DNA from: Botryllus schlosseri
Taxonomy: Eukaryota
DNA: 64,000 bases
Assembly (NCBI GenBank): GCA_051294905.1
Contig: CM119372.1
Coordinates: forward strand, 9,426,001 to 9,490,000
Direction: 5' to 3'
Below, piece by piece: positions 1-64,000 of this stretch. Every line of letters begins with the position of its first letter. Position 1 is the stretch's first letter. The notes under the pieces are model-generated. The model ran no database searches. It had not been told where the DNA came from and saw only the letters and a program-made list of their open reading frames with translations. The position numbers and the translations under genes are program-made.

Positions 1-165
1 GAATTTCTCGCGTCGCTGTTCTTACGGCGATAAAATAAGACCAGAAAAAGACACAATGAAAGAGGGCACTTACAAGGAATGGAAAGATCTAGAAAGAGCC
101 GCTGAATAGAGAATAACACCGAAAAAAGTAACTTTGAAATCAGGCACTAAAAGGAAAGGACGTAG
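1..165 (+). mobile_element. Partial SINE (family A body), truncated by window start
   Basis: Aligns by eye to 17570-17720 (e.g. GCACT-ACAAGGAATGGAAAGA-CTAG shared), which follows a tRNA-like head. Confidence 0.6.
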
Positions 166-360
166 TTCATTTTGGTACATGATGTTTTTGCGGCATATAC
201 ACCGACTCATGATATACATACACACGTTCTGCACATATGCATACCATGAGTGCATGACGTGCATATGCCGCTGGACAAGGGAAGGTGCAGATATAGCCTT
301 GTAGGGCTTTCTAAGTCTTGCACCACCTCTCCATGCTATCCCACTAATGCATGATATGTA

Positions 361-1049
361 CCGTAATTTTCCATGTATAATGCGCAATATTTTCACGACT
401 TTTTGCCCTAAAATAGGGGGGTGCGTATTATACATGGGAACAGCAGGCCTTGAAAAAAATCTCCCTCCATAAAAAACTTGAAATCACACCTATCTTCATG
501 TTTGTTTCCAAACGCGCATCACTTTCAGCCATCGCGCGTAGTAATTTGTATTATAGAGTGTAACGCGCTGCCAATTAACGAGAGTCGTGTGCACAAGCAC
601 GCGATCTCCTGCTGAGTTGGTTTGCCGTTTGTACGCGAGCGCAATTAGGTCACTAATGGACACTCGCGCGCGGCAATTCTCGCCAATTCATCGCTTCAAC
701 GACAGGCCCGAACAATCGCATATGCAATTTATACGTATACAAGAGGCCATGTGCGCAAGATATAATCGCTTGCGTAATCAGTCTCATCTCCAACAGACCT
801 GTTGCGCATGACATAACCGTTGGCCTATGCGCAATCGCATCTGTAATAGGCATCGTGCGCAAGATGTCGGTTCGTTGTCGCTACCCTGAACTATCGCGCA
901 GAATGACATCGTATACGAAATCGGAACTATTCATGTACTGAAATGCAGGGTGCGTACTATACATGGGTACAGGCTTTTTCCCAGAATTTACATGCTATTT
1001 TAGGGGTGCGTATTATATATGGGGGCGTACTATACTTGGAAAATTACAG
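361..1049. mobile_element. Tc1/mariner(pogo)-type non-autonomous element (MITE)
   Basis: TIRs CCGTAATTTTCCATGTATA / TATACTTGGAAAATTACAG flanked by TA on both sides (359-360, 1050-1051); subterminal GGGTGCGTA(C/T)TATA repeats; no transposase ORF. Confidence 0.8.
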
Positions 1050-1272
1050 TATATGTGTACAAGCCTCGCTCAACAGCTCATGGCTAGAGTTACATGTGGA
1101 TGTGACTACTGCCAATACAAGTTGGGGTCTTCACTCCCATCATTCCCTAGACACATCTTCTTTACCCATTACGTGAGAAACCATGCATCATCAATGGTCA
1201 CGGGGAGCTCTTCTCGGCGCGGTGCGTGTATCAAAGAATTGCCAAATCTTTATCAGGTTTGATATCCTAGAA

Positions 1273-2237
1273 CAGTGGTTCCCAACCTTTTTTCACCCAC
1301 GTACCATTTCGAGGTTTTATGCAGTGCTCGCGTACCACCTACATAAGTTACGCGCGCCGAAGGCGGCCAAAAATTTTGCTGTAATTTATGACGTCATAAT
1401 CACGTATTTGACCTATGCGAAGCGTAATAGCAAATGCTATTAAACTAGGCATTATCAGCCAGGGTTGATGGGACGCATGGAATTGTTTTTTCACCACCAG
1501 TCACAAGAAGAACAACATAATAATAATAATGAAAAAACAGCAAACTACAAACGTTAATTTATTTAATGCGATGGCTGCATTTGTTTATTTTCCACTAGCT
1601 CAGCGATTCTTCAACATTTTTAGACACGCCCCCTTTTACGATAGAGAAAAACACCCCCCCCCCCCCTTATCTTCACATCACAAAATGCAACCAGAATGCT
1701 AGCAATCACAGCGAATAATGGTGGGTTATGATAGTTAATAAGATGTTCTCAAACATGCAATTAGGACTATACAGAAGGCAAAAACAATGAGATGGAGGTA
1801 AATCGCGCCGAGCGCGAAAAATTTTTTCAGTTGGCCGCAGCTTCGCGCCCCCTTCCGATGCTTTCATGCCCCCCAAGGGGAGGGAGGGGCAGTTGGAGAA
1901 ACACTGCACTAGCTGGTCAATGCGTGGCATATGTTTGCTCAAAGCGCATCGAAAGTCATGCATTGGCGCAACAAGTCGGTTTCGTTTCTTCGACTTGGTA
2001 GTCATCAGAGATGAAAATCCTTGCTCGCACTCCCACGTAGAAGGTAAAATTAGCAGCTGGGGAATAGCTTGAGAAGCTAGAGTCGAGTACGAGGAGGTCA
2101 TGCTAAGCCTGATGTTTATTGGAGAACAATCTTTGTGTTCAACCCCACCTGAACTAATAACTCCCTTCGATCGAAAAAAAAACAGAATCTGCTCGCGTAC
2201 CACTAGTGGTACGCGTACCACAGGTTGGGAACCACTG
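1273..2237 (-). mobile_element. hAT (Charlie/Buster-type) deletion derivative retaining transposase C-terminus, in the DNAH10 intron
   Basis: Perfect 15-bp TIR CAGTGGTTCCCAACC; perfect 8-bp TSD TCCTAGAA (1265-1272, 2238-2245). Minus strand encodes LPSTWECEQGFSSLMTTKSKKRNRL...PRIDQLV and, after removing the nested insert, ENKQMQPSH*, the typical Buster-family end. Confidence 0.93.
1601..1906. mobile_element. hAT MITE nested in the Charlie-like element
   Basis: Imperfect TIRs CAGCGATTCTTCAAC / GTTGGAGAAACACTG; perfect TSD CACTAGCT (1593-1600, 1907-1914); interrupts the transposase reading frame. Confidence 0.88.
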
Positions 2238-2263
2238 TCCTAGAATATGATGTGCATATTTAC

Positions 2264-2483
2264 CATATTCAACCTCCACCTCTTCTTCGACTTCAATGGT
2301 TTGCTTGTAAAACAAAAGCGTGTGGGTTCCTTCCTCCTGTGTGGACATGTTGAAGAATCGCAGCATATTAAGTTCGTTGTTACCGTCATCGCGAGACAGC
2401 AGATCCTCAAAAACATCCTGACTCTTCACATTCAGACCAAGAGATATTTTATTGATCATCCACTCCAAACGGGGATCATCCAT
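2264..2483 (-). CDS. DNAH10: Dynein axonemal heavy chain 10, first coding exon (gene continues off the left edge)
   Basis: MDDPRLEWMINKISLGLNVKSQDVFEDLLSRDDGNNELNMLRFFNMSTQEEGTHTLLFYKQTIEVEEEVEVEY resembles the recalled vertebrate DNAH10 N-terminus (MDD.R..W...FEDLL.RDDG...FLN...EEG...EEVEVE). ATG at 2483, phase-1 donor G|GTAAAT at 2264/2263. Confidence 0.85.
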
Positions 2484-3185
2484 ATTCACAGTGCTCAGAG
2501 CCCAAAGGGGGCTGAACTCGTTAGAAAAAAATCAATAATAAAATGAAACTGAAACCTCAGAACATATGAAATCTAAGTCAAATTCACGTTCACAGAATGT
2601 GTCTACGCAGCGGGCTATAGTACCTACACTCGTTTTATGCTCATGCTCAGTATAGCTTTTACGAAAATTCTTCCGAAAATCAGAAGGAACTGGCAGTAAC
2701 ACAATTCATGAATGGAAAAGTGATAATTTTACAAATTTTATAGTATGTTACTACATTTTTGGGTTACCGCAGGAATGTTATATGGCATTCTGCACAGATA
2801 ATAGTGGTCTAGTGTGCAGAGCTTGAAGGAATAAACACGATTATGATGCCCAACGTCATAACAAAATGAAAGCCTTTATCATTTTTCTCCAGCCTTTAAA
2901 CCCCATACAAATCAGCTTTTTAGCACAACAGTTCTGCTGTTAATTATCGATCGTGTTGTACGTACGGTAACGTTCCGAAATCCTAATAAGAACATTATAG
3001 TATAGCATCTCATTTTGAATAATTTCATAGATTAACTTATACTATACAGGTACTTTACCGGTAACGCTGAAGTGGCCAATGCTTTCTTGTAATACAAATA
3101 TCTCGATATAGTAAAGTAAAAACACCGTTCCAAACATGTTGATTTGATTATTTAATTCAAAACCATCCATATCCAGCTGATGACA

Positions 3186-3199
3186 GTTACTATGGTGAC
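3186..3199 (-). promoter_or_regulatory. RFX X-box upstream of DNAH10
   Basis: GTCACCATAGTAAC (minus strand) matches X-box consensus GTYNCYATRGNAAC, about 700 bp upstream of the ATG of a motile-cilia gene. Confidence 0.65.
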
Positions 3200-3655
3200 G
3201 ATTCCGCATGCTTGATTTTGGTAATACACAATCGCTAGGTGGTGTCTACAGTTATATTTCTCGAAATCTCGAATCTCAAAATAAGTTAGGAATCTATAGT
3301 TTGACAGCAATCTGCTGCGTATCAACTGTGTAAATTACTAATATGTTACAATAGTCTCTTATATATGTGGTTTGAGCTTCGATTAGGACCATAAACCAGT
3401 GATTCGCAGCTTTTTCAGCTTGCGGCACACTGGAAAATTTATAAATAGCACACGGCACCTGAAAGAAAATAAATGTTCTTTAAAAAAATGTTTTCTCGTG
3501 CTTGTCTATACGAACATATACGGCTTGGGCGCATGTTCATATTACCATCAATCTGCATTTGATTGGAATATAGTTATGACTGCTTTTGCATCGATCATGG
3601 AACCAACCAATCAGCCATTAACTCATCCAAGTAATTTCTACTAAATGAATACTAG

Positions 3656-3907
3656 AGAGAGAGTTGATATTCTTTTTCGCCTGCACCATCGAGATGCTTT
3701 GACGACGGAGTTGCGATACGGCCCCATGAGGTCATCTAGTCTGCGCCCCCGTTTTTTTCTCCTCCATGCTATCCGTGATTGCTGAGCGCCTAGCAGGATA
3801 GCTGCGGATACCAATTTTCGAGTCTTTGGTATGACCCGGCCGGGGATCGAATCCACGACCTACCGCTCGAGAAGCCGGACGCACAACCGTTACACTATCT
3901 CGCTCGG
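3656..3907 (-). mobile_element. tRNA-derived SINE (family B, Meta/MESC-like core)
   Basis: Minus strand has A-box-like TAGTGTAACGG, B-box GGATTCGATCCC, then GGGTCATACCAAAGACT...AAAATTGGTA...CTGCTAGGCGCTCAGCA core and a (CT)n tail; further copies at 13125-13276 and about 47840-47900. Confidence 0.8.
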
Positions 3908-3979
3908 AAGCGTCGACTATTGCATATTATATTCATAATGAAATGAACCCGAATATTTTCGGCTGACACTCGCCAGGAG

Positions 3980-5876
3980 CAGTGGCGTAGCAGCCACTTG
4001 GCGGTTCTGGCTCTGCGCCAGGGGCGACAGGCTCCAAGGGGGCGGAAAAATGAGACTGCACAGTGTACACAGCCGGCTAAAAGCAGCGTAAAAGCTAAAA
4101 TTCAATCAAAGTGGTCTCAAACAAAAGCTAGTGTCTCGCTGATTCCGAATATGTTAACATGGCAATGGAACCACTCGTAAAAAGCCGTCAAGGCCGGTTG
4201 TTCCTAACGATGGGAGCGCCGCAACACAATGACCAATTGACCATGATAATGGAAATTATATCGAGCGATTATTCGGAAAAATGCCGATTTTCAGACCAGC
4301 ATTTTAATTGTATTTCCGGAATCAGGGCAGCGATAGCTTTAGATTAGATTAAGATCAGTATTGTTAAATTTGACCGCTCGGAGGGCCTGGCCAACAATAG
4401 GATGACCATGACCAATTATGCTGCTTTTCGCTGTCTCAGCAGTAGGCTTGTCTGGGTATTCAAGTGTGACAACTATAAGTTGCCCATCTATCTGTAGGTT
4501 AGTGATCTATACTCTGGGTTACGATTGGGTACACCAGACTCAGATAGCTGTGAAGATAAACCGGTCCTAGTAACTGTTTGAGTTGGTAATAATTGTCAGA
4601 TTGACAGATTGTGCGTAAATTTATATAAGTGTTAATTAAGACTCGAAAATGAAATACATTCGTTCGCTATTTCTTGTCTCTATTATTTTTGACCTTATTA
4701 CCGTTGAGACGGTGAGGCTGATGCGCGGCATATTATTGGTAATAATTTTAATTGAAAAGACCAGTGTTGGGATCAAGTCACTACCTTCGAGTCACGAGTC
4801 ATTTCGATTCATTGCACATTTTAACTCGAGTCAAGTCAAGTCAATCGATTTTCGAAGGTGACTCGATGAGTCAAGTCATTAAGTCACTCGATTTTTGGAG
4901 GTGACTCGAGTCAAGTCGAGTCAAGTCAAGTCAAGTCGAGTCAAGTCAAGTCAAGTCACGAGTCAAGTCACAATTCAAGTCAAGTTGCCTTTTCGAAGTA
5001 TGAGGTATGATTACGTCATTTCATTTTGCTAGCTGTTCGAAATACTGATTGCGTCGTCATTGATTTTGAACAGATGAACGAATATAGAGTTGAATATACA
5101 CGCAAGAAGGCATTGTATCGCTCACATATACGTAAAACTGCTAATTGCATAGCCTCAGTTTATAATTACCAGACGAAATAGAGAATAGAGAAACGAATTG
5201 ATAAGATGCAATACATTACCCATTAACAAATTGATATGATACAATTCGAGCCTGCGCCAATGGCTGAGGACTAGATAAACTATATTCGAAGTCAATTAAT
5301 AAAACAAGAGGCTTGGTTAAGGTAAGAACAGAGAACAGAAATAGACATTTTGCTATTAAATTACTTTACTATACTAGTTTACGACAACGTAAGCTGTAAG
5401 GTTCGATAACTTCGTTTGCGGTCAATTTATTTGTGAGATGTCAATTTATTTGTGAGATAACAATGGAGGCTCAGTAAAACGCACGATCATTGAATGATTG
5501 GTCGCTCTCACGGGTTACACCAGCGTTTCGCGAACAATCCGAAGATATGCAAGATACAGTGATTTTTATCAACACCTATTACTTGATGACTTGAAATTGA
5601 CTCGTGAATTTTGCTCCGAGTCACGAGTCAATCCACATTTCTGATACGACGAGTCAAGTCAAGTCAAGTCAATTTAGCAAAGTGACTCGAGTCAAGTCAA
5701 GTCATACGAAAAAGGTGACTCGAGTCTGACTCGAGTCAAGTCATGACTCGAGTCATCCCAACACTGCTTGAACATGAATATATGTCGAAATTTGCTGCGG
5801 TCTACTTATAGGGGTGGGGGGAGGGCGGCATTTTAAGCGAGAGTCAGGGGCGGCAGCATATGCTGCTACGCCAGTG
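3980..5876. mobile_element. Non-autonomous hAT-like element with CAGTGGCGTAGCAGC TIRs
   Basis: TIRs 14/15 identical; degenerate 8-bp TSD GCCAGGAG/GTCAGGGG; an empty-site paralogue of the flanks occurs at 49301-49352. Confidence 0.72.
4762..5766. mobile_element. MITE with (GAGTCAAGTC/AAGTC)n subterminal arrays, nested in the previous element
   Basis: TIR CAGTGTTGGGAT / ATCCCAACACTG; dense GAGTCAAGTC arrays at 4780-4985 and 5590-5755; no clean TSD; related sequence at 63530-63980. Confidence 0.8.
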
Positions 5877-5904
5877 GTCAGGGGTATGATAAATGAATAC
5901 TAGT

Positions 5905-6175
5905 CCGCGCTCAAGATTACCGGACGACGACCTGACCTTTCGGACTCTCCTTCCGTGATATGCAAGCCCGTTTTGTCGCTTACTTTTTATATAATCTTCT
6001 TTCATTTTTATTCAGTATACAATACCTCCTCTTTACATTGTCTAGGCCAAAGGGGGTGTCTGATTTCAAATATACACTGCTCCAAATCGTTTAGACACCT
6101 TTCTTGCTATCTTTTCATTGTATCGCAATTTTGTGGTGTATTGAACTGATAAAAATTGCTGATAAACCGAACCGA
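5905..6175 (+). repeat. Dispersed retroposon-like repeat (family C 3' part)
   Basis: Homologous to 30505-30760 (minus), about 31500-31600 (minus, partial) and 58010-58170 (plus); shared CTAGGCC..GGTGG..GATTTCAAA..CTCCAA..CCTATCTTTTCATT..ATCGCA core. Confidence 0.7.
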
Positions 6176-7529
6176 ATTATGAAGAAATAGCACTTCGTAA
6201 ATCCACGAGCTGTTTTTATGCGGAAAGAATGCTTGATTCATTGCTTTCGAATGGATTACCTATAGCCAATAAAAGTTGTTAATAGCGGGTTCTTGGAAGT
6301 TATTTTGCAGCTTAAATTCAAGTCCAGACAATATGCTCGTGATTTCAGGAATGATTTCTTGTTTATCAGTTGATGCATAAAAGTGTGGAAAACCAATCAA
6401 AGTCGCTTGATTGTATGTATACATTATTTGCTGGGGGAGACATATTGGATATCACTGCCCTAAACCATCGGTGTTAGTATTATTTATCTGTACAATAGGC
6501 TACACTCGATGTAGCCTATTTAAATTTGACTTTAATGACATATAATAGGTCTCCTTGGAGACGCGCGCTGCAGACAAAATTTGGTTCCCTCCTAACCATT
6601 AGTATCGGAACATTTAAAATTCACAATTTCAAACATTCATTGATTTAAAACACCCCTAGAATACGGTATAGCGAAATGACTGCGTGATTATTGTCCTTTA
6701 TATGCTATTACTCAAATTCAGCTGCATATACCTTCTATTGACATGCTCTATAGGCCAGTAGGCCTACTTTCAACCTGTGGGCCATGGGCACCGGGGGCTG
6801 TGGACAATGATCCTTTTTCAGGGGGCCTGAACAAATTTGTAAAATTGTATATTTTTTAAATTTATCATCGCTAGGTCTACTGTATACACCAGTTCTTTAA
6901 TTAAAATGATGTTATTTTCGGAGGTTTGAAAGCAATATGGAGCCAGCGGGCCATTGAGCTTTACAAACTTCCAGAGGATCAGGACGGAAAATGGTTGGTG
7001 AAACAGAAACAGGGTTCGGATACATGCATTCACAATCATCTATGAAAAAATTGCTGATTAGGATGAAATTTGTCAACCTATAGTTAGCATCATTAAAATG
7101 ATAGTGATATAGTTCACTAAATACAATACTTTCCGCACTAAAATCGACGATGACCGTTGGTGTCCACTGTCCAGTGGGGTATAGCCAAAGGGTAGAATGT
7201 CACAATTGCCCCTCGAAATTTTCGACTGGGCCCCTAATGGCATTAGTTTTTTATTACATCATTATAGTTATTCGTGACGTCCTGTTAATATTTAAAAAAA
7301 AATCACATTCGCGAACGTGGTTGTCGCTTGTACGTGACGCACAAGGGAGTTACAGGGACATCTTTTTACCGTAGCTATCAATGTCCAGCACTGTCCTGGT
7401 GGGCGAAAGATTTTTATCGTTGACAATAAGTGTCTCAGATGCATTGACTACGAATATATCGATGAGTCGCTAATCATTAATCATAAACACGGCAACGGAG
7501 AGAGGAGTCGGCCACCGGTCCCAATCAAT

Positions 7530-7775
7530 TTTGATGTGACAAGTCTCGGACTCATTATCACAAATACGAAGTGGATTATCTGCGAATCACTCTCTTTCTT
7601 TATCTTCTCCTCAATTGTATATCACGAATTGTAAAAGCGAACCGGTGAGTTGATTTCGCAACGTAACTATGCGATCACAATAGGTCTGACGATGGTGAAT
7701 GAATACTTTAGCGTTAGGGGTAACATAACGCCGTGAAATATAACAATCACTTTGTACCGATTTCAGTCATACAGG
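7530..7775 (+). promoter_or_regulatory. Conserved upstream block of actin-1 (putative non-coding exon 1 with donor at 7645)
   Basis: Clearly homologous to about 13745-13962 upstream of actin-2, including CCG|GTGAGT donor-like site. Confidence 0.6.
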
Positions 7776-8736
7776 GTAGATCATGGAGGTACCATACACC
7801 CCGTAGCGCCGATGTAGTAGATAAGTATTTGTGATTGCGAACGATGTCTTTACCGCTTACAGCCCGTCTTGTAAAACTAACAACTGCGTGAGCATGATAT
7901 TTCATAGCTTCGCAGTATCAACGCGACTGTTTGATCAGAATCTTAGAAGAAGGAATATTTTACAGTGAGTGATAGGCGGGCGAGTGGATGTGCGAGATTG
8001 AGTTGCGAACGGTCAAACGCCATATATCGAGTGTTGAAACCTTCGTTTCTTCGACGAGGCTCATGCGAGTCGGGCACATCCTTGCTTAGATGATGCTATA
8101 TTAGATTACGCTTTGTAGTTTTTCTGATCCTTGACCAGAATATATCTTACCCTATCTGTCGGGATGTAATAGTGCTTCTCCGTATACGTCGAGTCAGAGC
8201 TGACATGCGGGTTGCTCCGATCGACTTCACCAATAACGTTTACAACAACATCCTATTAATTATTACGAGTTTATGCTTCTGAATGTCAGACCGCGTGCAT
8301 AACCAGAAATGCATGATGAAACTCCCTGGATTGACAAGCACTTATTGAATTCATATTTATACAATGTCGGTTTACATGCTTTACTTGAAAAAAGGAATGA
8401 GCTTCCGCAAAACCTCGACATAGCAAATTCGTAACCACATTATTGGAACCCACGTACGTACAGGTCGCTCTGATAACATAACATAACACTCAGGAAGTTA
8501 TAGGCCTGGCCTGTGTCGTCAATCGTGGACGTGGCAAATCGCCTAACAGACTCGAGAAATTCCAGGCATTGTGACGTCATCTGGCGCGTTCATGTCTTTC
8601 ATACTTGTGATACACATATTTAATAAAACCTGTGCATCGCATAATTTTAATTATGAAAACTTTCACGCGAATGGCTGTTTAACAATGTCATTTTCTATTC
8701 CCTCGCAAATAAGCCTAGCAAAATTACGCATAATAA

Positions 8737-10066
<1,330 letters not shown>

Positions 10067-11264
10067 AGAAATTTATGTTGTCGTTAGTATTCTCAGATAT
10101 CGACTTCGTATGATGATTTTCTTGAATATATAATGCAAGCTGCATTCTTTTAATCGAGTGACGACCCATCATTTGCTTTCAAGTTATATATACGCTTGTA
10201 TCTACAAATACACATTTATGAATTTCACAATCGTTACACTAATGAGTAGCCAATAATTCGCGTTTGGCATGTTATAGCCGTTCTCGGGATGATTCCACAA
10301 TAAACTTAAAAGCATATAAAATTGAGGCCTTGGTGATTCGTTGCGTTGGAAATACGATTGAATTATAGAGATCTCTCTAATTGAATGACCGCTTGATCCA
10401 AGATTCGGTCGGTATCACAAAATATAGGCGTGGCGTGCTCATGCCCATGCAAGTTTTACAGGGGACAATAAAATAAATAGGTTTGGGGGCTGCTGGTGAA
10501 TATTGATACACGTGACGAGAGGTCATTCTGTCGTGAACATGCCGGTCTAGCTATAGAAATGAAAAAGCGTCCGATATTTTAGTTTCGGGCATTTGCGATG
10601 TTTTTCTATAATTGCGTCACAATGTATCTGCGTAGGCTATATAAACTCCAATGTTCACTTTTACACATGTAAATTCAATGCCCGCGAACAGCAGCATTCA
10701 AAGGTTGTTTTCGAATAGGTTGTCATCCGCAAATTATATTTTCTTCGTCAAGTAATATCAGGGTGAAGTCCTGTATGCAAGACTCAATCATGCAGGTCAG
10801 CGTAGTCTACCAGTGCTGATTTTGATTATCGAAATTTACCTTCTCCGCCTTGATTGTCCTGGATACTATTATTGGCTATGGGTGGGCGTTGCAGGTTCGC
10901 AATGATCAAACTAGTCAGGATCACACTTTCTGGAATCCATGTTACAATTCTAACGTGTTGTATCGAATAGAAGAGTTGTCTGTCTGTACATATCACTTCA
11001 ACATATTAGGTTAGGGGGAATTCATAATGCTGCAAAACATAATACTATACGTTCACATTCGAGATAAACCAGTGCTGTCTCTCTCCCAGTCCCCTATATG
11101 AAGGACCATAACTGGCGCACACTAAACTCCTCAGTTGGAGGGGCCCAAAATTATTTCGTAAAACAACTTGAATTGTAAACTATTTTTTGGATAGTCATCG
11201 AAATTTTGTCAAATTTTCTTCGCGCCTCGCGCTATTTATTGTAGCCAGCTGTCTTATTACTACC

Positions 11265-12744
11265 CCCTAGAAAAAAAAGCATAACGCACAATTTTTGTTG
11301 ACTTTGATCAGACAATTGAGGTCGACTAACTTTGGGCGCTGAATTCAAAAACGACTTCCGTTTTTCTCTATCACGTCACGTTTTTGGGTTAGGCACCCAC
11401 CGCATTGTCTCATAACCCACATAAAAGTGCTACTTTGAATATTTTGTGATTATTGTATGAAACGTTTCAAAAACCACAAGCAGTCGAAAGTGAATCAATA
11501 GACCTCAAATAAACATTGGCACTGCTTTGTTTGGTTGATTTAAACTGATATTGCATCTGTAGGACAATTTATATGTGAGTTTCAGGGTCCAAATTTACAT
11601 GAATAACTCATAATTCTGTGGGTTGTCTCGTTTGATACTCTAGCAACAGTCAGCTAACATATGTAAGCTCCAATCTACTCCGGTATCCCCATCATCTTCA
11701 GATATTGGAGGATACTTTCTCCTTGCCCATCGTTTACAATGCCAAGGTTTTCCGGTAAATTATTTAGACACATATGATCCAATCGCACTTGTGATATTGC
11801 AACAATTCAATGTTTCTATATTATTCCCAATGTTTCTGTATTATTCACGAATACTAACTGAGTGTGCAATTGTTACTGCACCTAAGACGTTGTCATTTTG
11901 GAGAATGCCACACTGTAGGATCCTTTTTGAGCTACCAATAGACATTTGTCATTCACTTGAGTTGTAAATCGGGATTCCTAACTCTGCCAGCAACCCATGG
12001 TAACAGTATGATGCCAATTCCAGTATCACGGCAATACACAAAGCTACCGAAAGTAGCCCTACAATTAAAACGCCGTTTCTCGTGATCGAAAGTGAGATAT
12101 CTTCACTCTATTGCGAAGTATTTTTTCTCAATTCGGATGCTAAAAGTATACCGAATATTTATCTTCCAAGTACCAAAGCCTATGTCAGATCATTTAACTT
12201 GTGTTGATGGACTATTCCACGTTCTGAACCATCTTCGATTTCAAATTCGTCATCATCAGGCCTGCTATCCCTATGATCTTCATCTTGATCCAAATTACCG
12301 AGCGTAAAGGAGTTTCAAGTTACACTGTGGATACGCTGAATCGGACATTGGACCTCTAGCTGATAGTGAATGTAATGTTTATTTTTCATGTCAAATCCTG
12401 AAGTTTACATCAAATATGTGTCCGACATATCATCGGATGATTGCATCCTCTAACCACAAATGGGTGAATCATCGGCCTAGTACGATACCAGTACCTCTTC
12501 CCTAATCATTCAATTTACCCCTATCTTATTATATGATAAAAGTGTGGATTTCTATGGAAAACTAATATGGCTAAATTCGTGAAAAATTGCATATTTTGGG
12601 CATATGTCGTAGAGCAAAAACTTGACGTGATAGAAGAAAACCAATGGCATTTTGGGAATCAGCACGCCAAAATTAGCCTAAACCCTAAACCAAGTGCAAA
12701 ATCGCGAAGTCAACAAATTTTTCGTTCAAAATTCTTACCCAGTG
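11265..12744 (-). mobile_element. Decayed Chapaev3-like (CMC) DNA transposon
   Basis: Right end ...TTCTTACCCAGTG (CAC terminus); subterminal inverted similarity (TTTGTTGACTT, CTCTATCACGTCA). Minus-strand relics LPENLGIVNDGQGE, MLADCC*SIKRDNP and GLLAELGIPIYNSSE*QMSIGSSKR resemble the recalled family consensus FPENLGAVSDEQGERFHQ / MLADYCW / EWRLFIDSSKRSLK. Left boundary approximate. Confidence 0.72.
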
Positions 12745-13124
12745 TAGTTTGTGGCGATATAGGCATCTCGGCGTCGGTCATAACCGCGTCACGACACATC
12801 AAGACGTTCATAATGACTTTTCGACTGACATGCGACTCTGCAAAGTGTGCTGCCAAAAAGCTAGGCGGCTATGAGGAGATGTTGACCCAAAAGGACCGCT
12901 TCATGTTGGCTAAAACCGATATACATATGTCGAATATTCCCTTGTCCATAGGCGCACGAATGGATAGCTCCTAATATTCTTGTCCTGGCAATCTGAGTCC
13001 CACATTACAATGTCACCCGTAGACAAAAACTATATGCGCCCTGTGAAGAAATGACAATTTGAATCGCACGGAATAAGTTCTATATGTATATGACGTTTAT
13101 GGGACGTTTAAGCGATTCTGTATA

Positions 13125-13276
13125 GAGAGATATGATATTCTTTTTTCGCCTGCACCATCGAGATGCTGTGACGACGGATAACTGCGGATACCGATTTTCG
13201 AGGCTTTGGTATGACCCGGCCGGGGATCGAGCCCACGACCTACCGACGCATATAACCATTAAACTGTCTCGCTCGG
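13125..13276 (-). mobile_element. tRNA-derived SINE family B, internally deleted copy
   Basis: Near-identical to 3656-3907 but lacks about 90 bp between GACGACGGA and GGATA(A/G)CTGCGG. Confidence 0.8.
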
Positions 13277-13744
13277 TAGCGGGCGACACGAAATAATCAC
13301 ATACAACAAAGGTATTGATAACAAGGGGCCCGCCCGCAGATGTATAATTATTTATTACGGGCTCAAAATTTTCAATGACACCAATTATTAATTTGTCAGT
13401 GATATATGCAATTCCAATTTCATTGACCGAATTCTGCCGTGAATTTGATATTTTCGCGCTCCGCGCAACTAGGCAACGCCAGCTCCCATAGCACCGATAG
13501 CAAGGACACTATCATCGTGATAACGTACGTCGCAAAGGTGGGTCTGGTGGGCCAAGCCCCCCCCCCCCCCCCCCCAGAAGTTTGGTTTATCACCCCCATG
13601 ACGAAGTGCTGTTACGGTCCTGCCCGATGCCCATATACGTAATAGATATGATGTCTTTTCTATTGGCAGTCAAACTGGTTGAACAATACTAATAAAGCCA
13701 CAAGCAAAAGAAAGTAGCGATAAACGTGGTGACGCCCCATAAGA

Positions 13745-13962
13745 CTTTGATGTGATAAGTCTCCGACAAGAGCTTTTATTCTTTTATCTTCTACTCAATG
13801 GTGGATCTCGTAATTTAGAAGCGGACCGGTGAGTTTGATTTTGCAGCGTTACTATACGTGATCACAATAGGTCCAACGATAGTGAATGAACACTATCGCG
13901 TTAGGGGTAAGATGATACTGTGAAATATAAAAATCGCTTTGTATTGATTTCAGTCATACAGA
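13745..13962 (+). promoter_or_regulatory. Conserved upstream block of actin-2 (putative non-coding exon 1, donor at 13829)
   Basis: Homologous to 7530-7775. Confidence 0.6.
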
Positions 13963-14696
13963 CAGTCCGCGTGCCACAGTGCCAGTATATAGTCAGATTC
14001 GTGGCGTAATCGGAATGAGGTATTGGTTCGTTCATTCTGTATCGCTGACGAGTGACGACTATACTTTTGTTAAGCGTAACGTTAATGTAGCTCGACAGTA
14101 ACGCAACTGTTTAACATTAGAACTTAGCAAACTTGCGCGATGAGCACTCTTGAGCGGGAGGCGCCAATTCGCCGAATAATGAGCGAGAGTCTGCTACGAC
14201 CAGTTAGACGCCATGTACGGAACGTGCTTGTGCTTGGTAAGCAGAGTCTCGTTTGAGCCAATCTGGTCATAAAATATGAATAATCGTTATAAATTAATCC
14301 AAATTAACATATCTATTGTAAGTGCTAACCTGCTCACTCACGAAGAAAAATCTTCCTTCAGTTCTTCACTTCAGGTGATAAAGCAATGTTTTAGGTTCTA
14401 TATCTTTCCCTGTTTCGCAAAGATGACAGAAATCGGTCGCGAGAGGCAATTAAAAAATCTTTAAACAGTACCCTCGCGATTTTTCTCAAGCTCGCCTCAC
14501 GTTTAGAGTTCATTGGGTTGTCATGAGGTTTTCCGAATTACCGCTCCATAATTTATGCATAATGTACATTGTTCAACCATGAAAATCACATGACGTGCTG
14601 CAACAATTTATCAGCTTGTCTTATTCAACGTGGGGAAATGGGCATAACCGGAAGACCAGACTATTTGGAATTTCAGATTTTGCAGCAGGTAACAAT

Positions 14697-14977
14697 CAGA
14701 GATGGCCACAGTCCGGTTCAGGAGCCGGAGCCGGAGCAGGATTTCATTGATTTTTTACCTGGCTGGACTGGATCCGGATTTTGAATTTGCGGTGAATGGT
14801 CGGATTTTAGGCGGATATTTTGCTGCAATATGATTAATTAGCATTGTTCTGGCAGGATTTTTTCGGATTCCGAACTGGACCTTCAACAGCCGGATTTTTT
14901 CGGACTCTTATTTTCCAATTGCTAGCCGGATCCGGATAGATTCGGATCCCGAAATTTGGGGAATTCGCCCATCTCTG
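14697..14977. mobile_element. hAT MITE with CCGGA subterminal repeats
   Basis: TIR CAGAGATGG / CCATCTCTG; TSD GTAACAAT/GTAAGAAT (7/8); about 220 bp upstream of the actin-2 ATG. Confidence 0.85.
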
Positions 14978-15187
14978 GTAAGAATGCATTCCCACGTTTG
15001 GGATTAGCGCATTGTGACGTCATGTGTAGCATGTTGCAACAGGTCAATTTAGTAAAAACTGTGCCTCACCCAAATTTCAATCACGAAAACTCTCCGGGTC
15101 TTAGTCGCTTCAATTAATACTGTCAATTATCTACTTATTCAGGCCTGATAATTGTGTCATATGTGAAATATATCAAACAATAGATAG

Positions 15188-16525
<1,338 letters not shown>

Positions 16526-16613
16526 ACAACTTTATGTTGTCGTTAGTATTGACTGATATCGACTTTGCATGAGAGATGATATCGACTTTGCATGAGGGAT
16601 GATATCACTTTGC

Positions 16614-16730
16614 CCAGGGATTGAGCACAGGAAATGCTTCTAAACAATAGATTTACCCACAGTAGTATTCTGAAATATTTATCTCATATTTTGATTTTCT
16701 TAAATATATACCTTTTGCAAGCTTCATTCT
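16614..16730 (+). pseudogene. Relic 3' end of an additional actin copy
   Basis: CCA GGG ATT GAG CAC AGG AAA TGC TTC TAA (PGIEHRKCF*) at 16614-16643, followed by sequence resembling the actin-1 3'UTR (TAGTATTCT..GATTTTCTT.AATATATA..TGCAAGCT.CATTCT). Confidence 0.75.
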
Positions 16731-17483
16731 CCAACTGTCAACTGAAGCATTATGTATGTCCATTATATTTAAACTATGACTAACGAATTGCCTACACATA
16801 ATATCGCACCTCGCAATCGTTTGATGAAATAGCTCAAACCTTTACCAAACAGGCAGTTATTTTAATGTTTACGTTTGATAGTTTTCCTGAGATTATTATT
16901 ATTATAATAAATATTCACAGTAGAACTGGTAAATACACACATAATCCGTTGAGCAACCTGCCACCAAAGGAAAATGGCGGGATTGAAGTAAATTTTTAAA
17001 ATGTTAATAATACGGTCAAATTGTCATTCTTATGCAATACATGAAGAGGTCAGATTACAGAATTGCGGTAGATGAAGAATTGGCAAGGGTTGCAGAGGGC
17101 AAGATGATTGAAAATGAAGAATCGAAAATACAGAAATTATGCTGTGATTTTCGAGTACAAGTGTAATTAGTCCAGTGGTGCATTTAAGGTCTCCAGAAGA
17201 ATATGCAGAGCACGTTTCCCAGAATATTTTGGATATGTCCCGTGAGTTTTTTGTTTACGACTACTATAGCGCAATTCTTAGTATTGTACAAATTGGCAGT
17301 GGCGCTTATCTCCAATAAGGCACAGATGCCCCACGGTCGGTAATTATATTCTGGAGTAAGATACTTCGGAAGGTCCGAACATAATTTAGCTTCTACTATA
17401 CGGGTCAATATTAAAGGAACGTATCACGCGATATCACAAACTCGGCAACAGGGGTTAATATCTCAGGCAGGACTAAGAAGTAT

Positions 17484-18260
17484 GGCGGGGGAGATAATGA
17501 AGTGGTTACGATAAGCGCCAATCTGCCGGACCGGGTTCGATTCCCGTCGGATGTTTATCTGGGTTCCTCTTCCCCCGCCGTTGCCGTTATACTACGACAA
17601 AAAAGCCCAGTAAAAGACCCGACGAAAGAAAGCACTCACAAGGAATGGAAAGAACTAGTAGAAAGGGCCGCGGCTTAAAAAAAGGTCAACATCGAAAAGA
17701 ACTGTGACATCGGACACTCTAGGCCAGTGGTTCCCAACGTGGGCGATATCGCCCCCCAGGGGACGATTTGGCGGCCTAGGGGGGCGAAAATGACGAAGGG
17801 GGCGATAGGGGGGCGAAAATGGACAAAGGGGGCGACAGGGGGCGAAAATAGCGAAGGGGGCGATAGGGGGCGATGACGCGTTAAAACGGCCATATTGGAG
17901 TCAAGTCGTCGGAAAGACCTTTTTTTTTTTTTTAGTCAACCCACGAAAATTTAGTTGCAAAAGTGTAAAATTCGACATCGAGCCGAAAAGTTGACCTTTT
18001 TTTTTAGTCATCCCGCCGATGATTACAGATTGTATACCGATTTTTCGGTTCGCAAAATCTGGGGGGCGATGATCGGCGTTTAGCTTGAAAAGGGGGCGAT
18101 GAGTCGAAAAAGGTTGGGAACCACTGCCTAGGCCGAGGTGGATGTTAGAGTAAAGGATCGCTACTGATGCGTGTCGTTCAACATCCTCCTATCTGTTCAT
18201 GACATCGCATTGTGGCTTATCGCATTGTACATTGTGTGTGACTTGTTCAGATGAAAAAAA
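17484..18260 (+). mobile_element. tRNA-derived SINE family A, interrupted by a hAT MITE
   Basis: A-box-like TAATGAAGTGG and B-box GGTTCGATTCC; body matches 1-165; after the MITE it resumes with a family-C-like tail ending in an A-rich run. Boundaries approximate. Confidence 0.68.
17725..18126. mobile_element. hAT (Charlie/Buster-type) MITE with GGGGCGA tandem array
   Basis: TIR CAGTGGTTCCCAAC / GTTGGGAACCACTG; TSD CTCTAGGC vs CCTAGGC; G-rich repeats 17780-17875. Confidence 0.88.
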
Positions 18261-18884
18261 TATAACACAACGATGTTAAGTTGTGAACGAAATGATGATT
18301 GTTGTGGTATAAAGTTGAGACGATGCTATTTCATTGTGTCGACGACAATGAAACGCTGCAAACGTCGGCCAGTTCTCGAGCACAACGTCATCATTTCAAA
18401 ACAACATACGATTGCGAGTCGAAACGACTATAGCAATAGTATTCCAATCAATATTACCTACCTCAGGCTGCGGATATTAATAAAAGAACATAAAAATAAG
18501 AGACATATGCACAGATCGAAGATTGAATGAAAAGTGACAGAAGTTTTCCTAAAATATTGTAACCAAGAGCCTTATCTGGCCTGCATGGTTCCAATATCAA
18601 ATCGGGAAAAGTAACCACTATTTGAGATTCAATGACCCTAGATCTGGTCGTTGCCGACTTTCCGCTTTGAAATACTTTATTGCCCGTCTTGTTATTGCGC
18701 GATTGTTATGCTCAAAATATACAAGGTATTCTGACCCTGTGACGTAATAGATCGAGGCATTGAAAATCGCCCGTAAACTGTGACGCGGGCAACTTGGGAC
18801 GGTAAGTTTTCGTTACGACGTGACCTATTGTCTGGGTTTGCATTATAATATACATGACAGCCAATTATTGCATTGAGTTATACA

Positions 18885-19267
18885 TAGGGTTACCATATTT
18901 TGAAAATATGAAAAGAGGACACTTTTCAGAATTTTCAGACTTGCAAAACCGGATGAAATCCCGAAAAAATGGTAAATTTTTCGGTTGACTAAAAAAAGGT
19001 CTACTTTCTCGCTCAGTGCCCAAAATGCGGTTTTTCTTTCACATTATCAGGTGGTTTGACTAATAGAAAAGTCAACTTTCCGGCTCAGCTTCCGAAATAC
19101 CCGCCGGAGAGTTACTTCGGTGCTGATTTACGGTATATCAGTCAAATTTGGCCGTCAATTTGACCAGAATTCTCAAAAAAGAGGACAAAAGGGCGTCCTC
19201 CAAGGACGCTTTCAAAAAAGTCAAAAATAGGACAAATCCTCTTAAAAGAGGACGTATGGTAACCCTA
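18885..19267. mobile_element. hAT (Blackjack-like) MITE, TAGGGTTACCATA TIR, copy 1
   Basis: Perfect 13-bp TIR, perfect TSD GTTATACA, AAAGAGGAC subterminal repeats; second copy at 35168-35460. Confidence 0.92.
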
Positions 19268-21817
19268 GTTATACATATGTGCGATAGTTTCATATTAACG
19301 TTATCGGAGCTGGGCATTTCGAAACTGACTTCCCGCTGCATAATTAGACCATCCTCGAGGATGTGCTGCGCTAGCCGCTGGATTCACTGGTTATTATCAT
19401 TTTTAAACGATAATTGCAATTGTGGCTTTGTTGAATTAATAAGACCTGACCTACTTACTAACCGAGAGGTTAGCCGCTGGGTTCACTGTTATTGTGATTT
19501 GAAACTGCAATTGTAATTATGGCTTGTATATTTGGAATATGACGTGACCTACATATTAGATACATATATCAAATGTAGGCCTACTTCCATTTTAACTCTC
19601 GTCAGAGTTTATTAGATTGTACAAAATGTACAGCATATGTCAGATGACGCTTGGAATAGTTGGATGCTATTATGTTCGTTTCCAGTAATTAAATAATCGA
19701 ATATCTCCTCCCGGCTGTTATCTGTGGTTTGTCATATCCTATTCACGGAATCACAGGCCCGTATTGTCACTATTGCGTGAATGCGCCAGTTTTTTTTCTA
19801 GATTTTGAATTCAGCTAATCGCATTTGGTGACATTAAGTCGAATGGCATGAAGTAGAATGAATTGCTAGAATAAGAAGACAAACGAGGCTGATTTGCCGT
19901 TCTGCTAACTCAGGTGTCGGCAGCTCCCGGCACTCGTGCCATTTGTAGCACGCGAGATGATTTTCAAGGCACGCCAAATGATTTGACGTAACGACATATC
20001 ATAAACATGTTTGTTGCAAAACGTCTAACATAATCTATCAACAAAATTATTTCGAAGATCAACATAGAACAGAGTCTTTTGTGGCAGCTTCTATTTGTCA
20101 TTTTTTCGCGCTTCGCGCGATTTACCGTCAGCTAATTTCTTGATTACCATGTGGAAGCCCAAAAAATATATACATACGACAACCTAATATCGTATGAAAG
20201 CGTTTGGATGTTTTGGTCTAGGATTGTGCACTGTGCAGCCTGTGGGAGCGCGACTATTATGAGCCGGTATTTCGGCGCTGGGCATTTTCATGGTAAGAGA
20301 CACTGGTTTCGGACAACATGCGACCATGCGACTCCGTGCGCGGTGTGCGTTGCCAAAATGAACGGCGACAATAAAAGCCTTTTTGAAAGGTTCTGTGTGA
20401 ACGCGAACGTGAACCTCATAACGTCACGTGACGTTATATTGCTAAATTCTAACCCTACATTTTAGTGAAGTAATAGCCTATTTGTACACGATACCTAGCG
20501 ACGACTCGGGTCACATAATGCCACAATGCTGAATTGTATATTGACGTCTTAAACGTCCTCAAATGTATCAACTGGAGCAACCATTGATATAATAATCAAT
20601 ATCTTCCTTAAGCTTTGCCAACAATTTGGACGTGGACTTGCAAGGAAATATAAGCTTATACGCCTTACCGGTCTAGGCCAGACCAGGCAATGCATGTATT
20701 CCGCGTCTGAGTATTGCTACGTTGACATTGAGCAGAGTGTAAAACGGGTTTCTATACTTTCTACCGATAATACCCCATCAACAAGTTATACATCAGTAGC
20801 CAGCACCCCAATCACACGGATTTGGTTTTTATGATACAATAAACATATGAAATCGAGATTGACCCAGTACGCCGGCTAGAATTTTTACCTCTGCTAGATT
20901 TTTTACATCAGACAACGACATCAATTTCATTGATTGGTTGAATAAGCATCATTCGATGGCTACCTACATGTGTATTTCGCTATTGATGTTGTGTGATTGC
21001 GGGTCAAGCTCACAGCAGAGACTCACTAAATATTCGAGCAAAATTTTGTAACAAAGCAAGCAACATTTTTGAGATTGTCGAGGTGCATGTTGACTTTTTT
21101 ATGCTGCCATCGCCATGCATATAGTGGCCCAGAGTTGAAATGCAATAAAATTTCAACCAAAGATGTTATAATGAAGTGAAAATTGTATTATATGATGAGG
21201 GTTCACAGTGCAGAACCTACTAAGGATCGTTTGTGAACGCGAGCCTCTAAATTTCTGAGGTTCGCACACAGAACGCGAACGTGAATCTCACGTTCACACT
21301 ATCCCTAATTGATATGTCCACTGTTCAGGTGCCGAAATGACCGGCGCCGAACAGTCCAGCGCGGCAGCGCCCGCAGCTTGAGCCGCACCTATCACATGAG
21401 ACCCGCCCCATGTCAGAATGCGAATTTGGAATCGTGTTTAACGTGTTCGTCGTCACACGAAAGGATATATTCCTTTAGTTTCGTCTTATACGTGTAAGCG
21501 ATTCCATTATTATATCTTGAGCAACGACAACCACTACCGCTTTACCGGGATCTTTGGGTCAAATCTAGTGTCAAAGCAACCACGGAAGATCGATCATTGC
21601 GCGACTAAAATTATATGATCCAAATATTACGCATAGTATGCGATAGATCCAGTGCGGTAGTGACCTCAATTTATACCCTTAGCGACTATACTGTTAGAAT
21701 CAGTTCGTAATCGATGCCGTTGCTACCTAGCTGCAGATTAGAGGTATTACTTGCTTCCTGCTCCTTGACTTGCTTGAAACACTAAATATGACAAAATTAT
21801 CAATGTTTGACACGCAA

Positions 21818-21923
21818 GTTGGTGATATTTTGACATGTTTTGGCATTTTGGCACGCTGCATACGAAAGGTTGGTGATATTTTGACATGTTTTGGCATTTT
21901 GGCACGCTGCATACGAAAGGTTG
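21818..21923. repeat. Perfect 51-bp tandem duplication at the end of a decayed hAT MITE
   Basis: GTTGGTGATATTTTGACATGTTTTGGCATTTTGGCACGCTGCATACGAAAG x2, followed by TIR-like GTTGCGACCCCTG. Confidence 0.9.
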
Positions 21924-22752
21924 CGACCCCTGTCTAACTCGATAATCTTACGAATGTTACTGTTTGTGATTGGCCGATTCATGGTGATTTTCGACAACAC
22001 GATGGTCTCATTGGTCATTTGCACCAGGCCGATTATAATTCCGTATATCGGTATCTTCCGCATTGTATAACGGCCCACTTCTAGGTTTTGAGACACCGCT
22101 TACGCTAATCATACGGCGAGGAGGGGGCCTAGATAAATCAACATTTGGCAAGTCGACCTCGAAACCTAGTGGAGTATTGGTGTTACAGATGTGGATTACA
22201 CCGCCACCATCTAATCTTACGAATAGCTCCGTGACCCACAATAAGCTCAACGTACCACCGGACTAGGGTAGCTGATAAAAAGGTTTGAAGTCCGCGCGAA
22301 CCGCTGTCTGTATAGTGTAGAGTAGATACACCACAGTATCTGAAACACGATTAATACAAAAGCTACCTAAAACCGTGCGAGATACGAAATAAGTGAAAAT
22401 AAACTTTTCACGCTCCCTCCATTGCTCGTATTTAGGTCGGACGTCCAGATTCCGATGCGCGTACGCATCGGTAGGACCTCCTGACAGCGACTACTCAAAA
22501 CTACGGTTCTACGACGAAAAGGCCGGCCGTATTTTACTGCTCTTCCCTAGTTCCATACAACGCACGACACTGACGTTTCATTGAAGAGAATGCATAAACG
22601 TGTATTGGTTGACTGTGCAACAAGAACTAATTTAAACAGAAAGTACAAATTGAAGTACACTGCTCCAGAAAGAAACTTAGCGACAATCCGAAGCCCGGCC
22701 GCGGGAGGCTCCGATCATTCAAGCCAAATGTCGGCGATCTTCGGCCTGCAGA

Positions 22753-24288
<1,536 letters not shown>

Positions 24289-24470
24289 TTAGGGTTAGTT
24301 GATTACAGGGATTACACAATTAAATACTGCGGAATAAACGGGATTTGGTTACTTAACGAAGCAACGCGTGCAAGGGTCAGTAAAACGGATGCGGCAGTCC
24401 GCAATGTTAGCCTGAGGCAAACGAAATATTCACCACGCCCGAACCCATCTCTGACAGATGCTATCACGTT

Positions 24471-26633
24471 CCATATTTGGGGATAAGGTAACCATTATCT
24501 ATCATATAGTACATCATACAACAATCGTTGTTTGCCCACCCGTTAGCCGGCTAACAGGAGATAGATATCCACTCTGTAAACACAACGCCTAGCCCTGGGC
24601 TGTAGCCGGTAACAAATTACGTTCAGTTTACCAGGCCTCGGGCGCATTTGAACGTACCCGACGAAATGCGGCACGCCAATACACCCCTGCTTCCAAACGC
24701 ACGACGACAATAAACCAAAGATCGCTAATTCCTGCGGAATGGTCACGAAAGGGTAGCTGTTAGTTATATATTTCGTTGATCAATTCTACTCTCACAAAGA
24801 CGAGACCGTGCGCCGGCTTCGTTTCCATATATGGTAACGGCGTGGTACACATTCTGGAGTGGTTGCTCAAACGCGTACAATGAGGATTCAAGAGGAGAGC
24901 AGATTGCGAGTAGTTGCTCGCTCAAGCGATAACAGTCACTTCGGTCTGGCGTGAATGTGAGGCATCCAACTGATATGAACTGGATTCGTAATTAGGATTT
25001 CCCAGATTCCCTGCCGCGCGGTGTACAGATGTCAAACTGAGTATTTGAATGAAAAAAAGAATCGGATTTTCCATCAAATATTCAAGACTGTACGAAAACA
25101 CTACGTCGACCGTTTCATCCGTCGAATCAATATGAAACCAATTTTGCGTTACAACGCAATCGATGCACTTATTTCAACTAAGAATGAATGGATGCGGGTG
25201 GACATCTAAATAGGCAAATGATCCGACAGCTTTAGGGCCATCGTTCGATATTGCGTACACTTCCCGGTATCATAAAACTTGGTCTTACGGTGTCATTTCA
25301 AGAATCGGCGAAATCACTGCTGGGCTAATGGCCACGCCCGAATCCCAGCCACTTACGAGTCTTACGACTGCCCGTGATGGAATGGAGTTAGGGATTGGTA
25401 GTCGGTATTGTAGTTGATTTTAACGATTTCCTATTCTATCATTCGTTGATTATATTGGATGATACCGTTTTGCTTGGATAACGGCGGTAAATCTCGTTGG
25501 GTGTACTTGCGAGGCTATCCAACTGAATTCTGAAGAACTCAAGCTATATGAAGTGTTTATTTTATCAAAGTAACCGTTATTTATGATCAATTGATCATGA
25601 ATCGGACTACCCCAAGTCGTCATATATTGCACGATTGATTCACGTAAGAGTTCTGCACGGTCTTATGTTAAATATTTCATAAGGGTATCCGTCAGCGTAA
25701 CGAAAGTTCGGACCTAAATCCATTTACGGCGATCAATTCGTCAATCGAGGTCGATGTTACCGCCCATTTTTACCACACATTCTATCTCGACCAATTCACC
25801 GTGTGTACTAAGCCGGTCGTGGTACGTAGGTTCAGTGTGTACACACTGGACGGTGATTGTACTACATTAAGAATTGAGATCGGCTCCTAATATGGGTAGG
25901 ACGACATCACAAGCAAACATACCACGGGAACATATATTCCGTATCTGTTAATACACCGTCACAATTTTTTAGACAGCGAACCGTCGTATAACTGGCGATG
26001 TGCTTGAGGCAGCGAGGACAGGGCGGGGATCTGGAACCATATGTAATCTTATTCGTAAGCAAGCTGTTCTGAAATATACTGTACGGAGGGGGAGATCTGC
26101 TAATTATCCGTTCAAGTATCGATTCGTTTTCTACAACCATATGGCGATTGAAGTCGAAAAATATCGTCCGATCAACTTCAAATAGGCCTAGGCACATCCC
26201 AGCAATAAGTCGCTAAAGAATTTCTCACCGCCGCAGTAGAACACCGCGCTTGACCGTACCGCCGCAAACAAAGAATGGGTTGCAATCTCGTGATATTTAG
26301 AATATTGTTAACCGGTGCATTGAATTATGATTGGTACTCGGAAATCTTGTCGTATTGCGCCGTGATTTTGCATGGTAAATGTGCTAATTTTCCGTAACGC
26401 ATTGAGTCGCCGTGTGTAAAATCAAACCACCTGTTTACGGCCCGGTACAAGTCACGCATAGAATGGGCCATGCTTGAGGTTTAAAACGTGATTTCGGTTC
26501 GCGAGGTGGACATTTCCCCAGGCATGGCGCAAAAGCTTTTCTCCGACTGGATTGGCGCGATCGAGAGAAATTTCGATTCTCTCGAAAAGACTCCGACGTT
26601 GCCATATATGGTATGCTCTCTTACCATATATGG
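24471..26633. promoter_or_regulatory. CArG (SRF) box cluster between head-to-head actin-3 and actin-4
   Basis: Perfect CC(A/T)6GG at 24471, 24825, 25886, 26602 and 26624. Confidence 0.8.
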
Positions 26634-26919
26634 AACGCGGTACGAGAGTGTAGCATGTGTACACTGTTAAACAAAGAGAAACGAAGAGACACTCTGTCTG
26701 CTTATATCGATTTTCAACTGATCTCTACGAGAAACGGTCGATTCAAAGCGATGTTTTAATTTACGCTGTCGGGTAGAAGAGACAGAAGGACACCGGGCGT
26801 TTCTGATGTCATAAACGCATTGGACGGAAATGAACTTCCTGAGCGGCAGTATTCTCGTCAAATTACATTTACAATGAGGTTAAAATGCCATATCCGAGAA
26901 TTGAGCCGATACACTATAC

Positions 26920-27622
26920 CAGGGCCGGCCAACCTTTTCAGCCAAAGGGCCACATTCGATTGACGAAATATTGCGCGGGCCACTTACCGCGCGAAGCGCG
27001 AAAATTTTTTGAAGTTCATAGGTCAATAATATTGTCAGTTGACTATATTGCGAGCCTGTCGTATATCGCTGGGCTAAGTTTGCGAGGAATGGGCTATTCG
27101 GCGCATGGACATATCGGTATCGAAAGCTGCGACCAACATGCATCAATCTTTCCGTCCCTAGGTTCCATAGTCTACGATCTTACTGCGAGCGCAAACGCAG
27201 GTCGCATATGTTGAGCGACACTTTGTCCCGTAATCGCGAATATAGTTAAACTCAATCTGATACATCAGGCGTTCTTCCATTTTCACAAAAAGGGCAACAA
27301 TATTAAAAACAAGGAATCGAGTGACAACATGTTGCGCTAAGCTTGCAGAAAATTTTTACTTTTGATAAATCCGTCGCAAATTATTCTGCTTTATTGTAGT
27401 GTACGAAGATATACCAATATGTGACTGGCTGATGGATCTGTCAATGCGTCGAAAGTGATATTTTAGTCGTCACATCTCAAGTGTTGCGGCCAAACTAATC
27501 ACAATTTCACAAACTGTGCAATCCATTTTCGATATTAGAAATTTCGGAAATTACCTCGCGGGCCACTCAAAACCTTCTCGCGGGCCACATGTGGCCCGCG
27601 GGCCACGGGTTGGCCGGCCCTG
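26920..27622. mobile_element. hAT (Charlie/Buster-type) MITE upstream of actin-4
   Basis: Perfect TIR CAGGGCCGGCCAACC; perfect TSD CACTATAC; GCGGGCCAC subterminal repeats. Confidence 0.93.
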
Positions 27623-27928
27623 CACTATACAAACCACATCCGCCATAAAACACTGGAATTCACTACATCTGTTCCACAAGTGCAACGTGCGCGCCGTTAA
27701 TTAATCGTAATTCCAATAATCCGATCGATCGCGAAGTAACTCCCCATGAGATTCGTCGCCTACTGCGCCTGTGCGTACGACAGAATACGGAGTCGACGTC
27801 TATTCGAAGCAAACCTATAATATGTCGGATTTAACACCATAAACTTTGTATCGCCGCACACTCAACTAGTTCACCCCGTTTATTTCTGCAGTTTTATTCT
27901 TTCTAATCGCCCACACCGTCACAAATAA

Positions 27929-30188
<2,260 letters not shown>

Positions 30189-30504
30189 ATTTTCACTACA
30201 CTACATCACAAAGTCCAGACAACATCCAATTATTTATACTGTTCTTTTAATGGGGCTACTCTCCCATGCAATATGATGTTCGGAAATCTAATTAATTGTC
30301 GAACGTGTCTCATCTATGTTTGCGTGTCCGTATCATCAGAGTTGCTATAGGTAACAATAGGCTGCATTGAATAGCAATAGATGATATATTACAGCTATCA
30401 ATGCTAAGCATCAACATGGTTCAGAGCGATATAAAATATCAGAAATGTTGTATTTAGGTGTTAGGGAGTTTCAAGGCCATTGTGTTCGGTGTTCGATAGG
30501 TTAT

Positions 30505-30760
30505 TTTCAATTCAATTTATTGCTACAATTTTTATCATTTCAATACATCACAAAACTGCGATAAAATGAAAGATAGGAAGGTGTCGAATAGACTTGGAGT
30601 AGTCTTTGAAATCCGATACCCACCTGGCCTAGGCGATATAAAAAAAGGAGGAATGCACATGCACACTCAATGAAAAGTAAGAGAAGATAATATAGGACAG
30701 GACAGGTGACAAAAAGGTGGCATGTGTCGGAAGGCGAGATCGACATGTCAGGTCACGGAC
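30505..30760 (-). repeat. Family C retroposon-like repeat
   Basis: Homologous to 5905-6175; ends on the minus strand in AATAAATTGAATTGAA tail. Confidence 0.7.
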
Positions 30761-31666
30761 TCTCCAGAAATGCTAGTACTCCAGAAGTTATACCGTAAAT
30801 TTCTACTCAATCACAATTGAGGTAACGACTTTGCAGGCTTGGCAAAACTGCTTTTGGCACATGTAAAATAAAACGAAAGGCCTGCGAAGTACTAAAGTAA
30901 GTATGAAGAAATAGATCGGGACGATCTGTAGCAGACTTTTTTTGCCAATCCCCAGAGCATGATAACTCTGAAAATTGCCATGTACATTGTACATCTCCCT
31001 ACTAACACGGAATGACTAACGGCGATGATAAGAGACTCCAAAATCTACTTGAAGTGCTTCGAAAAAGAGAAGTCTATACCTATAGTTACTGACCAGCTCT
31101 AGTTGTAACTGGCGTCGAAATACATATTTCTTTGTATTATGCCTAATTTTTCTTCAGGGCACAGATAAGGTACTTATTCTATGAAAATCAAGACAAGACA
31201 TAATTAAATTTCGCGAAGCACTGAAATTATATTGTCATTTCGAATAGGAGTGATATTATCACTGAAAATTGTGGTTGCGATGCTTCTTTTCCTAAGTGGA
31301 AGCTTTCAAACCTCAATTGGTCGTATAACAGCATCCAAAACATGATGAACGAAAGTTACACTCGTTGATGAAAATAACATTTCGGTGAAGTCATCTCGGC
31401 GAAGTCGTGATTAACCCAAGGCGTTGTTCCAAGGTGCAATGCAATAGGTATGGCCGAAAAATAGCAAGTTAGTTACGAGGCATTCATTCAATCAATCAAT
31501 ATTATTCATCAAATCCAAGCACCACATGATTGCGATTTTATGAGGTGAATCCCGAAACGACTTGGAGTAGTCTTTTAACCAGACACCCACCGGCATTTTT
31601 CCTATGCGCTCGCATAAGAAGTATAAATTTGAACTTTCAACATCACCCATACAACGGAATCACAGT

Positions 31667-33337
31667 TAGGGCTGGGCAAAATCGCGTGCCTGAGTGATTC
31701 GATTCTGAATCACGTATTATCATTGATAACTAACCTACGGAGGTAGGTTAGATATCTATAGTATTATACTTCGAGTCGAGTATTCGATTATCACTCATTA
31801 TGACGTCATAACAGAATGTATTATGTCAAAGTTAAAATATGTACCTTTGATGCCACTATACAAAAAAATATAATGCCTGTTATCCATCATATTAAAGATA
31901 ATTTGGTGTTTTTTCGACCCTACAGATTTCATTGCACTTTGTGACAATGTTGTGGGAGGATCATGACTTCGGAAAGGTGTTATTTCCGGTAACAATAGTA
32001 GCTTTGTACTTCATGTTTCGTACGCTGGGATACGGCCAATCAAGGTTTCAAGGCTTTCACAGTGGAAAATAGTATCGAAACCATAATTCTAGTTCAAGGG
32101 TCGGCAACCTACGGCCCGCCAAGCGAAATCGTCCGGCCCGCGACGAAATAATTAGTTATCACAAGAATACGGCCTGCCGTTTCGTAATGAGTTCCAACCT
32201 GCAGGGCAGCACTATACAGCACTGCTGGGTAAGAGTGCGACATTGTTACGATGTAAGTATCCTACGTCGTATTGGTCTATTGTTACGCCATAAAACTGAT
32301 GCGAAGACTGTTGATTAGCAGCCTATCTCGTACTAAAAATAGGAGAGGGAGAATGTATGTAGAGTAGACTAGACCAGTGCTTATAAAGCGTGTGTATCGC
32401 CCAACCATAGGTATACCATACTTTTTAAGGTGTTGCCACTCTGATAGGGTGCGACATTAAAGGTGCGGTTCCTCTGCTTCAAAAACGCTTGGAACATCTC
32501 AGACGCAATGACAAAATCTCAAACTTTCCGTTTCATATGAGATAACCAGCCTCCGTAGGTTAGTCATCTGCAGTTTAATTCACCAGAAGACATTGTACGC
32601 CAAGACAACAAACCTGAATAGTGTTTTGGACACAGTGGGGAAAGCTGGTTTTGTCTCACAAACTTGATCACCGACAGTTAGCCTACCCCATATATTACTA
32701 GAAGCAGAGAATCAATATGGCGATGTCCTGTATATCTGCCATGTTCGCACATTAAGTCGAGCCGATATCCTTGCACGAGTGTATGAACTGAGAAACGAAA
32801 TAGCAACTTTCCTTGAAAATACAAACATCGCCGACTCATGTGCGTACGCATGTGAAAAATAGTTTAAAACAATTGAATTCACGAAGAGCAAGCTAAGATC
32901 ACGTATTCTAATGCCCATTTAATATGTGGTTTGATTGTTGCTTCATCTGACTTATTATTAGAAGTTGAAATTCTTTCACAAAGCATGCTGCGCCAAGTGT
33001 CACATTTATGCTGCGTTGTTGAAGTGTAAATACATGTGTTTTGCCCTTTTTGTGATTTGTATGATTGAGATTGCAGCAATGTAGGGTACTAAACCGACGT
33101 GAGCGTTAAATATAGTATCAAGAAAAATTCCGGCCCACCAAAAAGTTGTGCATTCGGAATTTGGCCCGCGACTAGCAAAAGGTTGCCGACCCCTGTTCTA
33201 GTTGATAAAATATCTTTCGGTGGCTAGGAGCGTATAATTTCAGTACTCGAAAAAATCGTCTTTTACTACTCGACTCAAACCATTAAAATAATTACTCGAT
33301 TCAGATTCGAGTACTCGAATTATTGTGACCAACCCTA
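31667..33337. mobile_element. hAT (Ac-like, TAGGGCTGGGCA TIR) MITE carrying a nested Buster-type element
   Basis: Perfect TSD ATCACAGT; GATTCGAGTACTCGA subterminal motifs; uninterrupted inverted copy at 60355-60867. Confidence 0.9.
32095..33195 (+). mobile_element. hAT Buster/SPIN-like deletion derivative with transposase relics
   Basis: TIR CA(A/G)GGGTCGGCAACC; perfect TSD TTCTAGTT; relic YGDVLYICHVRTLSRADILARVYELRNEIATFL (consensus ...EVRWLSRG..L.R..EL..EI..FL) and YACEK*F...KSKLRSR. Confidence 0.9.
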
Positions 33338-34391
33338 ATCACAGTTCGAGTATAGATTTCGAACCTCCGTAGGCTAGTAATTCATAGCTCGAGCATAGCA
33401 ATTTACAACGCTACGTTGTAAATTGCTATGGTTCAAGATTGAGAAACTTTATATGACGTTGCCGCCAACTAGTGATATCTATTGTTACAAACCGACAACG
33501 CTTGCGGAATTTGATCAGGGCAAAGAAAGAAAGAAAGAAAGAATAAAAAATTAAATGGAATTATTATTTTGAAACTTCACGATGTTTGACAGGACAAATA
33601 TGGTATCACGCACGCACGCTGTCATTCGTTATTTTTTTAATAGCTGCACATTAGTAGCGTTGGTTTGACTTGTCACCGACTATCACCGACTATGTGACAA
33701 TTCAAAATTTATTTTGCAATATTCACTCGCTGTCTCAGTTCAATTTAATTCGTCCAGCATTTGGTTTAGAACTTGATCGCACGGAGAGTTAGGAAGATAG
33801 TTTTGGAAGTTGAGACTTTGGAGACGAATCAAATCAGCTGATGGGTTTACGGTTGAATGATTTGACGTAATAACTATTGTGGACACTTTATGCTAAATGT
33901 CGGCGGATCGCGACCATTCATAACAAAGGACCGCTGTTCTATCTCCAGTGCAATTCTGCACAAGTATTGGTGATAGCTTGCCGGCTTTTGGATTATGATG
34001 GTGTCAGGCTTGTCTTTCGATAGTCTTTGACATGTTATCCGAAACTTGTGTGTTGCTGACCGTAAGCTGCAGTGTAGGTTCACATCAATTTCACCTCGGC
34101 GCTTCGTTTTGACACCTTCCGTTTGTTTCCAATATAGACCAGTGTTAAGATTATGTAAATTGATAAAAAAATCTAATAAATCAATCTATTGAATATTAAA
34201 ATTAACGAAAACCGCACATGTATTGGTATCAGTATCAGTGACCCAGTACTTGGGTAGTTAACAGTTAACAGTGTTACTGATGCAGTAATCTATATTTTTG
34301 ATAGATATTGAACCAAAGTGAAGCATGTTATGCTAGTGGTGTAAGTAAAAGACCTTTGTGCTGCTACGATGGAATTATTTTAGCTGTATGA

Positions 34392-37300
34392 ATGTTGAAA
34401 TCATTTCGTCAAAGACGTTTGAGACGAGTTCGCAGCCAAGCTCGCACGCCAACTTCCTGTGAAAAGAAAGAAAGCGACTCTCAGGGCAAGTTTGAACACA
34501 CATTCACTCGTAAGCAAAATCACTGGACTTTAGGTGATTCTGAGTTAGAAGATAGCGACATGCCTGCAGTTGCTCAAATTCTTGAGGTAATTTCTGATGA
34601 TTTTCCTCCAATTCCAATCAGTGTGTATTTTACTTTGCATTGTTGGCAATAAATTTGTGATTTCAGCAGCATATATTCTACTATGGACATCTCCGTGTCT
34701 TTCAATTAAAAATGGAAATTGCATGACCTAGTGGTAGCAACAGATGAAGTAAAACGTTTCACTGCTGACATGATTATGAACAATCTATTGCAAATTATGT
34801 GATATGCCAGTTGATTATGGCATAAAACTTTTCTCACCAATCTCAAAGCATAGCACTACGCCATTCAGTCATAAACTCTTTATTATGATTCATTAAATTT
34901 TGCCTGATATATTTCAGCTCAACTGCAAACATGTGTGCATGTCTACAGGCATGTGCCCTCAACATTTAACACCCCAGATCAGAGCTGCTAACATAACACA
35001 CTTACTTCTCAAAAGTAATCGTAACATGAACAACGTTGCTAGCTACTATGACTCTTACTACGACTTCCAATGCAAGCTATACTTGAATATTTCTGCCCAA
35101 ATTGTGAGTCAGGAACATTTTGTTATGACTGTGACTCCTAAGCAGCCAAAAATGTCCTTCCTTAGCATAGGGTTACCATATTTTGGAAATCTGAAAAGAG
35201 GACATTTTTTTCAAAAATTTGAGTTCTGTAACACCGGAGGCACATCCTGAAGAAATGGTAAAAAAAGCTCAACTTTCCGGCCCAGCTCGCGAAATAGCCG
35301 CCGGAGCGTTACTTCAGTGCTGATTTACTGTATCTCGCTCCAATTTCACTCTATATTTCAACAAAATTCTAAAAAAAGAGGAAAAATCTCAAAAAAGAGG
35401 ACATTTGGGCATCCTCCGAGGACACTTTATCATCTTAAAAGAGGACGTATGGTAACCCTATACCTTAGCATCAGCTCGATCCATGATCTGTCTTCGTAAG
35501 AAAAATATAGCATTCGTATCGTATTGTATTTACTAAACTGTATCAAATGATGGATTGCATAATGCCACAAAAAAGTCACTCACAAAACATCCACGGTATC
35601 CTTGTGGAATTACATCGCTCTTGAGATGAAGCTTGCGTGCGTTGTGATGATTTCATTAAACTATCTTATTTTCATGAATGATAGGCATAGTTTTCATTTG
35701 TTCTACCCATTGTGTTTTACTTCTTAGTAGGCCTACTACTTGATGCAACAAATTCACAGAAATCCAATCCAAAATCTCTTTTACATGCCTACAAGGAAGC
35801 ACAGACGGTCAATTGAATCAATTTCTCGGTAAATTTTTAGCGATTGGAAATACTGCCTGGATATGACGCGTACACTGTCGTCGGGTAGTCAAGCATGCAT
35901 TATATTGTCAGTGGACATCGAATTGGTAATTGAGCTGTGACAGTGTGACATTGCCTCTATAAGACATGTTGTACCAGGCTCAGTTGTAACTGGATGGGAT
36001 TGTGTATTATAGGTGCTTGTTGTGGTAATGATTAGACTTGTATCTAGCGCTATCTGGAAAGTTTTACTGTAATGTCTGACATTTCAGGGTATGAGGGATA
36101 CAGACAACTCCTTGATCAACAGGAAACTCCCTAGGGAACTGTTACTCAAGATATTCTCATTTTTGGATATAGTTACACTGTGTAGATGTGCACAGGTGAG
36201 TGAAGTGTATCTTTCTAGAGGTGGAGACACACTGCGCTTGAATTACATATGGTATAAGCTGATGCCCATTTCATATGGTAACTTGAATTTTCATTTGATA
36301 TGTCCTACTTTGAAGAATGTAGATAGCATAGTTTGAAACCTAAAACTGACCTAAATACGGTCTTCATAGTATTAAACCATCTACGATTATGCGTTGAAAC
36401 CAAATAACCGATTTCTCTGGAGACTTGTGTAAGGAATGAGAGTTGTCATAGAAAGTTAATTGTAACAATCCTGTAGGAGTTGATGCGCAAATTTTATGCC
36501 ATCATTTACGTACTCATTTCTGGAGTAACTTGCTGTTGAGCCGCAGTATTGATTTGGATTTTACTTGTACCGTCATGAAGAAATATGCCACTAGTACAGA
36601 AATAACCTAGTTGAGATTGACTTGCTATAATCGCTATGATGATAGTCTTGACGTGGAGTACGAAAATCATGGATCTATAATACCTATAATTATATTGCAA
36701 TTCTGTCGTCACTCGTTATTATTCTAATTTATCCTGAATATTTCATTGTGTGAAATCTTACAAGTGCCTATTGCTCTATTGATTAATTGATATGCACTTA
36801 TGATTAGAAATGACGGCACAGTTTGCTCTGCTCTACTCCATCTCTACTTCAACCAATGGATTCTTATGGTTATGACGATTGTAATGTTTGTGATTTATGG
36901 TAATATATTCTGCCACTACTATCTCGCTACCGTAATCATTTTTCATTGCTTTGGAACACAAGATATCGTTGAGAAGAACTTATTTTTTACCCGCAAAGGC
37001 ATTCCTTTGCTTGCAATATTGCTGTTACTATGACACATTGGGCTGACAAAACCAATGGTAAATATACTGCTACCGCATTCCTTACATTTTGGTATTGGCC
37101 AATTGAAAAACAGCATTGCTCCCACTCAATTCCTAGATTCGCCGGTGCTGTTCGCACTAGTTCATTATATGATAACTGAAAAACTTATGCAGAAAAGTCA
37201 GACTGAGTTACGGTACTACTATATGTGTCAGGTATGCACAGGACCTGGTGATCGTAGTCTTTTAACATCACTACGGTTGTTTGGTCTATGTTTGCTTCAC

Positions 37301-40300
37301 TCTGTTCTTGACGTGACAAATTGTGCGAGGGAAAAATAGGAAAAGTTATTAGTACGGTATGTATAGGATAAAAAGTACACTTCCTTACGCTTTGATGAAT
37401 CCATATTTGATTTATTGCAAGTCATCAGGCCACTGGTACAGTGAACTGTGCTTGAAAAGTGGACGCCATATTCCAAGCCTTCCACCTTCGATTAAAGTGC
37501 AATGAATAGCCTACAGATTATCAACTCATGTTCAAGTTCTTCATTCAACTTGCCAATTTCTACTGTTGTTTCAGGTTTCGAAGTCGTGGAATCAACTCGC
37601 GTTAGACGGTAGCAATTGGCAGTCGGTTGATTTATTCAGCTTTCAAACAGATGTAGAGGTGATAATGAAATTGAGTCGTTTCCTGGTTTACTTTTCAACT
37701 CGCATGCACGTGCTACCGTGGTACCGTCATTTGTTGTAACAGCGCAATAACAAATCTAGGATGTTTCGCAGTATGATCAACAATTGATCGAATCTTTTTC
37801 ATCCTTGTTACCTTCGACAAACCTGACGTTTCTGGTAACCGAATTATTAAGACGTATCTATATGGAATAAATTAGGTCGCATATCTTGCAGATGTTATTC
37901 GAATGTTATACCTAGAAGATTCTGTATGGTATTTTGCTTCGAGGTGTTGATGAATGCTACTAATTTTGTGATTGATGAAAAATGGAAAATTTGCCAGCCA
38001 TACACGAAGTAGAATCTTTGTCTTGAAGTGTCGCATCAAATAAGTCCGATCTGCTGTGCATAAAAAGTGGCAAAACATATTCGGCACATAAAGTTGCTTG
38101 TATATAAATCATGAGAAATTGGGCTACTTCATACAGTTTTGGAGTTTAAGCCAAACATAGTTTGCATAACTTCAGATGACTTGGATTTTTTAAATACCCG
38201 AATCGGTATAGGCCTATGATGAAATGATCCAACAAATATAAATCGAGGTTGCCGAATCTGTGTACGCCTAATACTGCTAGTAAGCAAACTGAGATTGTTT
38301 CCCGCTCCCGTTCTAAACTATTTGATGAATGTTGTCATTTTGACTGTTAATTCATACGTGATTTTGTTTCAGAGTAAAGTCATAGAAAATCTATCGAAGC
38401 GGTGTGGTGGATTTTTGAAGAAATTATCATTGAAAGGGTGCATGAATATCGACGATAGGACGTTGCAAATTTTTTCGCAACATTGTCAAAACCTCAGCAA
38501 ACTGGTCTTAGATAAATGTACGCAAATTTCAGACAAGTAAGTGTCTTACAACATCTTTTGTCAGAAAACAGAGCATTCGTTTGTGCTAAAATTCTAGTCA
38601 AGTCTTTTTGTTGTCGAGGCTTGTTGAATGTTTTTAAGGCTTTAGTGTATTAGAACTAGGTAATAATTATCTTCGTGATGCTTACACACCAAATGACGTG
38701 GCTATGTAACAGTACTGATCGCAGTTAGACAACTAGAAAAATTTCAGTTTTTCCGAATTAGACGAAAATTAGCGATAGAGCCATACAGTTTTTTTCAAAT
38801 AGGTTTGGAATTAGAATTATAGCTACAGTTTTATTCCAAATTAGATTACTGAATCTACGAAAACTTGTGAATTGAATCAAGCGGACTACGTACATTCCAT
38901 ATCGTATCAGTTTCCATTTTCATAAGCATGAATATGGCTCGACTCATAGTTAGAGCAGTCAAATGTCTTGAGATTCCGTGAGGTGCTGCCGTTTTGTAAG
39001 TCAATTCCAAATGATGTAGGCTTTCAGAATTGATAGCTGACAATGACATGTAATGTGCAGCTTACAAGCAAGCTGTAATACTTGATGGGGGTGATGGTAA
39101 TTTGGGCTTCGAAAGTGCCCAAACATGGGTGGTGAACTTGTATTGAATATCATAACTTACTTCAAGCTGATTCAATATCCATTAGGAGATGGGAGTGCTC
39201 TATGATGCACCAAATGGTGGACCTTGTTATTTTTGCCCTTCAGCACCAGGCGTTGAGAACCCATACCGTGTTAACCCTAACACGCCTTTATTCTGTATTA
39301 TGATTGGTGTCCGTTACAGTCACACTTGGTCCTATGATGTGAAGGGAAGTGTCACAACAATTGTGGATTTACGGCATCATTTTATCAGCTCGTTCTCTGT
39401 ATTGACTGCACTTTTTTCGTTTGCAGAACGCTATTAAGTTTGAGCGAGAATTGCCCGTTGCTGAAAGCGTTGCATACCAGTTCGTGTCTCCACGTTAGCG
39501 ATGCTGGCTTGAAATTTTTAGGGTAAGTCTAGTTGCAAAGTGGGACTCTGTCAAATTAGGTATTCAAATGTCAGCTCAATTCAGCTAGACTTTGCAATCT
39601 ACAAAAATGCGAAATTACCTCTGCTTTTGCTACAGTAGCTTGACGTTTTGTTGATGTAAATTCCTCTTTCCAAACAAGGTTCACTCTGTAATAATGTGCA
39701 TGTTTTGCTTTACTATTAACATATGCCCATACCATGTCTGCCTTGAACAAATATGTAATGAAGTTTTAAATGAAAAAAACAAAAACATTTTTGGCTAATG
39801 CATATATATGCAGATTTCAGATTGGATTCAATCCTCGAAGTTATAGGAGAGGGCACTTGTCGATATTTATTGATTATAATCAATCACTAAGGTACCTGGT
39901 AGTGCTGATTGGTGATTGCAAAATAGAAATTCTTCTCAGTATCGCTAGTGATTGAATAGCCTATACGGTATCAATGTATCAGATGAAATATGACATTGCA
40001 ACTCACAGTATTGGCTAAAATAGTGCATCTGAGTGCGGCAACAAATCTGCCGCAGATTGATTTCAGAGATGTCACGAAGAAATGGACCCTTGATAGTTTG
40101 CATATCACTACTCTGCTTTCTAATATGACTCATCATTGTTGCTATATCGTTTCAATCTGTCATTTTCACAATCATTTGAGCTTTGCTTTGCATACTGGTT
40201 GAATATTACCTGGTATTGATGCTTCCATGTTTGAGTTTGTGATATTGGTTATTCAGCGCATGGCACATATGTTATTCAATAGTGCCAGAGTTCTGAAATA

Positions 40301-43300
40301 TGTTATAATATTATAAAACATGAAGGTATAAATTTCTTTTGACTGCAAGCAGGCTCAAGCGAACCTTGTAGCCAAAGTTCGATAAAGAAAATAGAGTGAT
40401 ACCAGTACTGTATTGTCATAATATTGAGAGGTCTCCATTGTTATTCCTTGCTTCATGATGCAATGTGCCAGCATAGCATTTTTGCAGCACCAGCCGGTCG
40501 TAATCGTCTGTAATCCATAATGAAACCATTCATAATCTCAAATATTTTATGAATGATATAATTGCATGATGAAACTGCCTGAAGATACATCCAAAATTGT
40601 ATAAGTGTCCGGATGCATTAAAGTGATGGATGTTTAATAAAATCTTTACTGCATATTTTAGGTTTAGGATGGTATTTTAGTTATCATTTGACAATTCCAA
40701 GATCTTTGTTCTTATCGCGCCGGAGTAATTGAATTTGAATAGGAAAATTTGCTCCATGTTTTGGATAAGCCACCAAAATGTTTCAATCCCGATAAACTTA
40801 TGCAGGGAAGATGGAATGGATTATATTTAATAGGCAACCACTCCCAACCAGTATATAAGAATAGAAAAAGTTATTACTATTGATTGGCAATCAAAAAAGG
40901 AATTTATTAAATTTTAATACCCTCGGTTGTATACCCTGAGGTAGAAAATCGATTAGTGAGAATGTGAGATGATAGTTACACGCAAAGTTTCCAAATCAAA
41001 TCTACTTCGTTTTGGCTGGTTGCAACTTGATGCTGATGGCGCTAAGCGAAATTGAGTAGGCCACCTGAGTGATTCGATTACCGGTATCACTCTTTATGAC
41101 ATCATGAGAGTAATGTTGGATTATCCGGATAACGGTTAACCGGTTAACCGCAGGTATTTTATTATCTGATAACCGGATATAAATCTGCCGGTTAACCATA
41201 TAAAAAAGAATTGTTGCTAATGCGTTTTACACTTTTTAGTAGGCTCCAATAAGTCGTATTCAGTATTGTGCGCGGCCTATTAGCGAGAAGCGTGTTGCCA
41301 ATTAGCGAGGTGCGTCTGTGCACATTGCACAATGTAACGCCACGCGATCTCCTGCTGAGAAGATCGTTGAATTACGTCATTGATTACCGCACGCTCGGCT
41401 ATCGTCTCTGGCCTGATTTACCGTGTCTTCAACAAGCCTAAGTTCCGCTGGAGTGAAGAATCGCATCTGCAATAGGCCGTGTGTAGTGTGCACACTATTC
41501 CATCGCTGGCCTGCACAATCGCATCTGCATTGGCTTGGTGCTCACGATATTATCGCTGACTTACACAATCGCATCTGCAATAGGCCTACGACGAATATCA
41601 TCGCTGGCCTAACCATCGCGTCTGGGACGTAGCATGCGTTGGCTCCTATCTCTCGATGGCTTGGTGACGATATGCCATTAAGTGTATTCTGATTAGTGAT
41701 TCTCGGAGTGACACCGTGAAACTGAATGACATCGAATGTTCGCAAACATGTGCGGTGCGTGCGAGCAAGCGTAATTGATTTCCGCTGATAATCAATTCGA
41801 AAAAAATCGAAACCCCCTCATTTTATTTCAACCCCCCCCTAAATTTTCGGCTGGCTACGTGCCTGATCACGTGGATTAGAGCGAGGTATCATGTCGGCAT
41901 CAATTCCAGTATCAGCTACTCGTCCTTCTGGTACTCCAAACTTAAACAGAAGAATGTTCAAAAGGAATGTAAAGTCGATGAAGTTTCCGGGAAACGACCT
42001 GCCAACTTTTAGACTCTCTGCGAAGTGCTGCTTACTATTCAGCCCACTTCTGTGGAAGCTGAAAGAGCACTCAATGCACGTGGACTCTTTGTTACAAAAT
42101 TCCGGTCCCGGCTTCAGGATGCCGCAATTGATGCATTGTGCTTTATTAGGAGGAACATTAAATTTGCGTGGTTTTTCTCGTATTCGCTCGTACTACGCGT
42201 GTAGGTAATAGGTATAGGTACTCTACAATGACACTGTGTAATGATTTTGCGATCCGTTTTTTCATGCAGACCTCATGAAATCGATTGTCTCACTTAGCAG
42301 TTAATATCCGGTTAACCGGTTAGATAAATTCCAAATATCCGGATATATCCGTTATCCGGATAGTGAAAATTATTGGTATCCGAACTAACCCTACATGAGG
42401 GTGTGGATGATGCGGAAAATTTGAATATGTACATTATATGCGACCAATAAGAAAATAATTCCTGCTGCACACCACAAAGATAATTTTGTATTTTTTAGAC
42501 CATTGATTCTCAAACTATTTTAGTCTCGCTCCCTTGATGATAGGGTAAATTTTCGCCCCCCCCTTGTGATAAAAAATAGTAGAAAGATCAACCAGAATGT
42601 ATGCAAGCCCAACGCATAGTTTGATGGCATGGAAGGTTATGACTGTTGACCGACCTCTCAAATATGAAATTCGGCCACACACAGAGCGATAATTCAGACT
42701 CGGACAACTAGATAGTTCTAGTTGTCTAATTTCACTAAATTAGAGCGAAATGCCAGTAATCTAATTCTTATCTAATTTGTGAAATGTTTCCGGGCTCTAA
42801 TTCTAATCTAGCTCGGTAAATATTTCATACTCTGTTCAATTGCTTGACAGACTGACAATAAAATCATAAGCTATACCATAACTACACGCATTCACGAGTT
42901 ACTTCTTATTTAGAGACATTTTTGGGTTGGTGCAATAAGGTCCATAATCTGTCACAATCTAGCATCGGTGTATGCATGGGACAACACAACTATGTCATTT
43001 CAAATCGTAATATAATGAGGAGTAATAATTAATACTCTATTTGGATTCAAAGTGATCAAGTCATTGTGCCCAGCCTTACATACTTATAATATTCCAGTAA
43101 AGTTTTGCCATATGGTCCTATTTCCTGGACGCTGTTATGCTCTGAATTCAATCTGAACCCGATTACAGCGATTGTAGTTATCCCATTATCTTGTTTCTTC
43201 CATCCAGGGAGCGCTGCCATAAGTTAGAAGTTCTCGACATAGCCTGGTGCGACGAGGTCACTGACGACGGGGTGGGACATATCGCAAAGAATTGCCCCAA

Positions 43301-46300
43301 TTTAAAGGAACTTATTTTGGTTGGTGTCACGGAGGTAAGATATGTGTTTTTGCGCCTCTGCGCACTTCTCCTACGTTTTCCGAATATTTTTGTTGCCGAG
43401 ACGCACCTCTCTTCGATATGCTGTGAGTTGTTGAAATTTCTAAAATGACTTTTGAATTCTCATCGTTTCAGATATCTGATGCGACTCTGGAAGCTCTGTC
43501 GCAGCACTGTCGCGGTCTACGGGTGCTGAATGTGCAAAAGTGCTCGGTAAGTGCCGAAGCCTATGCCATTTCAATTCCACTTGCCTTATCGTCATCATTT
43601 TATTAAAATTTTTTTCAAATCAACACAACTAGTCTAAAGGGTTAATGCACTTGATAGCGCTACGGCAGGGGCGGGCAACTTCTCCATCCGGCGGGCCGGA
43701 TAGGGAACATGAACATGAGGCGGGTCGGATTCCTGAATTTTTCATGAGTTTAGGGAAAATCCCCTCGTGGGAACGCGTCACAGATCCGTCCATCCTACCC
43801 TGCACTACCCTTTGTACGTACAATTCAGAGACGCACACATTCATGCAGTTGCGAACTATATCTGGATACGTCGACCGATTCACGGGCCAGCCCAAGTAGG
43901 GGATATGAATGTGATCAAAAATCATAATATATTTGGCCGTGCGAAAATGTCTTGCATAAATGAATGAATTTGATCAATGATATTGGTGAGTGTATGAGCA
44001 AGTGGTTTCTTCAAAAATCTACGACACGTATAATTATAATTTTGAACATTGATCATGGCATAAGAATATTCATTCATGAGCTTATCACAGATTATTCACT
44101 TCGAGCGGGTTCATTCTTATTAATTACTAAAAACTCCTGCAACCCAACGGCCATTCTAGTGTATCTATGATACTGTATTCTCATGATCAAGACACGCACG
44201 TAGAGACACTAAATCGTGCGTAGCGAGCGAATTTATTTTTAGTTGTAATCCATCTGTCCGAAAATATGCCACTATCCATGGCCCCCATTCGCCCATGGCC
44301 CCCATTCGCCCATGGCATACGTCAATGCGGTGAACATCAGTTGTATTGGAACGTCGCTTTGTGTTGCTAATGTCCATGCTCGAAAATGTTTGCGCCTAAT
44401 TGCCTGTAGACTGCGACGTTGGCCTCATCATCACGTAAAACCGCAAACTGTCGGCGGGCCGCACAAAATCCCGTCGTATGTTGCCCGCCCCTGTGCTACG
44501 GGCATATAGTTAGCAATTTACCTTGCCTGTGACCATTATATCAGTCCGTGATTAGTATAGTTTCGCTGATGAATACGACACAGTTTCCACTTGACGAAAA
44601 GTAAAAGCAAGTGGCTTGACTTGTTGAACCGGATACAGCTCAAAAACAAAATCACAACTAGTAAGGAAACATGGGTTTAACATTTCAGAAAATTAAATTT
44701 AGTTTCCAGCTTGTAGCCCATGCTCGAATCTACCAAATTATGTGGGCTCGGTAAAAGTTTATTTCAAATCAGAAGCACTGGTGCTATTTTCTTGAAGGAA
44801 TACGCTTCATCTTTTCTGTGATATCGACAAATTATTTCCTGGAAGTCACTTGTTCGAACAACTGTGGTTACTTTGTAAACCGATCGAGAGCCGATGTTCG
44901 AAAAGGTTTTCCATGTCGTAACAGCGTCAACGTCAAACTTGAAGTGGACTTTGATATGCTTTCTAATCCATAACCTGTCATAATTATCGCCTTGCGTCTG
45001 AAGTCATACATATTTTATCGCGATCGACTCTTCCAGGCTATCACCGACGACGGCATTCATCTGATCTGCCAAGGCTGTCGCGAACTGGTGTCCGTGAATT
45101 TGTCGGACATACCGAACCTCCGTGATTATTCCCTGCGATCTCTCTCTCAGCATTGCACCAAACTTCAAACGCTGCAAGTCGCGCATTGCTCGCAGCTCAG
45201 CGACGACGGTTTTGTGACGCTAGCTCAGGTCGGTGTCTTGATGTTTAGATGATATTTGTACTTGGGATGGTGAGAACATTCGGTTGCATTTGTGTTTGGT
45301 ATGGGAACCTCGTTGATTTAGAGAAGGACTTCCTAACCTTTTCTTTATTGCGGACCAGAAAATATTTTGATGCGGTTGCCTGGACCCTCCAACCGTGAAA
45401 TCTAGGAAGCTGACGACTCAGAAAACAGCTCATCACTCTCGCCCAGCCCTCGTCACAGCCTGATTATCAGTTGGAGAGCAATTATTTTTGTTCTTACAGT
45501 CTGTGTGGCTGTTGTGACTTGTGATGGGCTCTTAAAACAAGAGGAAATAAGGACGCAAGTCAAAAATCAGGACATATCTTATAAATAAGGACAATGTAGT
45601 TATATAGTTGTAGTTTCAACATTGGCCTTTCATGGACCCCTTAAAACTAGTCCCAAGGGGTCCCATGGACCCCAGTTTAAGAACACCTGATATAGAGACA
45701 AGCATTCCAAACGAACCCTGGCGGGTTCTACACTGTGAACGTTTTTGTTGTGAAACAATAGAATTTTGTGGATCTTAACAACCGCGGTTGCATTTCTTTG
45801 AACTATAATTCAATGCAAAAACTGAAATTTTGAATCGTGAAAAAATCTACTGATTCCCCGAAATTTTGTTTGAAGCAAGACGTCATTCCGATTACGAGTG
45901 CTAAAATCAGTCGTTTCTGTCGTTGCTACATGCTTGGCAGATCTAGCTATTGCCGATCAAACCGCAGATGGTTGGGTCTGTGCTGCAAGATTACTCAAGG
46001 GCTCTGAAGATTCTCTAAGCAGTCCTTCAATAGTGGGTTGGAATATAGAGGCCCTTGTGCGCCAAACTCGAACCTATCGAGGATTTTGCCATTGAATTGT
46101 AAGATTCTATTTGGTACGACATTTCGCATCCGTCCAACTCATCATCGACATCTTACGAATGCCACCAAGCATTATCTGATAGATTACTGCTATACTATAC
46201 ACCAACAATATATTATACTGACATCGGCAGAACTTCAAGCGCTAGTAAATACTCCATTCTTATCACACAACATGGTTAAATAACAGAAATTCAATAATGA

Positions 46301-49300
46301 TTCCAATCAGCAGAGGCAAAACTGCAATATATATCGCTATGACTAAGCAAAGCATACATATAGGTATGTACTCTATGTCCATTTGAACATAGGCTACAAT
46401 TCTTAGATGGATGTGGGAAGGGGAGTTAACAAAGCTCAAGCGTCCCACCTTCTAATCTGGATTAAACTAATGCGGCATGGTCTTATTTCTGAATGTGACA
46501 GTGAAATGATGTAATTATGTCTAAAACAGCTGCTGCTTACCTCAATTACTGTATACATTTATAGCTTAAGGCTTATGGAAAGGTAGTATTTGGAATGAGC
46601 ATCGTGACGGAATATGACGTCATAGGTTCATGTTCACGTAATTGTGTTTATGCAGGCCAGAGTTCAGGGGTTTGTGCCATCTCTGATTTGTACCTTGGCA
46701 ATTTGTTTGCTTAACATCAAGAGCACTCTTCAAATCTTCTAATTAATGTGTTGCAAGTACGTCTATGAAACGTTGAAATTTGGTCGGCACTTTTTATGAT
46801 GTGCATGTGCAAAGTGCATACTGATGATAATAGCCTGCTCAATGCCACATTATCTTCCGCAGATAGTACTTTTACACTGCTAAAGAGCAATTCAAGGTTA
46901 TTACTCCATTTTCGAAGCTTGGAGAGTGCTATAGCGAAAGTGTAGTACTAGTGTTTCAGGCGGTTATCTCCCGACATGACATAATATCGTTTTGACAATA
47001 TAATAGAAATATTTTCACGTTTATTCAAACCCTCTTTGTTCGGTTGTATTCTATTTCTCCTAAACGACTGCTTCATGCCAATGAAATTTGTTCTTTTCAG
47101 AAATGTGAAGACTTGCGACGGATGGACCTCGAAGACTGCATCCTAGTATCAAATATTACATTAAGAACACTTGCCAGGCACTGCCCTCACCTTTCCGAAT
47201 TGGTAAGTTACTGACCAAGGTGGACGGTGCATGGTAATCGAGTAGATATAAATTTAAAACTCAATTACAAGTAGAAGAAGTGATTTCCTAGACCTGTGTA
47301 AACTACTTGCTATTGAAATCCGACATGGTCACAGGTCAAAAACTGTGCAGTGTTCACCTTTTCATAGCCACATCGTCATAACATTTTGAGAATATTATAT
47401 GCTCTGTGTACTGACTGCAGCAAATAGTATTGAACATAAACATCGTGCCACCTCACAAACCTAGCATTTTCCGGGCCTTATCGTTGGCTAGTTATTTGAA
47501 CTGATTTTTTAAATATTTCAACACATTTCAACTAAATCATTTTCGCAGACATTGTCTCATTGCGAACTAATAACGGACGACGGCATACGTGAACTCGGAC
47601 TAGGAGACTGCGCCACGGAAAACTTGCGGATTATCGAACTCGATAACTGCCCGTTGATCACCGATCTGAGCCTTGACAACTTGGTTACTTGCCAGGTAAC
47701 GGACTCTTCCTGCCGTGTATTTTTTCGCGGATATCAATTTTATTTGTTATTATGCGAATTGATGCTATGTAAGATAAAGCAGGATGAATGAGATATCTCA
47801 AGTATTTCGTTATCGGTATTTAAGTTACTTTTAACTTTACTTAGCATCCAGCTTCTTAATCTGTAGGTCGTGGGTTCAATCCCCAACCCAGTCAGACCTG
47901 ATACTCGACTGTATAACAACATTGTATAGCATAGAGCAGTGATTCTCAACCGGGGGTCCGCGGACTCCTGGGGGTTTGCGAAGCATTTTCAGAGGGTCCG
48001 CGAAACCATTAAATTTACAAAATGACTGATAACCAATTTGTGACTTTTTTAAATTAGGGATATCACGAAGCAGTTTCGCTTCAAAATTGCTAATGATTCA
48101 GTAAGCACATCAACAGAATGGCCAAATGAGATTAAAAATCCTACTTTGCAAACTCATTTTTACTGCCAATAGCCTACTGATACAAACACATTGCTGTTAA
48201 AAGATGTTTAGTTGAGTTTGTTGGAAATGGTTTTTCTAGTCTGTCTTGAAAAAGTGATTACAACCTCATTACAGAATCCATTTTCTTCTGTTACATGCAT
48301 AACCACTATTCCAGAATATCTTGAAGATGAGCTGCTATATGAAAATAACTATCTGGACTAGATACCTTCATTGAAAAATCTGTTTCTCAGTTTTGGTGCC
48401 ATATTTGTTGCGACTGTGCTCAAAGGTGTTGTCGGAAACGTCAGCCGTTAATATTATACATTCGCCGCCACTGTACCTTTGTGGAAATAGATTTTTGGCA
48501 CTTGTTCATATCAAATCGAACGTGTGAATTTTCATGACAGGACCAAATATTTCAAGACATAAGAAATTCAGCTGCAGTAGTCTGTTCGAAATAATGAAAG
48601 TCTACCCATATTTCTGCATATGGTATGATATTATTTTCAAGAACGGTCGTTTCGTTGCTGTTTATCACTAGCCTTGAGTTGGGGGGTAGGGTCCGCGAGG
48701 ACAGAAAGGTCGAGAACCACTGGCATAGAGAGTAAAAGGGCGGTTCCTTCTCATCTCCATCGTCAAAGCATCTCGACTGCCTGCCGCCCAAGCGAACATG
48801 GTCAATTTACCAATCGTTTTTAGGGCCGTGTCAAGCTAGAATAGCAATTCTGGCGTTAAGTCCGGTAGCTAATTCCTGGTCTCATTATATCTTGCAGAAT
48901 CTTGAGCGTATTGAACTTTACGATTGTCAATTGATTACAAGAGGTGGTATCAAGCGCCTTAAGGTAGGGGATGGTTTTGTGTTGATTTTTGGCGATTTCT
49001 AAGCGAAATGCCGTTTCGTGATATTTGAAATTCTGCATTCTTCGGTGATGTCTGACGGGCGGATTGCGCCTCTATGATCGCCTGTGTCTTGTGGCCGTTT
49101 TATTGAGCTGTGTTGCAACTCGCAATATCATTGAGACTGCATGGGTGTCGACCGATATTTTTCAATGCTATTTTAGGTCGCTTGTGTTTGACAATGTATT
49201 GCATTTACTATGTTTTGTATTTACCGCTCGACTAGAAAACCTTGTTATGCTTTTGTGCGGTGTGCATTTTTGAAAACTCTTGCTGTTGCCAATGAACAGC

Positions 49301-51666
49301 ATATTCATGTTGAAATGAACCCGAATATTTTCAGCTGACACTGGTCAGGGTAATAGTCAGCGACTAGTAGAGAATTGGAAAGAACATTGTCTTATCACAA
49401 AATGAAGTCACCTGCATGAAATTTTCAATAATAGGGTGGAAGAGAGAACGCTCAAGCTTAGTGTACTATTTTTAGATGGTACACGAACTCCCGACAATTG
49501 TATATTGAAGTCCTGTATCCCCAAGAAGCACGATGTTTCTTGTTATTTTTCCAACTTGAGTTTTGAATATATTGAATATTGATCGGATTTACTGCTGTTA
49601 TTGTTATCTTAATTAAACGCGAAAACTTCTAGCGACCTGAATGGATACTTGTCTTGAACAAATATCTGCTCGCATGCATTTGTCAATCCTTTAATTCTCT
49701 GAGCTTGTTTTCGGTGAGTGTATAATAATCTTTGCATTGTTTGCTTGCATGTATTTCATCTATTGATGGTATCAAATGGTGTTACATACTCGGTGGCTGA
49801 TTGTTTGAATCTCTAACGTATTCATTGGATTCTCCGTGGTCCCCGGAACTGCCAAGTTAATTTAACTGTTAGGTGTCGGGTGGGATCTGATGTAAATTGC
49901 TGCACTCTTTTCGTTTATATCAGGGGTTTCCAACCTGGGGCTATAAGCCTTTTTCAGGGGGGGATTAAAAAATTTACTATCTCCTAGTCTACTCGACCAT
50001 AACAAAAGAGATTATTTAAAATACTGTTTGGGCAATAAGATAGGCCTGCTTCTTCATCTTGACTGTACTTTCTTGGTTTTACAATGGCTGCCCTTGCTAA
50101 AAGAAGGAGGTATGATGAAAGTTTTCTTGAGCTTTGCAAAGCTATCGTGTTCATTGGGGGCATTTATATCATATCATTCTAACCCGGTTACTGTATAAAC
50201 CAGTTTCAAAAGTTTTAAAAAAATTGGGGAGGGGGTGCTATTGATTTTTGACAATTTTCAAGAGGGCCTCTGTGTAAAAAAGGTTGGGAGCCCATGGTTT
50301 ATATCATGATAATTTCATCGGTTGCGTCGTTACATCGCTGACGTTGGTTCTCTACGTTTTTATTTCATGTGCACGACCGGACCCTTCACGTCGGACACGA
50401 AACAAATTTCAACAATGATTGCACGCTCGTCTCGGTTACTCACACTTGATTTGTAACATGCATGAATGTCGCTGTATATTTTTTTGCCGATCGTAGAACA
50501 ATCTGAAAAACGTCGATGTGAAAATTTACTTCACCCCGCCGACCCCGGTATCTGTACCTGACGCTGACCCGGTGGTGGAGGTTCAGCCCGAGTGGCCCGG
50601 CAACTGCTGCTGTTGCCGGGTTTCGTGAAGTCGTTTTGAGACATCTCAATTTCAAGCGAGATGACATTGTTTACTTCCCTTACGTTGAAGGCGCATTCTT
50701 GTATGCGTTGTTTGTAGTAACTTTCCCATATGCATCAGTTTGAAAACTTGTAAGGGATTTGTCCAATCGAGATTTTAGAAGTTTGTTTTGCACTGATTTC
50801 ATGATTTTTCCACCTTTGATATCATTTCGATTGCGTCGAAACTCTGTTATTTTTGTTGCTGGAGCTAGATTCAAATATTCTTGCACTGTTGATTGAAATA
50901 TGTTCGCTTAATCATATCATATGTGATTTGTATCGAAGTGAAACGCTTGCCATCCAGCAATGGTAGTAAATACATCAATGTTTGCGTGACTTGACCTTTA
51001 TCACTCACATTAATGTTATTATATTGCATACCAATTTTATGGGTATTGGTCAGGATGGTTCAAATATACAAAAGATAGATGTGACTTGTGAGTCTAAATT
51101 CTGGCATGCTTCAATCCTCGCTTATAACTTGCAATGTGTATTGTGCATGTTCTGATTAATTTTAATGAAATTTGATAATGTATGACAATGACCTGGATGC
51201 GATAATCCACCATGGTGACATTAATTTAATGGCTTTGTCTTTCATAATTGCTTGAATGGCGCTCGTGCTGCTGATCATTTCATCGCCGTTGTTTTCTTTC
51301 TGCATACTGTGTGTAAATAATCATGCTGCTCTTTAACATATTTTGCGTTTGATGCAAGTGCGCGCTTCCATGTCTATCTTTTGTTTTACCGAACAATCAC
51401 CAGTCTTTTATTGAATGTGCATTTGGCACGGCTGCTGTTTCGCGATACATTGCTGCGAAAGTCGAACATTTTTGCGCTGTGCTCTTCTCAGTTTAGTACG
51501 TTTTTTTGCCATTGATCGTTCTGTAACTCCGTTGCATCCTCAGAACCATCTGCCACGTCTTCGCGTCCACGCGTACTTTGCTCCGATATCTCCCCGCGAG
51601 TCGGTAGAAATTCGGCATCATCACGGCCGACGGAGAAGATACTGCCGATGCTGCACCATCTTGTGA
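34392..51666 (+). CDS. FBXL20: F-box/LRR-repeat protein FBXL2/FBXL20 orthologue
   Basis: Exons 34392-34586 (non-conserved N-terminus, less certain), 36088-36195, 37575-37658, 38373-38536, 39427-39522, 43208-43334, 43472-43546, 45037-45228, 47101-47202, 47549-47695, 48898-48963, 51544-51666. All GT-AG and phase-compatible. F-box LPRELLLKIFSFLDIVTLCRCAQVSKSWNQLALDGSNWQ, Cys-containing LRRs, C-terminus VHAYFAP...YCRCCTIL*. Confidence 0.93.
35168..35460. mobile_element. hAT (Blackjack-like) MITE, copy 2
   Basis: Same TIR and body as 18885-19267; flanking repeat CCTTAGCA. Confidence 0.9.
41111..42393 (+). mobile_element. hAT deletion derivative with dimerisation-domain relic
   Basis: TSD CATGAGAG/CATGAGGG; CCGGTTAACCGG and ATCCGGAT subterminal motifs; 42031-42150 encodes LTIQPTSVEAERALNARGLFVTKFRSRLQDAAIDALCFIR (hAT C-terminal TSV..ER.F motif). 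Confidence 0.85.
43666..44493. mobile_element. hAT (Buster-type) MITE
   Basis: TIR CAGGGGCGGGCAAC; TSD CGCTACGG/TGCTACGG. Confidence 0.88.
47937..48722 (+). mobile_element. hAT (Charlie/Buster-type) deletion derivative
   Basis: TIR CAGTG(A/G)TTCTC(A/G)ACC; perfect TSD GCATAGAG; degraded transposase C-terminal relics (LQNPF..., YLCG..., ALVHIKS). Confidence 0.88.
49921..50296 (+). mobile_element. hAT (Charlie-type) MITE
   Basis: Imperfect TIRs CAGGGGTTTCCAACC / GGTTGGGAGCCCATG; perfect TSD GTTTATAT; N-terminal relic MAALAKRRRYDESFLE. Confidence 0.85.
50497..50628 (+). CDS. FBXL20: Alternative terminal exon of FBXL2/20 (CRVS isoform)
   Basis: Acceptor TTTTTTTGCCGATCGTAG|; phase 0 like the donor at 48963; NNLKNVDVKIYFTPPTPVSVPDADPVVEVQPEWPGNCCCCRVS* aligns with the canonical last exon NHLPRLRVHAYFAPISP... 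and ends in a CaaX box. Confidence 0.78.
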   Translation, partial: NNLKNVDVKIYFTPPTPVSVPDADPVVEVQPEWPGNCCCCRVS

Positions 51667-54600
51667 CGACTCGATGATTCGGAGTTGATATTACAGATTA
51701 CAACTAGTGGCGTTATCGAAAATTGATTTTACGCATCGTATTGCGTTGCTACGCACTGATGTTGAGCTTTGTTTATGTATTTTGCGTGACGATGACACGA
51801 TTCGAGTTTACCATTTTAAGTCTTGTGGCCTTACCAGGTCTTTTGCTTTCAATATTCCTGACGCGATTTGACTCGGGATCAAGTTTACAGTCTTGATTGT
51901 TCTCTGGGGCTATCATGTGCACTCTGTGATTACTGCCGATAAGACAGTTGGTTGAGTTTCCTTGCAATTTTGCGTGCGGAGTACTTGCTAAATTGTGCAA
52001 GCCCAGTATTTAGTTGTTTTCAAGCCTTTCATTGTACTCTTCTTTTATACTCCTTGTTAACTTCGCTGCATCGACTCAATCGTGATATCATTTTGTCTTT
52101 GGATGAAATAATGTAATGCAAGATAAGGCTTTGTTATCGTGTCCTTAATGTTACAACCGATTCGGACAATGAATTTTGAATAATGGAAGATTTTGTTTAG
52201 TGTCCTTGCTACTGCTATATTGAATGAATTCACTAGCAGGTTCACAAGCAGTTATTTAACCTTTTGTTGCATGACACATTTCTTGAAGCAATATTGTGCC
52301 ATTCTTTGTTTCGAGCGGTCGCTCGTAACTACTATTATAATCTGGTACAAGCCTGTGATTCCACTTCGGTGAAGTTTGGGACGTCAATTATATTTTGACT
52401 TAGTTTTGATGTCCTTTGGCATTCTGATCAGTTTTACCTTGCTGCCACTGTTGAGCCCCGCAGTATTGTAGTGTCAAATTGCTACTTGGTTTGCCTCGAG
52501 TAGTAAACCATGCGTTACATATCTTCTGCGTTTGTTTTCGTGCACTGATATGATAGCCAGTGTATAACAGACTTTTGCTCTTGCACGGTAACTCCACAAT
52601 TTAGATATAACTCGGTTTCAACTTGCAAGTTGGGTAGGATGCTTTAAATAATGAAAGACAACTACCGGATGGCTGGTGTAGCGATTAGTATGTAGCGCGA
52701 CTCAATTCTCAAAGTCAAGACCTGAATGCAACTGTGAAATTATTAGATTTAAGGTTTCCTTAGTGTAGGTCACTATAGCTGAATCCCGTGTATTGCTGAC
52801 TACCAAATATGCATCTAGGGGGATTGGGTTCGGTATAGCAAAGATCTAGACTATTATGACAGTTATCATACTGTCGGGAAACTTTCACAGCCCACAAGGG
52901 TCATTTCCTGTGTGCAGCGGCCTATATTGGTACCAGTATGTATTTGTTGACATTATGTTTACATGTGAGATGTGGCACACATCCAGTGGATTTGTATGTA
53001 TCTATATTTGTCGGTAGTTTGTTGCTGTACTATTGGTAATCTGATTCCATGTGTCCTGTGAAGAATCTTTCCATTAATACAATGTTTACAGTTGTGGTAT
53101 GGTAGATTGGATGCAGACTGGTGGGTAATTCTGACGCGAGCCAGTGGTGATGTCTGTCAGTCATTCAAGCGGATGTTATTAAATGCCCATTGACTTTGAG
53201 TTAGTTTTATGTTGCATTCATTCAGTTCTTCCAATTTCCATGTCTTAGTCTATATTTGAATTACTTGCTTCATAACTATCTCTGTATAGGTACTTCTTAG
53301 GTTTTGCGCAGTACAAATTTTCAGCACATACATACAGTGGTGTCGATTTCAAGGATCCTACTCCAGTTGATCTCGACTAGTAGATATTATGCTCGGAAAT
53401 TTACTGAAAGTAACTGGAAGTTACGAATGATTAAAGGGGTCGTGCAAGAAAAATCGTTACTTGACGTGATGACATAACCATCTGCACGTAGCAGATGAAA
53501 ATGATCTGTTTATTTCTCATCCACGCTGATCAGCAATCCCTTGAAATAGTGGTATCATATAGCAAAGATTCCTTGGCTTCCCAATCACAAAGATGCATGG
53601 TTTGAAGTTCCAGCTACAATGGCGTTTGAAAGGAATGCTGCTGGAAACACTGACTGTGACACTGTTAGGTAACTTGGGACCCTTGATTATCCCATGACTG
53701 TAAATGCTTCTCTGTCGAAATTGGTTTTAATTTCGTTTTGATTTGACTTATTTCGGTCATCAGTGCACAACTAAATAATAGGCATGCACATTGAATGAAC
53801 AACGGTAACTGAAGATAACATAAAATGACAAGTCATTGAAATGAAATGGTATGTGATGCAGGCAAAGTCGAATAGTGGTCTGGTAAACTTAAACACTGAC
53901 TAGTGTATTAAATAAATTCTGTTTGTGTTTCAAGTTGATTGTGGGGTGAATATGCGAGATACTGTTCCTCAGTCATGGTCCGTCGCACTCGAGGACCGAT
54001 AAGCCAACATAACTATTTGATTTCATTCATTGATTATTATCTGGTCTTTTAAAATGATACATGATCGCAAGATTACAGAAAGAAAAGGGTATCATAGGGA
54101 TGCAATTGAAGTCCAGTAATTAGAAACTTAAGACACATTTGCGAGAGCTATTTCTGTACTGCCTACTCCTGGCACAAGCGCACGTTAGTTTCAGATCTGT
54201 GTGGCAATGAGGACTAGAGCAACATGATAGTAATCCCTTATGAGAAAGAGTTGATCAGACTAATGACATCAGCTGGGCCTGACCAGCAACAATAGGGTGT
54301 CACCAAAACGGAGTTATGCTGATCTAGGGTTGAAATGAATTGGTTGTCTCTATCGCGAGGCACAAAAGCAACAAAAGTGTGAACCGGATGACTCAAATTA
54401 AATGTATTCCGGATAAGCATGAATGGTATTCAATCTGAGACTCTGTTGCCAAATTCCTCAATTACAACTACGTTGACTCGAAAGATCTGATATGATGAAG
54501 CTATCCATTCAAATATAAACACAATTACTATGTCTTCTACACCATGCATTTCAGATTTAATAATGCGGGAACACGATCCATGTAAATGATTGTAATTCTT

Positions 54601-55068
54601 GAGTAGGCTCTAGGCAGTATTGCATATCATGTAATCGAGTAAAAAACATCAGTGTCGAATGAGTTGTACAGACTTTGTAAAAAAGAAATTACCATGAGGC
54701 ATTTTTCTCCATCAATGACGGATAGAATATCATTGAATTTGATGCGATCAAGATATATAATGGATTGGATGTTCAAGCCATAATTTCATCCAACAAGATG
54801 ACTGCTAGGCCCAGTGATAGGATTTAGCACAGACCATTCACACTTGATTTCATTTTCACAATGAATGAACGCATTTCCACTGAAGGGCACAAGGCAGCAA
54901 TCGAAGCATTGGAGCACACAGTAACCAATCTGGGTTTACCATTCAGAATCTAAATAATCTGCAACTGTAGGCTACGTAGCCTACCCACACTAAGCACACC
55001 ACCACCATCTTCAAAACATTTTCAATATCCATGCCACGACTACAATCAAAGCTCTCGTTCACTATGCA

Positions 55069-56283
55069 TCATAATTCCTTTGGCTCGATGGATCTCTGGC
55101 CTGAATTTGACAAATAATCCATCAAATTACCAACACCTGCACATGTATTGCTAAACACCCAGTCACCAGACGCCTTGACAAGTAAACTAATCCTATAAAA
55201 TCCGTATGTGGCTATTGCACCTAGAACAAGTTTAGTCACGATTCCAACAATCTTGCTGGATTTTGAACGTTTCGGGATCTCAGTTATCTTATCCATTTCC
55301 TCAGAGGTTATTTCACGATTGAAATGCTCTGCGACGCCAGCCGCATGTCCTAAGCCAACAACCCCAACCACCACGGGTGGAGCCAAGCCGTCATTTGCAC
55401 GTGCACCCATATCGCACGCGGCCTGCATGGACTTAGCCAAGTAGATGTCTCTCTCCGCTAGGAATACTTCCGACAGTTGAGGGAATTCTCCCATCATCTC
55501 TTCCAGAGCTTGTTCTAACAGGTCCTTCTTTTTCAGTTTCTCAATATCCTCTGGTTTAATGGGACCAAGATCTTTTAACGCGTGAAACGCAAATTTCAAT
55601 CTTTGCCACATAGGCAACTCAGCGAACGCTCGCTGCAATGTTATTCCCACGGCTCGATCTCCATACATGATAACGCAACCAGGAATGCGACAAGCTTCAT
55701 GATAAGCAGTTCGAAACTCGCTGCCCGGAGCCATGCCTAATTGTTTTGTTATGTGTGCTGACATGTGCAAAAGAAAGAACGTCATGAGCCCAGATAGGAC
55801 GCCTTTGCTTCGAATTTGGTGCAAAATCTTTGATGAATCTATCTCTCCAGCTAATTCGATGAGTGTCTTTTCATCATTGTGTATTATATCTGTCCTACTG
55901 CGACATAATTCAATCACAACTACATCAGGTTGAGCGTCACGGATAACTTTTCGTACCTCATCGCAACTTTCAGTGCTGAAGTGAGCAGTTCCGATTAAAT
56001 ACACTTTCTCTCCGTTGTTGCCGTGCAAAATAGTAACTATGTGCGGTAATTTGTCTTCCTCAACATTTCTGCTTGCAATGCGGCTTTCGATTGCGATTCT
56101 TCGTAAACGATCGTCGACGCTTGGCGACATGTTGTCTTGTTCATCATCGTCAATGTCTTCCCAGTTTTCATCTTCGGAATCTGGGTATTTGTCGTCCTCC
56201 GATGCATCTAACGCGTTCTCTTCAACATTGTTGTCCTTACTTCTGTCACCATCTTCTAGTTGTGTTTCCGTCTGTTCATCCAT
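55069..56283 (-). CDS. TRABD: TraB domain-containing protein (TRABD), single coding exon
   Basis: VYLIGTAHFS, QPDVVVIELC, SAHITKQLGMAPGSEFR, GDR, ERD and VVGVVGLGH motifs plus a C-terminal hydrophobic segment match metazoan TRABD. Likely start ATG 56283 after acceptor TTCTTTCACAG (about 56334); in-frame ATG 56373 is an alternative. Confidence 0.93.
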   Translation of the reverse strand: MDEQTETQLEDGDRSKDNNVEENALDASEDDKYPDSEDENWEDIDDDEQDNMSPSVDDRLRRIAIESRIASRNVEEDKLPHIVTILHGNNGEKVYLIGTAHFSTESCDEVRKVIRDAQPDVVVIELCRSRTDIIHNDEKTLIELAGEIDSSKILHQIRSKGVLSGLMTFFLLHMSAHITKQLGMAPGSEFRTAYHEACRIPGCVIMYGDRAVGITLQRAFAELPMWQRLKFAFHALKDLGPIKPEDIEKLKKKDLLEQALEEMMGEFPQLSEVFLAERDIYLAKSMQAACDMGARANDGLAPPVVVGVVGLGHAAGVAEHFNREITSEEMDKITEIPKRSKSSKIVGIVTKLVLGAIATYGFYRISLLVKASGDWVFSNTCAGVGNLMDYLSNSGQRSIEPKEL

Positions 56284-58009
56284 CAACACACTCTTGTCGC
56301 TCTTATAAGGTAGGGAATTTACACAACCAAATCCTGTGAAAGAATACAGTTTGTTTTTGTCACAAAAGGCCATTTCATATTCTATAGAAACTAGAAACGT
56401 TTGTCGAGCTTCAGAAAACAATGATCATGAAAAACGTAACAGAATACAGGTCTGAACAGTGAACAGGTATCTGAGCACAGTGGGATGAAGATCCAACATA
56501 TTGGAATCCAAATTCAAGATCACTGAACATCCATTTATTTTCAAACCCCAGCAGGCTGTGTCATTAATAATTCCATTCTTGGTCCCTGCTTGTCTTTATC
56601 TCAGGCTTTCCATAATGTTGGCCGCAGTCCATCGAGACACATTTGATTGCCAATATAATACATACCGGTTGTTTCGTTCCTTTCTATTTATTTTTATATC
56701 ACGCAATCAATTGGGGTAAGAATAAGAAGTTGAATCAGCTAGCAAGTTTTGTACCAAGGACTAATAGTTATACTTGGAACGACAATGGACATATAGCTAC
56801 CTACAGATAAGACAACTGGATGCGATTTTCACAAGATTGTTAAATGCAGAAATTCCGAAAATTACATGCACACGTTATAGTATAGAAATACCTGAAAATT
56901 TCCAACCATATGCTCTATTTCATGCATGCTGTTCAAAGATCCTGTTAACCGTCCAAGCTGTTCTATTTCCTGTCTCGATTCAGCGTGGTTTTAAGTTTAA
57001 CATGGTTTTTCTATCGTAATAATAATGGCAGTGTAGAGACTGCACTGTCTCTATAATGGCAGGATGACAGAACATGATACTTCCGGTATTGAATGACAGC
57101 AACCATGCAGCAACAGTTCTGGACTGTAATGGATTTGAAAATCCGGTTTCGGGTTGACGATTCGAATCCAGATCCAAATGCATTAAAGGTCAACTGCATC
57201 TTAAAAATGACTTTGCCTTATATCGTACGTTATGTGGTCAGGAATATGAATAAAATAATAAAAATTGAAATTACATGATAGTTTTCAAGTAATTTAAATT
57301 ATAAATCGAAAAGCTGAAAAACGGATATGAAATCATTCAGCTATGAAATGACGTCATGTGAGTGACACCATAGTGTCCTATATGGTGTCGACATAAGCAA
57401 ATCGCACGGTTCAATGAAATTGTATCACGTCACAGTTTCCATTTGGCTACAGGCAATTTGACGGTGATTTTTGACCGGCTTGCCGAGCATTAAATTTGAT
57501 GAATCGGGTATCAATCAAAAGCCGACTCTGCACTGATTACGAAAATATAAATTTTATTCCGCTCGCGGCCCTGGAACCCCCACAATCAGCCCCCAATTAT
57601 TCATTGTCGAGTAGATTGGCAGTGTGACGCAACAATGCTGTCTGGCGAAACGAGAGACTAGCTCAAGAGCAAGGATGCGGCCGAGCGGCGAGAGTTGGAT
57701 CAGCTGACTTCGCGGCAATAGCGATGTGCAAACGCGCCACAGAGAAACGCTGCGCTGTTGATACTTTTTCTATGCGTTTCGGTACAAGCGAGCACACACC
57801 AGCCTTTCCTTGACTTGTAAGGGTAGAACTGGGTCCACAGAATGTATTAGGGCCCTACCAATTTTCGCGCAATATCCTTCAGCTGATAAAGCTATGTAGG
57901 CTACGTCTAAGTAGTCTACATTGGATGTGTCAGATTATTATGATATCGATTGCCTTAGCCCGCTTGTTGCGTAGAGCTCCAGAGATGCGTGGCGATAGTG
58001 CTGCATTCA

Positions 58010-58170
58010 TTTTTGTCGCTTACTTTTATGTTATCTTTTCTTTTATCCAGTGTGCCTGATTTAGGCCAACGTGGGTGGCTGATTAAAATACTAATCCAAG
58101 TCGTTTCGGCATCCTCCTATCTTTTCATTATATCGCAATCATGTGGTGTATAGAGTTTGATAAAAAAAAA
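58010..58170 (+). repeat. Family C retroposon-like repeat
   Basis: Homologous to 5970-6160. Confidence 0.65.
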
Positions 58171-59313
58171 TGATGATGAGGCTACAGCTGTAAACGATTA
58201 TTATGATGAAACTATGTATTGAATTTGAAAACTTGGGTTACAGGCTGGATTAGGAGCAGAATTTCATTTCGATTTAGAAATGGTATTTTTTTCTTCAATT
58301 TCCAGGCTAATCTTGAATAAAATTTCAGTCATTGCCGGATTTGGGCTTGGATTTGAATCGTAGGTCCAGATTAGGATTTGAATTTCGATATAATAAAATC
58401 CGCTCCGCTATCTCTGCTGGCCCCGTGGATATACTCAGATATCGCAGATATCGCAGGTATCGCAGATATCGCAGATATCACTACTGTGGATATACTCAGA
58501 TATCGCAGATATCATTGTGGATATACTCAGATATCGCAGATATCAACAAAAACCGCAGACATCGAGGTCATATAAAGGTCACGCTTCGTTTAGAGCGCAG
58601 ATATCAAGTCTTAAGCATGTCTAGGTCGATTCAGTGCGCAGATATCAGGTCCGGACCATGTCTGGGGGAATTTTGAGTGCAGATATCAGCTCCGGAGCAT
58701 GTCCGAATAAAAATAGTGCGCAGATATCAGGTATGGACCATACATGGATTCTTTTGGTGTGCAGATATCAGCTCCGGAGCATGTCCGAATACAAATAGTG
58801 CGCAGATATCAGGTCTGGACCATACATGGATTCTTTGGTGCGCAGATATCAGCTCCGGAGCATGTCCGAATACAAATAGTGCGCAGATATCAGATCTGGA
58901 CCATAGCTGGATTCTTTTGGTGCGCAGATATCAGGTCCGGACCATACCTGGATTCTTTTGGTGCGCAGATATCAGCTCCGGAGCATGTCCGAATAAAAAT
59001 AGTGCGCAGATATCAGGTCTAGACCATACCTGGCGCTGTTTCCTGCATAGATATCAGGTCCGCAGCATGTCTGACGCCAAGCGATACGCAGATATCAGAC
59101 CCGGAGTATGTCTGGATACAAATATTTGGCAGATGTCAGGTTTGGACCATCCCTGAGCGTATTTCTTTGGTCGATATCAACTCCACATCATGTCTGGATG
59201 GAAATGGTCAGGCCTGGTCACTGGTCAGAGCTGACCAGTAACAAACCACTTACAGTTATTTTGGAGTCCTCAGGCAGATTTTGCCTGCTTGCATCACTTA
59301 GGCTACTCTAGTG

Positions 59314-60081
59314 CAGGGGTGTCAAACTCAAGTTGTTTCGCGGGCCGCATTCAAACCTTCAGAACATAGGGTATTAGGGGTTCTATTCAAGCGACACGTT
59401 TATTCGCAAACAATGGAATTTGCAAAAATACAAATATTGACTGGTTAAATATAGTTACAAACCGCTAAAACAGGGGCTCTTACGACGATATCAGCATATT
59501 TCTATGATCCCCTTGTTTCAGTCGTAATCTGCCGTTAACTCTGCATATGCGTTGGGAGGAATACAAGAGATTTACCTGTGGACGTGGCCGTTGGAATTCG
59601 GTTCATTTGAATCGCGATTCGTTTTCCTCTGGTGGTCGGGAACCTTTTCAGTCAGAAGTGATACAGTAGTGCGAACGCAGATATTTGAATTACATTTTTG
59701 TAACTATACTATATTCTCCATATATTCATGCATGCAACGATTTCACATTGGCGTTTTCGCTTCTTCTAGGTCAATTCTAGGTCAATTTTTCCATAAAACT
59801 CTGAACTCAGTGTTCTCCATTTTGGCTTCCCGGAATTGCGTGTCAATGTCACCGAATTTTTGCTAATACTGCTAGAGTGAAACGACAAAATAATAGTTAA
59901 AATGTGGCCTATGCACATATTTTACCTTTGCTGCATTGAGGGATTATTTAATAGAAGTTTCACGGACTAAAAATCTCAACACTTGTTAGAAATATGCAGG
60001 ATAATACAAGCATTTTTCCATCAAATCGAAATTTTTTCGCGGGTCGGATAAAATCGCCCGGTCGTATGTTTCACACCCCTG
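59314..60081. mobile_element. hAT (Buster-type) MITE inside the foldback spacer
   Basis: TIR CAGGGGTGT(C/G)AAAC; TSD CTCTAGTG/CTCTAGTA. Confidence 0.87.
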
Positions 60082-60354
60082 CTCTAGTATATCTTTGTAC
60101 TACATCCAATTCTTTGAAAAAATTTTAAGGAAATAATAATACTTTTTTACACTTTGTATTTTGTAAAGTAGAGAGTAGCATTGGCACATGTTTCTATCAC
60201 GTTTATAAGAATAATTGTCATGATAAATGTTCAAATAGTCTCACACTCCTTGCGAAAAGAGTGTGTATTCACACCCGAAGGGTGGAGAAGAGTGGTACAA
60301 GAAAACATAAACTAACTAAGAATTATATAGCGGTCATAAATCCTACGTGCCTAT

Positions 60355-60867
60355 TAGGGCTGGGCACAATGATTCGAGTACTCGAATCTGAATCGAGTAT
60401 TAATTTTAATGATTCGAGTCGAGTAGTAAAATACGATTTTTCGAGTACTGAAATTATACGCTTCTCGCCACTGAAAGTTGAAGTACGAACGAGAATTATA
60501 GTTTTTATACTATTTTTCACTAAGGAAGCCTTGAAACCTTGATTGGCCGTGTCTCAGCACACGAGACATAGTACAAAGCTACGAACGTTACTGAAATAGC
60601 ATATCTCCGAAGTCGTGATCATCCCAAAACATTGTCAAGAAGTGCAATGAAATCGATATGGTCGAAAATATACCAAAGTATCGTTAATGTGACGGATAAC
60701 AGGCATTTTATACTTTGTGTTGGCATAAAAGGTACATATTTGAACTTTGACATATTTCATTCTGTTGTGACGTCATAATAAGTGATACTCGAATACTCGA
60801 CTCGACTCGAAGCGTAATACGTGATTCAGAATCGAATCACTCAGGTACTCGATTTTGCCCAGCCCTA
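60355..60867. mobile_element. hAT (Ac-like) MITE, uninterrupted copy of the 31667-33337 family
   Basis: TIR TAGGGCTGGGCA; perfect TSD GTGCCTAT. Confidence 0.92.
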
Positions 60868-62811
60868 GTGCCTATACGTGCATACCATTCTACGTTACTA
60901 CGAGCATGCAGAATTTGGATTAAAATGTTGTAGGCTAGGCTACTGTATTTATAACGCGGTTTAAATCTGAGGTACTTTCAGGTTTTGTGTGTCATGAGTA
61001 CAGTGTCGTTCAAAAATAACTTTTTTTCCGGATTCCAGCCATTCACTGATTAAATTGTCAGGTTACCCTAAAAACCGTTGCACGCCAAATTTGGTTCAAT
61101 TCTAACAAGTATATAAGCCACCGCATAGCGAATTTTAATTTTTAATTTATTAGAAAAAATGTTTTAAAAATTTCAAATTTTCCTGTCAACCCCCCGAAAT
61201 TATTGAATTTTCTTCAAAGACGATGCAAAACAGATTTGAATCAATTCCAACTAGTAGAAGCGGAGTTATTTGAGTTTTTCGTTGATAATTCTCGGATTAA
61301 CTACCAATATACACCATTCCCGAAGAATCCGACACGGCTCGGATTTCGTGCTAATGCGTGAGCCGAACAAAGCGCAGATGGTCGGAGTTTCTCATTTAGC
61401 TGTTTAAACAGTATTTACCATGTTTGTCGACTAGCCCTACCTGCGTATTCGATTAAGTTGACTGTCGCAACGCTCTATTTGTATCCGGACATGCTCCAAA
61501 GCTAACATCTGCGCATGAAAAAGACGCCAAACCTGATATCTGCGCACTGGTTAGGGCATTATATGTTCAATGCTCATATAGGTGCTGATATGTGCTCACC
61601 ATTTGTATCCGGACATGCTCTGGAGCTGATATCTGCACACCAAAAGAATCCAGGTATGGTCCAGACCTGATATCTGCGCACTATTTGTATTCGGACATGC
61701 TCCGGAGCTGATATCTGCGCACCAAAAGAGCCCAGGTATGGTCCAGACCTGATATCTGCGCACTATTTGTATTCGGACATGCTCCGGAGCTGATATCTGC
61801 GCACCAAAAGAATCAAGGTATGGTTCAGACCTGATATATGCACCCTATGTGTATTCGGACATGCTCCGGAGCTGATATCTGCGCACGAAAAGAGCCCAGG
61901 TATGGTCCAGACCTGATATCTGCGCACTATTTGTATTCGGACATGCTCCGGAGCTGATATCTGCGCACAAAATTCCCCCAGGCATGGTCCGGACCTGATA
62001 TCTGCGCACTGAATCGACCCAGACATGCTTAAGACGTGATATCTGCGCTCTAAACGAAGCGTGACCTTTATATGACCTCGATGTCTGCGGTTTTTGGTGA
62101 TATCTGCGATATCTGAGTATATCCACAATGATATCTGCGATATCTGCGATATCTGAGTATATCCACAGTAGTGATATCTGCGATATCTGCGATACCTGCG
62201 ATATCTGCGATATCTGAGTATATCCACGGGGCCTCTCTGCTAAGGTAAATGCAGAGAGTAAGAGACGAATGTGTTGAATCGTCCACCGTCAAGTAATTTG
62301 CAACGAACGAAATGCAATAACGGCAGTGACAAGGGTACGAAAAAAGTTGAACAGTAGCCAGGGTGTGCCAATGCAAAAGAAGTCATCAAAACGCCATTGA
62401 GTATTGAGCAGATCACGAACGCCACGGGAAACAACAAAGAACGAAAATCATAACATAATAATATAGCAATGTTTTGAGGTATTCTCATAGCTATGGACCT
62501 TCATCCATTTATAGTGGTCGTGGCATACTGGTAAATTGAAATAAATATCCGTTAAGTTATCGGGATAGATTTCATTGCAAGTTTTCGTATGCTTAATGCT
62601 GCTGGTATCACTGGTATGCAGAATAAATGAGTCAATATTGAATGAATAAGATCACAATTCACAATAATATAATATCATTGACTTTCTCTTTGGTAATAAT
62701 ATCAAATATTACTGTGTCTATTCAAATACATTTATATGATAGATAAGAATAATAAGTAACATAATTCCAATTTCTTTTATCACCGAATGATTCTGCTTGT
62801 GCTTGGTGAAA

Positions 62812-62930
62812 CTTTCCTTTTTCAATACAGTGTCTCCAACTGCCATTCTTTGCTTTTTCCCACTTGAAAAAGCTTTCACCCATTCTAGCATCTCTCCTGT
62901 TATTCCATACCATTTTATGACTTGTGCAGT
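62812..62930 (-). mobile_element. LINE (CR1/L2/Jockey-like) reverse transcriptase fragment
   Basis: Frame not shown in the ORF track: KWYGITGEMLEWVKAFSSGKKQRMAVGDTV resembles the recalled RT motif KL..YGI.G..L.WI..FLS.R.QRV.V. Confidence 0.75.
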
Positions 62931-63399
62931 ACTATATAGTGTGAGGAACTTTCTCTATTAATCTTTTCTAAATCAAGGTAGCCTATACCGTATGTGACAT
63001 CTTCGTCGCTTCATGTATTTTGTCAATGTCGATACAATAATGGTTGACGACAGGGAATGCACTTGCGATGTTGGTCTAAACACCTAAACCTATGATAACG
63101 GAGTGGATTCTGAAAGCTCGAGAATCATGAATGTAAAAATTGCTTCTTAAAACAGACTGCACATAAATCTAGGTGTGAAATCTCTTATTTTTTTAGGTCA
63201 CTAAATAACGTATTATACCTTGAGTCTCATTGATATAAGATACAGTCAGACTTGAGCTGAAAAGTTGTGCTTTGTATAATTCAGTTATGTTATTATGTAG
63301 GGTTGTATGCTATGTCTGCATATAAGACGGGAATCTTGGTCCCGTGAATTATTTTTGCTTTTCATTCAGTTTTCAGTGAAAAAAGATGCCTGCTTGGTC

Positions 63400-63980
63400 T
63401 ACAAGTAGAATAACTTCGTAAATTTCTACTCAAGTAGAAGTAGCGATTAACCAGTACGTATTCTAGGCCTGGTTTTGGCCTGAAAAACTGAAAACTATCA
63501 TATAAGAGTAGACATAGCCTAGTCTAAAATCTTAGTCCGAGTCACAACACTTTGACTTTGAGTCAAAGTGTTGTGACTCGAGTTCAAGTCACTGTGTTCA
63601 CTGTTCAGTTTTGAGTTCAATCCAGTTCAACCCACTTTTTCAACTCTGTTCGAGTGATATAGAATGGTTCGCATTCATAATATCGTAATTTTCATCAGTC
63701 GTAACAAGTTTCCGGCCCTATTTTCCAAGTATCAGGACTGTCGACTGACAGAGGAAATATCAAAAATGTGGTGATTTTACTATTATTCGCAGTTACAATG
63801 AAATGAATTGGCCGTCCTGCTCTCGAATCATATGATTTGGTTTGAGTCATGCACAATAACTCTAGTACAAGTCGAGTCGATACACAATTTGCTTCTAGTC
63901 GAGTCATTTTACACATTTGAAGAAATTACTCGAGTCAAGTCGAGTCACCAAAAGTTGTGATTCGAGTCACAACAACCCTG
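63400..63980. mobile_element. Decayed MITE remnants (AGTAG family and GAGTC family)
   Basis: 63400-63530 matches 29255-29390 inverted; 63530-63980 has GAGTCAAGTCGAGTCA motifs and a TIR-like end ACAACCCTG. Confidence 0.6.
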
Positions 63981-64000
63981 CCAAAAATAGTGTCATTATG

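Follow-up and report, generated by a model that had tools for sequence, protein, structure and literature searches.

The window, by which we mean the whole stretch of 64,000 nucleotides that was analyzed, carries an FBXL2/20-type F-box/LRR gene on its forward strand, and this is the single gene of its type in the genome. An N-terminal F-box is present at 36073-36203 (Pfam F-box-like PF12937, E 8.5e-10, and F-box PF00646, E 1.3e-7). The exon at 45037-45228 matches LRR_6 at E 8e-4, which is under the Pfam cut-off, and the sole match in the protein search with this exon is a 95% identical ORF, P0004, that lies unspliced on a related organism's contig. The exon at 47549-47695 matches 98 proteins at 53-76% identity, with the source names ‘F-box/LRR-repeat protein 20’ and ‘F-box and leucine-rich repeat protein 2/20’, and these matches point to FBXL2/20 as the nearest named relatives of the cysteine-containing LRR solenoid. 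This exon is joined to the next (47695->48898) in the RNA-derived contigs of two runs, X1 and X9, and in two raw reads of a third, X24. The features are the following:

36073..36203 (boundaries approximate), + strand: F-box exon region of the FBXL2/20-like gene, from a Pfam F-box match and the motif LPRELLLKIFSFLD among the ORFs
45037..45228, + strand: LRR exon of 64 amino acids, predicted boundaries, with in-frame AG and GT
47549..47695, + strand: LRR exon of 49 amino acids, RNA-confirmed by the joint 47695->48898 (GT..AG)
48898..48963, + strand: penultimate exon of 22 amino acids, phase 0 end, spliced at either end in X1 and X9 contigs
48964..51543, + strand: last intron of 2580 nt, containing the spare exon; joint 48963->51544, GT..AG
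50476..50496, + strand: candidate acceptor, a T-run and then gatcgTAG, read from the sequence 5′ of the spare exon
50497..50628, + strand: putative spare (proximal) terminal exon of 43 codons plus TGA, an in-phase open frame, no splice joint in X1, X9 and X24
51544..51666, + strand: canonical (distal) terminal coding exon, ending in RRRRYCRCCTIL and a stop, spliced to 48963 in X1 and X9

The canonical terminal exon translates as NHLPRLRVHAYFAPISPRESVEIRHHHGRRRRYCRCCTIL, followed by a stop, and its 3′ UTR continues past 52400. It aligns with residues 391-424 of human FBXL2 (chain 6o60_C, E 4.9e-5) and with an HMM built from 22 canonical tails of other organisms (E 3.8e-14), and it encodes the C-terminal extra strand (VHAYFAP) and the CRCC-aaX tail of FBXL2/20. 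The human C-terminus is built in the same way, since residues 391-424 comprise VHAYFAP, a linker and CRCC-xIL. In human FBXL2, the loop formed by Ala398-Tyr399-Phe400 is described as closing the LRR13 pocket (PMC9141697).

The V-x-x-YF-P core of the human C-terminal element is also present in the spare exon, a 132-nt segment at 50497-50628 that translates as NNLKNVDVKIYFTPPTPVSVPDADPVVEVQPEWPGNCCCCRVS and then a stop. In its translation, a cap-strand motif comes first, followed by an acidic proline-rich linker and a CCCCRVS-stop end, and the cap motif (N-L, V, YF-P, P) is the one found in the canonical exon. The open frame begins immediately 3′ of an AG, in phase with the penultimate exon, whose last base (48963) is a codon boundary and is followed by GT. 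Both tail exons are in phase 0, because the exon upstream of them (48898-48963) ends on a codon boundary and its joints are confirmed by RNA. An earlier reading made from the sequence only had described the 132-nt GC-rich frame, its acceptor, the shared phase and the CRVS end as opposed to CTIL, and all of these statements hold. The GC content of the spare exon is 0.568 (GC3 0.70), compared to 0.37-0.39 in the flanking intron, and the top 132-nt GC window among the 12,976 intronic windows of the gene lies in the spare exon region. Other frames of this region contain no Pfam family, and an Rfam search of 48900-51700 returned a single chance-level match (E 0.16, far below the gathering score). 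A repeat or transposon as the source of the exon is ruled out, as it is single copy in the 495.5-Mb genome by both protein and DNA search and belongs to no Rfam family. A paralogous donor gene is also ruled out, since a genome search with the conserved exon gave a single match.

The likeness of the spare exon to the canonical one is confined to few residues, and a chance open frame in a GC-rich intron patch, with no homology to the terminal exon, has to be weighed against duplication. In BLASTP, the two tails align at their very beginnings, with 7 of 17 residues identical (E 5e-4 for this single comparison). Among the window's 2177 stop-to-stop ORFs of at least 20 amino acids, 74 end in CxxX-stop, 12 contain YFxP and two have both; these two are the spare exon and the canonical last exon, 1 kb apart on the same strand. 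The HMM of canonical tails places the spare exon at rank 4 of 2183 ORFs, with a colinear match over residues 2 to 41. Its E value of 0.13 is not significant by itself, but it would become so in combination with the location in the last intron, the AG and the phase, for which we estimate a joint chance of <1e-3. A chance frame would account for the modest E value against the window's ORFs, for the fact that the DNA of the GC-rich patch is open in several frames, and for a DNA similarity of the two exons that does not go beyond shuffles (score 23 versus 20.6 +/- 2.2). It would leave to coincidence that the only other ORF with both YFxP and CxxX-stop is the true last exon, and that the match begins at residue 1-2 of both tails, directly behind an in-phase AG. 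We therefore regard a chance frame as extremely unlikely. The claim that the 132-nt segment arose by duplication of the terminal exon was borne out by the shared motif, phase, AG and CaaX-type end, which are convincing only jointly, and with position, phase and CaaX end taken into account the spare exon appears to be a real duplicate. Because the DNA similarity is no better than that of shuffles, the duplication would be old. A stretch 5′ of both acceptors, TTTTTTTGCC..GATCGT, was considered as intron homology kept since the duplication and was dropped, as the score of 23 is within the range of the shuffles (20.6 +/- 2.2, maximum 30). No PDB entry matched the spare tail at E up to 10.

The pattern of divergence along the spare tail is uneven. 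Over its first 17 residues, it shares 8-10 of 17 with the canonical tails of other organisms (best with L011, 10/17) and 7/17 with its own canonical exon, and after these residues it is fully diverged. The positions that are kept are structural ones, namely the β-strand and the Tyr/Phe of the loop that closes the LRR13 pocket. Retention of the function-bearing positions together with loss of the linker argues for purifying selection rather than neutral decay, and we infer that the spare exon was under selection in the past. Its GC content of 0.568 within an intron of 0.37-0.39 also counts for maintenance, because a long-dead sequence should drift to the composition of the intron.

A second gene with two tails supports the view that such duplicates can last. 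Thirteen metagenome loci from distant organisms were available, and three of them (L008, L009 and L010) carry another organism's FBXL2/20 gene, in which two intact tail exons, 765 nt apart, share one penultimate exon. Both of these exons have AG acceptors and are in phase 0. The arrangement resembles that of the present gene: downstream of the penultimate exon come two tails, a diverged proximal one and a canonical distal one, 0.8-1.0 kb apart, intact and in phase 0. The chemistry is different, however, in that both tails of the L008-L010 gene are basic and end in L (CTIL and CVIL), whereas the proximal tail of the present gene is acidic and ends in S. The proximal exons of the two genes have no special likeness that would indicate a common origin. 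L008 differs from L009/L010 at 9 of 6382 aligned bases, none of them in exons, but this comparison carries no information on exon constraint because the loci come from the same species. The two intact tails of the L008-L010 gene mean that duplicates of this kind persist in at least two lineages.

We tentatively favor, at close to but short of an even chance, the reading that the spare exon arose long ago by tandem duplication of the terminal exon, was kept by selection for most of its history and is most likely a rare or conditional alternative terminal exon. Splicing from 48963 to 50497 would replace the last 40 residues of the protein with 43 others. The spare tail would still close the LRR solenoid with the extra C-terminal β-strand and the Tyr-Phe loop, and would exchange the basic linker and CRCC-TIL for an acidic proline-rich linker and CCCC-RVS. 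The resulting isoform would remain a lipid-anchored SCF receptor, but one with a different anchor chemistry and charge, and hence a different distribution over membranes. For its anchor, the CaaX cysteine would probably be farnesylated and the adjacent cysteines acylated or given a second prenyl group.

The sequence-only reading had proposed that the receptor can be routed to different membranes by the choice of terminal exon, and here the RNA junctions have so far given no support for use of the spare exon. The joint 48963->51544 is present in the RNA-derived contigs of X1 (depth 19) and X9 (depth 16), while the joint 48963->50497 was found in none of the three runs, that is, neither in the X1 and X9 contigs nor in the X24 raw reads (~6% of that run). 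In the same three sets, no joint leaves the spare exon region. A fourth run, X21, had no reads on the window and is not counted here. The X24 raw reads have a depth of 1-6 over 51575-52400 and of 0 over 50406-51407. In X1, coverage of the spare exon is 4.4-6.3, the level of the intron, versus 43 on the canonical exon, and the contigs over it are unspliced: one (50384-50563) crosses the acceptor, and another (50552-51117) continues past the stop. The X1 haplotype differs at 2 of the 132 positions of the spare exon (1.5%), one of the two variants coming from a contig with depth <5, and both change amino acids (T13P, G35S). Elsewhere, X1 has 17 variants in ~1748 nt of covered intron and none in 333 nt of three constitutive exon pieces. 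Use of the spare exon as an alternative terminal exon is thus a proposal drawn from sequence logic.

It is a substantial possibility that the spare exon is instead a recently silenced relic, a long-working alternative terminal exon that is no longer spliced in this lineage but is still undecayed. The lack of a joint to 50497 in X1, X9 and X24, the unspliced coverage at intron level only, and an intron-like variant density with both variants amino-acid-changing would all follow from silencing. The CpG observed/expected ratio of the spare exon is likewise that of the introns, at 1.03 against 1.3-1.5 for exons of the gene. Its TAG makes a weak acceptor, and behind the exon there is neither a canonical poly(A) signal nor a good donor. 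The spare tail is also missing from protein libraries: none of 9 candidates among 5.8 billion cluster representatives scored at E up to 10, and HMMER over 1.84 billion representatives gave no match at E up to 0.001, although these blanks are weak because near-identical isoforms are merged into one cluster. A relic must be reconciled, on the other hand, with a frame, Tyr-Phe cap motif, four cysteines and CxxX-stop that are all intact, and with a GC content of 0.57 in a background of 0.38. On the scale of the exon's age, silencing could then only have been recent, a window that is narrow a priori. The RNA sampling that speaks for silence is also shallow, with two assembled contig sets, which drop rare variants, and 6% of one run in raw reads, and the second lineage likewise retains two intact tails. 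If the spare exon is silent, it would be a clear case of an alternative exon that was maintained for a long time and lost only shortly before.

The signals around the spare exon constrain how it could be used. The sequence before it reads tatattttttt..gatcgTAG, and no other acceptor listed for the gene is a TAG, the remaining 10 all being cag (that at 38374 one base off). In the X1 haplotype, the T-run is shorter by 1 nt (deletion at 50479) and there is a T>A change at 50491, although the contig depth here is 4.4 and both are possibly errors. The 915 nt between the spare stop and the canonical exon (50629-51543) contain no AATAAA or ATTAAA, which is a weak test, as at the window's density of 1.25 per kb about one third of 915-nt stretches have neither. 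Variant hexamers are present in this interval (AGTAAA at 50965, AATACA at 50969, AATATA at 51063 and AATGAA at 51164), and a role as terminal exon would need such a variant signal (AGTAAA at 50965), because the canonical poly(A) signal is absent downstream. No donor with at least 7/9 consensus matches occurs in 50560-50900, which includes 270 nt past the spare stop.

The missing poly(A) signal, together with the position upstream of the canonical exon and a stop of its own, is what would be expected if the spare exon were a regulatory cassette, included before the canonical last exon like KRAS exon 4A, mainly for an early stop or mRNA decay and with an incidental tail. Such a cassette would have to be spliced onward, but 50560-50900 lacks a donor at the threshold above and no run has a joint out of the region. 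A pure decay switch also has no need of a cap motif and a CaaX-type end, and we consider this role quite improbable.

The favored reading, that of a rare or conditional terminal exon, has precedents in the alternative last exons of KRAS4A/4B and CDC42. The comparison had been made from the sequence and is apt. The two tail exons of the present gene lie in tandem and share a phase, each is closed by a stop of its own, and they appear to be homologous. In KRAS, the last residue of both tails is M and both are farnesylated. The class of the CaaX X residue differs between the two tails of the present gene (S versus L), unlike in KRAS. KRAS exons 4A and 4B are described as tandem homologous last coding exons, the upstream one with its own stop (PMC9882654, PMC11636682). 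Each supplies the last part of the folded domain and, beyond it, a flexible tail that bears a CaaX box of its own and a second membrane signal (PMC9882654), as here. What sets KRAS apart is evidence for the two forms at both the RNA and the protein level, and their conservation for >450 million years (PMC9882654). The ubiquitous and brain forms of CDC42 are likewise described as arising from alternative last exons that give two C-termini, with a CaaX prenyl versus a CCaX prenyl/palmitoyl anchor and with different 3′ UTRs and localization (bioRxiv 10.1101/366369, PMC10883850). For CDC42, a small GTPase, there is ample documentation of the two isoforms, whereas the present gene encodes an SCF substrate receptor and its second tail is a candidate only. 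Alternative CaaX-bearing last exons from exon duplication are, in these accounts, an established device (KRAS, PMC9882654; CDC42, bioRxiv 10.1101/366369, PMC10883850). FBXL2 and FBXL20 are given as the CaaX proteins among roughly 600 E3 ligases, with a lipid tail that sets the membrane compartment in which substrates such as p85β and IP3R3 are degraded (PMC9988375). If the spare tail is selected by splicing, the compartment choice of an SCF ligase would be settable at the RNA level, as for KRAS and CDC42.

The identity of the putative lipid is less simple than the CaaX boxes suggest. The spare tail ends in C-R-V-S-stop, with a cysteine at -4, an aliphatic a2 (Val) and Arg at a1, the pattern of a CaaX substrate. 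Arg at a1 is tolerated by FTase, and X=S directs a CaaX box to FTase by an established rule. Human FBXL2, however, is described as geranylgeranylated in vivo by GGTase-III, which recognizes the LRR13 pocket and the Ala-Tyr-Phe loop and not the CaaX box (PMC9141697), and as palmitoylated at C417/C419 (PMC9988375). Because GGTase-III recognizes FBXL2 via its LRR domain, the X=S rule alone does not predict the lipid. The sequence-only reading had set an acidic farnesyl/palmitoyl tail against a polybasic geranylgeranyl tail; the difference between the CaaX ends (CRVS versus CTIL) stands, but the canonical tail too bears the cysteine pair that corresponds to the palmitoylated C417/C419 of human FBXL2, and an enzyme that reads the LRR weakens the rest of the contrast. 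Human FBXL2 is described with one tail, geranylgeranylated at C420 (PMC9988375, PMC9141697), unlike the two candidate tails here.

The end of the spare tail can also be compared with that of Ykt6, which ends in CC-AIM. There, the CaaX cysteine, whose X is in the FTase class, is described as farnesylated, after which GGTase-III geranylgeranylates the preceding cysteine (PMC9141697, PMC12001115). The spare tail ends in CC-RVS, and the LRR domain of its protein is the other GGTase-III client known from these accounts; the resemblance is one of sequence only. In an extended scheme, FBXL2/20 genes of at least two invertebrate lineages might keep a second terminal exon for anchor switching, which here would set CRCC-TIL (GGTase-III geranylgeranyl plus palmitoyl) against a doubly prenylated, Ykt6-like CCCC-RVS, modified by FTase and then by GGTase-III docked on the LRR. 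We regard this extended scheme as improbable. A second tail selected by splicing would in any case place two natural tails on the same LRR body, on which the division of a substrate among FTase, GGTase-I and GGTase-III could be studied. Among the papers on FBXL2 and FBXL20 that were consulted, we found no mention of a second terminal exon. Among the homologues, all 24 spliced tails that were recovered belong to the CRCC/CKCC-xxL/I/V type.

Features within and beside the gene (window positions)
~36.1 kb to past 52.4 kb, + strand: F-box/LRR gene of FBXL2/20 type
48898-48963, + strand: penultimate exon
50497-50628, + strand: spare exon within the last intron (48964-51543), translating as NNLKNVDVKIYFTPPTPVSVPDADPVVEVQPEWPGNCCCCRVS-stop
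51544-51666, + strand: canonical last coding exon, translating as NHLPRLRVHAYFAPISPRESVEIRHHHGRRRRYCRCCTIL-stop
27929-30188, + strand: multi-exon actin gene, 5' of the F-box gene, seen in ORF translations

The F-box/LRR gene has a single copy in the 495.5-Mb assembly. Its first recognisable exon encodes the F-box (Pfam PF12937, E 8.5e-10), its LRR exon (47549-47695) matches 98 homologues at 53-76% identity in a protein search, and the human FBXL2 C-terminus (PDB 6o60 chain C, residues 391-424) aligns with the last coding exon (E 4.9e-5). The joints 47695->48898 and 48963->51544, each GT..AG, are found in RNA-derived contigs from two runs (X1 and X9). These joints put the end of the penultimate exon in phase 0 and set the length of the last intron at 2580 nt.

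The sequence-only reading had placed in this intron a duplicated alternative last exon, and its statements on the translation, acceptor, phase, alignment and GC content of the spare exon are all correct. A TAG preceded by a T-run lies immediately 5' of the exon. The exon's GC content is 0.568 (GC3 0.70), whereas the intron around it has 0.37-0.39, and its region holds the top 132-nt GC window among the gene's 12,976 intronic windows. Other introns of the gene have GC-rich 132-nt peaks (0.57-0.58) at ~43657, 44372 and 48672, none with a tail-like frame.

From residue 1, the spare exon shares 7/17 residues with the canonical exon (BLASTP E 5e-4, a single comparison) and 8-10/17 with the canonical tails of other organisms (best 10/17, in metagenome locus L011). 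Among 2177 stop-to-stop ORFs in the window, 74 end in CxxX-stop and 12 contain YFxP; only two combine both, namely the spare exon and, 1 kb beyond it in the same orientation, the true last exon. A profile of 22 canonical tails from other organisms, excluding the spare exon, ranked it fourth of 2183 ORFs, colinear over residues 2-41, with an E of 0.13 that alone is non-significant. The match becomes persuasive when one adds the AG, the phase and a location that makes up ~2% of the searched sequence. Neither the exon's protein nor its DNA occurs a second time in the genome; its DNA has no similarity to the canonical exon above shuffles, no Rfam family matches it and no Pfam family matches its other reading frames. 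From these comparisons, taken together with position, phase and the CaaX-type end, we conclude that the spare exon is a real, old duplicate of the terminal exon, as had been proposed, and chance resemblance is very improbable.

In FBXL2, the LRR13 pocket is closed by a Tyr-Phe loop (PMC9141697), the GGTase-III subunit PTAR1 clamps the C-terminal strand and loop, and the CaaX tail is disordered. The strand and loop are encoded precisely by the start of the last exon, and of these the spare exon retains L3, V6, V8, Y11, F12, P14, T16 and P17; nothing alignable is left of its linker. From the kept structural residues and Cys-rich CxxX end beside a lost linker, we infer that a functional coding exon was long under purifying selection.

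Splicing was sought in two assembled contig sets, X1 and X9 (the 'RNA' label is a guess; the contigs themselves are spliced), and in ~6% of a raw RNA run, X24. The sequence-only reading had proposed comparing 48963->50497 with 48963->51544. The canonical joint has a depth of 19 in X1 and 16 in X9, and no joint to 50497 occurs in the contigs of either. In X1, 49522-51571 is covered by five low-depth contigs (4.4-10.6; canonical exon 43), which run unspliced across the spare acceptor (50384-50563), the spare stop (50552-51117) and the canonical acceptor (51203-51571), with the same depth on the spare exon as on its flanks. X24 has a depth of 1-6 on 51575-52400 and zero on 50406-51407. Splicing of the spare exon is therefore undetectable in all three sets, although power is low: rare variants are lost from contigs, and we estimate that X24, at its depth, would miss an isoform making up less than roughly 20-30%.

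The X1 coverage is itself uneven, with a depth of 3-12 over 49522-51571, the final 2 kb of the last intron, ~1 in unique sequence of the preceding intron and 0 on 49070-49236. Plain pre-mRNA or carried-over DNA would not give this unevenness; low-level intronic or antisense transcription might, as might partial retention of the intron. The last intron also holds a ~96-nt dispersed repeat (49295-49390, + strand) with 1556 first-look candidates in its own genome, 40 of which were scored: 39 were near full-length copies, 90-95% identical and spread over many contigs, and the remaining one gave two partials (81-92%). Its RNA depth is 21,379 in X1, with varied flanks in reads, and it has no Rfam match. 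The repeat is probably SINE- or MITE-like and carried by many transcripts.

Within the spare exon, X1 departs from the window at two positions, 50533 A>C (T13P) and 50599 G>A (G35S); it departs at 17 in ~1748 nt of covered intron and at none in 333 nt of three constitutive exon pieces (47549-47690, 48895-48961, 51544-51666). The spare-exon variation looks like relaxed constraint, but the numbers are tiny, and one variant, from a contig of depth <5, may be an error. Several other features are weak negatives. The spare acceptor is the gene's only TAG, the other 10 listed being cag (38374 a base off); the 915 nt upstream of the canonical exon lack AATAAA and ATTAAA and have variant hexamers alone, for example AGTAAA at 50965; and the CpG observed/expected ratio of 1.03 is intron-like, against 1.3-1.5 in the gene's exons. 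That the exon is a relic, recently silenced, is a realistic possibility. No donor with at least 7/9 consensus matches follows the spare stop, another weak negative, and a regulatory cassette bearing a stop is improbable.

Relatives provide a parallel. The spare tail itself has no match in a 5.8-billion-cluster library ('longer' search) or a 1.84-billion-representative library, and all 24 spliced tails readable among homologues, mostly arthropods and nematodes, are canonical (18 from LRR-exon protein homologues and 6 from loci; 22 distinct). Scanning metagenome contigs with a conserved exon gave 13 loci. Three genomic loci with a visible last intron (L004, L012, L014) have a single tail exon and a short last intron. 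Three others (L008-L010), one species with 9 mismatches in 6382 bases, have one penultimate exon followed by two intact tail exons, each behind cag in phase 0.

Tail exons of L008 (same in L009 and L010)
13118-13231: proximal tail exon, ending CTIL, YRLPKLEVHAYFPSVTPPPSAGPPRRRLCPDCRCTIL-stop
13883-14002: distal canonical tail exon, ending CVIL, 765 nt beyond the proximal, YALPNIEIHAYFAPPSPTPSVANGHQGGRRRYCRCCVIL-stop

The proximal exons of the window and L008 have no special likeness that would point to a shared origin. In each of two lineages, a second tail exon, old and diverged yet intact, precedes the canonical one by about 0.8-1.0 kb, and it seems unlikely a priori that both would be dead relics caught before decay. 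This parallel, the selective footprint, the exon-like composition and the intact frame and motifs favour a living exon; the missing junction in three shallow data sets, the intron-like variation and CpG, and the weak processing signals disfavour it. We tentatively prefer a conditionally used alternative terminal exon.

CaaX-bearing alternative last exons are already known for KRAS (PMC9882654) and CDC42 (bioRxiv 10.1101/366369, PMC10883850). No mention of a second terminal exon in the FBXL2/FBXL20 family was found in openly available full text, PMC9988375, PMC7729025 and PMC9141697 included, a scope short of subscription papers and database isoform records. If real, the spare exon would extend the KRAS/CDC42 arrangement to this family.

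A CaaX box with leucine as X favours geranylgeranylation, and one with serine favours farnesylation. The sequence-only reading had accordingly contrasted a farnesyl/palmitoyl tail (CRVS) with a geranylgeranyl one (CTIL). The tails are set apart by charge (RRRR in the canonical, D/E-rich in the spare) and by CaaX class. Palmitoylation does not discriminate between them, because the C-x-C-C pattern of human FBXL2, in which C417 and C419 are palmitoylated beside geranylgeranylated C420 (PMC9988375), is also present in the canonical tail. The picture is further complicated by reports that GGTase-III attaches the geranylgeranyl group to FBXL2 in vivo, recognising its LRR domain (PMC9141697, PMC7729025). 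A body with the spare tail should still bind GGTase-III, since the Tyr-Phe loop is kept. The tail ends in CC-RVS, on an FBXL2-type body, and resembles the CC-AIM of Ykt6, whose cysteine preceding the farnesylated CaaX cysteine is geranylgeranylated by GGTase-III (PMC9141697). Together, the palmitoylation and GGTase-III facts lead to three possible outcomes for the spare tail: farnesyl plus palmitoyl, farnesyl plus geranylgeranyl, or geranylgeranyl alone.
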